Shown: positions 1 through 64,000, counted from the first letter of the stretch. The stretch: DNA of 64,000 nt from Candidatus Brocadiia bacterium (GCA_050015075.1 JBEKCB010000005.1:128001-192000); one strand, 5' to 3'. Notes: generated by a model not told the origin, from the letters alone. Program-made: numbers and translations.

Positions 1-149
1 ACGGCCGCTCCGACCATCACGCCGCCGCGCGGAATGCCCAGCACCAAGAGATTGCCGCCCGCCTGCGCGCGCAGCGCCTGCGCCAGAAACCGCCCGGCCT
101 CCTGCCGGTCCAGAAACGGCGTGACCTTCCCGACGATTTTCAGTCCCAT
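1..149 (-). CDS. Phosphoribosyltransferase family protein (N-terminal part; runs off the window)
   Basis: Hand translation from ATG 149: MGLKIVGKVTPFLDRQEAGRFLAQAL...LLVLGIPRGGVMVG, matching the F-x-DR-x-EAG and VLGIPRGG PRTase motifs. Not in the ORF track. Confidence 0.8.
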   Translation of the reverse strand, partial: MGLKIVGKVTPFLDRQEAGRFLAQALRAQAGGNLLVLGIPRGGVMVGAA

Positions 150-181
150 GGTTCCCCCGCCGCGCGTTCAGCGCGATGACT

Positions 182-952
182 TCACCCCGACGTTTCGATC
201 TCCAGGCCGTCGCAGGCCAACCGGACATGCGGCGGCAGCCCGGCCTCGACCGCCGCATGGTCCAGGCGATGTGAAATATGCGTAAAGTACGCCCGCCGCG
301 GCTTCAGCCGCTCCACAAGCTCCAGCGCACCGGAGAGGTTGAAATGCGCCGGATGCGGCGCCACCCGCACCGCGCCGACGACGAGCATGTCGAGCCCGGC
401 CAGGAGCCGGAACGATTCGTCCGGCACCGCGCTGCAGTCGGTCAGATAAGCCAGGCCGCCGACGCGATATCCGAGGATCGCCCGCCGCCCGTGCAGGATC
501 GGCACGGCCGTCACTGGCACGCCGCAAATCTCCGCGCCGCCGTTCATCTCGAAGGACCGCAGCCGCGGCACCTCCCAGCCGGCCGGGCCGTCCGGCTCGC
601 GAAAGGCGTACTCGAAATTGCGCCGGATCACCTGCAAGGTCTCGGCGTTCGCATAGACCGGAACCGGCGCATTCTGCCGGCCGGAGAACGCGCGCACGTC
701 GTCCAACCCGAGCACGTGGTCCGCGTGCGCGTGCGTCAGCAGCACCGCGTCGAGCCGCTGAACCGCGTGCCGCAGCATCTGCTGGCGCAGGTCCGGCGAA
801 GCGTCAATGAGCAGCGCGGCCCCGCGTTCGCGGAGCAGCACCGAGGCGCGCGTGCGCCGGTTCCGCGGATCGTCCGACCGGCAGACGGCGCAGTCGCAAG
901 CGATCATCGGAACACCGTACGAAGTTCCCGTGCCGAGAAAGAGTACCTGCAT
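182..952 (-). CDS. MBL-fold metallo-hydrolase, PhnP-like
   Basis: LGTGTSxGVP..CxCxxC N-terminus, THAHADH motif, YLTD, and HISH. Confidence 0.9.
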   Translation of the reverse strand: MQVLFLGTGTSYGVPMIACDCAVCRSDDPRNRRTRASVLLRERGAALLIDASPDLRQQMLRHAVQRLDAVLLTHAHADHVLGLDDVRAFSGRQNAPVPVYANAETLQVIRRNFEYAFREPDGPAGWEVPRLRSFEMNGGAEICGVPVTAVPILHGRRAILGYRVGGLAYLTDCSAVPDESFRLLAGLDMLVVGAVRVAPHPAHFNLSGALELVERLKPRRAYFTHISHRLDHAAVEAGLPPHVRLACDGLEIETSG

Positions 953-1157
953 GGCTTGCCTTTTCGCTCCGGCCTCACGCTACTAAGCAGCGTACCTCAA
1001 CGCAGGCGGTCATTCAAGGCACCGAAGAGTATGGAAGGGCCGCCAAGGTCGCGGCGACTGACGTTGCCTTGCCGATTCGCCGTCCCTGGCCTGCCATTGA
1101 ATTCAGCCGCAGGTTTGGGGAGTCAAGTTCACTTGCCGCATACTGGGACCTAATACG

Positions 1158-1191
1158 TTGACAAAACGGGAATATATCAGTACATTAATGT
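1158..1191 (+). promoter_or_regulatory. Sigma70-type promoter of the TA operon with an overlapping palindrome
   Basis: TTGACA (1158-1163)-N17-TACATT (1181-1186). Perfect palindrome ACATTAATGT at 1182-1191. Confidence 0.7.
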
Positions 1192-1225
1192 TGCACAGCT
1201 ATCTTATGAGAAGGAGCGCAGCGCC

Positions 1226-1519
1226 ATGAAGTTTGTGACTATCCGGGATTTCAGGAACAAGACGGCGGCCATCCGGAAGGCGCTGAGCGCAGAGCACGAG
1301 ATCGTCCTGACGGCCAACGGGCGGCCCATCGCCGTCCTCGCCGATGTTGACGAGGACACGTTCGAGGAAAAGCTCGCGGCGCTGCGCAGGGCGCGAGCCT
1401 ATTCGTTGTTGGACCGCGCTCGCGCTCGCGCCCGGGAGACGGGCGCCGACAAGTTGAGCATGGAAGAAATTGACGCAGAGATCGCGAAGACTCGCCGCGA
1501 GAGGCGCTCCGGCCGATGA
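1226..1519 (+). CDS. Type II antitoxin, Phd/YefM family
   Basis: MKFVTIRDFR...EIVLTANGRPIAVL fold signature, AAGGAG RBS, and ATGA overlap with the PIN gene. Confidence 0.85.
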   Translation: MKFVTIRDFRNKTAAIRKALSAEHEIVLTANGRPIAVLADVDEDTFEEKLAALRRARAYSLLDRARARARETGADKLSMEEIDAEIAKTRRERRSGR

Positions 1520-1920
1520 AGGTTGTGCTCGACACGAACGTCGTCGTCTCCGGCCTGATCAAAGAGAAAGGGACCTGCGCGCAAATTCTCCGCATGGTAT
1601 TCGGCGGTCATCTTGATTTTTGCGTTGACGACCGAATCCTGCAAGAATACGAAGCGGTGCTGCACAGGCCGTTTTTTCGCATGCTTCCCGAGGACGTGAG
1701 CAACATCCTCGCCCTGATCCGCTTCAAGGCGGAACGCATAATCCCAGCGTCGTTGCGTGTTGAGATCCCCGACCGATCCGACCTTCCGTTTCTCGAAGCG
1801 GCGGCTGCGGCGAACGCCATCCTTGTCACCGGCAATGCCCGGCACTTCCCGCGTCATGAGCGCGCGGGAGTGATCGTCATGACTCCGAGGGAGTTTCTCG
1901 ACTTCCTGCGCGGCTCGTAG
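1516..1920 (+). CDS. PIN-domain (VapC-like) toxin
   Basis: VVLDTNVVVS, EY, D..D..FLE, LVTGN.RHF acidic PIN motifs. Confidence 0.88.
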   Translation: MKVVLDTNVVVSGLIKEKGTCAQILRMVFGGHLDFCVDDRILQEYEAVLHRPFFRMLPEDVSNILALIRFKAERIIPASLRVEIPDRSDLPFLEAAAAANAILVTGNARHFPRHERAGVIVMTPREFLDFLRGS

Positions 1921-1926
1921 TGTAAA

Positions 1927-1956
1927 TTGACATCATTCGCCAACCGCTGCTAGAAT
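1927..1956 (+). promoter_or_regulatory. Sigma70-type promoter
   Basis: TTGACA (1927-1932)-N18-TAGAAT (1951-1956) with an extended TGn, 13 nt before ATG 1970. Confidence 0.6.
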
Positions 1957-1969
1957 CCGCCGGAATCCA

Positions 1970-2617
1970 ATGATTGACGCCACGCACTGGGAAAAACTTC
2001 GCGCGATGGACCCGCGGGACGTGACGGCGCGTTCGCTCGCGGATTATGACGCGCCGTCGGCGCAGTATCGCTTGCGGATTCTGACGGACGAGGTCCGGAT
2101 TTCACCCGAGAAGCGCACGGTCGCCTGGCCGCCGAGCGCCGGAGCGGGCGCAGCGACCGCACTCAGGACCGCTAAGCCGCCCGGGTTCAACTACTGGCTC
2201 GTGTCGGTAGTGTATCTGCTTTCGGCCAAGGCGCTGCCGCCGAAGGGCGAGTGGGTGTCGGCTACTTCGCTGCCGTACGGCGAGTTCTTCTTCCGCGGGC
2301 CGCACGCGCTGGCGACCGAGGCGGTCGCGGCGGCCTTCGCGGATCGGCCGGAGGCGTTCGAGCGGGCCGCCGAAGCGCTCGGCGGAAAGCGCTGGCCCGC
2401 GGCGCCTTGTCCTGAGCATAGTCGAAGGGGCGGCGCCTTCGTCCTGCCGGCGCTGCCGCGCGTGCCGATGCTGGCGCAGCTCTGGGAGCGCGACGAGGAG
2501 TTCCCCGCGCGCGCGAGTTTCCTGTTCGATTCCACCGCCGGCGACCACCTGATGGTGGACGCAATCTGGTCGCTCTCGGCCATCGTGGCCAAACGTCTCG
2601 TCGAGTCCGCAGGCTGA
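1970..2617 (+). CDS. DUF3786-family protein
   Basis: YLL...GEW....LPYGEFFFRGPH and ALPRVP....W..DEEFPA....LFD pattern. Confidence 0.75.
   Translation: MIDATHWEKLRAMDPRDVTARSLADYDAPSAQYRLRILTDEVRISPEKRTVAWPPSAGAGAATALRTAKPPGFNYWLVSVVYLLSAKALPPKGEWVSATSLPYGEFFFRGPHALATEAVAAAFADRPEAFERAAEALGGKRWPAAPCPEHSRRGGAFVLPALPRVPMLAQLWERDEEFPARASFLFDSTAGDHLMVDAIWSLSAIVAKRLVESAG
2405..2429. repeat. REP-like short element inserted in frame in the DUF3786 gene
   Basis: CCTTGTCCTGAGCATAGTCGAAGGG (reads PCPEHSRR). A degenerate inverted copy CGACCGCACTCAGGAC lies at 2154-2169. Confidence 0.55.
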
Positions 2618-2628
2618 AGGAGTGGGTC

Positions 2629-3441
2629 TTGCAGAAATTTCTTCTCGGCTACAACGTCGAGTCGTCCGAGTGGAGCCGGCCCGGCGCGCTGGTCCGGTTC
2701 CTGGGAGCCGCAGCTCGGCTGCACCGGGAGCTGGCGCTGCCGTGCACCTTCTTTGTGCGAGGCCAGTCGCTCGAGGAGCATCCGGACGAATTCCGCCGGC
2801 TGCGCGACGAGTGCGGCGAGCTGATTGACCTCCAGCAATTCACCTATTCTGCGCTGCCGCTGAAGACGGTCTGCCAGGAGAACCATCGCGGGCGGGCCGT
2901 TTTCCAGGGCGGCACGCCGCGCCAATGCCGCGACGACATCGCGCGCGCGTCGGAGGCCATGGAGCGAGTCCTCGGGCGCCGCCCGACCGGGCTCGGCGGC
3001 CCGCTCGGATATTATCGCGGTCTGGCGGACCGGCCCGACCTGCTGGAGATCGTCAGCGGCCTGGGCATCCGGTTCACGCGCACCTTCACCCGGAACTCGC
3101 GCGACTGGAGCCCGCTGGCCTTCGAGACGCAGCCGTTCCGCTATTCCGCCGAGGGCTTCCCGGACGTGCTCGAAATCCCCGGCCAGGGCTGGCCGGACTG
3201 GGCGCTGAAGGAGGCGCTTGGCCCGGCGAACTCGGAGCTCTATGTCCGCCAGATGTGCAAGGACCTGGACTACGTCGCCGCCAAGCAACTCACCTGGAGC
3301 TGCGTCCAGCACGACTGGTCGGCCATCGAGGGCGACCCGGAGATGCGCTCCACGCGCGCCATTCTCCAACACGCAGGCAAGCTGGGCTTCCAGGCGCAGA
3401 CGCACCGGGCGTATTTCGCGGAGTGCGGATTACAAACGTAG
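2629..3441 (+). CDS. Polysaccharide deacetylase (CE4/NodB)-like protein with degenerate active site
   Basis: TTG start after AAGGAG. PCTFFVRG, LEIP and QHDWS motifs present; motif 1 reads YNVE and the HxxxH position reads FTYSA. Confidence 0.65.
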   Translation: MQKFLLGYNVESSEWSRPGALVRFLGAAARLHRELALPCTFFVRGQSLEEHPDEFRRLRDECGELIDLQQFTYSALPLKTVCQENHRGRAVFQGGTPRQCRDDIARASEAMERVLGRRPTGLGGPLGYYRGLADRPDLLEIVSGLGIRFTRTFTRNSRDWSPLAFETQPFRYSAEGFPDVLEIPGQGWPDWALKEALGPANSELYVRQMCKDLDYVAAKQLTWSCVQHDWSAIEGDPEMRSTRAILQHAGKLGFQAQTHRAYFAECGLQT

Positions 3442-3482
3442 CGCCGTGGACGTCAGCTTTCACGGTATAATGCGGCATTGGC

Positions 3483-3818
3483 ATGGTTCAGAGCTCAGAG
3501 TTGAAAGCAGTCAGAGCGCGCCTGCAAGAGCAGGCAAAGCACGACTCAGTGCGAATTTCGATCCACGCCCATCAAGAGATGGTCGAGGAGGACATATCTT
3601 ATGATCAAGTGCGCGAAGTCCTTTCTCTTCCACAAATCTTGGAGAACTACGCGGAACACAAGCGAGGTTCATGCTGCCTCATTTGCGGAAGGACAAGCAG
3701 TGGACGATTCATACACATTGTCTGCACCACATCGCTGGAAGTTGCGATAATCATCACCGTTTACGAGCCCAAGCCGCCCAAATGGGTGACGCCTTTTGAA
3801 AGAGGAGAACGAACATGA
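3483..3818 (+). CDS. DUF4258-family protein (putative RelE-like toxin)
   Basis: SIHAHQEM, ILENY, CLICG, IHIVC, IITVYEP...W. Confidence 0.8.
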   Translation: MVQSSELKAVRARLQEQAKHDSVRISIHAHQEMVEEDISYDQVREVLSLPQILENYAEHKRGSCCLICGRTSSGRFIHIVCTTSLEVAIIITVYEPKPPKWVTPFERGERT

Positions 3819-4039
3819 AGTGCTCCATTCATGGATGTCCCGGCACGTACGAAGATAAGCTCATTGTCCACACCGTCAGGCGGGGAACCGAGGTCCTAGT
3901 TTTCGAGAATGTCCCGGCTGAGGTATGTAGCGTCTGCTCCGACACGCTTCTCGTGCCCGAGACGGTTCGCCATCTTGAAACGTTTATGCGCCATAAGCGG
4001 AAACCGGGACGATATGCTCCAGTGTACGAGTATGCGTAG
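3815..4039 (+). CDS. YgiT/MqsA-type zinc-finger protein (putative antitoxin)
   Basis: CxxxxC ... ENVPAEVCxxC, with ATGA overlap with DUF4258. Confidence 0.8.
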   Translation: MKCSIHGCPGTYEDKLIVHTVRRGTEVLVFENVPAEVCSVCSDTLLVPETVRHLETFMRHKRKPGRYAPVYEYA

Positions 4040-4236
4040 TTGCTCTCCGAAGGCAGCCGGAAGAATTCGACAGCGGCAGTTCCCTGCTCGCTCAGGCCGC
4101 GAGAACAGAAACAACAGTGCTGCCGGAATCCTCTGAACCTGTCTTTAAGATAAGGCCTAAATCGATAGAAAATATTTGCGCAACGATTATTGGAGCTTGC
4201 TGAGGCTGGCATTATCGCTCATGAGTGGCACCGGAC

Positions 4237-5058
4237 ATGGCAAAGCGCAGGAAAAAATATAGCGACATCGTGAAAAAGCACGTCGCGAACCCGAAGCACA
4301 TCCGGGGCATCTTCAACTACTGCGACCGGTGGTGCGAGCGCTGCCCCATGACCTCGCGGTGCAGTGTGTTTGCCATCACCCAGGAGCACTGCCCGGACGG
4401 CGTGGCGCGCGACGCAGACAACGCGCGTTTCTGGGAGAGGCTGAGCGAGGTGTTTCAGGGCACGCTCGAGATGGTCCGCGAGGACGCTCAACGGCAGGGC
4501 ATCAGCTTCGACTCGAAAGAGCTTGCGACGTTCGCCGCAAAGCACCGGCGCAGGCAAAGCGCGCTGAAGAAACACGAATGCCCGCGCGCCGCCAAGCGGT
4601 ACGCGAAGATGGTGGACGCGTGGTTCAAATCGGCGAAGCCGCTGTTCACGGAGAGAAAAGTCGCGCTCGAATCGCAAGCCCGTATGCAGTTGCCCGGCGC
4701 CGATCCCGAGGCGGACGCGGCGCGCCTCAAGGACGTGGTCGAAGTGGTCCAGTTTTACCAGCACCAGATCTGGGTGAAGATGATGCGGGCGACGGGCGGC
4801 CTCCTCGAGGAGAAGTCGGAGCCGCCCGACGAGTATCCGAAGGACTCGGATGGCTCGGCCAAGGTCGCGCTGATCGGAATTGACCGCTCGATTTCAGCCT
4901 GGTCGGAGATGCGGCTCCAGTTCCCGGATCAGGATGACAGTGTTCTCGATATCCTCGTCCATCTCGACCGCCTGCGACGGAATGTGGAGAAGACTTTCCC
5001 CGACGCGCGCTCCTTCGTCCGGACCGGGTTTGACGCCGAGCCGACGCAGCGCACGTGA
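4237..5058 (+). CDS. Conserved hypothetical protein with N-terminal Cys cluster
   Basis: GIFNYCDRWCERCPMTSRC, DSDGSAKVALIGIDRS and FP.AR.FVR.GFD blocks; coding-like codon bias. Confidence 0.7.
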   Translation: MAKRRKKYSDIVKKHVANPKHIRGIFNYCDRWCERCPMTSRCSVFAITQEHCPDGVARDADNARFWERLSEVFQGTLEMVREDAQRQGISFDSKELATFAAKHRRRQSALKKHECPRAAKRYAKMVDAWFKSAKPLFTERKVALESQARMQLPGADPEADAARLKDVVEVVQFYQHQIWVKMMRATGGLLEEKSEPPDEYPKDSDGSAKVALIGIDRSISAWSEMRLQFPDQDDSVLDILVHLDRLRRNVEKTFPDARSFVRTGFDAEPTQRT

Positions 5059-5083
5059 CTTGCGGGCGACGCCGGCAGCCGAC

Positions 5084-5833
5084 CTACCCGCCCACCTGCT
5101 TCATGAACTCGTCGTGGATCAGCGCGTTGTTGCAGACGAGGTCTATGGAGCGGTCCGGAAGCGTGCGCGTGAAGACTTTGCCGCCGGCCTCGCGGATGAG
5201 GACGACACCCGCGGCGATGTCCCACTGGTTGATGCCGAACTCGAAAAACCCGTCCAGCCGGCCGCAGGCGACGTAGGCCAGGTGCAGGACGGCCGATCCC
5301 AGGCCGCGCACCTTGCTCGCGGCGAGCGGCAGTTGCGCTGCGGCCGCCAGTCCTCTGCGGAGCTGCTCCTCGCGCGAGGAAAAGCCGAACGCGATTATGG
5401 CGGCGCTCAGCGGCGCCCGTTCGCTGACGTGGATTTTCTTCCCGTTCAGGAACGCACCCTGCCCTGCTTCGGCATGGTAAAGCTCGCCGTGGATCGGGTC
5501 GAAAATCACCCCGACGATTTCCCGTCCCTGATGAAGCAGCGCCACGCTCGTGCCCCAGAGCGGCATGCGGCGGGAGTAGTTGACGGTGCCGTCGAGCGGA
5601 TCAATGACCCAGAGATAATCCGACTTCGGCCCGACGGCGCCGCATTCCTCGGAGAGGATGGCGTGTCCGGGGAACTTCTCGCGCACGATCCGCAGGATGA
5701 CCTCCTCGGCCTTCTTGTCCATGGCGAGTTTCACGTCGCGCTGCGCGAGGCGCTCGACTGTGATTTCGCCGCGGCTCCCTTCGAGCAGCACGCGGCCCGC
5801 CTCGCGAGCCGCCCGGATTGCTGTCTCCAGCAT
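5084..5833 (-). CDS. suhB: Inositol monophosphatase family protein
   Basis: SEE, WVIDPLDGTVNY and WDIAAG motifs; GGAGG RBS before ATG 5833. Confidence 0.9.
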   Translation of the reverse strand: MLETAIRAAREAGRVLLEGSRGEITVERLAQRDVKLAMDKKAEEVILRIVREKFPGHAILSEECGAVGPKSDYLWVIDPLDGTVNYSRRMPLWGTSVALLHQGREIVGVIFDPIHGELYHAEAGQGAFLNGKKIHVSERAPLSAAIIAFGFSSREEQLRRGLAAAAQLPLAASKVRGLGSAVLHLAYVACGRLDGFFEFGINQWDIAAGVVLIREAGGKVFTRTLPDRSIDLVCNNALIHDEFMKQVGG

Positions 5834-5987
5834 GCGTGTCCTCCATGTCCTGAACTCGACGCGAGAGCGGTTATTGTAGCAAGCTCGGCGCGCCCGGCCA
5901 ACCGAAGGAGTTCCTTGAAACCCGCCCGGCCGCCGGTTAGACTCCATCCCGGTCCGATTCGCCCCGCCTTCATTGAAAGGGAACGGG

Positions 5988-6776
5988 ATGGCTTTGATCC
6001 ACTGCAATTTCTTCTCGGATGTGCTGCGCAGCTCGACCTCGATGGACGTGATCCTGCCGCAGCCGCCCGCGATCCAGGCCGCCGCCGGGCGCGCTCGGCG
6101 AAAGCCGATCCCGACGCTCTGGCTGCTCCACGGCCTCTCGGACGACCACACCATCTGGCAGCGGCGCACCTCCATCGAACGGTACGTAGCGCCGCTGAAC
6201 CTGGCGGTGATCATGCCGAACGGCTTCCGCGGGTTCTACACCGACATGGCGCACGGTTACGCTTACTGGACGCACCTGAGCGAGGAGGTCCCGCGCCTGG
6301 CGCGCGCGTTCTTCCCGCTGTCGGGGGCGCGCGAGGAGAATTTCGTCGCGGGGCTTTCGATGGGCGGCTACGGCGCGTTCAAGCTGGCGCTGAAGCGGCC
6401 GGAGATGTTCGCCGCCGCCGCAAGCCTCTCGGGCGCGCTGGATATCGCCGGGAGCGCGGAGAACGCGAAGAACGACGTGTTCCGGGAGCAGGAACTCACG
6501 GATATCTTCGGGCCGCTTCGGGCGATTGCCGGAAGCGACAACGACCTGTTCGCGCTCGCAAAGAAGTTGGCGAAGTCGAAAGGCCCGAAGCCGGCGCTCT
6601 ACCAGTGCTGCGGCACCGAGGACGCCCTCTACCCGCGCAACCTGCGGTTCCGAGAGCACGCCCGGTCGCTCGGCCTCGACCTCACTTACGAAGAGGGCCC
6701 CGGCGCGCATGATTGGGGCTTCTGGGACCTGTGGATTCAGCGGGTGCTCAACTGGCTGCCGCTGCGCAGGGCGTGA
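5988..6776 (+). CDS. Alpha/beta-hydrolase esterase (tributyrin/S-formylglutathione esterase family)
   Basis: [22 protein letters not shown] nucleophile elbow, CGTED, and GAHDW. Confidence 0.9.
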
Positions 6777-6794
6777 GCGTTACGGGCTTCCGTA

Positions 6795-6895
6795 ACCACC
6801 AAGACACCAAGGCACAAAGAACGGCTGAGAGAAAATTATTTCCCTTGTGGACTCATATTGTTTCGTCGTTCTTTGTGCCTTGGTGCCTTGGTGGT
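6795..6895. repeat. Inverted repeat of CACCAAG(G/A)-type units; probable bidirectional terminator or REP-like element
   Basis: 29-bp arms at 6795-6823 and 6867-6895 with 1 mismatch, between the convergent esterase and uvrB genes. Confidence 0.8.
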
Positions 6896-6915
6896 GAGTA
6901 TTCGGCGCCGAAAGA

Positions 6916-8946
6916 TCACTGCCGTCGCCGCCATTTCCGGCTGTGCTGGACGCGGCGGGGCTGCCACTCGGCCAGGGGCTTGAGGCCGGCCTTTTCCTGG
7001 AGCAGGACGATCCGGTCGCGAAGCTTCGCGGCGGTCTCGAAATCCAGGTCGTCGGCGGCCTGGTGCATTTCCTCCTCGAGGTCCTTGATCGTCTCGTGCG
7101 CGCCGTACTCCGATTCGCCCTCGCGGACCGCCAGGCGCGCCACGTCGGACTCGGTGGCCTCGCGCTCGATGCCGTCGCGGATGGCCTTGCGCACCGTCTC
7201 GGGGGTGATGTGGTGCTCCTCGTTGTACTTCGATTGCAGCACGCGGCGGCGCTGAGTCTCGTCAATCGCCTTGCGCATAGAGTCGGTCATGTGATCGGCG
7301 TAGAGGATGACCTCCGCGTTCACGTTGCGCGCGGTCCGGCCGATGGTCTGGATCAGGGAAGTCGCCGAGCGCAGGAATCCCTCCTTGTCCGCGTCGAGGA
7401 TGCCGACGAGCGAGACTTCCGGCAGGTCGAGCCCCTCGCGCAGGAGGTTCACGCCGACGACGACGTCGAACGTGCCGCGGCGGAGGCTGTTGAGCACCTC
7501 GACGCGGTCGAGCGTCTCGATATCGCTGTGCAGGTAAGTCACCTGGATGCCCGCCTCGCGCAGGAAACCGCTGAGCTGCTCGGCCATGCGCTTGGTCAGG
7601 GTGGTGACCAGCACGCGCTCCTTCCGCTCGACGCGCTTCCGGATTTCGGCCATGAGGTCGGGCACCTGGCTGCCCGCCGGCCGGACGTGGATGATCGGGT
7701 CCACCAGGCCGGTCGGGCGGATGACCTGCTCGATGATTTCGCCCTTGCATTTCTGGAGCTCGTAATCGGCCGGCGTGGCGGAGACGAAGAGGACCTGGTT
7801 GATGCTCTGCTCCCATTCCTCGAATTTCATCGGGCGGTTGTCGAGTGCGGAGGGCAGCCGGAAGCCGTGCTCGATCAGCGTGGTCTTGCGCGTGAGGTCG
7901 TTGTTGTACATGCCGTGGAGCTGCGGGATCGTGGCGTGCGATTCGTCCACGATCATGAAGAAGTCCTTCGGGAAATAGTCAATCAGCGTCCAGGGCCGCG
8001 AGCCGGGCGGGCGGGCGGAGAGCGGGCGCGAGTAGTTCTCGATGCCGGGGCAATAGCCCACCTCGCGAAGCATCTCCAGGTCGTAGCGCGTGCGCGCCTC
8101 GAGGCGCTGCATCTCCAGCAGCTTGCCCTGGGCCTTCAGCTCGATCAGCCGCTCGTCGAGCTCCTGCTCGATGCGCGCGACGCCGTCGCTGATGCGGCTC
8201 TCCGGCATGACGAAGTGCCGCGCCGGGAAGACCATGATTTCCTCCCGGCGTTCGATGACCTCTCCGGTCAGCGGATGGAGGTAGGCGAGCGCCTCGACCT
8301 CGTCGCCGAACAGCTCGATGCGATACACGCGGTCCTCGTAGGTCGGATAGAGCTCGATCACGTCGCCGCGCACGCGGAAATTCCCGCGGCCGAAGACGTG
8401 GTCGTTCCGCTCGTACTGGACGTCGACGAGCCGCTTGAGGATGTCGTCGCGCGCGATCCGCTGGCCGATGCGCAGTTGCAGGTACATCTGCTGATAGTCC
8501 TCGGGCGAGCCGAGGCCGTAGATGCACGAGACGCTCGCGACGATGATCACGTCGCGGCGCGTCATCAGCAGGCTCGTCGCGTTCAGCCGCAACCGGTCAA
8601 TGTCCTCGTTGATCGAGGAGTCCTTCTCGATGTAGATGTCGCGCTGCGGGATGTACGCCTCGGGCTGGTAGTAATCGTAATAGCTGACGAAATAGCCGAC
8701 GCCGTTCCCGGCGAAGAATTCCCGGAACTCGCTGTAGAGCTGCGCGGCGAGGGTCTTGTTGTGCGAGATCACCAGCGTCGGCCGGTCCAGCGCCTGGATC
8801 AGGTGGGCCATGGTGAACGTCTTGCCCGAGCCGGTCACGCCGAGGAGCGTGGCGTAGCGCGAGCCGCCCTTGTAAGTCTTGATCAGCGCTTCGATCGCCT
8901 GGGGCTGATCGCCACCGGGCTTGAACTCGGAGGTTAGCTTAAACAT
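6916..8946 (-). CDS. uvrB: Excinuclease ABC subunit B
   Basis: [39 protein letters not shown], and a C-terminal UVR domain. Confidence 0.98.
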
Positions 8947-8967
8947 GGCGCCTCAACGACTGGTTTT

Positions 8968-9043
8968 GCCGAGAAGAGGCGCAAGAGACGCAAGACGGAC
9001 GATAAATGCCGGATCTCTTGCGCTTCTTGCGCCTCTTTGCGGC
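8968..9043. repeat. Inverted repeat of GCGCAAGA-type units
   Basis: AAGAGGCGCAAGAGACGCAAGA ... TCTTGCGCTTCTTGCGCCTCTT, between comEA and uvrB. Confidence 0.7.
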
Positions 9044-9061
9044 CAATTCAAAAATGAATCC

Positions 9062-9523
9062 TTACTCCGATTCCGGATCGGCGTAGTCCACGTCGGACGG
9101 CGGCTCCGGAGCCGGCTCGCCTAGCGTCACCAGGCTCCGGATGGCGGCCAAGTCCTTCGCGGTGATGCCGGCGGCGTTGCGCAGCTCTTCAAGCGCGTGA
9201 AAGGGCCCGTGTTCCTGCCTCCACTTGATGATGCGCTCCGCCTTCGTCGGCCCGACGCCGGGCAGGAGCATCAGCTCGGGCAGTTCGGCGCGGTTGATGT
9301 CAACCAGGTAGGCCGCACCCTGGCCTTGGCCGGGGACCCAGTGAAGATCGTGGCCCGCCTGGCGCTGGCGGAGGATGATGACGCCGACCCACACCAGGAA
9401 AACGAACGCCAGCGTCAGCGTCGCGATCGCCTCCGCGCGCGTCACCCACGGCCGAGCGGCGGGCTTGCCCGCCGGCTGTGTGGAGGGCTCGCCCGACGCT
9501 TGGCTGTCCGGATCTTCCGCCAC
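9062..9523 (-). CDS. ComEA-like helix-hairpin-helix membrane protein
   Basis: One TM helix, then VDINRA...LMLLPGVGPTKAERII..R...GPF. Confidence 0.85.
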   Translation of the reverse strand: MAEDPDSQASGEPSTQPAGKPAARPWVTRAEAIATLTLAFVFLVWVGVIILRQRQAGHDLHWVPGQGQGAAYLVDINRAELPELMLLPGVGPTKAERIIKWRQEHGPFHALEELRNAAGITAKDLAAIRSLVTLGEPAPEPPSDVDYADPESE

Positions 9524-9539
9524 CGAAATTCTCCAGACT

Positions 9540-10184
9540 TCATTGCAGGAGCGGGATCAGCAGCCGCAGATCGGCCCGCTCGACGACATGCTTCGCCCGC
9601 GCGGCGACCTCGGGCGACGAGGGCAGGAACGCAATGCTCAACCCGGCCCGCTCGAACATGCCGATGTCCGCCGGCCCGTCGCCGACGGCGACTACGCGCC
9701 GCGTCGGGATGCCCATATCGCCGGCGATCCTGGCGAGCATTGCACCTTTCTCGGCGAACGGCACCGCCAGTTCCAGTTCGCCGGTCAGCCGGCCGGCTTC
9801 GAGCCGTTCGCGGTTCGCCAGCACGCGCGCGATCCCGAACTCGCGCGCGAGACGCAGCCCGAGCCGTTCGAGGCCGTTGCTGACGATGGCGGTCGGAATC
9901 CCCCGGGCGGAGAGATGCGCCAGGAGTTCGCGGCAGCCTTCCATCAGCGGCACCTCTTCCACCGCGCGGTCGAGCAGCTCCACCGGCGCGCCCTTCCACG
10001 TCGCCGTGTCCAAGCGCGCGAACTCGTCGTAGCCCAGCGCGCCCGCCTTGTACTGTTCCCAGTACGGCAGCCCGTGCGAGGTCCACGTGCCGACCTTGCC
10101 GTGCATCAATTCCCAGACCGTCGGCGAGGCCGTCAGCGTGCCTTCCATGTCGAAGACGACCAGGTCAATCCCGTTTGCGCTCAT
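9540..10184 (-). CDS. HAD-IB phosphoserine-phosphatase-like hydrolase
   Basis: FDMEGTL, VSNG, K, and VGDGPAD motifs. Confidence 0.8.
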   Translation of the reverse strand: MSANGIDLVVFDMEGTLTASPTVWELMHGKVGTWTSHGLPYWEQYKAGALGYDEFARLDTATWKGAPVELLDRAVEEVPLMEGCRELLAHLSARGIPTAIVSNGLERLGLRLAREFGIARVLANRERLEAGRLTGELELAVPFAEKGAMLARIAGDMGIPTRRVVAVGDGPADIGMFERAGLSIAFLPSSPEVAARAKHVVERADLRLLIPLLQ

Positions 10185-10214
10185 CGGTCACCTTTGCCGC
10201 ACATTCGACGCGCC

Positions 10215-11312
10215 TCAGTGCGGGCCTGAGTCGGTCGAACGGCCCGCAGATTCGGAGTCGGTTCGGTCCGGCTGTTCAGCCTTCGGCGGTGCGCCGGCCG
10301 AACGGGCCGCCAGTTGCCCGCAGCCCGCCGCGATCTCGCGTCCGCGCCGGAAGCGGATCGTCACCGACGCGCCGTCCTCCTCGAGCCATTCGCGGAACTT
10401 CAGCGTCTCGCGGCTCGACGGCGAATCGAAGGCCGCGCCGCTGACCGCATTATACTCAATCAGGTTGACTTTTCCGTCCAGCCGCTGCGCGATGCGCGCG
10501 AGTTCCTTCGCGTGCGCGCGGGCGGTGTTCACGCCGCGCAGGAGCACGTACTCGACCGTCACGCGCTTGCCGGTCCGCGCCGCGTAGCCGTCGCAGGCTT
10601 CCAGGACGCGTTCGAGCGGATGCTGCCGCGCGATCGGCATCAGTTGCTCGCGCTGCTCCTGGAAAGGCGAATTGAGCGAGAGCGCCAGCCGCACGGTCAC
10701 CGGCGCGCACGACAGCGCCTCGATCCCGGGCACGATGCCGCACGTGGAGACGGTGATCTTGCGCGTGCCGAGCGCGAAACGCTCCGGATCGGCGAGCGCC
10801 TCGATGGCCTTGATCAGGTTCTCCAGGTTGAGCAGCGGTTCGCCCATGCCCATGAAGACGACGTTCGTCATGCGGCCGTCGCGGCGGGAGATTTCCACGG
10901 CCTGGAGCAGCATCTCGCCGACGGTCAGGTTCCGCGTGAAGCCGAGCGCGCCGGTCGCACAGAAGACGCAACCCATCGCGCAGCCGGCCTGGGTGGAGAG
11001 GCAAACGGAGTGGCGGCCTTCTTCGCGCATCGAGACGGCCTCGACCCGCGCGGCGTCGTCAAAGCGGAAAAGATATTTCGCCGTCTCGCCGTCGGCCGCG
11101 CGCGAGACGTTCTCGACCTCGCCGGCGCCGACGCGCGACTCCCGGGCCAGCGCCTGCCGGAAGTCGGCGGAGAGGTTCGTCATGCGCGCGAAGTCGCGCT
11201 CGTATTTCTCGAAAATCCACGACCGCAACTGGCGCGCGCGATACGGCTTCTGGCCGATCTTCGCCACAAAGTCGTTCAGGGCGTCCGGCGAAAGGCTGAG
11301 GAGATCCAACAT
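10215..11312 (-). CDS. rlmN: 23S rRNA (A2503-C2)/tRNA methyltransferase RlmN
   Basis: CLSTQAGCAMGCVFCATG, MGMGEP, and IAAGCGQL. Confidence 0.93.
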   Translation of the reverse strand: MLDLLSLSPDALNDFVAKIGQKPYRARQLRSWIFEKYERDFARMTNLSADFRQALARESRVGAGEVENVSRAADGETAKYLFRFDDAARVEAVSMREEGRHSVCLSTQAGCAMGCVFCATGALGFTRNLTVGEMLLQAVEISRRDGRMTNVVFMGMGEPLLNLENLIKAIEALADPERFALGTRKITVSTCGIVPGIEALSCAPVTVRLALSLNSPFQEQREQLMPIARQHPLERVLEACDGYAARTGKRVTVEYVLLRGVNTARAHAKELARIAQRLDGKVNLIEYNAVSGAAFDSPSSRETLKFREWLEEDGASVTIRFRRGREIAAGCGQLAARSAGAPPKAEQPDRTDSESAGRSTDSGPH

Positions 11313-11372
11313 TGCCGATTTCCGATTGCTGATTTGTCCGCCGTAGCCTTGGCGGAGGCGGATTGCCGAATG
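11311..11372. repeat. 7-mer tandem tract containing a palindromic element (copy 1)
   Basis: ATTGCCG-type units flank TCCGCCGTAGCCTTGGCGGAGGCGGA. A near-identical inverted copy is at 54050-54111. Confidence 0.75.
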
Positions 11373-11379
11373 AACGAAA

Positions 11380-12015
11380 TCAGAAGTCCTTGCTGGTGTG
11401 GTCCATCAAATCCCGAAGGTGGCGCGTGTCGTTTTCGACGGCGACGCGCAGCGTTCCGTTTCCGTATTCGAGCACCGAGATGGCGCCGGTATCGAGGCGG
11501 ACTTCCCAGAAGTGGGAGTTGTCCAGCCCTTTCGCTTCGCAAAGCAGGAGCTTGAGCACCACGCGATGCGAGACGAGCGCGATGGTGCCTTCCGGATTCT
11601 GCCGCGCCAGTTCCGTCAGCCGCGGCGCGGCGCGGCGGCGGACGTCGTCGAGCGACTCGCCGCCGGGAAATTTCACCAGGTGCGGCGACTCTTTCCACTG
11701 GCGGTACTGGTCGCCGAATTTCGCGCGCGCCTCGGTATCCCAGTATTCCGTCCATTCTCCGTAATCCAGGTCCGTGAGGGCCTCGTCCACGATCACCGCG
11801 AGGCCGCGGCCGGCGGCGACCGCCTCGGCCGTCTCGCGGGCGCGCGAGAGCGGGCTGGAGTAGATGGCGGCCAGGGGAACCTGGCGCAGCGCGCGCGCCG
11901 CACAAGCCGCTTCGAGACGGCCCTGCTCGTTGAGGGGAATGTCCCTGCGGCCGCGGAAAATCTTCGCCTTGTTCCACGCCGTTTCGCCGTGCCGCACGAG
12001 ATAAATCTGGCCCAA
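11380..12015 (-). CDS. Histidine phosphatase family (phosphoglycerate mutase/CobC-like)
   Basis: LVRHGET.WN, SSPLSRA.ETA, GGES, and LVSH. TTG start after GGGAGG. Confidence 0.88.
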   Translation of the reverse strand: MGQIYLVRHGETAWNKAKIFRGRRDIPLNEQGRLEAACAARALRQVPLAAIYSSPLSRARETAEAVAAGRGLAVIVDEALTDLDYGEWTEYWDTEARAKFGDQYRQWKESPHLVKFPGGESLDDVRRRAAPRLTELARQNPEGTIALVSHRVVLKLLLCEAKGLDNSHFWEVRLDTGAISVLEYGNGTLRVAVENDTRHLRDLMDHTSKDF

Positions 12016-12143
12016 TGCCGCCTCCCGCTGACTGGCGCCGCGCGGCGGAGAGCCGCTGCTTCGCAGAGCCGCATCGGATATTTCCATATTACCGGAACGG
12101 ACGCGAAGCCGCAATGGAGCGCGGGGGCGATGGGACGGAGGCG

Positions 12144-13736
12144 TTACAGGAAGGCGCGCCAGTCCAGGTCCGGGAAAACGGGATTCATGGCGCGGAGTCT
12201 TTCGACGTACTTGCGGTCCACGTTGCCGGAGCGGACCATCTCGTAAAGTCGGGTGAAACTATGGAGGTGGTTGCGCGTGCGCTTTTCGGCGTAGGGCGCG
12301 GCGCCGCCGGTGGCCATGAGGAACGCCCAGTCGCTGCTCTGGGCGAGGAGCAGCTCGCGCGCCGCCTGCTGCAGGGCCGCCTGGACCGCCGCGGCAGGCT
12401 TCTTCTTGCCGGCCGCGCGGCCGGCCAGCTCCGCCATCCGCTCCTCGGCCTTGTGCAGGTGGCGATAGATCCAGTCGTTCGCGCCGTTGAGCCACACCTC
12501 GAAGTATCCCTTCTCGCCCCACGAGGAACTGCTCGGCGTCGAGATCTGCTCCGGCGGATGCTGATCGAGATACTCGGAGAGCGTCGAGACCACGTAGTCG
12601 TCGCGCACGCACTGCGAGGCGCGGAAGACCTCTTCGAGGAATTCCGGCCCTTCGTACCACCAGTGGCCGAACAGCTCCGCGTCGTAGGGCGCGACCACGA
12701 CCGGCGGGACCGAGAGTTTCGATTTGAGGAACCGCAACTGGTGCTGGCGGCAGAACACGAAATGCCCGCCATGCTCCACGGCTTTCCGCACCGCCGCCGC
12801 GCGGTCGTACAACTGCTTCTCATGAAGCGCGACGCGGCCCGTGACGCGATAATACTTCAACCCCAGGTTCCGCCGGACACCGTCGTCGTGCAGGTACGGT
12901 TCGATATAGTCGTAGCTGGCGTCGTAACCCAGGTCGCGGTAGAACTCGCGGTAGGCGCCGTCGCCGGGATAGCCTTCCTCGGAACTCCAGACCTGCTTGG
13001 AGGATTCGAGGTCGCGCCCGAACGCCGCTACGCCGGAGGGACACACGACCGGCGCATGGACGCCGTGCGGCGAGGTGGGGAAGGCATTCAGGATCCCGTG
13101 CGCGTCCACGAGAAAATAGCGGATTCCCGCCTCGGCCAGCGCGCGGTCCATGCCGGGCCGATAGGCGCACTCCGGCAGCCAGAAGCCTTTCGGCCGGCGG
13201 CCGAGATGGCGCGTGACGGTCTCGACGCCGATCTCCACCTGCGCGCGGACGGCGTTCGGAGTGAGCATCAGCGGCAGGAACCCGTGCGTCGCGGCGCAGG
13301 CGAGCACCTCCAGGTTCCCGGCGTCCTGAATCTCCTTGAACGCGGGCACTAGGTTGCCGTCGTGCCTGCGGAAGAGGAAGTCGCGCACCAGCCGGAAGCG
13401 TTCGAGATAGTGAAGCGCCACTGCGCGCTCGCCGGTCGAACGCCCCCGGTGCCGCGCTTCCTCCTGCGCCAGCTTGATCCGCCGGTCCAGGTATTGCCGG
13501 CATCGCTGCTTGAGGAGCGGGTTGGCGAACATCTCCAGCAGCGTGGGAGTCAGCGTCATCGTCACGCGGAAGGGCACGCCCTCGTCGCTGAGCCGGTTCC
13601 AGGCCAGCAGGATCGGGACGTACGTCTCCGTGACCGCCTCGAAAAACCATTCCTCTTCGAGGAACGTCTCGTGCTCGGGATGGTGGATGAACGGCAGGTG
13701 CGCGTGCAGCACGATCGCCAGATGCGCGTCGGACAT
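12144..13736 (-). CDS. GH57 glycogen branching enzyme (DUF1957)
   Basis: LHAHLPF, ETYVP, WLPECAY, DAELFGHWWYEG, and AQSSDWAF. Confidence 0.93.
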   Translation of the reverse strand: MSDAHLAIVLHAHLPFIHHPEHETFLEEEWFFEAVTETYVPILLAWNRLSDEGVPFRVTMTLTPTLLEMFANPLLKQRCRQYLDRRIKLAQEEARHRGRSTGERAVALHYLERFRLVRDFLFRRHDGNLVPAFKEIQDAGNLEVLACAATHGFLPLMLTPNAVRAQVEIGVETVTRHLGRRPKGFWLPECAYRPGMDRALAEAGIRYFLVDAHGILNAFPTSPHGVHAPVVCPSGVAAFGRDLESSKQVWSSEEGYPGDGAYREFYRDLGYDASYDYIEPYLHDDGVRRNLGLKYYRVTGRVALHEKQLYDRAAAVRKAVEHGGHFVFCRQHQLRFLKSKLSVPPVVVAPYDAELFGHWWYEGPEFLEEVFRASQCVRDDYVVSTLSEYLDQHPPEQISTPSSSSWGEKGYFEVWLNGANDWIYRHLHKAEERMAELAGRAAGKKKPAAAVQAALQQAARELLLAQSSDWAFLMATGGAAPYAEKRTRNHLHSFTRLYEMVRSGNVDRKYVERLRAMNPVFPDLDWRAFL

Positions 13737-13745
13737 CGTCCGGCC

Positions 13746-14366
13746 TCACTTGCCGCCGGCGTAGGCGGCGGCGAAGACTTTCTCCCAGGGCACGGGGATC
13801 GGCGTCGGCGGCGGACCGGCCGGCCGATCCGGCCCCGGCGCCTCCACGGCGAGGGGCGCTCGCCGCGCCGGTTTCGTTGCGCCTTCCGCAGGACGCATTC
13901 TGAGCGTTCCGCGCGCGGTCCTCACGGCCGCACCGGCCTGTCTCGAAATCGGATGGCGCGCCGCCTGGACAATCTCCGCCGGGACATATTCGCCGCTCTC
14001 GCCGGCCCATCGGATCGGCGTGGTCACCTCCTCGGAAGCCGCGAGCCGGCGGAGCCGCGCGCCGCGTTTTTCGAAAAGCTCGAAGCGGCAGGTGCGGTTC
14101 GGCGCCACAAGCAGATACCAGTTGTCCGCATCGGCGGGCGGCTCCAGGTCGTACGCGCGCTTCGCCGTCAAGTCGTAGACGCGGACCATCCGCGGATTGC
14201 CGGCCACGCGCACTTCGGTCTCGACGTCCCAGTAGAGGTAGATCTGCTCGGGAGAGCGGACGAGCGCGACGATGCGGTTCTCGGCGTTGGACCGCGGGAG
14301 CGGCTCGCCGCGGTCAATATACGGCGGACGCGGGGACGCTCTCTTCGCTCGAGTTCCCTTGGCCAT
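13746..14366 (-). CDS. DUF4912-domain protein
   Basis: LP....ENRIVALVRSPEQIYLYWD, RVYDLT and NWYL motifs; sits next to GH57 as usual. Confidence 0.7.
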   Translation of the reverse strand: MAKGTRAKRASPRPPYIDRGEPLPRSNAENRIVALVRSPEQIYLYWDVETEVRVAGNPRMVRVYDLTAKRAYDLEPPADADNWYLLVAPNRTCRFELFEKRGARLRRLAASEEVTTPIRWAGESGEYVPAEIVQAARHPISRQAGAAVRTARGTLRMRPAEGATKPARRAPLAVEAPGPDRPAGPPPTPIPVPWEKVFAAAYAGGK

Positions 14367-14392
14367 CGGCGGTGTTCAGCCCTTCGCCAGCG

Positions 14393-15625
14393 TCAGGCGC
14401 GCCAGAATTCCTCGCCCCGCGGCACGCCTTTCGGAATCACGACGATCCCGCTGTCGGTCACGGTGAATTTTTTCCGGTCGGCCGCCAGGTCCGACCCGAC
14501 GCGGGCATGCGGCGGAATGACGACGCCCTTGTCCACAATGGCCCGCCGCACGTGGGCGTACGGGCCGACGACGACGTCGTCCATGAGGATGGATTCCTCG
14601 ACGTGGGCCTGCGCCTCGACGCGAACTCCCGGCGAGAGCACCGACCGCGCGACGTTGCCGCCGGCGATGATGCAGCCCTGCGAGACGATGGAATCCACGG
14701 CCGTTCCCCGCCGCCCGCCGGCCTCGTCGAACACGAACTTCGCCGGCGGCTGCTGCTTGAGGTTGGTGCGGATCGGCCAGTCGGTGTCGTAGAGATTGAA
14801 GAGCGGGTCCACCGCGACGAGGTCCATGTTCGCCTGGTAATAGGCGTCGAGCGTGCCGATGTCGCGCCAGTACTTGATCGCCTTGCGGTTCTCGTCGCGG
14901 AAGAGATAGGCATAGGTCGGCCGCTCGCGCATGACGCGCGGGAGGATGTCGCGGCCGAAATCGTGGGTGGAATCGCGCTTGGCGTCCTCGGTGACGAGTT
15001 GGACGAGCGCGTGGGTGGTAAAGGCGTAGATGCCCATGCTCGCCAGGCAGAGGTCCGGCCGGCCGGGCAGCGGCTTGGGGTTCGCCGGCTTCTCTTCGAA
15101 GCCGACGGTGCGCATTGTTTCGTCCACCGTCATCACGCCGAAACGCGGCCCTTCGGCGATGGGCACCTCGACGCACGCCACGGTGATGTCCGCCCGCGTG
15201 GCCTGGTGCTGGCTGAGCATCCGCAGGTAGTCCATCTTGTAGATGTGGTCGCCGGCGAGGATCAGGACGTACTCCGGGCGCTCCTGTTCGAGCGTGTAGA
15301 TGTTCTGGAAGATCGCGTCGGCGGTGCCCAGGTACCAGCGCTCGCCGATGCGCTGCTGCGGCGGCATGGGCACGATGAACTCGCCGATCTCCTCGTCGAA
15401 GCGCGTCCACGCCAGCCGAAGGTGGCGGTCGAGCGAGAAGGACTTGTACTGCGTCAGGACGTAGACGCGGCGCAGGCCGCTGTTGACGCAGTTGCTCAGG
15501 GTGAAGTCAATAATGCGATAGCAGCCGCCGAACGGGACCGCGGGCTTGGCGCGGTCGCGCGTGAGCGGATACAGGCGCTCGCCCTGCCCGCCGCCCAGGA
15601 CGATGACCAGCGTTTGTCTCGTCAC
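14393..15625 (-). CDS. glgC: Glucose-1-phosphate adenylyltransferase
   Basis: GGGQGERLYPLTRDRAKPAVPFGG, GTADAI, EKP, SMGIY, and DFGRD. Confidence 0.96.
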   Translation of the reverse strand: MTRQTLVIVLGGGQGERLYPLTRDRAKPAVPFGGCYRIIDFTLSNCVNSGLRRVYVLTQYKSFSLDRHLRLAWTRFDEEIGEFIVPMPPQQRIGERWYLGTADAIFQNIYTLEQERPEYVLILAGDHIYKMDYLRMLSQHQATRADITVACVEVPIAEGPRFGVMTVDETMRTVGFEEKPANPKPLPGRPDLCLASMGIYAFTTHALVQLVTEDAKRDSTHDFGRDILPRVMRERPTYAYLFRDENRKAIKYWRDIGTLDAYYQANMDLVAVDPLFNLYDTDWPIRTNLKQQPPAKFVFDEAGGRRGTAVDSIVSQGCIIAGGNVARSVLSPGVRVEAQAHVEESILMDDVVVGPYAHVRRAIVDKGVVIPPHARVGSDLAADRKKFTVTDSGIVVIPKGVPRGEEFWRA

Positions 15626-15635
15626 GATGCGCTCC

Positions 15636-16019
15636 TCACGCTCCGGCCGGGGCGGCCGGGCGACTGCGCGATTCCAACACCCTCTTGATCGTGTCCTTGA
15701 GTTCCGTCAGGTCGGAGGACTTCACGACGTAGGCGTCGGCCGACCAGGAGCGGAAACTTTCCCGGTAGGTCGCGTAAGCCGTATTCAGGATGATCGGCAG
15801 CTTGTGGTCCTTGGCGAGCATGCGGCTCATCGCCTCGATGCCGTCAATCCCGGGCATGCTGACATCCATCACCACCAGGTCCGGCCGGGCCTTCTCGACC
15901 ACCTCGAGGGCCTCGCGGCCGTCATGCGCGGTGATGACGTCGTAGCCGGCGCTGCGGATTTCATTCGCGTAGAGCAGGCACTGGTTCGGGTCGTCTTCCA
16001 CGACCAGGATGGTCGTCAA
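15636..16019 (-). CDS. Single-domain response regulator
   Basis: TTG start after AGGAG. ILVVEDD, DLVVMDVSMPGIDG, and YVVKSSDL. Confidence 0.88.
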   Translation of the reverse strand: MTTILVVEDDPNQCLLYANEIRSAGYDVITAHDGREALEVVEKARPDLVVMDVSMPGIDGIEAMSRMLAKDHKLPIILNTAYATYRESFRSWSADAYVVKSSDLTELKDTIKRVLESRSRPAAPAGA

Positions 16020-16038
16020 CGGGAGATCTCCTTTCGCG

Positions 16039-17079
16039 TCAACTCGACGCCGCGACTCTGCCGCCGGAGGCCGAACGTCCGAGCTTGCTGGCCTCGCGGA
16101 GGAAGGCCGCGGCGCTCTCCGGAAGCACCGGGTTGATATAACATCCGGTCCCCCATTCGAAACCGGCGATCTTCGTGATGCACGGGATGATCTCGATGTG
16201 CCAGTGGAAGTAATCGGCGGATTTTTCGCCGAGCGGCGAGGTGTGGATGAGATAGTTGTACGCGGGCGTCTCGAGGGCCTGGTCGAGCCGGTTGAGCACG
16301 GTGCGCAGCGCCGAGGCGATGTCGCCGAGCGCCTCGGCCGGGTGGTCCTCGAAGTGCGGCACGTGCCGCGTCGGCAGGAGCCACGTCTCGAACGGGAACC
16401 GCGAGGCATAGGGCGCGATCGCGATGCAGTGCCGGCCGACGTGGATGACGCGCTCGCCCTTGGCGACCTCGCGGTCAATCATGTTGCAGAAAAGGCACGC
16501 GCCGGCCGCCTCGTTGAATTGCCGCGCGTGGCGCACCTCGGTGCGGACGGTCTCCGGCACCACCGGCATGCCGATCATCTGCGAATGCGAATGCTCCACC
16601 GTGGCGCCGGCCGCCGAGCCGACGTTCTTGAAAATCATGCCGTACAGGAACCGGCTGTCCTGCCGCACGCTCGCGAGGCGCTGCTGGTAGATGCGCAGCA
16701 CGTCCGTGACGCCCGCGTCGTCCATCTCGTTGAGCGACAGGATGTGCCGCTGGCTTTCGATGATGACTTCGTGGATGCCGAATCCGGTCATGCCCCGGCA
16801 GGCCGCGTCGCCGACGATCTCGATCGGCGCGTCGGGCCGCAGCGCGGGGAACCGGTTCGGGACGACGCGCACCCGCCAGCCCGGACGGTTCGCCTGCTGC
16901 GGATCGCTGCGCATCGCGGCGACCTCCGGCGGCGTCTTGTCCTCGTGCCCTTCGCAGAAGGGGCAGAACCCGCCCACGCTGTAACGCCGTTCGACAGGAA
17001 AGTCCGTCGGCCGCGCCGCCCGCTCGGGGGCGATGATGACCCATCGGCCGGAAACGCGGTCTCTTCGGAACTCTGACAT
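16039..17079 (-). CDS. galT: Galactose-1-phosphate uridylyltransferase family
   Basis: RAARP, CPFCEG, VPNRFP, AGATVEHSHSQ, and FEWGTG. Confidence 0.92.
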   Translation of the reverse strand: MSEFRRDRVSGRWVIIAPERAARPTDFPVERRYSVGGFCPFCEGHEDKTPPEVAAMRSDPQQANRPGWRVRVVPNRFPALRPDAPIEIVGDAACRGMTGFGIHEVIIESQRHILSLNEMDDAGVTDVLRIYQQRLASVRQDSRFLYGMIFKNVGSAAGATVEHSHSQMIGMPVVPETVRTEVRHARQFNEAAGACLFCNMIDREVAKGERVIHVGRHCIAIAPYASRFPFETWLLPTRHVPHFEDHPAEALGDIASALRTVLNRLDQALETPAYNYLIHTSPLGEKSADYFHWHIEIIPCITKIAGFEWGTGCYINPVLPESAAAFLREASKLGRSASGGRVAASS

Positions 17080-17142
17080 GGTGGTGCGAGCCTGCCCGAA
17101 AACCCCTTCTGCCGCATGATCGTGCCGGCATGCACGCCTGCC

Positions 17143-18159
17143 CTATCTTACAGATTCTCGCCGCCGAGTCAACCCTCTCCGGCGCTCCGGCATCTGGCGC
17201 AGCGTCACCGTCGAGGGATGGAAAATGCGCGTCACGCCCTCGTCGAGCCGGACGATCAAGCCGTCCTCCAGCGAAAGGTCGAGCACGCGGCCCCGGAACT
17301 CGCGGCCGCTTTCGAGCAGCAGCACCCGCTCGCCCAGCGTCGAGGAAATCCGCCGCCAGCGCCGGGCGATGTGGCCGTACTCGCCCAGGCGCAGGTCGCC
17401 GTACCAGCGGTCCAGCGACGCCAGCAGCACGCGGGCCAGGTCGTTGCGCTCCGGCGGCGTTCCCGTTTCGGCCGCCAGCGAGGTCGCCATCTCGCGGATC
17501 TCCGGCGGGAATTCCCTCGCGCGCACGCGCACGTTCACGCCGATGCCCAGCACGAACGCCGACCCGGTCGCCAGCGAGCGCCCTTCCACGAGAAGGCCCG
17601 CCACTTTCCGGTCGCGGACGGTGATGTCGTTCGGCCACCGGATGCGCGCGGGGAGCCCCAGCCGTTCCTGCAGCGCCTCCGCGACCGCCACGGCCGAAAC
17701 GATGGTGAGCAGGTGGCTTTGCCGCACTTCGAGTTCCGGCCGCAGCACAATGGAGAAGAGCAGGCCCGACCGCGGCGGAGAAAACCACCGCCGGCCCATT
17801 CGGCCGCGGCCGGCGGTCTGTTCCTCGGCGAAGATCGCCGTGCCTTCGGGAGCGCCCGAAAGCGCCTCCTGCCAGGCGGCGTCGTTCGTCGAGGCGACGC
17901 GCTCGAGCACCGTCACCTGCCGGCCGATGACCTTCGTCTTGAGACCGCGCGTGATCTCGTGCGCAATCAACCGGCCGCCGCAACCGGCGAACCGGATCTT
18001 GCCGCCGCGCCGCCGACCGATGACGTAGCCGTCCGCGCGCAGTTCCTCCACGGCGCGCTCCACCTCGGCCGGTTCGCCCAGCGTCTCCGCGGCGAGGTCC
18101 GCCGGGGCGGTCCATTCGCCGGTCCGCTTCCGCAGCGCCTCGCATACAGCCCACTTCAC
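17143..18159 (-). CDS. birA: Bifunctional biotin ligase/repressor
   Basis: N-terminal HTH, STND, EEQTAGRGRMGR, RWPND, and KVAGLL. Confidence 0.92.
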   Translation of the reverse strand: MKWAVCEALRKRTGEWTAPADLAAETLGEPAEVERAVEELRADGYVIGRRRGGKIRFAGCGGRLIAHEITRGLKTKVIGRQVTVLERVASTNDAAWQEALSGAPEGTAIFAEEQTAGRGRMGRRWFSPPRSGLLFSIVLRPELEVRQSHLLTIVSAVAVAEALQERLGLPARIRWPNDITVRDRKVAGLLVEGRSLATGSAFVLGIGVNVRVRAREFPPEIREMATSLAAETGTPPERNDLARVLLASLDRWYGDLRLGEYGHIARRWRRISSTLGERVLLLESGREFRGRVLDLSLEDGLIVRLDEGVTRIFHPSTVTLRQMPERRRGLTRRRESVR

Positions 18160-18205
18160 GGCGCGCGTCCCCTTTCCGATCGCGGCGAGTGTTTCCGCGC
18201 GGCCG

Positions 18206-19213
18206 TCACATTCCCGGCGCCCACAGGTACAGGAACGTCGGTCCGCGGCGCAGCAGCAGCATGTTCAGTCCTTCTTCGAGCAGCAGCCCCGTGCCCGCCT
18301 GGGCGTAAATGTTCGAGTTGTAACTGGCGGTAGAGCGGTAGAGGATCACGTCGGCGGACTCGATCTTCGCCAGGCCGCACGCCGCCTGGATGGCGTCGCG
18401 CAGATAACCGACGCGGTCCACCAGGCGCAACTGGAGCGCCTCCTGCGCGCCCATGACGCGGCCGTCGGAAACGATCTTCAACTGCTGCTCGTCCATCGCC
18501 GGACGCCGCTCGCGCACCTTGGCCAGGAACTGGTCGAAGAGCGCGCGGTTAAGCCCTTGAAGGATTTCGCGTTCCTCCGGCGTCATCGGGCGCGTGGGCG
18601 AACCGATGTCCTTCTTCTCGCCGGACTTGATGACCACCGGCTCGAGGCCGAGCTTGCCGTACAGCTTCTCCATATTGATGAGGTCCATGATGACGCCGAC
18701 CGAACCGGTGATGGTGGTCGGCGAGGCCACGATGCAGTCGGCCGAAAGCGCGGTGTAATAGCCGCCGGAAGCCGCGGTGCCCATGAGCGCGGCGACGACC
18801 GGCTTGCCGCTGGTCTCCTTGAAACGCAGCACTTCCTGGTAGATCGTGTCGCTGGCGGAAGCCTCGCCGCCGGGGCTGTTGATCCGCAGCACGATGGCGC
18901 GCACGCGGGAGTCCGCCGCCGCCAGTTGAAGTTTCTGCTGCACGTCGGCGACGCTCGTGCCGCCGAGCAGCGTCCAGAAGCCCGCTTCCGAGGCGATGAA
19001 TCCGCTGACCTCGATCAGCGCGATGCGGTTCGTCTCCGTCCAGTGCCCGGACTTCTCCACGATGACGCGTTCGAGTCCCTCCTGCGGGAACGGGCCGACG
19101 TTGATGCACCCGGCGAGCGCGAGCGCCAGCAACGCGCCCGCCGCGCCGGCGCGCGCCGATTTCCACAGCGACACTCTTCGCACCCTTCGTTGTTCCATGA
19201 TCTTCCCTTTCAT
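18206..19213 (-). CDS. sppA: Signal peptide peptidase SppA (lipoprotein)
   Basis: LAGC lipobox, RINSPGG, AASGGYY, TGSVGV, and KSGEKKD. Confidence 0.92.
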   Translation of the reverse strand: MKGKIMEQRRVRRVSLWKSARAGAAGALLALALAGCINVGPFPQEGLERVIVEKSGHWTETNRIALIEVSGFIASEAGFWTLLGGTSVADVQQKLQLAAADSRVRAIVLRINSPGGEASASDTIYQEVLRFKETSGKPVVAALMGTAASGGYYTALSADCIVASPTTITGSVGVIMDLINMEKLYGKLGLEPVVIKSGEKKDIGSPTRPMTPEEREILQGLNRALFDQFLAKVRERRPAMDEQQLKIVSDGRVMGAQEALQLRLVDRVGYLRDAIQAACGLAKIESADVILYRSTASYNSNIYAQAGTGLLLEEGLNMLLLRRGPTFLYLWAPGM

Positions 19214-19383
19214 CGGAGATCTGCGTTCGGACCGGATTTCTCGGAACGGTCGAGTCGTTTCCCATAGACTGGCAAAAAACCGCCGCCGGCGCAAGCGCCC
19301 TTCCATCGCTGAACCCTGCGCGAAAGCCATTTTACATTTCCGTGCGGAGATTTTACATTGATTCCCGGCATGGAGGGTGTCGC

Positions 19384-21060
19384 TTGTCGAAAGCCAGGAC
19401 GGGCTCGAGCGGGTTCGCGGCCATCGCGGCGGTGCTGTTCCTCGCGGCGGGCTTGCGCGGGGCGATCCTCTTCGCGGGGCATCGCGGCCTGCGGAGCGAC
19501 GAGGCGGTCGTCGGGCTGATGGCCAAGCACATCTTCACGCGCGGCGAGACGCCGGTGTTCCTCTACGGCCAGGCGTATGGCGGCGGCCACGCGATGGCCG
19601 CCTACCTGGCCGCGCCGCTCTTCGCGGCGTTCGGGCGCTCAGCGGTGCTGCTCGACGGCGTTTCCATGGCGCTCTCGCTCGTAAGCGTCTGGCTCGTCTG
19701 GCTCATCGTGAGGCGCCACGTCGGCGATGCGGCGGCGGTCCTCGCGGCGGCGCTCTACGCGTTCTCTCCGCCTGTGGTCTACCAGTCCTATCTCGTCAAC
19801 GGCGGTACCGAGGCGTTTCTCCTGGCGCTCGTGGCGCTCCACTTCTTCCTGCGGTCGTACGCGGGCGAGGAACCGGACCCGGGCGGACAGTTCCTGGCCG
19901 GGCTCTTCGCCGGGCTGGCGTACTGGGCGATGGACTACACGCTGCTCTACCCGGTGGTCTTCGCGCTGCTGTGGCTGGCGCGCGGATCGGCGGGGCGATG
20001 GCGCGCGCTGGGGCGGCTGGCAGGCGGGTTCCTGGTCGGCTGCCTGCCGCTGGTGGCGTACAACGCGGCGCATGATTTCGAGCACTTCCGGCAGATGTAT
20101 GCGCCGGCGGCGGGGGCCAGCGTCGGGTTCCTGGTGCATTTCTTCGGCGCACTCCGGGGCGTTTTTTCCGGGGACCTCGCGGCATTCTTCGGCGGCGACA
20201 TAGACGATGTCCACACGGCCGGCCCGGCGGCGTGGGTCCATGCGGCCGCCGCGATGCTCGCCGTGGCGATCCTGATCTATCGGCACCGCGCGGCGATCGC
20301 GCGCTTCCTCAAGTCGCGGCAAGTGCCGGTGACGCTGCTGCCGGCCGTCTTCGTGATCGTGTACCTGGGCATGTACGGCGTCGCAAAATTCTCGCTGCCG
20401 GAACTCCGCACGCCGCGCTACCTGCTGCCGCTCTGCCCGTTCGTCAGCATCGCCATCGCAATCGTGGTCGCGGGCTGGACGGGCGCGCGCAGGTGGGCCG
20501 GCCTGGCGGTGATCGCTTTTCTCGTGGCGGCCGGCGCGGCGGAGTCGCTTCAGATCGGGATGCGCCCCTGGCACGAGGAACACCGGATCAGGACCTCCGG
20601 CATCGAGATGGCAAAGCTGGCCGCGGCGGTCGAGGAGCGCGGCATCCGCGTCGCGCTTGCGCCTTACGAGATTCAGTGGCGGCTGATGTTCGCGACGGAC
20701 GAAAGGGTGACGGTCTCTTCCGTCTGGATCAGTCCCGGGCCGGCGCTGGGCCAGACCTCACGCTATCAACCTTACGACGACGCGGTGGTGAAGATGGTCC
20801 GCGAGGGCAAGAAATTCGCTTTCATTTTCCGGCGCGATTTCGGTTTTGCGGAGTGGGCGGCGCGCGGACGCTCCGGCGGCATCACGCGCGATATCTGGCG
20901 GGACGCCTGCCGAAGAGCGGGAATTTCGCCGGCGGGAATTCCGGTCGGCGAGGAGTTCGTGATCTTCTATCCTCTGGACTTGTCTTTCATGCAGGCGCTC
21001 TTGAAGGCCCAGGAAGCAGCCGCCCCGGCGTCCGCGCCGGGCGCCGCATCGGGCCGGTGA
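19384..21060 (+). CDS. GT-C membrane glycosyltransferase (ArnT/PMT, GT39/83-like)
   Basis: SDEAVVGLMA first-loop motif, many TM helices, and PRYLLP. TTG start after GGAGG. Confidence 0.75.
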   Translation: MSKARTGSSGFAAIAAVLFLAAGLRGAILFAGHRGLRSDEAVVGLMAKHIFTRGETPVFLYGQAYGGGHAMAAYLAAPLFAAFGRSAVLLDGVSMALSLVSVWLVWLIVRRHVGDAAAVLAAALYAFSPPVVYQSYLVNGGTEAFLLALVALHFFLRSYAGEEPDPGGQFLAGLFAGLAYWAMDYTLLYPVVFALLWLARGSAGRWRALGRLAGGFLVGCLPLVAYNAAHDFEHFRQMYAPAAGASVGFLVHFFGALRGVFSGDLAAFFGGDIDDVHTAGPAAWVHAAAAMLAVAILIYRHRAAIARFLKSRQVPVTLLPAVFVIVYLGMYGVAKFSLPELRTPRYLLPLCPFVSIAIAIVVAGWTGARRWAGLAVIAFLVAAGAAESLQIGMRPWHEEHRIRTSGIEMAKLAAAVEERGIRVALAPYEIQWRLMFATDERVTVSSVWISPGPALGQTSRYQPYDDAVVKMVREGKKFAFIFRRDFGFAEWAARGRSGGITRDIWRDACRRAGISPAGIPVGEEFVIFYPLDLSFMQALLKAQEAAAPASAPGAASGR

Positions 21061-21111
21061 GACCCTGAGAGAGCGGCGTCGTTCGGGGCAAACACGCCAC
21101 ACGGAGCCAGT

Positions 21112-22581
21112 CTATTTCCAAGTCGTTTCGGCCGGCGGAGTTTTCTCTCCATTCGGGCCCGCTGGAATATCATTGCGGTACTTCTGCCACATTTCCATCA
21201 CGAACGGATCCCAGGTCTGTCTTTGCCATGCCCAGTCCAAATAGGTCAGTCCGGTAGCAGGATAAGGAGGGAATTTCGTCTGCGCCTGGATGGTTTTCAT
21301 GAATTGCGTATCGTCTTCCGTCATCCAGCGATCCACATAACTGAAAAATGCATCGTGGTCCCAATATTTTTCCGCGTGCATAAGCCTGGCCGCCAATGCC
21401 TCGCCCACCCAGGCAAGACTCGTGCAACTGCGGCGATAAGCCTCGTTCATGCCGGGCTCCTCCGGATCGATCGGCCAGTCTTTGGGCTGAAGATCTTCAT
21501 ACTGGCCCCAACCGGGAGTCGTCTTATTCATATTAATCCCGTTTTTGTCAACGCCTTGATGCCCGGCATAAACCACGTTCGCCCCGGTCCAGGAGCGTTT
21601 GAACAAGGTCTGCATATCCTCTCCAAACTGGCACTGGGGATAGGTCTTGCTCGGTGAGGCCATTTCGTCATCGCCCAGCATGATCCCGGCGAACACAATC
21701 GGCCATTTCCTTCCCGTCCCATGCCCGCCGAAACCTTGCCATCCGTGAAAACCGGCTCGCACGATTCCCCACAGATCAATTCCGTTCTGCACGAAACCGA
21801 TCAGGAGCTTCTCTTTTCTCGCCGGCGGCAGATCGGTCATTAAGATCAAGCTGGCCAGGCCGGCGGACCTGCCCAGCTCTCTTCCATACTGCGGCTGGTA
21901 TTCCGCCGGGGCGTCAAAGGAAAAGAAAACCAGATCGAGCCAGACGCGGATGTAATGATCTTCAAACTCTTTCAGCATCAGCGCGCCCTGGTCGGTATCG
22001 AAAGTGTCTTTGCCATAAGACAAGCTGGGCAAAAGGTTCCTCTTTAGATTGCCGGCCAGATAGATTTTCTGGGACCGGTCGCAATAGGACGGGCGGAAGG
22101 CGTCCGCCGGCACCGCCGCAGCGAGGCAGGTGAGCACGCAGGCGCTCTTCACCGGGCAGCCTGATTTATCGCTCCTCCGAAGCCAATTCGGTATAGTCCC
22201 GAATTCCTTATCGCTGGCGCTGATCGTGGAGATCAGCGCGTCGCCCGGCTTCATGTGGATCGGCAATGGGGTGGACATCTTGGGGTCATAGCGTCCCGCC
22301 GGTTCGCGGCTGTCGTATCCGCTGTAACCGTCATTCAGCGGCGGATTCAACTCGCTTCCATTTCGCCCGTTGCCCGGCGGAGGAGTGATCGAGACCACTT
22401 CGCAGTCGCCCACGACATAGTAGTCTCCGGTGACAAACCGTCCGACCTCGGCCGGTTCACTGAGTTTCCACGTGATCCCGTATTGCGTGACGGTATCGGT
22501 CTTCTCGGCTCGAGCATTCCGAGCGAACATGCCCAGGAGAACGGCCCCAACGATCAGACAAGCTTTCTTGGACGAGTGCAT
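21112..22581 (-). CDS. Secreted hypothetical protein (possibly carbohydrate-active)
   Basis: Signal peptide ending ARA, Trp/Tyr-rich body, GGAGG RBS, and visibly lower GC than its neighbours. Confidence 0.7.
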   Translation of the reverse strand: MHSSKKACLIVGAVLLGMFARNARAEKTDTVTQYGITWKLSEPAEVGRFVTGDYYVVGDCEVVSITPPPGNGRNGSELNPPLNDGYSGYDSREPAGRYDPKMSTPLPIHMKPGDALISTISASDKEFGTIPNWLRRSDKSGCPVKSACVLTCLAAAVPADAFRPSYCDRSQKIYLAGNLKRNLLPSLSYGKDTFDTDQGALMLKEFEDHYIRVWLDLVFFSFDAPAEYQPQYGRELGRSAGLASLILMTDLPPARKEKLLIGFVQNGIDLWGIVRAGFHGWQGFGGHGTGRKWPIVFAGIMLGDDEMASPSKTYPQCQFGEDMQTLFKRSWTGANVVYAGHQGVDKNGINMNKTTPGWGQYEDLQPKDWPIDPEEPGMNEAYRRSCTSLAWVGEALAARLMHAEKYWDHDAFFSYVDRWMTEDDTQFMKTIQAQTKFPPYPATGLTYLDWAWQRQTWDPFVMEMWQKYRNDIPAGPNGEKTPPAETTWK

Positions 22582-22642
22582 TTTTTACCTCCCGTTGGCG
22601 TCCCAGGCTAATCGCACAATACGCACACTCGGCGCCGTGAAT

Positions 22643-22680
22643 AGAAAGGGGCGCGCGCCTTGAATGGCCCGCGCCCCTTC
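22643..22680 (-). terminator. Intrinsic terminator after the OmpA gene
   Basis: GGGGCGCG...CGCGCCCC stem followed by TTTCT on the minus strand. Confidence 0.6.
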
Positions 22681-22698
22681 CGCAAGGACTGGCACGAC

Positions 22699-23493
22699 TT
22701 ACTTCGGCGTCATCGGCTCGGCGGATTTCGACGGCTTCGGCGCGCGGCCGGCGGGTTTCGGCGTCGTCCCCTCGGGGATTTCGCGCGGGTTCACGGTGTC
22801 CTTCAGCAGGATGATCTCCGCGCGGCGCGACTTGGCCTTGTCTTCCGTGCCGGAGGCGCCGGACACCAACGCGTACTGGCCGTAACCTTCGAAGTGCAAG
22901 CGCGCCGACGGGATGCCGGCTTTCTCGAGGAACTCCAGCACCGCGAGCGCGCGGTGCCCGGAGAGATCGAAGTTGTCCTCCCACTTGCCCTTGGTTTTCT
23001 TGATCGGATCCGAATCGGTGAAGCCGCGGATCGCGAGCTTGTTCGGCTTGTCGCGCACCAGTTCGGCCACCTGCTTGAGGACCTTCTCGCCGCTGGATTT
23101 CAACTTGGCTTCGCCGGAGGCGAAGAGGACGTCGCCCTTCACGCGGATGCCCACATCGCCGCTCGGCGTCGTGAACGTCTCCACGTTCTCGCCCAGTTCC
23201 GGCCCGCCCTTGCTGATGCCCCGCTGCAGGTTCTCGAGGTTCGCCTTCAGCGCCGTCAGCAGCTCGCCTTTATCCTGTAACTGCGTCTTGAGGAAATCGT
23301 TCTCCTGCGTGAGCGAGACCTTGTCATTCGTCAGCGAGCTGATAATGACCGACTGGTCCTGATTCAAACGTTTCAGCGTGTTGTACTCATCGTACTCGGA
23401 GGGCGTCAGCCACCGTCCCGTGGACCGGCAACCGGAAAACGCCACGACGCTCCCGACCACCAACAGGCACGCCCCCCACCGCAGGCTCTTCAT
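22699..23493 (-). CDS. OmpA/MotB-family peptidoglycan-binding lipoprotein with a coiled coil
   Basis: FSGC lipobox, coiled coil, VLFASG, GFTDSDP, NFDLS..RA, and SRRAEI. Confidence 0.88.
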   Translation of the reverse strand: MKSLRWGACLLVVGSVVAFSGCRSTGRWLTPSEYDEYNTLKRLNQDQSVIISSLTNDKVSLTQENDFLKTQLQDKGELLTALKANLENLQRGISKGGPELGENVETFTTPSGDVGIRVKGDVLFASGEAKLKSSGEKVLKQVAELVRDKPNKLAIRGFTDSDPIKKTKGKWEDNFDLSGHRALAVLEFLEKAGIPSARLHFEGYGQYALVSGASGTEDKAKSRRAEIILLKDTVNPREIPEGTTPKPAGRAPKPSKSAEPMTPK

Positions 23494-23591
23494 CAGACAC
23501 TCCTTTCGCTGACCCAGGTCAAAAAAACACGGACTCGTTTCTGTCCAACGGCGTTTATTTCCGCCAGGCGCTCCATGCGCCTTGATTCATT

Positions 23592-25013
23592 TCAGCGCGA
23601 CTGACTGTGCATCGCCTCGGCGATCTTGGCGGTCAGGGCGTTGTGTACATTAAATGCGTCGCAGAAGAGCAGGGCTCCGGCAATGATCAGAGCCACCGTG
23701 GCGGCGATGAGCAGCACGTTGCCGATCGGCCAGGGCTGCGCGGTCTCCCAACCGGCCGGGACGATGGCAGGCGCCGCCTCTTCTTCGGGCTCTTCTTCGC
23801 CGGCCTGTTCCTGAAGGGCCGCCGCGACCGCTCCATCCACGCCGCCGGTCTCAACCGCCTCGCCTCCCTCGCCCAGGGCGGCCTTGGTTTCCTCGGCGCC
23901 CAGGGCGGCCTTGGTTTCCTCCGCGACCGGGATGCCGACCGTCTCGTGGTCGTCGCCCGGCGCCTCAGCGGCCGTCGCGGGCTTGGGGCCTGCGCCGACG
24001 ACCTCTTTCGTCTCAAGCACTTCGTCCACGTCGAGCGTTTCGAGCGCCTCGTCGCTGCTGTCGTCCGGGGCGGGTCCGAGGATATCGGCGACGACCTTGT
24101 CGGTCGAAGGGTCTTTCGATTTCGGTGCGGGCTTCTGTCCGACTTGCGAGGGACTTTCCGAGGCGACTTCGATTTCATCGCCGGAGGTGCCCTCGTCGGA
24201 AAACTGGATGCGGGACGCGCTGGAGGCGGACTCGGACGAGCTTTCCTCGGCGACTTCGAGGATGTCCATGGAGGATTCCGATTCGTCGGCGATGAGCACC
24301 GAATCGCCTCTTTCCCCATCCGACGGCAGTTTCAAATCCTTTTCCGCGAAGTCGAACGCCGGAGCGGCCCCTGGCTTGGCTTTCTCTTCCTTGCCGGCGC
24401 CCGGCAGAAGCAGCGAAGTCTGGTCGCCCTCCTCGAGGACCGGCGGCTCTTCTTCGTGGAGGTCCTTGATGCCGGCTTCCGCGCCGGTCACGCCGCGCGT
24501 CTCGACCTCTTGGTCCACGTCGAGCGTCGCGAGCGCCTCGTCGCTGCTGTCCTCAGGCGCGGGCCCGAGAATGTCGGTGACGACCTTGTCGGTTGACGCG
24601 TCGCCAATTTTCGGCGCGGCGCTTCCCGGAGCCGCCTTCATATCATCGCTGGAGCTGACTTCGTCGGGGACGAGGTCCTTCTCGCCGAACTGGAAGACGG
24701 GCTTCTCCGGCTGCTTGTTTTTGGGTTCGCCCGGCTGGACCGGCGCCAGGACGGAGGTCTGGTCGGTGTCCTCGATGCCCGCGTCGGACTCGACTTCGGT
24801 CAGGTCAATCTTGGAGGAGGCGCCTTCGGCCAGCACCGTGGCGCCGCCGGCGAGTCTCTTCTTGTACGCGTCAATATCCGCAGGGCGGAACTTGTAGGTC
24901 TTCTGGTCGAGGAAACCGCGCAGAAGACCCTTCTTCACCAGCTCGGCGATCTGGTCTTTGCTCAGTTGGAGTTGCTTGGCGGCATCGTCAATGTTCAAGA
25001 GTACGTCAGCCAT
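23592..25013 (-). CDS. Excisionase-like HTH protein with a long acidic linker and a C-terminal TM helix
   Basis: LLNIDDAAKQL....I..LVKKG.LRGF.D....KFR N-terminus, D/E/S-rich repeats, and a hydrophobic C-terminus. Confidence 0.75.
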   Translation of the reverse strand: MADVLLNIDDAAKQLQLSKDQIAELVKKGLLRGFLDQKTYKFRPADIDAYKKRLAGGATVLAEGASSKIDLTEVESDAGIEDTDQTSVLAPVQPGEPKNKQPEKPVFQFGEKDLVPDEVSSSDDMKAAPGSAAPKIGDASTDKVVTDILGPAPEDSSDEALATLDVDQEVETRGVTGAEAGIKDLHEEEPPVLEEGDQTSLLLPGAGKEEKAKPGAAPAFDFAEKDLKLPSDGERGDSVLIADESESSMDILEVAEESSSESASSASRIQFSDEGTSGDEIEVASESPSQVGQKPAPKSKDPSTDKVVADILGPAPDDSSDEALETLDVDEVLETKEVVGAGPKPATAAEAPGDDHETVGIPVAEETKAALGAEETKAALGEGGEAVETGGVDGAVAAALQEQAGEEEPEEEAAPAIVPAGWETAQPWPIGNVLLIAATVALIIAGALLFCDAFNVHNALTAKIAEAMHSQSR

Positions 25014-25225
25014 GGCACACCTCCTCGCCGGTCAGGTCCGAACGAGAGTCCGGATGCCGGCTTTCAACCAGACGGCGATCCCTCGAAACTGCGGGGGTAG
25101 TATAGCACCGCCCGCAACCGTAAAGCAAGGAATTCATGGCGCGGAATGCAACCGGCCGGGCACGGCGGGATCGTTCAGGCTGCGATGGGCGGCGGGCGCC
25201 GTTCGGGCGCTTCGGCGTCGGTGGA

Positions 25226-25852
25226 TCAAGACTTGGGGGCCGTTCCGGATCCGGATACGCCTTCCGCGTCCGACGACCCGCGCGCGAGGCGCAGAACGGC
25301 GTCGTGAAGTTCATCCAGTCCGACCGGCTTGGCCATGCACAGGTCCGCGCCGGCCTCTTTGGCCTTCTCGATGTTCTCGGTGGTGGCGTACCCGGTGAGG
25401 ACGAGGATGCGTGTCTGCCGCGACCGCGGCGAAGCTTTGATATTGCGGCAGACGTCCAGCCCGTTCATGCCGGCCATCAGGAGGTCGAGAATCACGATGT
25501 GCGGCTGGAACTCGGAGACCTGGCGGCCAGCGGCGAATCCGTCGGCGGCCTGCCGGACCCGCATGTTCGGCTGGCGGCCCAGGAATTCCGTCGCGCTCTC
25601 GCGGAACGCCGCGTCATCGTCCACGACGAGCACCCGCAGCGTGCCGGTCAGATCGCGCCAGCCTCGAAGCTTGCGGGATTCGAGGAAGGCGTGCACGTCC
25701 GCGTCGAGCACGCGCAGATGTCCGCCGGGCGTTTCGTACGCCGGAAGGTTCCCCTCCAGAATCCACCGCCGGACGGTCGTGTAGTGAACACCACACTGTT
25801 CAGCGACCTGCATCGTGGAAAGGGCCTTCTGAACCTGTCCGCGCTTCTTCAA
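25226..25852 (-). CDS. Excisionase-HTH plus receiver-domain response regulator
   Basis: LSTMQVA..CGV...TVRRWI..G.L.AY.TPGGH.R, then VVDDD, DLLM, and KP. Confidence 0.88.
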   Translation of the reverse strand: MKKRGQVQKALSTMQVAEQCGVHYTTVRRWILEGNLPAYETPGGHLRVLDADVHAFLESRKLRGWRDLTGTLRVLVVDDDAAFRESATEFLGRQPNMRVRQAADGFAAGRQVSEFQPHIVILDLLMAGMNGLDVCRNIKASPRSRQTRILVLTGYATTENIEKAKEAGADLCMAKPVGLDELHDAVLRLARGSSDAEGVSGSGTAPKS

Positions 25853-25921
25853 ATCGTACCATCTCCTTCCATTTCGAAGTCGAATTCCAGTCCCCTCGGA
25901 AGGATATCACTCTCTCTCATT

Positions 25922-25950
25922 AACATACCACGATGTGGCTAGCGCGTCAA
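25922..25950 (-). promoter_or_regulatory. Sigma70-type promoter
   Basis: Minus strand TTGACG-N17-TATGTT with an extended TGn. Confidence 0.55.
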
Positions 25951-26012
25951 TTATCGCTCTCCCTTGAGGTTAGAACGCCGCATCCGCGTCAAACCAGGGC
26001 GGGTTCCGCTCG

Positions 26013-26041
26013 TTGACGCATTCGCATTGAAGCAGTACAAT
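26013..26041 (+). promoter_or_regulatory. Sigma70-type promoter
   Basis: TTGACG-N17-TACAAT upstream of the 26098 gene. Confidence 0.65.
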
Positions 26042-26097
26042 TCCTCGCGTATCATCAGGCGACATCGGCTCCACAGGAACAGGCCAGGAGAAAATTC

Positions 26098-27228
26098 ATG
26101 CCCTCGTTAAAAGTCGGCATCGTCGGCCTGGGCGGAATCGGCCAGGCGCATTTGAAGGCGATCTTAAAACTGGGCGACGTGCAGTTGGTCGGCTTCGCCG
26201 ATACCAGCAGTGCCGTGCGCGAGTCGCAAAGCCAGGAGCATAAACTGCCCGCCTTTGCGAGCCACCTTGAACTGATCGAAAAAGCGCATCCGGACTACGT
26301 CGTCATCTGCACGCCGCATTACAGCCACACCGATATTGCAATGGACGCCATGAGGCGCGGCGTGCACGCCTTCGCGGAGAAGCCGCTGACGGTTTCCGCC
26401 GCCCGCGCCGAGGAATGCGCCGCGGTGGCCAGGCAGACCGGCCGGGTCCTCGCCGTGAATTTTCTCAGGCGGCTGCAGCCCGCCGAGCGGAAACTGCACG
26501 ACCTGATCCAGGTCGGCTTCCTCGGCCGGACGCTCCGTGTGACGATGGTCTGCACCCGGTGGTTCCGGTCCATGGCTTACTATCACTCGAGCCCATGGCG
26601 GGCGACCTGGTCGGGCGAAGGCGGCGGCATCACCGTCAACCAGTCGCCGCACGACCTCGACCTGCTCAACTGGGCCGTCGGCATGCCCTCGGAGGTCTTC
26701 GCCGAGGTCAACACCTCCGGCCACGAGATCGAGGTCGAGGACGACGTCGTCGCCGCCATGAAGTGGCCCGGCGGCGCGACCGGAACGATGCACGTCACGA
26801 CCAACGAGGCGCCCGGACGGACCTTCTTCGAGGTTGCCGGCACCCGCGGCACGCTCACGCTCGAGAACAACAAGCTCAAGGCGACCGAACTGGCGGAGGA
26901 TTCCTCGCAGTTCAGCAACACCTCGAAAGGGGTGTGGAACAGCCCGGGAGTGAAATCGGCCATGACATACGAACTGACGGACACGGCGGACGGTTTCATG
27001 CTGATGCACCAGAACTTCGCCGACGCGATCCGGAAGGGCGCGCCGCTGATCTGCCCCGGCGACGAGGGCGTCCGGGAAGTGGAACTGGCCAACGCGCTGC
27101 TCGTCTCCGGCGTGAAGCGCAAGTGGGCCGCCACGCCGGTGGACCCGAAGGAGTTCGACGCGGTGCTTGCGAAGCTGCTCGAGCTCAAGAAACTCGACGC
27201 CGCGAAGGCGTATTTCACGGGGCGGTAG
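26098..27228 (+). CDS. Gfo/Idh/MocA oxidoreductase
   Basis: GIVGLGGIG, TPH, EKP, WRATW.GEGGG, and HDLD. Confidence 0.9.
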   Translation: MPSLKVGIVGLGGIGQAHLKAILKLGDVQLVGFADTSSAVRESQSQEHKLPAFASHLELIEKAHPDYVVICTPHYSHTDIAMDAMRRGVHAFAEKPLTVSAARAEECAAVARQTGRVLAVNFLRRLQPAERKLHDLIQVGFLGRTLRVTMVCTRWFRSMAYYHSSPWRATWSGEGGGITVNQSPHDLDLLNWAVGMPSEVFAEVNTSGHEIEVEDDVVAAMKWPGGATGTMHVTTNEAPGRTFFEVAGTRGTLTLENNKLKATELAEDSSQFSNTSKGVWNSPGVKSAMTYELTDTADGFMLMHQNFADAIRKGAPLICPGDEGVREVELANALLVSGVKRKWAATPVDPKEFDAVLAKLLELKKLDAAKAYFTGR

Positions 27229-27279
27229 TCTGCTTGTAGTGGCGCCGTAAGGCGCTGCTCGTATGCCCTGACGGGCACA

Positions 27280-27831
27280 CTACGAGCCCGGCTTGCAGAT
27301 GATCTCGTGCACCTTCAAGTCGAAGAAGTTGTGCGTGTTCGCCGGAGTGAGGACGAGGGCCGTGTCCGCGCCGCGGCCTGAGCCGCCGCAGGAGACGACC
27401 TTCTCGTCCGTGCGCACCATGCCGGCGTCGCAGGCCATAAGGGCCACCTCGCAGGCGACCTTGGTTCCCTGCCCGAAGATGCGCAGTGTGGCCGCGACGA
27501 TCTCGTCGGACTGATACGTCTGGAACTTTCTCCGGACGGCGCGGCCGAGGCCGCCGAACGCATGGGCCGCCGTCACGAGCCGCGCGCCCTCGGCGAGGAT
27601 CTGCTTCTCGACCTCGGCGGACATGTCCTGCGAGTCAGCGCGCGCGAAACCGAAGACGGACCGGACCACCATTAGTCGCGCGGCCGGCCACGATCCCAGG
27701 AACTTCAGCGCCGTCGCGCCGGTGTTCGACGCGACGACGATCTTCTCGACGCGCAATTCCTTCGCCCGGGCCACGGCCAGGTCAATCGTCTCGCGCGTGT
27801 TTTCCTCTCCGGCGTTCTTGAAGACGATCAT
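27280..27831 (-). CDS. Stand-alone pyruvate-kinase alpha/beta-domain protein
   Basis: GEENT, IVVASNTGATA, LRIFGQGTKVACE...MACDAG, GADTA, and EIICKP. Confidence 0.8.
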   Translation of the reverse strand: MIVFKNAGEENTRETIDLAVARAKELRVEKIVVASNTGATALKFLGSWPAARLMVVRSVFGFARADSQDMSAEVEKQILAEGARLVTAAHAFGGLGRAVRRKFQTYQSDEIVAATLRIFGQGTKVACEVALMACDAGMVRTDEKVVSCGGSGRGADTALVLTPANTHNFFDLKVHEIICKPGS

Positions 27832-28021
27832 GGCTTTCTCCCTCGCTCGCGCCCTGCCGCCGCTCCGCCGCGCCCGCACGAGGAGTCTATCACACGGAAT
27901 GCGGCCCGGCAACGGCCGAGGGCACTTGACTTGAGGCGCTCATAACGGCATGATAACTATTCTACGCCGCGGTTTCTCCGTCGGCCTTAGCGACTTCAAT
28001 TTTCTGACCGGGAGTTCAGTC

Positions 28022-29473
28022 ATGGCGCAAGCGGACATCGGCCTCATCGGCCTGGCGGTAATGGGCGAGAACATCGTGCTCAATATGGAGAGCAAGGGGT
28101 TCACCGTGGCGCTGTTCAACCGCACGGTGGAGAAGGTGGACGCGTTCGTCGCCGGCCGCGGCGCGGGCAAGAAGTTCGTCGGCTGTCATAGCATCCAGGA
28201 ACTCGCCGCCGCTCTCAAGCGTCCCCGCAAGGTGATGCTGCTGGTGAAGGCCGGCCAGCCGGTGGACGATCTCATCGAGCAGCTCATCCCCGTGCTGGAG
28301 CCGGGCGACATCATCATTGACGGCGGCAACAGCCACTTCACGGACACGATCCGCCGCGCGAAGCTCGTCGAGAGCAAGGGACTGCTGTACATCGGCACGG
28401 GCGTCTCCGGCGGCGAGGAAGGCGCGCTGACCGGCCCTTCGATGATGCCCGGCGGCAGCCCCGCCGCCTGGCCGCTGGTCAAGGACATCTTCCAGAAAAT
28501 CTGCGCCCGGACGCCCGAGGGCGAACCGTGCTGCGACTGGGTCGGCGAGAACGGCGCCGGCCACTTCGTCAAGATGGTCCACAACGGCATCGAATACGGC
28601 GATATGCAGATGATCTGCGAGACCTACTTGATGATGAAGGAAGGCCTCGGCATGTCGAACGAGGAGATGCACGACGCGTTCAACGCCTGGAACGAGGCGG
28701 AGCTGAAGTCCTACCTGGTCGAGATCACCCGCGACATCCTCGCTTATAAGAACGAGGAAGGGCAATACGTCGTGGACCTGATCCTGGACACGGCCGGGCA
28801 GAAAGGCACCGGCAAGTGGACCGTGCTGGCCGCCCTCGACGAAGGCCAGCCGCTGACGCTGATTGGCGAGGCGGTCTTCGCGCGCTGCCTCTCGGCGATC
28901 AAGGAAGAGCGCGTGGCCGCCAGCAAGGTGCTCAAAGGGAAGATGAAGAAGATCCGCGGCGACCGGCCGGCGCTGATCGCCGACCTGAGCCGGGCGCTGT
29001 ACGCCGCGAAGATCGTCTCCTACGCGCAGGGATTCCAACTGATGCGCTCGGCGGCGAAGACGTACTCCTGGAACCTCAACTACGGCGGCATCGCGCTGAT
29101 GTGGCGCGGCGGCTGCATCATCCGCTCGGCATTCCTGGGCAAGATCAAGGAGGCCTACGTCAACAATCCGAAGATCACCAACCTGCTGCTCGACCCGTTC
29201 TTCGCCGGTGCTGTGAAAACGGCGGAGAAATCGTGGCGCAACGTGATCCGGAAAGCCGTGCAGGCGCGCATCCCGGTCCCGGCGATCGGCTCGGCGCTGG
29301 AGTTCTACGACGGCTACCGCGCGCCGCGGCTCCCGGCGAACCTGCTCCAGGCGCAGCGCGACTACTTCGGCGCGCACACCTACGAGCGCGTGGACAAGCC
29401 GCGCGGCGAGTTCTTCCACACGAATTGGACCGGAAAAGGCGGAACGACGAGCGCTTCCACTTATACGGTATGA
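28022..29473 (+). CDS. gnd: 6-phosphogluconate dehydrogenase, decarboxylating (NADP)
   Basis: GLAVMG, VSGGEEGA, KMVHNGIEY, and QAQRDYFGAHTY. Confidence 0.97.
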   Translation: MAQADIGLIGLAVMGENIVLNMESKGFTVALFNRTVEKVDAFVAGRGAGKKFVGCHSIQELAAALKRPRKVMLLVKAGQPVDDLIEQLIPVLEPGDIIIDGGNSHFTDTIRRAKLVESKGLLYIGTGVSGGEEGALTGPSMMPGGSPAAWPLVKDIFQKICARTPEGEPCCDWVGENGAGHFVKMVHNGIEYGDMQMICETYLMMKEGLGMSNEEMHDAFNAWNEAELKSYLVEITRDILAYKNEEGQYVVDLILDTAGQKGTGKWTVLAALDEGQPLTLIGEAVFARCLSAIKEERVAASKVLKGKMKKIRGDRPALIADLSRALYAAKIVSYAQGFQLMRSAAKTYSWNLNYGGIALMWRGGCIIRSAFLGKIKEAYVNNPKITNLLLDPFFAGAVKTAEKSWRNVIRKAVQARIPVPAIGSALEFYDGYRAPRLPANLLQAQRDYFGAHTYERVDKPRGEFFHTNWTGKGGTTSASTYTV

Positions 29474-29512
29474 TTACGAAGTTTTGAAACCGGTTCCAGG
29501 AAGGAGCTTTCC

Positions 29513-30340
29513 ATGTGCAGCCCGTTGACGGAATATCTCGAGTCCATGTTCAGCCTCGAAGGCCGCACCGCCGTGGTGACCGGCGGCGGCGGAGTGCTCT
29601 GCAGCCGCATGGCCGAGGCGCTGGCCCAGGCCGGCGCGAGCGTCATCCTCTGGGACGTCCGCCAGGACGCGCTCAACGAGAAGGTCGCCCAGATCCGCAA
29701 GACCCTCGGCGACGACAAGCGCGCCAACGCCGTTCAGGTGGACCTGATGAACGAAGACTCCATCCGCGCCGGGATCGAGAAGTCCGTGAAGTTCACCGGC
29801 CAGGTGGACATCCTCCTCAACGGCGCCGGCGGCAACCGCGGCAAGTCCACGCTCCAGGAGGTCAAGGCCGAGGACATCGAATTCGTCCTCAAGCTGAACT
29901 TGCTCGCCGGCTGCATCCTGCCGGTGAAGCATTTCTCCAAGTACTGGATCGAGAAGAAGATCAAGGGCACGATCATCAACATCGCCTCGATGGCGTCGTT
30001 CAACCCGCTCTCGGGCGTCTACGCCTATTCGGCCGCCAAGGCGGCGGTGATGAACCAGACGGTAGCGCAGGCCAAGGAGCTGGCCCCGTTCGGCATCCGC
30101 GCCAACGCCATCGCGCCGGGATTCCTCATCGCCGACCAGAACCGCGCGCTGCTGCTCAACCCGGACGGCTCACTCACGCCGCGCGGGCAGGCGGTCATCC
30201 ATCATACGCCCGCCGGCCGGTTCGGCGAGGCCCACGAACTCGTCGGCGCGATCCTGTTCCTGGCCTCCGACAAGGCCGCCGGCTTCGTCAGCGGCATCAC
30301 CCTGCCGGTGGACGGCGCGTACCTGGCGTTCAACATCTGA
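29513..30340 (+). CDS. SDR oxidoreductase (D-mannonate/gluconate dehydrogenase-like)
   Basis: TGGGGVL, NGAGGN, YSAAK, and NAIAPGF...QNR.LL. Confidence 0.85.
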   Translation: MCSPLTEYLESMFSLEGRTAVVTGGGGVLCSRMAEALAQAGASVILWDVRQDALNEKVAQIRKTLGDDKRANAVQVDLMNEDSIRAGIEKSVKFTGQVDILLNGAGGNRGKSTLQEVKAEDIEFVLKLNLLAGCILPVKHFSKYWIEKKIKGTIINIASMASFNPLSGVYAYSAAKAAVMNQTVAQAKELAPFGIRANAIAPGFLIADQNRALLLNPDGSLTPRGQAVIHHTPAGRFGEAHELVGAILFLASDKAAGFVSGITLPVDGAYLAFNI

Positions 30341-30360
30341 TCTCGAACAAGGGAAAAGGC

Positions 30361-31269
30361 ATGGCCGGCGATCCGCAGGCGCCGCTCAAGGCGCTCGAGC
30401 CGAAGCACGAGTTCTTCATCGGCATTGACTCGGACGGCTGCGCGTTCGACACGATGGAGATCAAGCACAAGGAGTGCTTCTGCCCGAACTTCATTGACCA
30501 TTTTCACTGCCAGGCGGTCAGCAAGTACACGCGCGACGCCTGGGACTTCGTCAACCTCTACTCGAAATGGCGCGGCTGCAACCGGTGGCAGGCGGTCGTC
30601 CGCGTCCTCGACCTGCTCCACGACCGCGACGAGGTCAAACGCCGCCACGCGAAGATCACCGAGGGCAAGGCCATCAAGGAGTTCGCGAGATCCAACAAGG
30701 TGCTGAGCAACGACACGCTCAAGGAAGCGATCGCGCGCGCCCACGATCCGGCGGCGAAGAAGGAGCTCGAGGAGGCGCTCGCCTGGTCGAAGGCGGTCAA
30801 CGAGTCCATCGCGAAGATGGTGCATGACGTGCCGCCCTTCCCGTTCGTCCGCGAGTGCCTGGAGAAGGCGTTCAAGAAGGCGGACATGATCGTCGTCAGC
30901 CAGACGCCGACCGAGGCGCTCGTCCGCGAGTGGAAGGAACACCGCATCGAAGGGCACGTCAGCCTCATCGCCGGCCAGGAGATGGGCAGCAAATCCGAGC
31001 ACATTCAGTTCGCCGCCGGCGGCAAATACCCGCCGTCGAAGATCCTCATGATCGGCGACGCGCCCGGCGACCTCAAGGCCGCCCGCGACAACAGCGCGCT
31101 GTTCTTCCCCATTGATCCGGGCAGCGAGGACGCTTCCTGGCAAGTGCTCTTCGAGGAGGGCCTCGACCGCTTCTTCGCGGGCACTTACGCCGGCGCATAC
31201 GAGAAGAGACTCGTCGAACAGTTCGACCGGCTGCTGCCCGAGCGGCCGCCGTGGAAGAAGAAGGGCTGA
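30361..31269 (+). CDS. HAD-family hydrolase
   Basis: GIDSDGCAFDTM, VVSQT, GQEMGSK, and MIGDAPGD. Confidence 0.85.
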   Translation: MAGDPQAPLKALEPKHEFFIGIDSDGCAFDTMEIKHKECFCPNFIDHFHCQAVSKYTRDAWDFVNLYSKWRGCNRWQAVVRVLDLLHDRDEVKRRHAKITEGKAIKEFARSNKVLSNDTLKEAIARAHDPAAKKELEEALAWSKAVNESIAKMVHDVPPFPFVRECLEKAFKKADMIVVSQTPTEALVREWKEHRIEGHVSLIAGQEMGSKSEHIQFAAGGKYPPSKILMIGDAPGDLKAARDNSALFFPIDPGSEDASWQVLFEEGLDRFFAGTYAGAYEKRLVEQFDRLLPERPPWKKKG

Positions 31270-31322
31270 GCCATTGTCAATGGCCCATTCCTGACGGATA
31301 GCGGATAAGGGATGATAGGCTT

Positions 31323-31398
31323 GGGCCGGTTTCGGCATTACCCCATGGCCTTCGCATGAACCCCTCGTGCGTTGGTTCAGCCGAGGCCGGCCCTTTTT
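31323..31398 (+). terminator. Branched stem-loop with U-tract (terminator or attenuator)
   Basis: 14-bp stem (31323-31336/31380-31393) with 2 G:U pairs, an inner TGAACC/GGTTCA hairpin, then TTTTT. Confidence 0.6.
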
Positions 31399-31442
31399 AT
31401 TGCCGCAGGTGAAAAAACGTTCTCGGACAGTTGGAGAATCGA

Positions 31443-32825
31443 ATGGATCCCCGGCGGGAAAACATGCTGCGCGAGCTGCGGTCCATCCTCGGCGCCGAGC
31501 GCGTCTCGGCCGAGATCGAGGAGCGGATCCTCGCGTCTTACGACGGCACGCGCCGCTCCGCGCTGCCGGACATCGTCGCGTTCCCGCAGACCGCCGAGGA
31601 AATCTCCCGCGTGCTGCGCTGGGCAAACCGCGAGAAGACGCCGGTCTATCCGCGCGGCGCGGCGAGCGGGCTGACCGGCGGCGCGGTGCCCGTCGGCGGC
31701 GGAGTCGCGCTCGACCTCCGGCGGATGAACCGCATCCTCGAGGTGGACGACGACAACCAGGTGGCCACTGTCGAGCCGGGCGTCACCGTCAGCGATTTCC
31801 AGGCCGAGGTGCAGCGCCGCGGCCTGTTCTATCCGCCCGACCCCGCCAGCGCGGATTTCTCCACGCTCGGCGGCAACGTCGCCGAATGCGCCGGCGGGCT
31901 GCGCGCGGTCAAGTACGGCGTCACGCGCGATTACGTCACCGGCCTCGAGGTCGTCCTGCCGCAGGGCGACATCATCCACGTCGGCGCGCGCACGCTGAAG
32001 TGCGTCACCGGCTACGACCTCACGCGCCTCTTCGTCGGCTCCGAAGGCACCCTCGGCGTCTTCACGAAGATCCACCTGCGCCTCATCCCGCTCCCGCCGG
32101 CGCGGCGCACGCTGCTGGCGCTCTTCGAGTCACCCGAGGCCGCCGCAAACGCCTCGACGCGCGTCCTCAAGGCCGGGATTCTGCCGGCCGCGCTGGAGTT
32201 CATAGATGACGTGACGATCGAGTGCATCCGCAAGAAGCAGCCGCTGGATATCCCCGCCGCCGCGCGGGGCGCGCTCATCATCGAGCTCGACGGCGACGAG
32301 GCCTCCTGCGTCTCCGGCATCGGGATCATTGCGGGCGTTCTCGCCCGGAACGGGGCGCTGGAGAGCCGCCGCGCCGACACGCCCGCCGACCGGACGCGGC
32401 TTTGGGCGTTCCGCAAGGCCGCCTCGCCCGCGCTGTTCGCGGCCTTACCGAACAAGCTCAACGAGGACATCTGCGTCCTGCCGAGCCGCACCTCCGAGAT
32501 GCTCCGCCGCACGCGCGACATCGCCGCGAAGCACGGAGTCCTCATCGCCAACTACGGGCACATCGGCGAGGGGAACCTGCACGTGAATATCATGTACCCG
32601 CACGGCGAAAAGGCGCACGCCGAAGCCGAGGCGGCCTCGGTCGAGGTCATGAAAGCCGCCCTCGAACTCGGCGGCACACTCTCCGGCGAGCACGGCATCG
32701 GCCTGACCAAGCTGGAGTTCCTTCCGCTCGAAGTCGCCCCCGTCGAACTCGCGCTCATGCGCTCCATCAAGAAACTGCTCGACCCGAACAACATCCTCAA
32801 CCCGGGGAAAATTTTCAGTTCCTGA
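31443..32825 (+). CDS. FAD-linked oxidase, GlcD/D-lactate dehydrogenase family
   Basis: PRGAASGLTGG, YPPDPAS, VGSEGTLG, GHIGEGNLH, GEHGIG, and LNPGK. Confidence 0.92.
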   Translation: MDPRRENMLRELRSILGAERVSAEIEERILASYDGTRRSALPDIVAFPQTAEEISRVLRWANREKTPVYPRGAASGLTGGAVPVGGGVALDLRRMNRILEVDDDNQVATVEPGVTVSDFQAEVQRRGLFYPPDPASADFSTLGGNVAECAGGLRAVKYGVTRDYVTGLEVVLPQGDIIHVGARTLKCVTGYDLTRLFVGSEGTLGVFTKIHLRLIPLPPARRTLLALFESPEAAANASTRVLKAGILPAALEFIDDVTIECIRKKQPLDIPAAARGALIIELDGDEASCVSGIGIIAGVLARNGALESRRADTPADRTRLWAFRKAASPALFAALPNKLNEDICVLPSRTSEMLRRTRDIAAKHGVLIANYGHIGEGNLHVNIMYPHGEKAHAEAEAASVEVMKAALELGGTLSGEHGIGLTKLEFLPLEVAPVELALMRSIKKLLDPNNILNPGKIFSS

Positions 32826-32833
32826 CGGCTTGA

Positions 32834-33463
32834 CTATGCGCCGTGGTATCGTTTCTTTACGGTCGCCGGACCCTGATGCCCTACGGAGCGGGCGATCTGG
32901 TCAAGCCGTTGTACGCCGATGAAGCCGTGATATTTCGCCGCCAGCGAGCGAAGACGGGCATAGCTTTTGGTCGGCGTAACCTTGAGAAGCTCGGCGACGT
33001 CCCGGTCGTCCTTGGCGTCGAAGATGGCCAGCTTCATGCAAACCAGGTGATCCCGCGGAACGACGGGCACGGCGAAAGGACCGATGTGAAGGCGTTTGCG
33101 CTGTCGTCGCGCGGCCCGGACGGCATCGGCGAATAGCCCCGACAAATGCGGGTGCCGGTCTATGAAGTCAACGGCGATTCCCGACGTCCGTACTCCGCAC
33201 CCGCCGATATCCAGACTCTTGACTTTGTACCCTTTATCCGAAGCGATTACCGCAAGATCGCGCTCGCGCCCATAAGGCACCGCGAAATTAACTTCCTTCG
33301 TGAGTCCTTGCCCTTCAGCGGGAACATAACTCCACACTGCCAGCCGGCCGGCGAGAGCAAATGGCGTACGGGCTTCGCGCAAAATCGTGAGACCCGCCAA
33401 AAGCGACTTCTCGGCATCAAACCGAAGAGAGGACATGTCGGTCTGCTTCCGATATCTCGCCAC
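32834..33463 (-). CDS. Nucleotidyltransferase-like protein (AbiEii/DUF6036-like), degenerate motif
   Basis: FALAGRLAV, TKEVNF, and LVCMKL....KD..DV..L; lower GC. Confidence 0.55.
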   Translation of the reverse strand: MARYRKQTDMSSLRFDAEKSLLAGLTILREARTPFALAGRLAVWSYVPAEGQGLTKEVNFAVPYGRERDLAVIASDKGYKVKSLDIGGCGVRTSGIAVDFIDRHPHLSGLFADAVRAARRQRKRLHIGPFAVPVVPRDHLVCMKLAIFDAKDDRDVAELLKVTPTKSYARLRSLAAKYHGFIGVQRLDQIARSVGHQGPATVKKRYHGA

Positions 33464-33477
33464 GGTGCGCTCTCCTT

Positions 33478-35418
33478 CTAAGGCTTCTTCGCCTTGACGA
33501 AGTTCAGCATTCCGCCGGCCAGGATGATCTCGCGTTCCCGCGGGCCCAACTCGCAGCGGAGGGCGATGGTCAGGTCCTTCGCGGGGACCTTCAATTCGAG
33601 GTCCTTCCCGGCGGCGATCCGCGCGCGCAGGTCGGTGACCTCGACGCGGTCGCCCTGCTGCAGACGGTCGTAGTCCGCCTCGTTGACGAACGTCGCCGGG
33701 ACGATGCCGAAGTTGATGAGGTTGGACCGGTGGATGCGCTCGATCGTCTTAGCGGCGACCATCCGAACGCCGAGGTGCATCGGGCATAACGCCGCGTGCT
33801 CGCGGCTGGAACCCTGCCCGTAACTCAGTCCCGCGACGATCACGTTGTCCACGCCGTTCTTTTTATTCGACCCCGCGCGGCCGGCGAAAGTCGCGTCCAC
33901 GTTCTCGAACACGAACTCGGAGTACTTGGCGATGTTCGACCGGTACTTCATCCGCGAACCGGCCGGGATGATGTGGTCGGTCGTGACCTTGTCGCCGACC
34001 TTGATGGCGACCTCGCCCGCGATCCGCTCCTTGAGCGGCTCGGCGACCGGCGGCAGCCCGATACCGGCGCCGCGGTAAATCTCGACCTTCGATCGGTCCG
34101 CCGGCGGCTGGAGGATCATCGCGTCGTCCACGTGGAATTTCTTCGGCAGCCGGATCGCCGGCGGCGCGGAGCCGAGGTCGCGCGGGTCGGTGATGACGCC
34201 GGTGATGGCCGCGGCGGCAGCGACTTGAGGGCTGACGAGGTAGACGTTCGCCGACTGCGTGCCGCTGCGCCCGAGGAAATTCCGGTTGCTGGTCCTGAGA
34301 CTGACGGCATGGCTCCTCGGCGCCTGGCCGATGCCGATGCAGAACCCGCAGGCGCATTCGTTGATGCGCGCGCCGGCCGCGATGAGCGCCGCCAGCCCGC
34401 CGCTCGCCACGATCATCTCCATCACCTGCCGCGACGCGGGCGCGACGACCAGGCTGACATTCGGGTGCAGCCGCCGGCCTTCGAGCATCTTCGCGACGGT
34501 CATCAGGTCGCTATACGAGGAGTTCGTGCAGCTCCCGACGCAGACCTGGTCCACCGGCGTGCCGGCGATCTCGCGCACCTTGGCGATGTTGCCGGGGCTA
34601 TGCGGCGTCGCGGCCAGCGGCTCGAGCGCGGAGAGGTTCACCTGCATCCGCTTCTCGTACGCCGCGCCCGGCTCCGGCTTCAGCTCGATCCATTGTTCCG
34701 CGCGCCCCTGCGCGGTCAGGAACCGCCGCGTGACAGAGTCGCTCGGGAAAACAGAGCTGGTCACGCCCATCTCGGCGCCCATGTTGGCGATCGTGGCGCG
34801 TTCCGGGACGGAGAGCGTGCGGACGCCCGGCCCGGCGTATTCGACGACGAAGCCGACGTTCCCCTTCGTCGTGAGCTGCCGCAGCATTTCCAGGATGATG
34901 TCCTTGGCTGAGACCCACGGCGAGAGTTTGCCGGCGAGGTCCACGCGGCAGACGCTCGGCGCCGCCAGCGTGAACGTCCCCTGCGCCATGGCGGCGGCCA
35001 CGTCGAGCCCGCCGGCGCCGATGGCCAGGCAGCCGATGCCGCCGGCGGTCGGCGTGTGCGAGTCGGAGCCCAGCAGCGTCTTTCCGGGGCGCGCGAACCG
35101 CTCCAGGTGCACCTGGTGGCAGATGCCGTTCCCCGCGCGCGAGTAGAGAATGCCGTATTTTGCCGCCACCGTCTGGAGATATTTCTGGTCGTCGGCGTTC
35201 TCGTAGCCGTCCTGGAGCGTGTTGTGGTCCACGTAACTGACGGAGAGTTCCGTCTGCAGCCGCTCGGCGCCCATCGCCTCGAGCTGCAAGTACGCCATCG
35301 TCCCGGTCGCGTCCTGCGTGAGAGTCTGGTCAATCCGGATCGTCAACTCCCGGCCGGGCTCCAGGCTTCCGGAGACCATGTGTTCATTGAGGATTCTGCG
35401 GGCGACGGAAAGGCGCAT
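33478..35418 (-). CDS. Aconitate hydratase (short, Aquifex-type)
   Basis: DQTLTQDATG, DHN, GSDSHT, GSCTNSS, CGFCIG, TTDHI, and GSSREHA. Confidence 0.92.
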   Translation of the reverse strand: MRLSVARRILNEHMVSGSLEPGRELTIRIDQTLTQDATGTMAYLQLEAMGAERLQTELSVSYVDHNTLQDGYENADDQKYLQTVAAKYGILYSRAGNGICHQVHLERFARPGKTLLGSDSHTPTAGGIGCLAIGAGGLDVAAAMAQGTFTLAAPSVCRVDLAGKLSPWVSAKDIILEMLRQLTTKGNVGFVVEYAGPGVRTLSVPERATIANMGAEMGVTSSVFPSDSVTRRFLTAQGRAEQWIELKPEPGAAYEKRMQVNLSALEPLAATPHSPGNIAKVREIAGTPVDQVCVGSCTNSSYSDLMTVAKMLEGRRLHPNVSLVVAPASRQVMEMIVASGGLAALIAAGARINECACGFCIGIGQAPRSHAVSLRTSNRNFLGRSGTQSANVYLVSPQVAAAAAITGVITDPRDLGSAPPAIRLPKKFHVDDAMILQPPADRSKVEIYRGAGIGLPPVAEPLKERIAGEVAIKVGDKVTTDHIIPAGSRMKYRSNIAKYSEFVFENVDATFAGRAGSNKKNGVDNVIVAGLSYGQGSSREHAALCPMHLGVRMVAAKTIERIHRSNLINFGIVPATFVNEADYDRLQQGDRVEVTDLRARIAAGKDLELKVPAKDLTIALRCELGPREREIILAGGMLNFVKAKKP

Positions 35419-35836
35419 CTGTTTTCTCCTGGTTTGCCGACTAGGGAATGCGGGTCGCAAACTGGAACGTTACACGGAATGGCCAGCAAAATCAAGGCAG
35501 CGCGGAGTGCGGATAAGGACGAAAAAAAGATGAAGGCTTAAGAACGGCGGCAGATTATGAGCCGTCTTTATCCTTCATCCTTGAATTTCACTTTACAAAC
35601 GGGATTCCGATGGTCAAAATACGATATAGTATGGCTGACCGTCACGCGCGCGCAGCGTTCTGCGCGCGATAGGTTGGGTTGTCTGAGGAATTTCAGATAA
35701 TCTCGTGTTTGAAAGCCGACTGTCCTTGGGAGGACGGTCAAGTGGGAAATCCCGGATTACACGGCTTAAGCCTGCGCGCCGCAGCGGCGACGAGAACCGG
35801 GCGTCCCGCGCTGCGGCCATCTTTCGCGGACCCGTT

Positions 35837-38800
35837 ATGAACTCCAAAGAACGCCGAAGCAATGAGCCGTTGCAGCTCTCCTCGGAAGCGACCGCCGACT
35901 TCCGAGTGCTGGTGGAGAACCTCGCCGAGCCGGTCGTGATCATGGACCGCGCCGGCACGATCCGCTTCATGAACCCGCGCGCGGAGCGGATGCTGGTGCT
36001 GGGGCTCAAGGAACAGGTCGAAGCGTACCTGAAAAACCCGTCCCACCGACAACCGGACAGCCAAGTCCGATTCCGTGTCGACCGCTTCGGCGACCTGGTC
36101 CTGCGAATCCACATTTCCAATGTCCCCTGGCAGGGCCAGCCGGCGATGCAGGTGTCGCTGAGGAACGTAACACACTACGTCACGCCCGCACAACGCTTCT
36201 CGGAGGAGACCGCGCAGTTCAATGGGGACAACGGCGGCTCGCAGAGATCGCTCGAGCAACTCGAGGCGCGGTTACAGGATCTCGCCGCGGAACGCGACAA
36301 CGTTTACGCTGCGACTGCGCAGCGGCTCGCACAGGAGACCGCCCAGTTCCAAAAAAACCAGCAGGAGGCGCAGGCGCAGCGCGAACGGCTGGAGGCGCAG
36401 TTGAAAGAACTCGCCGCGGAGAAAGAACGCATCGAGCAGTCGCTCCGCGCCGAACTGGCGCAACTTCGCGAAGCCGCGGCCAAGGCGGAGCCGGCCAACG
36501 AGGACCTCGTCCAGGCCCGGCGGACGATGGACGAATTAGCCGCCGCCCGCCGCGAACTCGAGGCGCGCACCGGACATAGCCCCGAGGAGTGGTCTTCATT
36601 GAGGCAGCTCCAGGCGGACGCAGCGGAAGCGGAGAGCCGGCTCGCGGCGGCGCAGAAGAAGTCCAGAGCGGCGGCCGAGAAGGCGAGCGCCGAGCGGCGC
36701 CAGGCGCAGGATGAGGCGCAGTCACTCCGCGAGCGGCTCGCCGAGGCCGAGCGCGCAACGGCGGAGTCGGCCGAGCGCAATCGGCGGCTCGACGAACAGG
36801 TGAATCAGCTCGCCGCCGAGCGCGAGAACGCCGCCCGACAGCTTCACGATGCGATCGCTGCGCGGGACCGGTCGCAGGACGAAATCGCGCGGTTGCAGCA
36901 ACTGCTCGACGCAGCCGGCCGCGCGCAGGAGGAATTGAGCGCCGGCCGCCAGGCGCTCGAGGAGCGGGCCCGGCAGCAGGCCGACGAACTCCTGAAGTCC
37001 GGCGCGCAACTTCAGGCCGAGTCCGCGAGCCGCGCCGAGGCGGAGAAGACCGTCGCACAACTTCAGGCGCAGGTCGCCGACGGCGACAACGCCAAGGCGG
37101 AAAGTGAACGCCTTCGGCAGCAGATTGCTGAAACCGAGAGCGCGGGCAAGAATCTGCATGCCGAGCAGCAGAGGCTGACGGAGCGCGCGCAACAGGCTGA
37201 GGAAGCGTCGGCAAAGCTCCGGGACCAGCTCCGGCAGCAACTCGAGGAACTCCAGCGTCTGCGGGATGCAAACAGCTTGATGGAGCAAGAGCGGGCGGCA
37301 TCCGCGCGGGTGGCCGATGAACTGCGGGCCCGCAGTCAGACCATCGAGGGACGTGCGAAAGAGCAGGCCGACGAGCTGACCAAGGCGCTCGAGCAACTTC
37401 GGGCGGAAATCGCCCAGCGCGAAAAACTGACAGCAGAGGCTTCTCAACTCCGTGACGAGGCCGCCGAGTCCCGGCGCGTGCGCGAGGAGTTGGAGACACG
37501 GCTCCTCCAGCTTCAAGGACCCTTGGCGGAGCTGGCCCGCGCGCAGGAGCAATCCAAGGCAGAGCTTGCGAAAGAGACCGAGCTCCGGGCGCGAGCCGTG
37601 GCGGAAGTCCAGCAGCTCCGGCAAGAGGTTTCTGCGGCCCGGCAGGCGCAGGCACAGCTTGCCGCGCAACGGGCGGAGCTTCAAGTACAGGTCGAGGAGC
37701 TGACCGCGCCTCGGAAGCGGCCCGATGAGGAACTGGAGAAGGAGAAGGCGGCGCAGCTCGAGTTGGCGGAACTTACCGCCCGGTGCCTCCGGTTCCAGGA
37801 AGAGATCAAGAAACTGGCGGCATCGCAGGAACGGGCGAACGTGCAACTTCAAGTTGAGTACGCAGAGCGAAAACGAACGGAAGAAGAAAACGAGCAACTG
37901 CGCGAGCACGTCGCCGAGTCCAAGCGGGCTGCAGAGTACCTCAGGAATCAACGGAACGTGCTCGAGGGAGAGGTGAAACGATGCGGCGACGAAATCGCCG
38001 CGCTCACGCAACAACTTCGGCACGAAGGGGGCCAGGGGAAGCAGGCCCAAGTGGAAAATGAGCAGCTCCGGCAAGCGCAGGCAGGCTGGGAGGCCCGGTA
38101 TTTCCAGGTCCAAGAGCAACTGAAGGAACTGGCCCGCGCACGGGAGGAGGTCAAGGCGCAACTGGAGAAGGAAGTCGGGCAGCGGACGCGAGCCGAGGCG
38201 GCAGTCCAGCAGCTCCGGCAGGAGGTCTCTGCGGCCCAGCGGGCGCGGGCAGAACTCGCCGCTCAGCAGACGCAGCTTCAGGCGCAGAGGAGGGAACTCT
38301 CTGTCTTCCAGGGGAACTCCCAGGCGGAGTTGGAGAGAGAGATTGTCGAACGAAAACGAGCCCAGGGCGAAGTGGAGCAGCTTCGCCACGAGCGTTTCGT
38401 CCTCCAGAAGGCGCAAGAGGAACTTGAATTGCGCCACACGCAGTTCCAAACGCAACTGGATGACGACGCGAGGGCGCTGGACGAAGCGCGGCTGAAGCTT
38501 CAAGAGGAACACTCCCAGCGGGAGCTGTCAGAAAAGCAGAATGAACAGCTGTCGCAGGAAATCGGTCAGGTCAACCGAGCGCTGCAGGAGTCGGAGGCCA
38601 AACGCTCCGAACTGGAAGCGGCAACGACCGCCCGCCCGGCTGAGACGGAGAAGCTCGTGAAGCAGGTTGGCCAGGAGGCCGCCGAGCGCGAACAACTGCA
38701 GGCAAGGCAGCACGACCTCGAACTGGAGCTGGCCGAGCTCAGACAGGCGGAGGCAAAATGGCAGCGGCAGCGCGACGAACTGGAAGCGCTGGTGCAATTG

Positions 38801-39832
38801 AGGAGCGAGGCAATGGAAAAGACCGATCAGCAGCTTCAGACGGAGCTGGCGGCCCGGAAGAAGGCCGAGGAGGAAAACCTGGCCCTGCAGCAGGCCGTTG
38901 CCGAGGCCGCCCGGATGAGCGAGGAATTCGGAGGCGAGCGCGCGCGTCTTGGAGAACAGGTGAAAGAACTCTCGGACGCCCTGAACGAAACCAAGGCACA
39001 CGTCCTGGTCGAAATGGACGAGCGCGCCGACGCCGAGAAGGAAAAAAAGCAGCTCGAGCAGGATGTCGAGCAACTCAAACGAGCCGACGAGGAATTGCGG
39101 ACGCAACGGCTGCAGCTCATGGGGCGACTGAAGGACAACAGCGAGGGACTCTCCAGGGTTCGGGAGCAACTCCAGGAGGAAGCCGTAGATCGGAAACGGG
39201 CTCGTGAGGAGAACGACAAGCTGCGCCAGGATCTGGGCGAGGCCTTGCGCGCAACGCAGGAGGCGAAGAAGAGCGCGGAGGAGTTTGAAGCGCGCGCGCG
39301 CGCGCACGCCGAGGAACTGATGAAGGCCAACGAAGCGCTGCGACAGGAAGCCGCCGAACGCCAACGCGCCCGGGAGGAAAACGACCAACTCCGGAGCCTG
39401 ACGGCCGAGACCAAAGCGGCCTTGGAGGAATCGGCGACGCAGCGCGACGAGTATAAGAGTTGGGCCGAACAGCGCGCAGAAGAACTGCGGCGGCAAATCG
39501 CCCTGCAGCAGCAAGCCCAGGAAGAGAACCAGCAACTTCAGCAGAAACTCGCCAAGTCCATGCAGTCCGTGGAGACCTTCAGGGCAGGATTCGAGGCGCT
39601 CAAAGGCCTGGCGAAAGCGAGCGCCGACGAAACAGCCAGGGAGAACGAAGCCCTTCGCCAGAAGCTGGCCGAGTACGAGCGGGAAGGACAGTCGCTGGGC
39701 ACGGTCCTGAACGACCTCTCCGCGTCAGGGAGCAAGTTCCTCGGCGCGCTCGAGAAGTTCAAAGCGCACGGTCGGGAGCCGCCTCGCCCTGAGACCCCGG
39801 GCGCAGCGTCCGAGGCCGGGGAGAATCGCTGA
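35837..39832 (+). CDS. PAS-domain protein with a ~1200-aa repetitive coiled coil
   Basis: FRVLVENLAEPVVIMD..G.IRFMNPRAERML...LRNVT PAS pattern, followed by E/Q/R/A/L heptads with a 56-aa period. Confidence 0.8.
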   Translation: MNSKERRSNEPLQLSSEATADFRVLVENLAEPVVIMDRAGTIRFMNPRAERMLVLGLKEQVEAYLKNPSHRQPDSQVRFRVDRFGDLVLRIHISNVPWQGQPAMQVSLRNVTHYVTPAQRFSEETAQFNGDNGGSQRSLEQLEARLQDLAAERDNVYAATAQRLAQETAQFQKNQQEAQAQRERLEAQLKELAAEKERIEQSLRAELAQLREAAAKAEPANEDLVQARRTMDELAAARRELEARTGHSPEEWSSLRQLQADAAEAESRLAAAQKKSRAAAEKASAERRQAQDEAQSLRERLAEAERATAESAERNRRLDEQVNQLAAERENAARQLHDAIAARDRSQDEIARLQQLLDAAGRAQEELSAGRQALEERARQQADELLKSGAQLQAESASRAEAEKTVAQLQAQVADGDNAKAESERLRQQIAETESAGKNLHAEQQRLTERAQQAEEASAKLRDQLRQQLEELQRLRDANSLMEQERAASARVADELRARSQTIEGRAKEQADELTKALEQLRAEIAQREKLTAEASQLRDEAAESRRVREELETRLLQLQGPLAELARAQEQSKAELAKETELRARAVAEVQQLRQEVSAARQAQAQLAAQRAELQVQVEELTAPRKRPDEELEKEKAAQLELAELTARCLRFQEEIKKLAASQERANVQLQVEYAERKRTEEENEQLREHVAESKRAAEYLRNQRNVLEGEVKRCGDEIAALTQQLRHEGGQGKQAQVENEQLRQAQAGWEARYFQVQEQLKELARAREEVKAQLEKEVGQRTRAEAAVQQLRQEVSAAQRARAELAAQQTQLQAQRRELSVFQGNSQAELEREIVERKRAQGEVEQLRHERFVLQKAQEELELRHTQFQTQLDDDARALDEARLKLQEEHSQRELSEKQNEQLSQEIGQVNRALQESEAKRSELEAATTARPAETEKLVKQVGQEAAEREQLQARQHDLELELAELRQAEAKWQRQRDELEALVQLRSEAMEKTDQQLQTELAARKKAEEENLALQQAVAEAARMSEEFGGERARLGEQVKELSDALNETKAHVLVEMDERADAEKEKKQLEQDVEQLKRADEELRTQRLQLMGRLKDNSEGLSRVREQLQEEAVDRKRAREENDKLRQDLGEALRATQEAKKSAEEFEARARAHAEELMKANEALRQEAAERQRAREENDQLRSLTAETKAALEESATQRDEYKSWAEQRAEELRRQIALQQQAQEENQQLQQKLAKSMQSVETFRAGFEALKGLAKASADETARENEALRQKLAEYEREGQSLGTVLNDLSASGSKFLGALEKFKAHGREPPRPETPGAASEAGENR

Positions 39833-39935
39833 ATCCTGACCGCGGTCCGCGCGGAGAAACGTCAGGGCACAGTGGCGCGGGCTGTTGCGCAGACTCAACG
39901 TCCGGAGGCGAACGCAACCGGACCCGACTTCGCAA

Positions 39936-40049
39936 CTATTTCCTCTTGCACGTGCATTTCGCCGAAGGTTTCTTACAGGCTGAACAAACTCCGTCCTTGA
40001 TCGCTGCCCCGCATTTGCTGCACGGGCTACATCCGCATGTCTGGCACAT
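39936..40049 (-). CDS. Small Cys-rich peptide (metallothionein-like), 37 aa
   Basis: Hand translation MCQTCGCSPCSKCGAAIKDGVCSACKKPSAKCTCKRK*, with an AAGGGGA RBS. Below the ORF-track cutoff. Confidence 0.75.
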   Translation of the reverse strand: MCQTCGCSPCSKCGAAIKDGVCSACKKPSAKCTCKRK

Positions 40050-40099
40050 GATAAAGCATCCCCTTTCTTCTGCCAGCCGCTCCACTGTGTCCTTACTGA

Positions 40100-40129
40100 A
40101 AGCTAAGCAATTGAAAGCAGAATTGTCAA
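40100..40129 (-). promoter_or_regulatory. Promoter for the Cys-rich peptide
   Basis: Minus strand TTGACA-N18-TAGCTT. Direct repeat TGAAAGC at 40097-40103 and 40112-40118. Confidence 0.5.
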
Positions 40130-41268
40130 GACTTTTTCGGCCCCTTGAACCGCCGCGTGGGCACCGTCTCCGCGCGCATTCCGGTCGCGACCGCGACGGG
40201 AACCGCGCCGCCGCCGGCTTGCTTCAGGGCGGAAATGACTTCCTTCTCCCGGCCGGGCGCGACCGAGATGAAACTGTTCGTCCCCAGCACGATCTTGCTG
40301 CCCAGCGCGCCGCCGCCTGTGGCGGCGGTGATCAACGCCTCGATCTCGGGAACGTTGTATCCCAGGTAATCCCGGAGCAACTCGTGCTGCTTGTCCATCA
40401 TCTCGACCAGCCGGTCGTCGTCAATCCCGTACTCGCTCTCCAGCAACTCGAAGGCCTGCCGGCTGAGATCGCGCATCGCCAGCTGCGCGTACACGACGCC
40501 GGCATCCGCGTCCGGCAGTTCCTTGAGGCGCGGGATCACCTCGTCGTCGGAGGCGTCGCGCAGGTTGAACCCCTCCTGCATTTTCACGACTGCGCTCAGC
40601 GCCGAGAGCGTGGCCCGGACCGCCTGCGCGTGCCGGTCGAGGCCATTCCCGCCCGGCCCGGCGCAGCAGCTCACCAGGCCCGGCAGCGCGCGGTCAATCA
40701 GCGCCACCTGGGACGGCCTGGCCGCCGGGAGCGCCGGGTCGCCGGGCTCCAGGAACAACATCCCGCCCAGAATGCAGGCGTACGTCTCCGGGATCCACCA
40801 CGCGGTGCGCGGCTCGTCCCGATAGGCCCGGCAGGCGGCCTGCGCCGTCTCATTGGCCGAGAGCTCGGCCAGTCGCTCATCCAGCGAGAGCAGCGCAACG
40901 GCCCACGCGGCGAGCAGCGCCGGGCTGTCCGGCAGCGCATCCGTCCAGGGCGCGCGGGAAATGACGTGAAAATCGAATCCGGCCTGAAGTTTTTCTTTCC
41001 GCGGCGGCGCCGCGCGAAACGCCTTTGAAAGCGCCGGCATCTGCGGGAACGCTTCCGCCGCTTCGCCCGGCTCGAACGACATCGGCTCCGGAATCCACGG
41101 CGCGCTCACCGAAAACCGGCCGTCGCTCCGAGGCGTCGCCGCAACGGCGGTGCGCAGGTCCAGCGCCAGCGTGACGGCCGGAAGGCCGAGGAAATACTGA
41201 AGGTCGCCGAACAGCCGGACCGGCCAGGGCACGGAGACGATGAGCGTTTTCCCCTGCTCGACGGTCAT
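40126..41268 (-). CDS. GHMP-kinase (galactokinase-like) protein with degenerate motifs
   Basis: VSVPWPVRLFGD...LGLP, YA..LGG, H.LLRD.L....PEIE.L, and GALGSK. Confidence 0.65.
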   Translation of the reverse strand: MTVEQGKTLIVSVPWPVRLFGDLQYFLGLPAVTLALDLRTAVAATPRSDGRFSVSAPWIPEPMSFEPGEAAEAFPQMPALSKAFRAAPPRKEKLQAGFDFHVISRAPWTDALPDSPALLAAWAVALLSLDERLAELSANETAQAACRAYRDEPRTAWWIPETYACILGGMLFLEPGDPALPAARPSQVALIDRALPGLVSCCAGPGGNGLDRHAQAVRATLSALSAVVKMQEGFNLRDASDDEVIPRLKELPDADAGVVYAQLAMRDLSRQAFELLESEYGIDDDRLVEMMDKQHELLRDYLGYNVPEIEALITAATGGGALGSKIVLGTNSFISVAPGREKEVISALKQAGGGAVPVAVATGMRAETVPTRRFKGPKKS

Positions 41269-41705
41269 TGAGGCTCCGCCTTGAACGGTCCCTCGAACGC
41301 CGTGTCGAAGTCGAAACCGCCCGCGAAATCCTCCCGCGCGTCGCTTTCCGTCTTCCCCAACAGCCCGTGCTCGACCAGGTTGAAGACGATCTCGCCGAAA
41401 TCCTCCGTGCGCCGGACGCGCCAGGTCCGGAAAACGGTCGGCGCCAGCGGTCCGAACATTTGCGCGGCGTACTCGCGAATGCCGTTGAGGAGTTCCTGCC
41501 CGCTGACGTGCCGCTGCGCCGGCGTCAGGTCCGGGGCGTTGCGCCCGAGCGCCTTCTGCGTGTACGTCAGCGCGTCGTAGATGAAAAGATATGCCGCCAG
41601 TTCGTAGCGCGAATCGCGGGAAAGGATCTGCTGCCGGATGGCGGTCTCCGCCGGCACCGCCTCCGGCTTCGCTGCGGGACTCTGCGGAGCTTTTTCCTCA
41701 GTCAT
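41265..41705 (-). CDS. Minf_1886-family protein
   Basis: D.RY...AY.F...AL, HVSGQELL.G, FGPLA..V...W, and DFGEIVFNL. Confidence 0.85.
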   Translation of the reverse strand: MTEEKAPQSPAAKPEAVPAETAIRQQILSRDSRYELAAYLFIYDALTYTQKALGRNAPDLTPAQRHVSGQELLNGIREYAAQMFGPLAPTVFRTWRVRRTEDFGEIVFNLVEHGLLGKTESDAREDFAGGFDFDTAFEGPFKAEPQ

Positions 41706-41723
41706 CGGATCGGCGCCCCAGGC

Positions 41724-43250
41724 TTACGTTTCTTTCTTCGGGAACAGCGGCTGCCCGCGCCGGATCTTCGTGCCCGGCTTCAGGCCGCCCCAGGTCAGCG
41801 CTTCGGCCAGCGTGCGGCGCTCCTCCTCGATGCCCAACTGCTGCCGGATGGCCAGCGCCGAGGCGGGCATCGTCGGCTCGATCAGCAGCCCCAGAATGCG
41901 CGAGGCTTCCGCCAGGTGATAAAGCGTCGCGCCCAGCGCGGCCCGCTGGGCCGGGTCCTTCGCCTGCGACCAGGGCTTGCGCTCCTCGACGTACTGGTTC
42001 GCGCGGCGGACGAACTCCCAGATGCGCTCAAGCGCGCGGCTGAACTGCAGCTCGGCCATGCACGCGTCCACGTCCTGGAAAAGCGACGCAGCGGCCTCGG
42101 CCAGCGCGCCGTCCCGCTGAGCGGGACCGGGGTCCGGCACGACTCCCTGGAAGTAGCGGTCCATCATCGAGAGAGTCCGGAAGACGAAATTGCCCAGGTC
42201 CCCGGCCAGCTCGGCATTGTAGCGCTGGAGCATGGCGGAATCGCGGAAATCGCCGTCGAGGCCGAACGGCAGCTCGCGGAGCAGGAAGTAGCGCAGCGCG
42301 TCGGCGCCGTAGACGTCGGCGACCTCGCCGGGCGTGACGAAATTGTTCTTGCTCTTGCTCATCTTCTCGCCGTTGTGCGTCCACCAGCCGTGCGCGAAGA
42401 CGCCCTTGGGCGGCTCCAGCCCGAGCGCCATGAGCATCGCCGGCCAGATCGCTGCGTGGAACCACAAGATGTCCTTGCCGATCAACTGCACGTCAGCGGG
42501 CCAGCGGCGGCGGAACGTTTCCTCGTCGGTCGAATAGCCGACGGCGGAGACGTAATTGATGAGCGCGTCAATCCACACGTAGGCGCGGTGCGCCGGATCG
42601 AACGGCAGGGGCACGGCCCAGTCGAGCGTCGTCCGCGTGGCGCTCAGGTCGCGCAGCCCGGCGGCCACTCGCGAGCGCAGCTCGTTCATCCGGCCGGCGG
42701 GCCGGACGAAATCCGGGCGCTCCTCGTAGAGTTTGAGCAGCCGCTCCTGGTACCGGCTCAACCGGAAGAAATAGCTCGCCTCGGAGTTCCATTCCGTCGG
42801 CCGCCCGCAGTCCGGGCACTTCGGCTGCGGCTCGTCGGACTCCTTCAGGAACGACTCGCACGAGACGCAATACCAGCCCTTATATTCGCCCGGATACAGG
42901 TCGCCGGAATCGCGCCAGCGCTGAAAAATGAGCTGCACCACCCGCTCGTGCCGCGCCTCGGTCGTCCGGATGAAGTCGTCGTGAGAAATCTCCAGCCGCT
43001 TCCAGGCATCGTGATACGCCGCGACGACGCGGTCGGCCAGTTCGCGCGGCGCAAGCCCCTCAGCCTGCGCGGCGCGCTGCACCTTCAGGCCGTGCTCGTC
43101 GGTGCCTGTCAGAAAAAGCACGTCGTAGCCGCATTGCCGCTTGTAGCGCGCGAGCGCGTCCGCGGCGATGGTCGTGTATGAGTTGCCGATGTGCGGCGAG
43201 TCGGTCACGTAGTAGATCGGCGTGGTGACGTAGAAACCGGGCTTACTCAT
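41724..43250 (-). CDS. metG: Methionine--tRNA ligase (short form)
   Basis: TTPIYY, HIGN, GTDEHG, CxxC..CxxC knuckle, and KMSKS. Confidence 0.97.
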   Translation of the reverse strand: MSKPGFYVTTPIYYVTDSPHIGNSYTTIAADALARYKRQCGYDVLFLTGTDEHGLKVQRAAQAEGLAPRELADRVVAAYHDAWKRLEISHDDFIRTTEARHERVVQLIFQRWRDSGDLYPGEYKGWYCVSCESFLKESDEPQPKCPDCGRPTEWNSEASYFFRLSRYQERLLKLYEERPDFVRPAGRMNELRSRVAAGLRDLSATRTTLDWAVPLPFDPAHRAYVWIDALINYVSAVGYSTDEETFRRRWPADVQLIGKDILWFHAAIWPAMLMALGLEPPKGVFAHGWWTHNGEKMSKSKNNFVTPGEVADVYGADALRYFLLRELPFGLDGDFRDSAMLQRYNAELAGDLGNFVFRTLSMMDRYFQGVVPDPGPAQRDGALAEAAASLFQDVDACMAELQFSRALERIWEFVRRANQYVEERKPWSQAKDPAQRAALGATLYHLAEASRILGLLIEPTMPASALAIRQQLGIEEERRTLAEALTWGGLKPGTKIRRGQPLFPKKET

Positions 43251-44115
43251 CCGGCAACCGCTCCTCGGGCTCGTCGGCCGCCCCGGCTCTTGCGGCGGCT
43301 TCGCGCGGGCAGACGGTCTTGATCTGCGCCAGCGGCACGGTCACCTGCCGCTTGTCGGCGGCCAGCGCGACGGTGACGAGCTTCCTCTCGGCGTCCTGCG
43401 CAACCACTTCGCCTTCGCCCTCCGGCGTCGCCACGAGCACGCCCACGCCGGGCAGCCCGCTCTTCATGTCCTCGTAAACGCTGTCCTCGAAGCGCAGGCA
43501 GCACATCAGCCGCCCGCAGCGGCCGGAGATCTTCGCCGGGTCGAGCGTGGCCTTCTGGTTCTTGGCCATCTTCATCGTCACCGGCTCGAGGTTCTTGATG
43601 AACGTCTTGCAGCAGAGCTCGCGGCCGCAGTGCTCGTAATCGGCCAGCAGGCGCGCCTCGTCGCGCACGCCGATCTGCCGCATCTCGATGCGCGTGTGAT
43701 ATTCCTGCGCCAGGTCCTTCACCAGCTCGCGGAAATCCACGCGCCCCTCGGCCAGGAAGTAGAAGATGATCTTCGAACCGCCGAGCAGGTGCTCGACGCT
43801 GGCGAGCTTCATCGGCAGGTTGCGCTCCTGGATCTTCTTCTTGCAGAAGTCGAATTCCTTCGGCTGGTCCACGTCGCGCAGGGTGGTCAGCTTTTTCAGG
43901 TCGTCGGCATTCAGCTTGCGGATCACCTCGCCGACGACGCCGCTCTGCGCGTCCTCGCCGGCGTACGGCTCGACCGGGTTGAGGATATCGCCGAACTCGA
44001 CGCCGCGTTCGGTGCGGATCACGCAGCGGTCGCCCATGCGCAGCCCGCTGAAATCGGCGCGGAAGCCGCCCACGTGGCTCATCGCGCCGAACCGTATTGT
44101 CGCTCGGTACTTCAT
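43243..44115 (-). CDS. PSP1/RicT (YaaT)-family protein
   Basis: RVDFRELVKDLA, RIEMRQIGVRDEA, CGRELCC, and KISGRCGRLMCCL. Confidence 0.9.
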   Translation of the reverse strand: MKYRATIRFGAMSHVGGFRADFSGLRMGDRCVIRTERGVEFGDILNPVEPYAGEDAQSGVVGEVIRKLNADDLKKLTTLRDVDQPKEFDFCKKKIQERNLPMKLASVEHLLGGSKIIFYFLAEGRVDFRELVKDLAQEYHTRIEMRQIGVRDEARLLADYEHCGRELCCKTFIKNLEPVTMKMAKNQKATLDPAKISGRCGRLMCCLRFEDSVYEDMKSGLPGVGVLVATPEGEGEVVAQDAERKLVTVALAADKRQVTVPLAQIKTVCPREAAARAGAADEPEERLPDE

Positions 44116-44134
44116 CGAGAAAACCTCCGCCGAA

Positions 44135-44226
44135 TGGACGGCGTACGGCAGACGATGGACGATAGACGATGGACCCTGGATGACGGACCACGAACTGTCG
44201 TCCATCGTCCCTCGTCCATCGTCCAT
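44135..44226. repeat. Inverted 7-mer tandem repeat (GACGATG/CATCGTC)
   Basis: GACGATGGACGATAGACGATGGAC ... GTCCATCGTCCCTCGTCCATCGTCCAT. A sister element lies at 60285-60376. Confidence 0.75.
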
Positions 44227-44363
44227 TGGGAAAAGGCCGGATTCGCTATGCTCGATGATATCAGCGCCGCGGGAGACTGTCAACAAACGCCGGCAGGATG
44301 AGGCTCGAAGATGCTGAGTAGAGGATACGCTGGCTCCCTCGCTCACAACTCACGCGACATCGG

Positions 44364-44537
44364 TCAAAAATCGCCGATCCTGTGGCCAACGTTGCTTGGG
44401 TGAGGCCGATCCGCACCGTCCCAGAGGAAGGGCTTGCGCCGGCCGGAGCGGCCATCCTGCATCGCGAGGAACCAGAGAAGAAATACCAGGACGATCGCCA
44501 TGCTGATTACGGCCAGCACCGCCCATACGTTTCGCAT
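44364..44537 (-). CDS. Small single-TM hypothetical protein (57 aa)
   Basis: MRNVWAVLAVISMAIVLVFLLWFLAMQ..., with a GAGG RBS. Confidence 0.45.
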   Translation of the reverse strand: MRNVWAVLAVISMAIVLVFLLWFLAMQDGRSGRRKPFLWDGADRPHPSNVGHRIGDF

Positions 44538-44584
44538 GGCACGCGCCTCGTTTGCATACCACCGCGAACTCAGTTCGCTTCTAC

Positions 44585-44902
44585 TTATGCATCTCGATGG
44601 CCACGCGTTTTGCGCCGTTGCAACCATTTCGCGAAAGAGGCTTGGCTTTCGCCCGAGGGCTTTCCGGTCAACAGTCCCTCTACGCTGACGTCTTCGTCAA
44701 GGCCAGGCCAATGAATCCCGGTCCCCTTGCCGATCAATCTCCATTTAGCCCGCTCGGCCGAAGTGCCGTGCAGCAATCGGGGATACCATGCCAGCGGCAC
44801 GCATATGCTCCGCCCATCGCTCAAGTCAACGCTCAAGCCGTCCGCCGTCACCTTTACGTTCTGGGCGCGCGGCATTTCGATTTCAACCGTGGAAATATTC
44901 AT
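44585..44902 (-). CDS. DUF2442-family protein
   Basis: V.L.DGR.I.VPLAWYPRL and GIHWP.LDED.SVEGLL. Confidence 0.88.
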   Translation of the reverse strand: MNISTVEIEMPRAQNVKVTADGLSVDLSDGRSICVPLAWYPRLLHGTSAERAKWRLIGKGTGIHWPGLDEDVSVEGLLTGKPSGESQASFAKWLQRRKTRGHRDA

Positions 44903-45119
44903 TCCAACCCTCCGACAGTTCCTCTTGATTGTCAGCGACCATGCTCTGAATTCGAGCGATTTCCGCCCTGCTGAATCCGCCGCTCTTCTGCAATCTTACG
45001 GGCTGGAGCCAGAATTTTGCAACCTTGTCACCACACTCGACATGGATATGCAGCGGCTCGTGTCGGTCGCTGGCGTAAAAGAAAAACCGGTACGGCCCGC
45101 GCCTGAGAATCGTGGGCAT
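44883..45119 (-). CDS. DUF4160-family protein
   Basis: MPTILR.GPYRFFFY..D..EP.HIHV, AKFWL.PV.L, and WNEYF. Confidence 0.88.
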   Translation of the reverse strand: MPTILRRGPYRFFFYASDRHEPLHIHVECGDKVAKFWLQPVRLQKSGGFSRAEIARIQSMVADNQEELSEGWNEYFHG

Positions 45120-45125
45120 ACGGCC

Positions 45126-45332
45126 TCAATCCTCCTCCACCTCAATCGCCGCATCCGGGCACATCGCCGCGCAGAAGGTGCAGCCGGTGCAGGCGATCTC
45201 CTCGTGGACTTCGGCGATATGGACGCCGCGGCGGTTGACGGCGACGGACATGTAGAGGATTTTCTTCGGGCAGACCGGCACGCAGAGGCCGCAGCCTTTG
45301 CAGTATTTCTGGTGAACGCGGACTTTAGGCAT
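45126..45332 (-). CDS. 2x[4Fe-4S] ferredoxin (2-oxoacid oxidoreductase delta-like)
   Basis: CKGCGLCVPVCP and CTGCTFCAAMCPD. Confidence 0.9.
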   Translation of the reverse strand: MPKVRVHQKYCKGCGLCVPVCPKKILYMSVAVNRRGVHIAEVHEEIACTGCTFCAAMCPDAAIEVEED

Positions 45333-46179
45333 GTTGGATCGAGCCTTCCCAAAGCAGCTTGGCCCGGAGTGTCTGGAAGAAACTCCGGTTGGAAACTTTC
45401 AGCAGCCGCACCGGCCACGGGTTGCGGCGTATCCGGACGCGGTCGCCGTTCTGGAGCGGCACGAGCACCTGGCCGTCGGCGGTCATCGCGAACGAGACGC
45501 CGCTCGCCCGCGTCTCGACCTCGACCCGCGCGCCGGCGTCCACGACCAGCGGGCGGTTGCTCAGCGAGTGCGGGCAGATGGCGGAGATGACCATCGCCGA
45601 GACGTCCGGCGGGATGATCGGGCCGCCGGAGGCGAGCGAGTGCGCCGTCGAGCCGGTCGGCGTCGAGACGATCAGCCCGTCGGCCACCAGGGTGGTGACC
45701 TGCTCGCCGTTGATGAAGAGCCGCATCTCGATGATACGCGAGAACGCCTCGCGCGAGATGACCACGTCGTTCAGCGCGACGCACTGCCGGATTTTCCGGA
45801 AGCCGCGCCCGTTCGGCCGCAGGACTTCCGCCTGGATCATCATGCGCTCGACCGGCTCGGGGATCTTTTTCATCAGCGCGTCGAGCGTGGCGCCGAGTTC
45901 GTCGGGGTTGATCTCCGCGAGGAACCCCAGCTTGCCCAGGTTCACGCCCAGCAGCGGGATGCCCGCGCGCGAGAGGCGCCGCGCCGCGGCGAGGATCGCC
46001 CCGTCGCCGCCGAGCACCAGCGCGAAGTCGGCCCGGACGCGCTCATGCTCGACCCGCTCGAACAAGTCGCGCCGGCTGATCCGCGCGCGGCCGCGCAACT
46101 GCGCCTCCGCCGACGCCATCGCCTCGCGCGCCCTCGGCTTGTTCAAGTCCGCCATAATCAATACTTTAGGCAGTTTCAC
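45325..46179 (-). CDS. nadK: NAD kinase
   Basis: GGDG, GKLGFL, LND, and DGLIVSTPTGSTAHSLASGGP. Confidence 0.93.
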   Translation of the reverse strand: MKLPKVLIMADLNKPRAREAMASAEAQLRGRARISRRDLFERVEHERVRADFALVLGGDGAILAAARRLSRAGIPLLGVNLGKLGFLAEINPDELGATLDALMKKIPEPVERMMIQAEVLRPNGRGFRKIRQCVALNDVVISREAFSRIIEMRLFINGEQVTTLVADGLIVSTPTGSTAHSLASGGPIIPPDVSAMVISAICPHSLSNRPLVVDAGARVEVETRASGVSFAMTADGQVLVPLQNGDRVRIRRNPWPVRLLKVSNRSFFQTLRAKLLWEGSIQHA

Positions 46180-46215
46180 CGGCTCGTCATCCCGTAAACC
46201 CGGCGCGCTGCGCCG

Positions 46216-46473
46216 TCACTCTTCCTTCGACGGTTCGCTTTCCTCTTCCGGCTCGAACGGCGCCGTCTTCAGTTCGCCGTCGTCGCTCTTGAGGAGGACC
46301 TCGACGCGCTTTTCCGCATCGCGGAGAATCTCGTAACACTTCTTCAGCGCCTTGACGCCTTCCTCATATCTAGCAAGCGAGTCGTCAAGGGTCAAGTCAC
46401 CGGCTTCGAGATCGGCGACGATCTTCTCGAGGCGCGCGAGGTGCTCCTCGAATTTCGGCTTGCTCTTCGCCAT
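46216..46473 (-). CDS. xseB: Exodeoxyribonuclease VII small subunit
   Basis: FEE.L.RLE.IV..LE.G.L.LD.SL..YEEG. Confidence 0.93.
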   Translation of the reverse strand: MAKSKPKFEEHLARLEKIVADLEAGDLTLDDSLARYEEGVKALKKCYEILRDAEKRVEVLLKSDDGELKTAPFEPEEESEPSKEE

Positions 46474-46529
46474 ATCACCACCTCCGAATCATCTCACACA
46501 AAGCCACGGCAAAGCACAACGGCGAGTTC

Positions 46530-46916
46530 TTGCCACGGATTGCACGGATTTCCACGGATTACCGGCAACGAACTGCGCAATAATTGAACGAATTCTATTC
46601 TTGCTTTCCGGTAATCCGTGAAATCCGTGCAATCCGTGGCAAAGCCTTGCCGTTTCCGGTAATCCGTGACCATCCGTGCAATCCGTGGCAAAGCCGTGCC
46701 ATTGCCGGTAATCCGTGGCCATCCGTGTAATCCGTGGCAAAGCCTTGCCGTTGTCGGTAATCCGTGACCATCCGTGCAATCCGTGGCAAAGCCGTGCCAT
46801 TGCCGGTAATCCGTGGCCATCCGTGTAATCCGTGGCAAAGTCTTGCCGTTGTCGGTAATCCGTGACCATCCGTGCAATCCGTGGCAAAGTTTTGTCGTTT
46901 CGTAAAATCCGTGGCA
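46530..46916. repeat. Array of six ~49-bp units plus one inverted unit
   Basis: Units start at 46608, 46656, 46705, 46754, 46803 and 46852; each has three ATCCGTG cores. An inverted arm lies at 46530-46570. Confidence 0.9.
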
Positions 46917-46920
46917 GCCG

Positions 46921-48168
46921 TTATTCCACCCGCGAACGGAATTCGCCGCGATGGAGCCGGGTGCGGACGAGGTCGCCGGGGCGCAGTTCGGCGGCGTCGC
47001 GGACTGCCGCGCCCTGCGGCTCGCGGAGCGTGATGCTGTAGCCGCGCCGCAGCACGGCGTACGGGCTGAGCGACTCGAGCCGCCCCGAAAGCGCGCTCAA
47101 GCGCACGCCCTGGACCTCCAGCGCGCGCCGCCCGTCGCGGACGAGCCGCTGGCAGAGTTCGTCCACCTGCTGCTCGCGCGCGCGGATGCGCTCGTCGAAC
47201 CGGCGCGGCTCGCAGCGTTGCGCCAGCCCGGCCAGCCGTTCCCGCGCCGACGCCGCGCTCGCGGTCAGCGCCCGGCCCAACCGCCGGCGCAGGGAATCAA
47301 GGTCCTCCGCCAATTCCCCGGCGTCCGGCACCACCTGGTTGGCGGCATCCGTCGGCGTCAACGCCCGGAGATCGGCGACGAAGTCCGAAATCGTGAAATC
47401 GGTCTCGTGGCCGACCGCGGAGATGACAGGAATCCGCGAGCGCGCGATCGCCCTCGCCACGACCTCCTCGTTGAACGGCCACAGGTCCTCGAGGCTGCCG
47501 CCGCCGCGGCCGACGATCATCACTTCGACATCGGCGAGCCGGTTGACGAGCGCGATTCCCTCGGCGATCTCGCCGGCCGCCTCGTCGCCCTGGACGCGCA
47601 CCGGGCAGATGATGACGCGCGTGGACGGGCAGCGGCGGCGGATGACGCGCAGCATGTCGCGGATCGCCGCGCCGGTCGGCGAGGTGACCAGCGCCACGGC
47701 GCGCGGGAACATCGGGATCGGCCGCTTCCGCGCCGGATCGAACAGGCCCTCTTTCTCCAGCCGCTCCTTCATCTGCAGGAAGGCCAGTTGCAGCGCGCCC
47801 ACGCCCAGCGGCTCGATCCGCCGCACGGAAATCTGGTACTGGCCGCGCGGCTCGTACACGGTCACTTCACCCTGCGCCAGGACGGAGAGGCCCTCGGCCA
47901 TCTTGAACTTCAGCGTCTCCGCCAGCGTGCGCCACATCACGGCGGCGATCTGCGCCGATTCGTCCTTGAGCGTGAAGTAGCAATGGCCGGAGGCGGGGAC
48001 GCGCAGGTTGCTGATCTCGCCGGTGAGCCAGACGAGGCCGACGTGCCGTTCGAGCGTCTCGCGGATCTGGCGAGTCAACTGGGAGACGGTGTAGATCGGC
48101 GAGCCGTCGGCCGCCGACCGCGGCGCGGCGGGCGTCGGAGCGCCGGAAGCCGGAAAGAGCGGGGTCAT
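46921..48168 (-). CDS. xseA: Exodeoxyribonuclease VII large subunit
   Basis: GEISN, SGHCYFTLKD, TSPTGAAIRD, RGGGSLEDLW.FN.E, and SAVGHETD. Confidence 0.96.
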   Translation of the reverse strand: MTPLFPASGAPTPAAPRSAADGSPIYTVSQLTRQIRETLERHVGLVWLTGEISNLRVPASGHCYFTLKDESAQIAAVMWRTLAETLKFKMAEGLSVLAQGEVTVYEPRGQYQISVRRIEPLGVGALQLAFLQMKERLEKEGLFDPARKRPIPMFPRAVALVTSPTGAAIRDMLRVIRRRCPSTRVIICPVRVQGDEAAGEIAEGIALVNRLADVEVMIVGRGGGSLEDLWPFNEEVVARAIARSRIPVISAVGHETDFTISDFVADLRALTPTDAANQVVPDAGELAEDLDSLRRRLGRALTASAASARERLAGLAQRCEPRRFDERIRAREQQVDELCQRLVRDGRRALEVQGVRLSALSGRLESLSPYAVLRRGYSITLREPQGAAVRDAAELRPGDLVRTRLHRGEFRSRVE

Positions 48169-48962
48169 GGCTCCTGGTCCTCGCGCAGTTGCAGCCGCTC
48201 GATGGAGCCGGCGCGGCCGGTCGCCGGGTCGAAGGCGACCAGCGCGCCGGAGATGCGGACATCGCCCTTCGCAACGTCGAACGGAAACGGCATCTGCGTC
48301 AGCGCCGCCTTCAGCACGCGGTCGGTCCGGCGGCCGAGGACCGAGTCATACGGCCCGGTCATTCCCAGGTCGCAGATGAACGCCGTGCCCTTGGGCAGCA
48401 CGCGCTCGTCGGCGGTCTGCACGTGCGTGTGCGTGCCGAAGACGCAGGTCACTCGGCCGTCGAGGTGGCAGCCGAGGGTGATCTTCTCGGCGGTGGCCTC
48501 GGCGTGGAAATCCACGAAGATGTTCTGCGTGTGCGGGCCCACCTGCCGCAGCGCCTCGTCGGCGGCGCGGAACGGGTCGTCCGCCGGCTTCATGAAGACC
48601 CGGCCGAGAAGGTCCAGCACGGCGATCTGGACGCCGCCGGGCAGCGTGTAAAGCCCGACTCCGGCGCCGGAGGCGAGCGGCGAGAGATTCAGCGGCCGCA
48701 GCAGCCGCGGCTCGCGCTCGATGAACGGCACGATCTCCTTGCGCTTCCAGACGTGGTCGCCCATCGTCATCACGTCCACTCCGGCCGCGAGGATCTCGCG
48801 GGCGTTGGCGACCGTCAGCCCGGAGCCGCCGGAGGCGTTCTCGACGTTGGCGATGCAGAAATCCACCTGGCGCTTCTGGCGGAGCGCGGCGAGTTTCCGG
48901 GTGAGGATCTCGCGGCCGGGGCTGCCGACCACGTCGCCCAGGAGCAGCGCGCGCATCGTCAT
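48165..48962 (-). CDS. ymdB: YmdB/TIGR00282 metallophosphoesterase
   Basis: GDVVG.PG, NVEN, DFHAEATAEK, GTHTHVQT, and DLGMTGP. Confidence 0.92.
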   Translation of the reverse strand: MTMRALLLGDVVGSPGREILTRKLAALRQKRQVDFCIANVENASGGSGLTVANAREILAAGVDVMTMGDHVWKRKEIVPFIEREPRLLRPLNLSPLASGAGVGLYTLPGGVQIAVLDLLGRVFMKPADDPFRAADEALRQVGPHTQNIFVDFHAEATAEKITLGCHLDGRVTCVFGTHTHVQTADERVLPKGTAFICDLGMTGPYDSVLGRRTDRVLKAALTQMPFPFDVAKGDVRISGALVAFDPATGRAGSIERLQLREDQEP

Positions 48963-49474
48963 TTTTTCCCCTTTCCGGGCCGGCCACGCGCCCGGCGCGC
49001 CGGCGCCAGCCGCGCGCGCAGGTCCGCTTCCACCGCGGCCGAGACCATGCCGGCCACGCGCCCGCCGCCCCGGACGATTTCCTTGATGAACCGCGCGTTG
49101 ATGAACGCGTGCTCCGGCTTCGGCGCGATGAAGACCGTCTCGACCCCGGCGCTGCTGCGGTTGGTGAACGCCATCTGGATTTCGTACTCCAGGTCCGAGA
49201 CGGTCCGGATGCCGCGCAGGACCACGGAGACTTTTTCGGCCTTCGCAAAGTCCACCATCAGGCCGCGGAACGCCTTGACTTCGACGTTCGGGAGATGGCC
49301 GACCTCGCGCCGCATCATCGCCAGGCGCTCGCGCAGCGAGAAGACGCAGGCCTTTTCCGGGTTGTCGCCCACGCCGACGACCAGCCGATCGAAGATTCGG
49401 GCGGCGCGCTCGACCACGTCCAGATGCCCGATCGTCACCGGGTCGAAAGTGCCCGGGTACAATGCCGTGCGCAT
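48959..49474 (-). CDS. coaD: Phosphopantetheine adenylyltransferase
   Basis: YPGTFDPVTIGHLD and RGIR..SD.EYE. Confidence 0.95.
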   Translation of the reverse strand: MRTALYPGTFDPVTIGHLDVVERAARIFDRLVVGVGDNPEKACVFSLRERLAMMRREVGHLPNVEVKAFRGLMVDFAKAEKVSVVLRGIRTVSDLEYEIQMAFTNRSSAGVETVFIAPKPEHAFINARFIKEIVRGGGRVAGMVSAAVEADLRARLAPARRARGRPGKGKK

Positions 49475-49502
49475 AGCCAGTCTCCTGATCTCAACTCAGC
49501 GC

Positions 49503-52256
49503 TCAGATCGGACCTCCGCCACCGCGGAACGGCGGCGGCGCGCCCGGCGGCGTGACGTGGAACGTCACCACCGTCGAGTTGCTGGTGCCCTGGTTGAACT
49601 CGGCGCCGATACTGAACTGCCAGCCTTCCATTTCGCGCGTCACGTAAAGCCCGCTGCCGAGGTTGCGCGGGTTGCGCAATTCGTTCGGCACGGGCTGCGC
49701 CAGGAAATCGTACGACCAGGTCATGTCCACGCGCCATCGGCTGTAACGCGGCTTGTAAGAGAAAGCGATCATGCTGATCGAATGCCAGAACCCGTCCACG
49801 TTCGTCGGGTCGAAGTAGTAATTGTGAATGTAAGAGACTTGCAGCGGCCGCCAGTAGTTGAGCGTCACCGCGCCGTTGGCCGCTTCGAGCCGTTTCCGGT
49901 CAACGTTGTAGTCGTTGTCGGTGGTGGAGAGCGTGATGTTCTCGTTCACGATCCAGCGCGCGCCGGCTTCGATGAAATCGCCTGTGAACGGCGGGATTCC
50001 CTGATCGGCGGAGAGGAAGTCGCCCCGCACGCCGGGGATCGAGGCTCCGTTGATCAGCACGTGATAATTCACGTCGGCCCGGAACAGCTCGACGAGCTTT
50101 CGGCCGGCATCCGTCTGGCGGTAGGTTTGAAGCCGGCTGAGGAGGCCGAACGTGACGAAGTGGGACTTGTCGAGCGAGTCAATCTCGTCGTTCTGGACGT
50201 AGTGCGAGGAGCCCCGGTTGACGTAATAGATGTTTCCGTATTCCACCGTCGGGGTCAGGATATGGCGCAGGCGGTCCACCTCGAAGAGGCTGCTCTGCGT
50301 CTCGTAGGTGCGGTAGAAATTAGAGGCCGCACGCACGCCGTAGGCGGAGGCCACGCGGAGCGACGGGCTTTCGTTGTTCACCTCTTCGTTATAGCCGGTG
50401 AAGTCCTGCCACAGGAACGGCTCCGCGCGGATGCAGCCCAACTGGAGCGGATAGGAGACTTCGTGGGCCGTGTCGAAGCGGTCCACCCATTCCGGAGTGG
50501 CCAGGCCGGTGGCCTGGTCGAACCTCATGCGCATTTCCGCCAGGCCGGAGTGAGTCGTCCACAGCAGCCCCGTATCGCCGATCGGCGTGCCGATGACGTG
50601 GTACCCCACCGAGTCCTGTTCGAGCACGTTCTGGAAATCGTTGATCTGCCTCTGGGTCTGGGCGGTGAACATCGTGGTCCCGGAGACGTGGCTCAGGAAC
50701 GCCTCCGTTTCGCGGTCCTGGTCATCGTCGAGCGCGGGACGGTCGTACGTGTAGAGGAAGCGCCGGTCGCTCAAGTAGCCGAGTTCGAGGTCGGCCTTCC
50801 ATCCATTGCCGAGGTTCTCGCGGTCGCGCCAGGTCACTTCGCCGCGGTTCTCGCGCAGCACGGGCAGGCCGCTGTCGTCCCATTCGTCGTGGTCCTGGAT
50901 GTAGTACACCCGCGCGAAACCGTGGCGCGCATCGTCCTGATAGGGGAACTCCAGTCCGTAGCCGAACCCGCGCGCCGAGAAAGCGTCCGTCCGAAGCGTC
51001 AGCTCGCTCCAATCATTGTGATAAATGCCCAGGTCATACAGGTCCCACTGAAGCCTGGCGAAGCTGCCGAACTGGTAGGCATTGCCCACCTCGGCGCCTT
51101 TGATCAGAAATGTTCCGCCACGGACGTCTTTGGCGATATAGGGCCAGTAGAATACCGGGTAATCTTCAATGTAAAACGTGTCGTCGCTGGAGGATACGAC
51201 CAGACTCCGGAGCGCTCCGGCGGTTTCCGTTTGAGGCTCCGGCCGGGCTTCCGGCGGCGGCGCCGCGGCCTTTTCCGGCTCGCGCGGAGCCTCGGCACCC
51301 AGGAGGACCTGGATCTCCGAACTCTCGACCCTCAGGTGCGGCTCGGCGAGCGTCGAGGTGGTGAGGTAGCCTTTGCCCTCGGTGGTGAAGCGATAGAGGC
51401 TCTGCTCGCGGATGGCTTCTGCGACGAACTGGATCGGAAGCTGGCGCGTCGGCTCGTGGGTGCGGATGCGGGCGGCGACTGCAATGCCCTGCTCGGTGAT
51501 GCCGTCAATATAGAGCGCCTGGCATGTCATGTGGATGTCGTCGCGGCGGAAGTCCACCGAGCCTTCCGCGTAAATGCTCTGCAGTCGAGGCGACCCGTAG
51601 TGCGGCTCGCGGAACTGGATGCGCACGCGCAGGACGTCGGCGAGGAGCGTCATGTCATTGGTGAAGACGGCCGCGTTGCCCAGGAGCGTGACCGTGGCGC
51701 CGGCCTCGCTCAGGTCGGCCACGGTCGTGCGTTCCGCGGAGGGATGCAACTGTCCGAGCAGCCCGGTTGCGGCGCCTGCCGCCGCGCCGGCCGCCGCGTC
51801 GCCGTGCAGGGTCATGGCCCGGAGGCGGAACGGATCCGCCGCGGGCGGCTCGCCGGAGATGACTTGCAGGCCGCTCAACACCAGGCCTCCGGAGGCGGCC
51901 ATCCGGATCAGTCCGGGCGCCTCCCAGGGGATTGGCTTGCCGTCCTCCAGAAGCACCGTCCCCTTTTCACCGTACACTTCGAGGACGCCGGCCTTGCCGC
52001 CGGCCTGCGCGGATTCGCTGAGCCACACCCACAGGCGCGGAGAGGTGATGTGGGAATTTCCCTGGTAGAGGTTCACGTTCCCCTGGAGGTCCAGGAGCGT
52101 TTTCCCGTCCTGCTGCCATCGGAGCACGTTGGCCGCCGAGATGCCGACCGGGCTTTTCCCGTCGCCGAACGGCCGGCGCGGCGCCTCGACCGCGTCGGCC
52201 CAGGCCGCCGCGGCCGCGAACAGCAGGCAAAAAGACAACGTCGCAACCGTCCGCAT
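49503..52256 (-). CDS. LptD/OstA-like outer-membrane beta-barrel protein
   Basis: Signal peptide, OstA-like jellyroll segments, PVFYWPY, LGYLSDR.FL, and LRHILTP; alternating aromatic beta strands. Confidence 0.7.
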   Translation of the reverse strand: MRTVATLSFCLLFAAAAAWADAVEAPRRPFGDGKSPVGISAANVLRWQQDGKTLLDLQGNVNLYQGNSHITSPRLWVWLSESAQAGGKAGVLEVYGEKGTVLLEDGKPIPWEAPGLIRMAASGGLVLSGLQVISGEPPAADPFRLRAMTLHGDAAAGAAAGAATGLLGQLHPSAERTTVADLSEAGATVTLLGNAAVFTNDMTLLADVLRVRIQFREPHYGSPRLQSIYAEGSVDFRRDDIHMTCQALYIDGITEQGIAVAARIRTHEPTRQLPIQFVAEAIREQSLYRFTTEGKGYLTTSTLAEPHLRVESSEIQVLLGAEAPREPEKAAAPPPEARPEPQTETAGALRSLVVSSSDDTFYIEDYPVFYWPYIAKDVRGGTFLIKGAEVGNAYQFGSFARLQWDLYDLGIYHNDWSELTLRTDAFSARGFGYGLEFPYQDDARHGFARVYYIQDHDEWDDSGLPVLRENRGEVTWRDRENLGNGWKADLELGYLSDRRFLYTYDRPALDDDQDRETEAFLSHVSGTTMFTAQTQRQINDFQNVLEQDSVGYHVIGTPIGDTGLLWTTHSGLAEMRMRFDQATGLATPEWVDRFDTAHEVSYPLQLGCIRAEPFLWQDFTGYNEEVNNESPSLRVASAYGVRAASNFYRTYETQSSLFEVDRLRHILTPTVEYGNIYYVNRGSSHYVQNDEIDSLDKSHFVTFGLLSRLQTYRQTDAGRKLVELFRADVNYHVLINGASIPGVRGDFLSADQGIPPFTGDFIEAGARWIVNENITLSTTDNDYNVDRKRLEAANGAVTLNYWRPLQVSYIHNYYFDPTNVDGFWHSISMIAFSYKPRYSRWRVDMTWSYDFLAQPVPNELRNPRNLGSGLYVTREMEGWQFSIGAEFNQGTSNSTVVTFHVTPPGAPPPFRGGGGPI

Positions 52257-52434
52257 CGGTCAACCCAGTAGTGCCGTCCTGCTTGTTCGTCGCCGAAAAG
52301 GCCGCGTCCGCGTGCGCAAGATGCGAGATTCGCCCATGCCGCGCCGGCTTGCGCCTTGCTGAAGAGCGTCTCGCGCGACGAGTCCGGCTTCTTCGACAGC
52401 CTGGAATCGTTTTCGAGAAGCGAGGCCCGGCGGC

Positions 52435-53991
52435 TCAGGTTGCCGACTGCCGATTCCCCGGCTGGGCCGCGACCTCCTGCGTCTTTCGTGAGCTGCCGGG
52501 AAGAATCCGGCCCTCGCTGACGGCGTCGAGCAGGGCCTCGACGACGCGCGGATCGAACTGCACGCCCGACGCCTTGTGTACGGTCTGGATCACCTTCTCG
52601 AGCGCCAGGCGGTCGCGGTAAGGGCGGCGCGAGCACATCGCGTCGAAAGCGTCCGCCGCGGCCAGGATCCGCGAGAGGAGCGAGGCCTCCTCGTGCTTCA
52701 ACCCGTCCGGATAGCCCTTGCCGTCCCAGCGCTCGTGATGATGAAGCACGATTTCGGCGATCTCCGCGGCGCCCTCGATGTTCCGGATGATCTCGCTGCC
52801 GAGGCGGGAATGCTTCTTGACGACCTCGAACTCCGCGTCGGTCAGCGGGCCCGCCTTGCGCAGGATGCTTTCGGGCACGCCGATCTTGCCCACGTCATGG
52901 AGGAAGCCGGCCAGCTCGAGCGTGCCGAGATGGGTTTCCCCGAGCTGCATTCTCCTGCCGATTTCCAGCGCGAAGTGAGTCACGCGCTCGGAGTGGCCCA
53001 GCGTGTAATCGTCCTTGGCCTCGATGGCCGCCGCGAGGGCGCGGACGGTGCCGCGGAGCATCTGCCGCAACTGGTCCGAAAGCTGCGTGCGCTGGATGGC
53101 CAGCCCCGCCTGCTTGCCGATCGCTAGCAGCAACTGCAGGTCGCACTTCAGAAACGCCTCCGACTGTCCGACCGAGTCCACGTAAAGGATGCCGATGGCG
53201 CGCTCCGGTGTTTCCACGGGCACGCAGAGCACGGACTGGATGTTCTGCGCGATCACGCTCTCGACCTGTTTCAGGTGTTCATCGAGGAGCGCGTTCGACA
53301 TGAGGACCGAGGTGCGGTTGCGATAACATTCCTCGACGACCGTTGTGCTGAAGCCGCGCGGGACGCCCGGCGCCGCTGAAGTTTCTTTGTGCGCAACGGT
53401 CTCAAGGCTTCCCGCCGGTCCGGCGAGAAGGAGGATGGCGCGGTCGGCCCTGACCACTTTGAGAATTTCGTCGAGGATGCGCTTGTAAAGGGCGTCGAGG
53501 CGCGATTCCGCGCTGAGGAGGTTGCCGATCTGGTAGATGGTCGCCAGGTCGCGCTGGACGCGGCGGTAGTTCTCGATGTTTTCCGCTTCCCCGGTGAGCT
53601 CCATCAGGCTGCTGTCTTCGAGCTTGAGATCCTGCCGGATCTCCTCCACCCGGTCCGGGACCTGGGCGATGAAGTCCGCTTTCATCCGGCGCCGGTCCGG
53701 AGTGCAGCGGAACTCGAACTCGACCGCGCCGATGCGGACGCGGTCGCCGGGATTCAGCCGGCGGCGCTCGATCCGCGCATCGTTGACCCAGGTGCCGTTC
53801 GTGCTGGCGAGGTCGCAGACGAAATAATCCTCGTCCACCTTCTCGATGCAGCAGTGCTGGCGCGAAAGCCCCGAATCCAGGATCTGAATGTCCGCGTCTT
53901 CGCCGCGCCCGAGGACGAGTTTCTGGCCGTCCCCGAGCTGGAACGGCCTCGTGTACACCTGCCCCTTCAGCGCGACCAGTTCTATCTTCAT
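52435..53991 (-). CDS. FHA-GAF-HD-GYP protein (cyclic di-nucleotide phosphodiesterase)
   Basis: FHA GR..SRQH..DLASTNGT, a GAF domain, HDVGKIG, HHERWDGKGYP, and RRPYR. Confidence 0.92.
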   Translation of the reverse strand: MKIELVALKGQVYTRPFQLGDGQKLVLGRGEDADIQILDSGLSRQHCCIEKVDEDYFVCDLASTNGTWVNDARIERRRLNPGDRVRIGAVEFEFRCTPDRRRMKADFIAQVPDRVEEIRQDLKLEDSSLMELTGEAENIENYRRVQRDLATIYQIGNLLSAESRLDALYKRILDEILKVVRADRAILLLAGPAGSLETVAHKETSAAPGVPRGFSTTVVEECYRNRTSVLMSNALLDEHLKQVESVIAQNIQSVLCVPVETPERAIGILYVDSVGQSEAFLKCDLQLLLAIGKQAGLAIQRTQLSDQLRQMLRGTVRALAAAIEAKDDYTLGHSERVTHFALEIGRRMQLGETHLGTLELAGFLHDVGKIGVPESILRKAGPLTDAEFEVVKKHSRLGSEIIRNIEGAAEIAEIVLHHHERWDGKGYPDGLKHEEASLLSRILAAADAFDAMCSRRPYRDRLALEKVIQTVHKASGVQFDPRVVEALLDAVSEGRILPGSSRKTQEVAAQPGNRQSAT

Positions 53992-54049
53992 TGACCTCCG
54001 CCGTCGCAGAAACGGCGGCATTGTATCAGTTTTGCCGGCAGGATTCTAC

Positions 54050-54111
54050 AATCAGCATTCGGCATTCGGCAATCCGCCTTCGCCAAGGCTTCGGCGGACA
54101 AGTCGGCATTC
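54050..54111. repeat. 7-mer tandem tract containing a palindromic element (copy 2)
   Basis: CATTCGGCAATCCGCCTTCGCCAAGGCTTCGGCGGACAAGTCGGCATTC, approximately the reverse complement of 11311-11372. Confidence 0.75.
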
Positions 54112-54889
54112 ACCTGGCCATCCATCCGCCGTCCACGACGAGCAGGTGCCCGTGAACGTACCGCGCGGCGTCGCTGACGAGGAACAGCAGCGGCCCGACC
54201 ATATCCTCCGGCCGGCCCCAGCGCCCGGCGGGAATGCGGTCGCGGATCTTCGGCTCGCGGACCGGGTCGCGCGCGAGCGCCTCGCACATGTCCGTCTCGA
54301 AATACCCCGGCGCGATGGCGTTGACGTTGATGTTCTTCGAGGCCCACTCGTTGGCCAGCGCCTTGGTGATGCCGGCGACGCCGTGCTTGGCCGCCGTGTA
54401 CGCGGGGATCGTCCAGCCGCCCTGGAAGCTCGACAGCGAGGCGATGTTGACGATCTTCCCGCCGCCCTGCCTGACCATCGCGCGCCCGGCCTCCTGGCAC
54501 AGCTCGAAGACCCCGGTCAGCATCAGGCTCAGGATCGTGTCCCACTTCTCGATGGAGAAATCCAGCGAGCGCTCGCGGTGCTGAATGCCCGCGCAGTTCA
54601 CCAGGATGTCCAGCCGCCCGAAACGCTCGATGACTTTCGGGATCACCTGCGACCGCTGCGCGCGGTCGGCCAGGTCCGCCTGGACGTAAAGCAGTTCCGC
54701 GCCGGCGGCGGCCGCTTCCTTCTCGAGTCCGTTCGAGTCCGCATGGCTCGCCGCGACGGCCACCTTCGCCTGCGCGCGCGCCAGCCCGAGCGCCATCGCC
54801 CGCCCCAGCCCGCGCCGCCCGCCGGTCACCAGCGCCACTTTGCCCGCGATATCGAACCAGTCGCGCCGCTCGAATTGAACTGCACTCAT
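54110..54889 (-). CDS. kduD: SDR, 2-deoxy-D-gluconate 3-dehydrogenase-like
   Basis: TGGRRGLG, NIASLSSFQGG, YTAAKHG, NEWA..NINVNAIAPGY, and DGGWMAR. Confidence 0.8.
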   Translation of the reverse strand: MSAVQFERRDWFDIAGKVALVTGGRRGLGRAMALGLARAQAKVAVAASHADSNGLEKEAAAAGAELLYVQADLADRAQRSQVIPKVIERFGRLDILVNCAGIQHRERSLDFSIEKWDTILSLMLTGVFELCQEAGRAMVRQGGGKIVNIASLSSFQGGWTIPAYTAAKHGVAGITKALANEWASKNINVNAIAPGYFETDMCEALARDPVREPKIRDRIPAGRWGRPEDMVGPLLFLVSDAARYVHGHLLVVDGGWMAR

Positions 54890-54913
54890 TCGCGCCCTCC
54901 GATTCCGCTTTGG

Positions 54914-54942
54914 TTGACATTCACCGGCACAGATCATAGCAT
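54914..54942 (+). promoter_or_regulatory. Sigma70-type promoter
   Basis: TTGACA-N17-TAGCAT. Confidence 0.6.
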
Positions 54943-54974
54943 TTTGACGCTGCCTTGGACATCGGAGGAGCCGC

Positions 54975-55406
54975 GTGAAATCTGGAAGTCCGCGTCGTAT
55001 CCAGGCCGGACTTATACTGGTATTCCTGCTCGTGCTGCTTCCTGGGCTTCCACAGATCGCGTCCAAACCCGGCGAGTGGATGCGCGCGATGCCGCAGGAT
55101 GCGATCGTCGCGCGCGACAAGCGCTTCGCCGAACTGCGCCAGGCGCTGCCGAAACACGGCACGGTCGGCTATGTGACCGACGGCCCGCTGGATCGTCCGC
55201 TCGGCGACGGCAGGGTGCACTCCGTTCTGATGATAGCCCAGTACTGCCTGGCGCCTGTGATTCTGGTCAATTCGACCGAGCCGGAGATCATCGTCGGCGA
55301 TTTCTCCAGCGCCGAATCCGGCGCGCAGGTGATCTCCGCGCAACATCTTGTTGTCACCCGCTGGTTCGAAAACGGCGTCTGTCTGCTGCGCAAGGGCGGC
55401 AAGTGA
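54975..55406 (+). CDS. Hypothetical membrane-anchored protein
   Basis: GGAGG RBS, N-terminal TM, RF..LR..LP..G.VGY and AQY.LAP; GTGA overlap with the next gene. Confidence 0.65.
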   Translation: MKSGSPRRIQAGLILVFLLVLLPGLPQIASKPGEWMRAMPQDAIVARDKRFAELRQALPKHGTVGYVTDGPLDRPLGDGRVHSVLMIAQYCLAPVILVNSTEPEIIVGDFSSAESGAQVISAQHLVVTRWFENGVCLLRKGGK

Positions 55407-56833
55407 CTTTGATATCCCTCATCCTTCTGCTGCTTCCGATCCTGGCCGGGATCGTTTTCGTGTCGCTCCTGTGGCCGGACCGGCGATGGCAGTCGGATTT
55501 CGCGCTGAAGGCGTCGCTCAGCGTCGGCATCGGCTACGGCATAATCTCCTGCGTCTTCTTCATCTGGGTGCTCTCGTCCGGGAACGCCCATTATTCCGCT
55601 TACTTTGCGACGGAGTGCGCGCTTGTGATCATCTCGGCCGCCGTAGTGGTCGCGCGCGCAAGGAAGAGGGACGGCCGGCCGCCCTGGCGCCCGGACGCCG
55701 CGTCTTCGCCGGCGCCCCGGACGCGGCTGCTGATCCTGGCGGCGCTCCTGCTCCTGATGTTCAGCCGGATAGCGGCCGGCCTGATCGAGGCCGTCGGCCA
55801 GCCGAGCGGCGACGCGGACGCCTGGAGCACATGGAACCTTCAGGCGCGGTTCCTGTCGCGGGGCGGTCCGAACTGGGTTGATCTTGCCCGGTACAGTTAC
55901 CCGCATCACACCGACTACCCGCTGATGCTGCCGCTCTCGGTGGCGCGAGGCTGGCAGGCCGCCGGAATCGAGACCGCCGCCGTGCCCATCGCCATCGGAA
56001 TATTTTTCACCTTCGGCACGGTCCTTCTGCTGTTTTGGGCCCTGTCGTTCCTGCGCAACCAGGTCCGCGGTTTCGTGGCCGGCGCGATATTGCTGGGCAC
56101 GCCGTTTTTCATTCTGCACGGCGCCCGGCAACTGGCCGACGTGCCGCTGGGCTTTTTCATCCTGGCCGCGACCGTTCTATTCTGTCTTCAGGACAGGCTG
56201 ACCACCCGCGGTTTCGCACTCGTGGTAATGGCCGGCGCAGCGTGCGGCCTGGCCGGATGGACCAAGAATGAAGGGCTGCTGTTCCTGGGATGCATGATCC
56301 TTGCGCGCTGGGCGACCGTCACGCTCAAGCGCGGCTGGAGATCGTGGCTCTCCGAGATGCCCTGGTTTCTGGCAGGCCTGCTCCCGGTGCTGGCGATCGT
56401 CATCTGCTTCAAGGCCCGGTATGCGCCGCCGAATGACCTGCATCTCGGCCAGAACCTCGCCGGTCTTGCAACCCCGTCGCGCTACTGGTACATCGCGAAG
56501 GAATTCGCGCGGCAGGCGCTCACCTTCGGCCATTGGCAGGAATTCGGGCCGGTTCCGCTCAGCCCCGTCCCGCTGCTGGCGGGCTACTGGCTCTGTCGCG
56601 GAATCAGCCTGCGCCATGAGGAAGCCGAAGGAGTGGCCACGTCGTTCCTGGCGCTGATCCTGACCCTCGCAGGCTATTTCTGCGTGTACCTGCTGACCCC
56701 GCTCGACCTCGCAACTCACGTAAGGACTTCGTGCGACCGCCTCTTCCTGCAACTGTGGCCCAGCCTGATCTTCATCTGCTTCATGGCGCTTCCCAGCCCC
56801 GTTGTACAAGCCCAGTCCCTGAAAAGCGACTGA
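55403..56833 (+). CDS. GT-C-like polytopic membrane glycosyltransferase
   Basis: DAWSTWNLQAR, H.DYP, ADVPLG, WTKNEG, and R..LQLWP; many TM helices. Confidence 0.7.
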   Translation: MTLISLILLLLPILAGIVFVSLLWPDRRWQSDFALKASLSVGIGYGIISCVFFIWVLSSGNAHYSAYFATECALVIISAAVVVARARKRDGRPPWRPDAASSPAPRTRLLILAALLLLMFSRIAAGLIEAVGQPSGDADAWSTWNLQARFLSRGGPNWVDLARYSYPHHTDYPLMLPLSVARGWQAAGIETAAVPIAIGIFFTFGTVLLLFWALSFLRNQVRGFVAGAILLGTPFFILHGARQLADVPLGFFILAATVLFCLQDRLTTRGFALVVMAGAACGLAGWTKNEGLLFLGCMILARWATVTLKRGWRSWLSEMPWFLAGLLPVLAIVICFKARYAPPNDLHLGQNLAGLATPSRYWYIAKEFARQALTFGHWQEFGPVPLSPVPLLAGYWLCRGISLRHEEAEGVATSFLALILTLAGYFCVYLLTPLDLATHVRTSCDRLFLQLWPSLIFICFMALPSPVVQAQSLKSD

Positions 56834-56866
56834 TCGCCTATCACCCGAACAAGCTATGCCTCCCGC

Positions 56867-56910
56867 TTGACAGCCGCCGATTCTCAGGCCATAATGTTAG
56901 TGTTATGTTA
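56867..56910 (+). promoter_or_regulatory. dinB promoter with a TGTTA direct-repeat operator candidate
   Basis: TTGACA-N17-CATAAT, then TGTTAGTGTTATGTTA. Confidence 0.6.
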
Positions 56911-56929
56911 TCGGTATAGGCGCAAGAGC

Positions 56930-58096
56930 ATGGCCGAGACCCGCGACATTCTGCACGTGGACGTGGACGCGTTCTTCGCGTCGGTCGAGCAGGTGCTCGA
57001 TCCGCGGTTGCGGGGAAAACCGGTCATCGTCGGCGGCAACCCGAATGACCGGTCGGTGGTGGCTTCCGCCTCCTATCCGGCGCGGGCGTTCGGCGTGCGG
57101 AGCGCGATGCCCATCGCGCAGGCGCGCCGGCTCTGCCCGCACGCGGTTTTTCTGCCGGGCAATTTACAGGCGTACTGCGAATTCTCGGAGCGCGTGCGCG
57201 AGATCCTGCTGCGGTTCACGCCGCTGGTCGAGGCGGCTTCGATGGATGACTTCTACCTCGACTTCACCGGCTGCCGCCCGCTGCACGGCCGCCCGCTCCA
57301 GGCGGCGGAGCGGATGAAGTCCGTGGTGCGCGCGGAGACGGGACTGAGCGTCACCGCCGCGGTCGCCTCGAACAAGCTCCTGGCCAAGGTCGCGTCGGAC
57401 CTGGCGAAGCCGGACGGCCTCATCGAAGTCCGGCGCGGCTGCGAGGCGGCGTTCCTGCGGCCGCTGCCGGTCGGGCGGCTGCCCGGCGTCGGCCCGAGTA
57501 ACGAGGCGACGCTGCGCAAGCTCAACCTCGTGACGGTCGGCCAGGTGGCGGAAATCCCGCCGGAGTCGCTCGAGCAGATGTTCGGCGCCTGGGGCGCTGC
57601 GCTTGGCGAGCGCGCTCGCGGGCGCGACGACTCGCCGGTGATCGCGGAGGCCGCCCGGCCGAAGTCCATCGGCCGCGAGAGCACTTTTCCGCAGGACACT
57701 TCCGACCGCGCCGAGGTGCGCGCGATGCTCTATTCGCTGACCGAGCGCGCGGCGCGCCAGCTCCGCGAGGAGGGCCTGCTGGCGCGCTGCGTGACGGTCC
57801 GGGTCCGCTACGCCGATTTCCAGACCGTGACGGCCGCGCGCACGCTGCCGACGCTGACCGACCAGGACAAGGCATTCTACGAGACCGCGCTCGAGCAGGT
57901 CGAGCGCCTGCTGGCGCGGCGGATGCGGGTCCGGCTGATCGGCGTGACGCTCTCGGCGCTGGCGTCGTTGCAGGAGCGCCAGGGCGACCTGTTCGCGGAG
58001 ACGGAGTTCCAGCGGCGGAGGCGGTTCTATCGCGGGCTGGACCGGTTGCGGGACCGGTTCGGTTTCGAAATCGCCCGCGTCGGCCCGGCGCAGTAG
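56930..58096 (+). CDS. dinB: DNA polymerase IV (Y family)
   Basis: LHVDVDAFFASVE, SASY.AR.FGVRSAM, SMDD, NKLLAKVASD..KPDG, and KSIGRE.TF. Confidence 0.93.
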   Translation: MAETRDILHVDVDAFFASVEQVLDPRLRGKPVIVGGNPNDRSVVASASYPARAFGVRSAMPIAQARRLCPHAVFLPGNLQAYCEFSERVREILLRFTPLVEAASMDDFYLDFTGCRPLHGRPLQAAERMKSVVRAETGLSVTAAVASNKLLAKVASDLAKPDGLIEVRRGCEAAFLRPLPVGRLPGVGPSNEATLRKLNLVTVGQVAEIPPESLEQMFGAWGAALGERARGRDDSPVIAEAARPKSIGRESTFPQDTSDRAEVRAMLYSLTERAARQLREEGLLARCVTVRVRYADFQTVTAARTLPTLTDQDKAFYETALEQVERLLARRMRVRLIGVTLSALASLQERQGDLFAETEFQRRRRFYRGLDRLRDRFGFEIARVGPAQ

Positions 58097-58101
58097 GTCA
58101 G

Positions 58102-58268
58102 AAAACGTTTTCGCCACGGGTTGACGGAAACGGAAAGAAAAACGTTTTTTGCCGCGGATTTCACGGATTTCCACGGATTACCGTAAACGTCAGAATAAGT
58201 TTTCCAGCATCCGTTCCCGTCGTTGCCGGTAATCCGTGGCCATCCGTGAAATCCGTGGCAAAGACGTT
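58102..58268. repeat. Inverted repeat of the same family as the xseA-xseB array
   Basis: GCCGCGGATTTCACGGATTTCCACGGATTACC ... GGTAATCCGTGGCCATCCGTGAAATCCGTGGCAAA, between convergent genes. Confidence 0.85.
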
Positions 58269-58287
58269 CCGTTGTTCTCCGCCGCGA

Positions 58288-58815
58288 TCAGAACGCGCCG
58301 TCTATGACCGGCTTCTCCTGGATGATGTTCCACATCTCCGGATAGGTCAGATAGAGACGCGTGTCGTTGAGGATGCGGAAGTGCTCGTTCTCTTCCTCGG
58401 CGATCTTGAGGAGGATCTCTTTCTCCTGCGCGTCGGTCACCGTCTTGGCGGCGCCGGCGTAAAAGAAAAAGGCCTTCTCTTCCATGCCGAGCGCGATGTC
58501 AATTGCCTGGACCTCGTCGGTGCTCCGGCGCGACTTCTTCACCTGCGCGGCGGCGGCCTTGAAAATGGACTGGATCCGTTTCGCCGGGCTCGAGTCGTCC
58601 AGCTCGTCCGCGCGGCTCGGCCGCACCCCTTCCTGCGCGGCCATCTCCTGGAAGATCGCCCGGTGCCGCTCCTCGTCCTTGGAGAGCGACGCGAACATTT
58701 TCTTGACGAGCCGGTTCTCGGCCTGCCCGGCGGCCTTCGAGTAGAACCGGATGCCCTCCTCTTCCATGTGGATCGCAATGCCCAGCGCGTCGGAACGTTT
58801 CGCTTTGCCCGCCAT
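58288..58815 (-). CDS. Ferritin/rubrerythrin-like diiron protein
   Basis: AI.MEEEG..FY, DEERH, ALGMEEKA..FY, and EENEH. Confidence 0.88.
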   Translation of the reverse strand: MAGKAKRSDALGIAIHMEEEGIRFYSKAAGQAENRLVKKMFASLSKDEERHRAIFQEMAAQEGVRPSRADELDDSSPAKRIQSIFKAAAAQVKKSRRSTDEVQAIDIALGMEEKAFFFYAGAAKTVTDAQEKEILLKIAEEENEHFRILNDTRLYLTYPEMWNIIQEKPVIDGAF

Positions 58816-58903
58816 GGTCATCTCCTGCGAAGAGTAACTCCGGAAACGCGCGCCTCATACCGACGATGTTACCGGCGCGCGCCGCTGAAATCAAGCCGCT
58901 CCG

Positions 58904-59419
58904 CTACGCCCAGAAATCGTCCTCGGCCGGCGGCGTGCCTTCGAGCGACCGCCACGCGAAGCCGCCGCCAAGCAGCACCAGCTCGTCCTGGAGCAGCCGT
59001 GCGTGCCGCGATTCCTGCTCGACCAGGCTCTCGAAGAGCTTGCGCGCGGCGGCCTTCCGGCAGCGCGCGGCGCAGCGGCGATAGAAGCTCTCGGAGTCCT
59101 TCTCCGCCTGCAGCGCCAGCCGGAGCGACGCTTCCGGCGTATCGTCATGAGGGAAGCCGGCCACCTCGGCGCGGGAAATCGGCGTGCGCTGAAGTTTCTC
59201 CGGGCGCGTCAGCCCCTGGATCGCCTTGCCGAGCAGCCGCGCGTGCTCGCGCTCCTCCTCGGCGAGGTAGCGGAGCTTGGCGCTCGTCAGGCGGCTCTTC
59301 GCCTGGGCGGCCATCCGCGTGTAGCGCCTCAGCGCGCCCTGCTCCATCCGCAACGCGAAGGAGAGCACTTCATACGGTCCGGCGTCCGCGACCCAGCCCC
59401 AGATGCTGCGTGCGCTCAT
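58904..59419 (-). CDS. Ferritin/rubrerythrin-like diiron protein
   Basis: ALRMEQGA...Y, EEREH, ALQAEKDS..FY, and QESRH. Confidence 0.85.
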   Translation of the reverse strand: MSARSIWGWVADAGPYEVLSFALRMEQGALRRYTRMAAQAKSRLTSAKLRYLAEEEREHARLLGKAIQGLTRPEKLQRTPISRAEVAGFPHDDTPEASLRLALQAEKDSESFYRRCAARCRKAAARKLFESLVEQESRHARLLQDELVLLGGGFAWRSLEGTPPAEDDFWA

Positions 59420-60267
59420 GGTTTCGTCTCCTCATCCTGAATCTCGCCGGTATACACGATCCGCGCGGGGCCGGCGATCCGCGCCGGGCCTTCGCCGCGC
59501 CATTCGCCGGTCATTCGGCCGCCCCGCGTGACCACCTCGATGCGGTCGCCCGTCAGACCGAGTGTCCGCCCGATCGCGGCCGCCGCGGCCACGCCGCTTC
59601 CGCAACTGAACGTCTCGCCGACGCCGCGTTCCCAGATGCGCATGTGGACGCGCTCGCGCCCTTCCGCACGGCACCACAGGACGCTCGTCCGCTTGGGGAA
59701 AAGCGCGTGGCGCTCGAGCAGCGGGCTGACTTCCTGAAAGACGCGCTCCTCCACGTCGGCCTCGCCGAAGATCGCCGTGTGCGCGGTGCCGGTGGAGACG
59801 CACGAAATCGGGAACGTGCGGCCGGCGATCTCGAGCGGATGCCGCAGGACGGCCTTTCCGGGCAAGAGAACCGGAATCGCCGCCGGATCGAACTGCGGGA
59901 CGAGCACAGCGATTTCGACCTCGAAGGCGCCCCGGCCCAGGTGGCGAACCCGGGCTTCGTGCCGGCCGAGCGGCGTGAGCAGCACTGGGTGGCTTTCCTC
60001 GTCCGCCTCGGGCCCGGCCAGGTACGCGGCGGCGCAGCGCAGGCCGTTGCCGCAGAAGTCCTCCGTGCCGTCCGGGTTGAACATCCGCATCAGCGGCGGT
60101 CCGCGCCGGCCGCCTTCGAGCGTCAACAGCCCGTCTCCGCCGACGCCATGATGCCGATCGCACAGCCGGATGGCCAGCGACGGCGCGTCCGTCACCGGCT
60201 CGCGGCGGCCATCCACCAACACCAGATCATTTCCGCCCGCCTCGACCTTGATGAAATGAAGCGGCAT
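59416..60267 (-). CDS. dapF: Diaminopimelate epimerase-like protein
   Basis: GND, LCDRHHGVGGDG, NPDG...FCGNGLRC, and WERGVGETFSCGSG. Confidence 0.8.
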   Translation of the reverse strand: MPLHFIKVEAGGNDLVLVDGRREPVTDAPSLAIRLCDRHHGVGGDGLLTLEGGRRGPPLMRMFNPDGTEDFCGNGLRCAAAYLAGPEADEESHPVLLTPLGRHEARVRHLGRGAFEVEIAVLVPQFDPAAIPVLLPGKAVLRHPLEIAGRTFPISCVSTGTAHTAIFGEADVEERVFQEVSPLLERHALFPKRTSVLWCRAEGRERVHMRIWERGVGETFSCGSGVAAAAAIGRTLGLTGDRIEVVTRGGRMTGEWRGEGPARIAGPARIVYTGEIQDEETKP

Positions 60268-60284
60268 CAGTCACCTCGCAGAAA

Positions 60285-60376
60285 GGACGATAGACGACCG
60301 ACGATAGACGATGGTTCGCAGGGAGCATATCGTCCATCGTCCGTCGTCCATCGTCTCCCGTCTATCGTCTGTCGTC
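60285..60376. repeat. Inverted 7-mer tandem repeat (GACGATA/CATCGTC)
   Basis: GGACGATAGACGACCGACGATAGACGATGG ... ATCGTCCATCGTCCGTCGTCCATCGTC. Confidence 0.75.
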
Positions 60377-62447
60377 AAGCGTCGCCCCCGTCCACCAGCC
60401 GTTCCAGCCGGAACGTCGCGGTCCGGCGGACGCGCTGGAACCACCGGCCCGTCGGATCGAGCGCGGGGAACCACCACGCCGACGGGCGCAGGTCCGCGTG
60501 CGGCAGCCCTTCCGAGGCGAGCAGCGCGTTGCGGACGAGTTGCAGCCGCGCCGTTTCCGCCGCGCGCTCGACGGTGAGCAGCAGCCGACGCGCCGAGGCG
60601 GCCTTCCGCCCGCGTTCGAGCGCCAGCAGCCGCAGCGCGATCTCGCCCCGCTTTTCGCGGAGCCGGCTCAGTTCCTTCTGCTTCGCCTCAAGCGAGAGGA
60701 GCAGCGCACCGCCTTCGCGTTCGGCCTCCGCGTATTCCGCGCCGAGCCGCGCCCGTTCGCCCGCGGCCGCATGCGCCGGCAGGTCCGCCAGCTTCCGCTT
60801 CAGCGGCCGGATTCTCTCGCGGCTCATCGCGCCGCGCCGCGTCTCGAGCATCCGGATCTCCGCCACGGCGCTGTCCTCCCGCGCGCGCAAGTCCTGCGCC
60901 TTGTGCCGCAGCGCGTCGGCCCGGCGCTGAATCTTCAGCAGAAGCGCGTTCGCCGCGGCGCACTGCCGCAGCCGCCGGAACCAGGCCGCGTGCTGGTCGT
61001 CGGCGAGATAACGCACCAGGTCGCACGCGCCCGCGACGCCTTTGAGCTCGCGCAGCAGCCGCTGCTGTTCCTTGACGGCGCTCCGCCAGCGGCGGCTGAA
61101 CTCCCTGCAATCCAGCGCGGGCTTGCCGAACGCCTGCGCGAGGTGCTCCGGCATCCGCAGCGCCGCGCCGCAGACCGACAGCGAATCCCACGTGCGCAGG
61201 CGCATGCGAAGAAGCGGGTTCACGCGGACGCGCACGCCGCTTTTGCGCATCGCCGCCAGCATCTGCTGCGTGCGCGGCAGATACGCCGAGCCGGTCTCGG
61301 CGAAGACCATCACGAACTCGGCCGAGAGCATCGCGGGCAGGGCGAGCGCTTTGCCCAGGAGCGCGACGCCGCCGCCGAGCGCGTCTTCGAGCAGCGCCGC
61401 GAGCGTTCGCACGTCGCGCACCGGCTCGGTCAGCGGCCATTGGCCCGGCTGGCGGAAATCCACCGCGACGAACGCGGGCCCGACGCGCAGCGTGCCGCGT
61501 CCGCGGCCGGGCGCATAGACGTCGAACGGCAGCGCGCCTTCGCCGGAGGCGGCCAACCGGGCCGTCGCCGATTCGCCGGCGGCGGCATCGTAAGCGGCGC
61601 GGCAGGCGGCGGAGGTCGCTTCGTCCAGGAAGTGCGCGGCGAACTGGAACCGCGGCAGGTCGGCCGTGCGGCGATTGAACGCCAGCAGCTCGCGCGCGCC
61701 CGCGACGGTGACGTTGGCGGGCAGTGCGCTTAGGAATCCTTCGTAGAAACCGCGAAGCATGCGCGCGAAAAGCTCGCCGACGGAGCCTGCCGGGCGCTCT
61801 GCGACGAATTGTTTCACCGCTTCAGCATTGCAGGAGATCGCCGCGCGGACGGACTTCCGGTCCTGCGGCCGGGCCAGGACCGCCTGCGTCCGGCGCGAGG
61901 CCCATTCAAGGAGTTCCAGGAGCGCGGGCGCGACCTCGCGCGCGGGCGTGTCGCATACGACGGAGTCCGGCCCGTTGCCGACGATGCCGCGCCAGCCGAA
62001 CGCCTCGGTGATCTTGTCCAGCATAGCCTGCCGCGCGTGTCCTTCGGGCAGGAGCCGGTCGAGCCGCACTCCGGCCTCGGCCAGCGCCTGGCGCGAGGGG
62101 CACACTTCGGCGCCGAAGAGCGCGGAGATCTCGCCCGCCGCGATCCACGCGTCGCGCGTCGTGCCGTCGTTTCGAGGGACAATCTGCCACGGAGAGCGGG
62201 AGAGCGGCGACCGCACGCGGGAGAAATAGTCCAGGTCGTGAATGCCGACGATCATCGGCCGCCCGGCGTCGGCTTGCCCGCCGGAGGCGTTGGCCGCGAC
62301 GATCGCCTTCATCGGCTCGTCCCAGAGCGGCGTCTGTCCGAGCGCCAGCAGCGGCGCGCCGGGCGCGGCGCGGTCGAGCTCGCGCAGAATTTCGCGGAGC
62401 GATGCCGCCTCGTGCGCTTTGCCTGAATTGATTGTCCGCGCGCCCAT
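60375..62447 (-). CDS. Large hypothetical protein with a coiled coil (possibly BshC-like)
   Basis: 690-aa ORF with conserved-looking blocks LALGQTPLWDEPMK, GIHDLDYF, AAGE.S.LFG, GKA, E.GS.Y and a C-terminal coiled coil. Confidence 0.7.
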   Translation of the reverse strand: MGARTINSGKAHEAASLREILRELDRAAPGAPLLALGQTPLWDEPMKAIVAANASGGQADAGRPMIVGIHDLDYFSRVRSPLSRSPWQIVPRNDGTTRDAWIAAGEISALFGAEVCPSRQALAEAGVRLDRLLPEGHARQAMLDKITEAFGWRGIVGNGPDSVVCDTPAREVAPALLELLEWASRRTQAVLARPQDRKSVRAAISCNAEAVKQFVAERPAGSVGELFARMLRGFYEGFLSALPANVTVAGARELLAFNRRTADLPRFQFAAHFLDEATSAACRAAYDAAAGESATARLAASGEGALPFDVYAPGRGRGTLRVGPAFVAVDFRQPGQWPLTEPVRDVRTLAALLEDALGGGVALLGKALALPAMLSAEFVMVFAETGSAYLPRTQQMLAAMRKSGVRVRVNPLLRMRLRTWDSLSVCGAALRMPEHLAQAFGKPALDCREFSRRWRSAVKEQQRLLRELKGVAGACDLVRYLADDQHAAWFRRLRQCAAANALLLKIQRRADALRHKAQDLRAREDSAVAEIRMLETRRGAMSRERIRPLKRKLADLPAHAAAGERARLGAEYAEAEREGGALLLSLEAKQKELSRLREKRGEIALRLLALERGRKAASARRLLLTVERAAETARLQLVRNALLASEGLPHADLRPSAWWFPALDPTGRWFQRVRRTATFRLERLVDGGDA

Positions 62448-62577
62448 GCATTCAGCATGCGGGAAACGGGGGCAAAATGCAAGTCCGGCGCGGGTGGGCG
62501 CTGAACTCTGAGCCTTGGTTTTGGGGTATAATAAGCTGGCGGCGGAGCGCGGGGCTGTCAGATTCGGGTGAAGCAAA

Positions 62578-63085
62578 ATGGCGACCGATCAGCCGGAATC
62601 GGCGACCGGGAAACCGCCTGAAACGGCGTTCCGAAGACTGCTGCGTCAATGGCACATCGCAGCGATGGGACTCCTTCTCGTAGCGACAGGGATCCTAGCG
62701 CCGCTTGTGGCCCTTTTCACGGGCTGGCCTTGCAAGGTTTTTTTATTGCCGCTGGCGCTCCTCGTTGCGCTCATCCCGATGTGTTTCACAGATATCCTCT
62801 TTAGCGGAAAAAATCCGCGTGGTTTCCCTGACGTTGCTGATGCTCATCACGGCGGGGCTTGCGGTCTTAATTGGCTATGGAGTTTATGCGATTGGAAGAC
62901 CGCCGATCGAGGGCAAATCTGACGCAGAGGTGTCAACAGGAATAATCTTTATAATGAAGGAATTCTGGCCTTCCATTATTGGCACCCTCGTTGCCGCAGT
63001 CCCGGTCGCGGCTATTATGCCGATTTCTTCGTCTCCACTGGGAGGAACGCGAACTTTTTCACGCCGGCCTCACCAATTCCGGTGA
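62578..63085 (+). pseudogene. Small multi-TM membrane protein split by a frameshift
   Basis: Two overlapping hydrophobic ORFs (62578-62922, 62705-63085) join if A6 at 62808-62813 is A5. Confidence 0.55.
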
Positions 63086-63090
63086 GCCGA

Positions 63091-64000
63091 TCAGCGCACC
63101 ATGAAGCCGATGCGGTCGAAGTAGATCGCCCCTTTCGCCGGTTTGCTGGCGTTCAGGATGAAGATGATGTTCATCGCCGATGGCACCGCCTTGATGTAGT
63201 CCTCGGTCGTCACGTCGAGCTGGTGAGTCTTCCACTGCCCCGTGTCCTTGAGCGGCACGTCGCCAAGGTGCATCCACCAGTTGGCCGGGCTCTGCATCAC
63301 CACCATGATGCTGGCGTCGAGATCGTCGCACGCGAAGTCGGGGGAGGTCATAAGGTCGAAGACCACGCCGCGGATGTTGCTCTTGTCGAGCTTGCCGGCT
63401 TCAGGCAGGCGGCTGATTTTCAGGACCGCTCTGGCCTTGTCGGCCGGCACCACGCCGCCGGCCGGCACATCGACGCGCGCCACCGCACGGTTTGGTCGCT
63501 TTGTCAGGTCTTCCTTGAGTGCGAAGTCGGATGAGAAGGTTTCCTTGTCGGTGACGGGCGGGTTGGAGAAGTCCCAGAAGACGACCGGCCGGGGCACCGA
63601 AGGCTTCACCGTCATCTTGTTGGTTGCCGTCACATCCCCGGACCGGGCGGTGAGCGTCAGCTCGCCGGGCGCCGCCGGCTGCATGTCGAAGTGTCCGACG
63701 TCTTCCGCCAGACGGACCTTGCGGCGATCGAACGTCACGCCGCTGCTGGCGGTGAGGGCGGCCGGCGCGAGCGTACCGCGGTACGGGTCCTCCGTGCCGG
63801 CTTCCAGCGCTATCACCTCGCCGCGGATATGGTCGCCGGCGTACATCTCCGAGGGCATCACGAACCGCAGCTCCGGGGTCCCCGGCGCTGGCTTCTTCTC
63901 AGATAGGGCCTTCCGGGCCATGGGCGAGAGGGCCGGCTTTGCCTTGTCCGGGACGCGCACGTAGGTCATGGAGAAGGGAGCAAGCGTAACGTTGAAGTCA
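63091..64000 (-). CDS. C-terminal part of a probable glycoside hydrolase or carbohydrate-binding protein
   Basis: Frame is open to the window edge (..VTLAPFSMTYVRV..), with Ig-like and CBM-like segments ending IYFDRIGF. Confidence 0.55.
   Translation of the reverse strand, partial: DFNVTLAPFSMTYVRVPDKAKPALSPMARKALSEKKPAPGTPELRFVMPSEMYAGDHIRGEVIALEAGTEDPYRGTLAPAALTASSGVTFDRRKVRLAEDVGHFDMQPAAPGELTLTARSGDVTATNKMTVKPSVPRPVVFWDFSNPPVTDKETFSSDFALKEDLTKRPNRAVARVDVPAGGVVPADKARAVLKISRLPEAGKLDKSNIRGVVFDLMTSPDFACDDLDASIMVVMQSPANWWMHLGDVPLKDTGQWKTHQLDVTTEDYIKAVPSAMNIIFILNASKPAKGAIYFDRIGFMVR

Follow-up and report, generated by a model that had tools for sequence, protein, structure and literature searches.

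The gene at positions 35837-39832 (+) of the window, the whole 64,000-nucleotide stretch of DNA analysed here, encodes a 1331-residue protein comprising an N-terminal PAS fold, a heptad coiled coil of about 1190 residues and a C-terminal end that is short and conserved. The product is best read as a cytoplasmic structural protein of three parts, namely (i) a PAS head, (ii) a rod, and (iii) a helical end motif, and we give roughly an even chance to the proposal that it serves as a passive spacer or scaffold, in the form of a parallel dimer of ~175 nm. The coding region of 1331 codons plus stop was delimited from the ORF list and the translation, within an open frame covering 35705-39832 (+), with the ATG at 35837 as the start. 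The original prediction of a PAS-tipped heptad rod with no output domain is confirmed, and the rod would measure ~177 nm, taking 0.1485 nm for each of its ~1190 heptad residues, or about 175 nm if extended.

The predicted lack of transmembrane, kinase and ATPase domains is likewise borne out, Pfam and NCBIfam searches finding none. A transmembrane segment is unlikely, the highest Kyte-Doolittle mean over 19 residues being 0.96, and Ala, Glu, Gln, Arg and Leu make up 71% of the rod. Two identities that the original prediction had set against its own reading, an SMC protein and a truncated kinase, did not hold. The resemblance to SMC/Rad50 consists of long coiled coils and weak NCBIfam SMC matches, with TIGR02168 confined to coiled-coil stretches at 64.7 bits (cut-off 567); there are no ATPase halves, no hinge and no globular middle or C-terminal domain, and the phase breaks of the coiled coil are not mirrored between the two halves. 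A truncated sensor histidine kinase was rejected because neither HisKA/DHp nor HATPase_c is found in Pfam or NCBIfam, the ortholog preserves both the stop and the C-terminal end, and the gene that follows is convergent.

The gene appears to be monocistronic, flanked upstream by an aconitase gene on the opposite strand and downstream by the convergent gene, which is GHMP-kinase-like. The upstream intergenic region (35461..35836, +) contains one sigma-70-like site at 35592-35620 (+), a consensus match alone, and matched no family in an Rfam search. The genes adjoining this locus and five paralogs are unrelated ones, namely aconitase, MetRS, DnaA, IlvD, MlaD, a sigma-54 activator and DUFs.

The rod (residues 126-1314; 36212..39778, +) was delimited from the heptad phase track, the unit map and composition, with a and d positions holding ~60% of the hydrophobic weight over residues 125-1314, and about 20 units of 56 residues plus a few indels tile its entire length. 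In a BLOSUM62 autocorrelation over residues 141-1331 the top lag is 56 (z = 13.4 against 200 shuffles preserving each heptad class), followed by 112, 168 and 224. The eight anchor motifs named in the original prediction start at residues 779, 835, 891, 947, 1003, 1059, 1115 and 1171, exactly 56 residues apart as had been claimed, and the upstream anchors at 674 and 730 are followed by the single 49-residue step also foreseen. The period is exact solely over residues 660-1212, and the copies have diverged, with 22% identity at lag 56. Nevertheless, a unit HMM built from 10 C-terminal units also detects N-terminal units outside its training set, with iE values of 5e-5 to 6e-10.

Projected unit starts lie at residues 135, 192, 269, 325, 381, 398, 454, 510 and 566 in the N-terminal part and at 660, 716, 765, 821 to 1157 (in steps of 56) and 1206 in the C-terminal part. 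The N-terminal half shows irregular steps of 57, 77, 73 and 94 residues; the single 94-residue step is due to a 38-residue insertion with two prolines (residues 613-650; 37673..37786, +), located by pairwise alignment and the unit map and missing from the ortholog, which adds 38 to 56. Anchors, alignment and unit map then place the units at residues 660 (56 residues) and 716 (37814..38128, +), the latter comprising 49 residues here and 53 in the ortholog, and anchors and unit map place eight successive units of exactly 56 residues each over residues 765-1212 (38129..39472, +). A duplication visible in the DNA, as had been noted, is also confirmed, the copies of repeat family D1 at 37471..37690 (+, the reference) and 38068..38287 (+) sharing 71% identity over 220 nt at a spacing of 597 nt.

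The heptad phase is continuous over residues 636-1185, two short local excursions excepted, whereas about five phase shifts fall within residues 160-635, so the two halves cannot pair together. The core columns of the units at 765-1212 are E(d) 15, R(a) 19, A(d) 22 and L(d) 29; across the phase-constant units, the Glu, the Arg and the Leu of column 29 are each present in 9/9 and an Asn occupies an a position in five of the nine. Among 67 units of other family members, selected with the HMM, the Glu is retained in 53/64 and the Arg in 55/65. According to the S-helix paper, such a core Asn pairs with the same residue of the partner chain in a parallel dimer (PMC1592074). The asymmetry of the phase shifts, together with the Asn at a, disfavours a hairpin or antiparallel arrangement and favours a parallel one, in which the polar core of each unit (Glu at d, Arg at the next a, then Ala, often Asn) would fix in-register pairing.

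The PAS head (residues 19-125; 35891..36211, +) was defined with Pfam, AlphaFold2 and Foldseek. The Pfam matches on the protein are just PAS_8 (25.3 bits, cut-off 21.8) and PAS, over residues 21-58, and it is PAS_8 that passes its curated threshold, PF00989 scoring 20.3 bits, slightly under the cut-off of 22.6. The AlphaFold2 model (pLDDT 84-90 for residues 31-110) displays a cap helix, five β-strands (33-36, 42-44, 74-81, 85-98 and 101-110) and a shortened helical segment between strands 2 and 3 (residues 45-73), with helices at 16-27, 47-52 and 57-66; the five-stranded antiparallel sheet with flanking helices is that of a PAS fold. Foldseek returned 17 matches at E <= 0.001 with this model, the top matches listed being PAS/LOV sensor-domain structures such as DosP, FixL and short LOV, and a profile of the heads also matches PAS domains of GGDEF and histidine-kinase proteins. 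An alignment of 16 heads contains 12 invariant and 8 nearly invariant columns, and His and Cys are absent from both sets; hence there is no conserved heme or flavin site, and a cofactor-binding sensor of the FixL/DosP or LOV type was rejected, the 16 heads having no conserved ligating His or Cys. The dN/dS of the head is 0.48.

At the opposite end, dN/dS, a tail HMM and alignment define a conserved motif (residues 1280-1314; 39674..39778, +) that contains S-G-x-K-F-L-G-A-L-E-K-F-K and is modelled as the terminus of one long helix. The dN/dS of residues 1291-1314 is 0.16, against 0.43 for the whole gene. The tail HMM matches the ortholog, the 484-residue paralog-type locus L013 and the metagenome protein P0027 (iE 5e-19 or better), and alignment with short paralogs shows invariant S, G, E and K. 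A wider tail motif, defined only after inspection of the tails, places 10/12 regex matches within the last 70 residues; a hydrophobic-moment test did not pick out the tail motif. The final residues, 1315-1331 (39779..39829, +), are predicted disordered (pLDDT < 50 for residues 1313-1331) and poorly conserved (dN/dS 0.74).

The gene is real and conserved, not an assembly artefact. Its syntenic ortholog (locus L011) is 80% identical (1034/1293 aligned residues) with just two indels, both in-frame, and preserves the frame across ~1300 codons. The host is an uncultured peat bacterium. Contigs from 4/4 further peat runs, those without a flag as possible source, cover all 30 bins of the gene and are identical across the repeats, one of them covering 36871-39374 with zero differences. 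That the gene is non-functional, either a repeat assembly artefact or a drifting low-complexity ORF, might be suggested by its repetitive, A/E/Q/R/L-rich sequence and by its whole-gene dN/dS, which is fairly high and indicates moderate constraint only. We give this explanation almost no credence in view of the agreement among runs, the preserved frame, the conserved heptad phase and E/R core, and the occurrence of the family in three reference genomes and ~45 metagenome clusters. A precise ruler, another function put forward in the original prediction, is doubtful since the rod length is not fixed: the rod of the ortholog is 34 residues shorter, and a weak in-frame joint of 321 nt appears in contigs from two runs.

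The protein belongs to a rare paralogous family in which the heads are conserved and the rods differ in length. Seven copies occur in this genome (the window protein and six paralogs), and all three reference genomes fall within a single Planctomycetota lineage at family level. Proteins with related heads are 309 to 1612 residues long; L013 shares 46% identity with the window protein in the head and 68% in the last ~200 residues. Lag 56 ranks first in the window protein, the ortholog, paralog C20, L012 and P0002, second to 168 in L018 from another genus, and first in 6/26 metagenome relatives tested, with one more displaying 112 and 168; the 56-residue period is thus retained in a subset of relatives, some of them distant.

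Among the 17 head carriers scanned with Pfam (the window protein, the 6 paralogs, 6 G001 loci, 2 G002 loci, P0002 and P0023), 16 display no enzymatic domain, and the exception is a kinase-fused paralog, G000:C1, in which a PAS head and ~460 residues of coiled coil lead in frame into Pkinase, TPR and FGE-sulfatase domains. This paralog is the sole kinase link of the protein, and it invites the reading that the free PAS-rod proteins partner or regulate a Ser/Thr kinase, in that they would pair with the kinase-fused membrane paralog by way of head or coiled coil and so recruit, space or sequester it. The same fusion recurs in P0023, a separately assembled metagenome protein, and the heads of the window protein and the fused paralog are homologous (31% identity). 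However, the fused paralog sits in the other sub-branch, which lacks the 56-residue period, so hetero-pairing along the rod is unlikely; it is just one of the seven copies in the genome, and inspection of the neighbourhood of the gene found no kinase gene close by. We hold this kinase partnership to be improbable.

Charge along the rod bears on a further alternative, a self-assembling cytoskeletal filament resembling intermediate filaments (IF), in which dimers would associate laterally or staggered by whole 56-residue units (8.3 nm), the polar core and alternating charge guiding assembly and the PAS head gating it. Myosin rods repeat every 28 residues and show charge periods of 28/3 in antiphase. 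The charge peaks at 56 and 28 expected in the original prediction are absent from the Fourier analysis, which yields just 56/6 = 9.33 and 56/7 = 8.0, and the myosin-like 28-residue period is seen in neither the autocorrelation nor the charge Fourier analysis. At 9.33 (28/3), acidic and basic residues are in antiphase (-178.6 degrees) and the basic intensity of 10.3 exceeds the shuffle 95% maximum of 7.7; nonetheless, the acidic peak (6.6) lies under this threshold, and ordinary i/i+4 salt bridges would, by their spacing, also produce antiphase. Although whole-unit shifts would still satisfy an E/R core that is invariant every 56 residues, the low identity between units means that shifted pairing would mismatch most non-core positions, and the periods of the seven paralogs (56, 60, 81, 91, 123 and 137) suggest no shared lattice.

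The Scy repeat has a period of 51 residues. Scy, FilP and crescentin are giant, coiled-coil-rich bacterial rods of the IF-like kind, comparable in size to the window protein and short at the ends; Scy is 1326 residues long with a long-period repeat (PMC3718342), and FilP is described in PMC6599971. A long unbroken heptad rod with short ends is also the anatomy of the window protein, but its N-terminal end is a folded PAS domain, unlike the short non-helical ends of IF-like proteins, which lack a PAS head, and its heptads are canonical whereas the Scy repeat is not. The Pfam Filament and Rod_CreS models do not match it. No FtsZ/tubulin Pfam match was found in the genome (93.6% complete), MreB being present, which counts in favour of a filament. 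On balance a filament is unlikely, though it stands ahead of the kinase partnership.

The origin of the rod, inferred here at the level of sequence motifs, points to signalling proteins. The unit HMM gave 19 matches of at least 5 bits in 15/105 PAS signalling proteins outside the family and none in their 105 reversed decoys, with weak scores (best 13.2 bits), its targets being linkers of the form 'LE.QV.ERTAEL.KAN..L..EI.ERK.AE'. Unit columns 1-24 align with the 'ERTAEL..AN..L..EI.ERK.AE' linkers of PAS histidine kinases, which supports, at motif level, descent of the first third of the 56-residue unit from a post-PAS histidine-kinase linker, and tandem amplification of this 8-heptad unit is the best explanation for the rod. 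The linker origin claimed in the original prediction therefore stands as to resemblance, whereas its signature motif has been lost from the window protein: the ERT-type pattern [EKQN]R[TS].[EDQ]L, following the definition in PMC1592074, has 0 matches in the window protein, the ortholog and paralog C20. Nine other family proteins carry it in their units, P0046 three times at a spacing of exactly 56 residues. The units share with S-helix/PAS-kinase linkers polar core residues, Asn at a and sequence likeness, yet the S-helix is described as one ~40-residue module between two signalling domains (PMC1592074), and the protein was rejected as an S-helix protein proper, having ~20 tandem units with nothing downstream and no ERT signature.

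This ancestry lends something to a one-component sensor, in which the PAS domain would respond to a ligand or a redox change and the signal would travel along the coiled coil and alter binding at the C-terminus. Effector-free PAS domains followed by a helix are known from structures, as in short LOV proteins among the fold matches; of these, PpSB1-LOV and SBW25-LOV combine a PAS core with a C-terminal helix and no output domain, but they comprise ~140-170 residues and bind flavin, in contrast to a 1190-residue helix behind a head with no conserved cofactor-binding residue. Transmission over the length of the rod seems implausible, and the switch features of the S-helix, as defined in PMC1592074, are lost. 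A sensor of this kind is thus very improbable, below even the kinase partnership.

In the preferred reading, that of a passive scaffold or spacer, a partner or a surface would be docked at either end, by the PAS pair in one case and by the conserved tail in the other. The rod would set the distance between the docked ends, and paralogs whose heads are of the same kind but whose rods differ in length would set other distances. The closest design precedent is FrzS/AglZ of Myxococcus xanthus, with a degenerate N-terminal signalling domain, a long coiled coil, a short functional tail and no enzyme, and localisation of FrzS is described as requiring its N-terminal receiver domain, 258-residue coiled coil and extreme C-terminal tail (PMC1974792). 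This parallel is proposed as one of design and does not extend to membership, which was rejected: the head here is a PAS domain with no Response_reg match rather than a pseudo-receiver, the taxa differ, there is no sequence relation, and the rod is ~4.6 times longer than that of FrzS and built of 56-residue repeats.

A bolder and much less probable claim is that the PAS-rod family represents a new class of bacterial cytoskeletal or tethering element, in a planctomycete with no FtsZ found, with the E(d)/R(a) marks as a vernier, forming PAS-gated filaments or ~175-nm tethers. If so, these marks would permit pairing only in register or by whole 8.3-nm shifts; in tethers, the C-terminal helix would anchor and the PAS pair capture a target, the nearest analogy being a eukaryotic golgin or EEA1-type tether made of recycled signalling linker. 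The periodic buried Glu/Arg pair offers a testable register rule for very long repetitive coiled coils, of possible use in protein design.

More broadly, a post-PAS coiled-coil linker, in origin a signalling part, would have found a new use as a structural module: some twenty copies of it make up a rod that exceeds most bacterial coiled-coil proteins in length, with a sensor-type domain kept at the tip. Little is understood of how cells of this bacterial group are organised and divide; here, seven paralogs that share a type of head but differ in rod length, one of them fused to a membrane Ser/Thr kinase, suggest a toolkit of spacers or scaffolds.

The PAS-rod gene occupies window positions 35837-39832 (+), within an open frame of 35705-39832 that, read from the ATG at 35837, encodes a 1331-residue protein. 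It is preceded by an aconitase gene on the opposite strand and followed by a convergent GHMP-kinase-like gene, a conserved hypothetical of Planctomycetes/Verrucomicrobia, MetRS and PSP1; given that these neighbours are unrelated, the PAS-rod gene stands alone among housekeeping genes. The Rfam scan of 35400-40200 returned no family, and the forward-strand scan for intrinsic terminators found none. The translated stretch before the ATG (..IFRGPV-M; window 35780-35836) resembles those of the ortholog and of two paralogs (VFLRGPV, VFRIH), and may correspond to a conserved 5' leader or to an alternative earlier start at GTG 35705.

The gene is real and conserved. The whole stretch is covered by contigs from four peat-metagenome runs, none flagged as a possible source, and one peat-run contig spans 36871-39374 with zero differences. 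The sequencing runs listed for the stretch include no RNA run, which carries no information on expression. A locus of the sister genome (L011) comprises an ortholog in conserved synteny, a similar match being also listed in the same-genus genome; ortholog and PAS-rod protein are 80% identical across the 1293 residues that align, and two indels, both in frame, separate them. The dN/dS ratio of the whole gene is 0.43; the PAS head stands at 0.48, the rod ranges over 0.34-0.51, and residues 1291-1314 drop to 0.16. An assembly artefact is ruled out by the agreement of contigs from four other peat runs and by the syntenic ortholog, whereas a truncated kinase is ruled out by the lack of a kinase domain in the Pfam and NCBIfam scans and by a gene end that is kept in the ortholog. 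Contigs of two sequencing runs (X7 and X10) contain a joint skipping 321 nt (107 codons, in frame; window 36493-36815) in the N-terminal half of the rod; with a shorter flank of only 30 nt, this joint may reflect a shorter allele or a repeat-induced link. Within the gene, a run of the dinucleotide (GC)10 at 39290-39309 codes for ARARAHA. Across 30398-42415, the two larger parts unaligned to L011 are 31412-31484 and 32816-33494, the latter containing a 209-aa minus-strand ORF with no Pfam or NCBIfam match.

Pfam discloses PAS only, at residues 21-58 (PAS_8, 25.3 bits; cut-off 21.8), the NCBIfam scan gives merely SMC coiled-coil matches, and the PDB sequence search with the rod returns nothing at 1e-4. 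SMC identity is ruled out, the NCBIfam scores being far sub-threshold and the heptad breaks asymmetric, with no fold-back. A membrane segment is not likely, since the top 19-residue Kyte-Doolittle mean is 0.96. The rod is 71% A, E, Q, R and L, with six prolines in 1170 residues, and the heptad a/d positions hold about 60% of the hydrophobic weight across residues 125-1314. The heptad phase shifts about five times in residues 160-635 and not at all in 636-1185, except for two short local excursions.

The 56-residue period on which the original prediction was founded is borne out by the BLOSUM62 autocorrelation of residues 141-1331, which peaks at lag 56 (z = 13.4 against 200 shuffles keeping each heptad class), followed by lags 112, 168 and 224. 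The eight motifs named in that prediction lie exactly 56 residues apart, from residue 779 to 1171, and the additional upstream units, including one of 49 residues, are also found, with further motifs at 674 and 730 and then a 49-residue step. The proposed DNA-level duplication is recovered as 37471-37690 versus 38068-38287, 71% identical. By contrast, a myosin-like 28-residue period is not seen, lag 28 falling outside the top lags of residues 141-1331, and neither of the charge Fourier peaks expected at 56 and 28 is seen; the charge peaks are located at 9.33 (56/6) and 8.0 (56/7), with acids and bases in antiphase at 9.33. The unit HMM, trained on ten C-terminal copies, picks up N-terminal units left out of its building as well, and its matches cover the rod between residues 135 and about 1260 in 56-residue steps, with irregular steps of 57, 77, 73, 94 and 49 (twice); the 94-residue step comprises 56 residues plus a 38-aa insertion, absent from the ortholog. 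In nine phase-constant units, the core comprises L(a) at column 12, E(d) at column 15 (9/9), R(a) at column 19 (9/9), A(d) at column 22 (6/9), N(a) at column 26 (5/9), L(d) at column 29 (9/9), R(a) at column 47 (6/9) and L/F/Y(d) at column 50. The HMM-selected units of other members (n = 67) display the E in 53/64, the R in 55/65 and L29 in 66/67.

With filters off, the unit HMM reaches at least 5 bits in 15 of 105 non-family PAS proteins and in none of the reversed copies; the unit-to-linker scores are all 13.2 bits or less, the likeness being visible only with filters off and in this PAS-protein set. In the best matches, unit columns 3-24 fall on linkers of the type LE.QV.ERTAEL.KAN..L..EI.ERK.AE. 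The S-helix is described in PMC1592074 as an element of about 40 residues and five heptads, marked by an ERT signature and by an Asn in an a position. The ERT-type pattern is absent from the PAS-rod protein, its ortholog and paralog C20, and occurs in nine other family proteins, three times at 56-residue spacing in the metagenome relative P0046. The rod probably arose from a PAS-plus-linker ancestor whose output domain was lost or never present, the extended linker having been amplified and the switch residues lost in the present lineage.

The AlphaFold2 model of the head, obtained from 16 family heads (pLDDT 84-90, residues 31-110), predicts five strands accompanied by a cap helix and a short helical segment, with a long helix starting at residue 137, and the listed Foldseek matches are structures of PAS/LOV sensor domains, among them DosP, FixL and short LOV. 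The PDB sequence search with the head gives one weak match (3b33, E 8.6e-4), and the ESM Atlas returns PAS clusters only, at 0.88, below its lead level of 0.9. Of the head columns, 12 are invariant and 8 nearly so, and since none of these holds a His or Cys, there is no conserved heme or flavin site. A long-range sensor seems highly improbable, transmission over about 175 nm being implausible and both the switch residues and a conserved cofactor site being absent. The two-copy complex prediction of the head plus first heptads, from one alignment, scores 0.34 against a mark of 0.42 and is evidence neither way.

The same head opens six further own-genome proteins of 309 to 1612 aa, seven proteins of the same-genus genome and two from another genus of the same family. 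Among the 17 head-bearing proteins scanned with Pfam (the PAS-rod protein, six paralogs, six same-genus and two other-genus loci, and the metagenome relatives P0002 and P0023), an enzymatic domain is absent from 16, the exception being the kinase-fused paralog (G000:C1:137228-141916, equivalent to L025:5229-9917; +), in which the head and a ~460-aa coiled coil continue in frame, with no stop, into protein kinase, TPR and FGE-sulfatase. P0023, assembled separately, displays the same kinase fusion. A role of the PAS-rod protein as partner of this paralog, suggested by the fusion, appears quite unlikely, the paralog belonging to the branch that lacks the 56-aa period. At the paralog junction the gene's first ~11 codons recur, about 30 nt being alike and the upstream DNA unlike. 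The genes around five paralogs bear no relation to one another; paralog C23 (L023:2555-3916, +) lies about 1 kb from dnaA and convergent with it.

Run in full against 1.84 billion representatives, the head profile yields 31 matches at E <= 1e-30 and an N-terminal head in about 45 proteins, a count that leaves out P0036, P0044 and P0047, judged by eye to be multi-PAS signalling proteins; matches below about 1e-20 are PAS domains within GGDEF and histidine-kinase proteins. Of the 314 candidates (732-2330 aa) in the word-indexed search with residues 1-150, one protein reaches E <= 0.001, and in 301 evenly drawn Planctomycetota genomes the head occurs at E <= 1e-12 in the own genome alone, plus once weakly elsewhere. 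The P0046-based locus search detects no relative among reference genomes, and the database sources hold no name for the family. The distant members P0035, P0042, P0046 and P0003 comprise the head, a canonical PAS_3 domain and repeats; P0003 (metagenome, 489 aa) contains the family head twice in tandem, then PAS_3 and a short coiled coil.

Lag 56 ranks first in the PAS-rod protein, the ortholog, paralog C20, the relative at L012 and P0002, second behind 168 in the other-genus member, and first in 6 of the 26 metagenome relatives of at least 330 aa, one more having 112 and 168; the other paralog branch displays periods of 60, 81, 91, 123 or 137. With default filters, the unit HMM matches only the PAS-rod gene and paralog C20 among all own-genome ORFs. 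Two paralogs carry recent tandem expansions, (i) C20 (L020:4992-8495, -), with near-identical 56-aa copies (lag-56 identity 0.38, z 22.9), and (ii) C26 (L024:5245-10107, +), with 60-aa copies (identity 0.44, z 33.4).

The C-terminal 197 residues are predicted to form a single helix as far as residue 1312, the final 19 being disordered in the model. The motif S-G-x-K-F-L-G-A-L-E-K-F-K is common to the PAS-rod protein, the ortholog, the 484-aa paralog-type protein at sister-genome locus L013 and the metagenome relative P0027, with a looser form in the own-genome 309-aa paralog. A looser tail pattern, written post hoc once the tails had been seen, occurs 12 times among 58 family proteins, 10 of these within 70 residues of the C-terminus, which is suggestive. 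The hydrophobic-moment test does not single out the tail, so a membrane-targeting helix is kept as a possibility only.

The asymmetric heptad breaks rule out both a rod folded back on itself as a hairpin and chains paired antiparallel along their full length. The Asn at a and the putative descent from parallel PAS linkers favour a parallel in-register dimer. With its head and end conserved, its rod variable in length and no catalytic part, the protein would most likely be a passive scaffold or spacer some 175 nm long; the ortholog rod, 34 aa shorter, makes a strict ruler unlikely. An IF-like filament is an unlikely alternative, and a cytoskeletal reading is still worth testing since the own genome (93.6% complete) encodes MreB (461 bits) but shows no FtsZ_C or Tubulin Pfam match. 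Regarding the scaffold reading, FrzS, according to PMC1974792, requires its receiver domain, coiled coil and C-terminal tail for localisation, a design that the signalling-type head, coiled coil and tail of the PAS-rod protein would match. No PAS-headed repeat rod is described in the limited literature set searched. The PAS-rod protein is best filed, from its sequence, as a putative signalling-domain-headed coiled-coil scaffold; such scaffolds are already known, and what is unusual here is the mode of construction.
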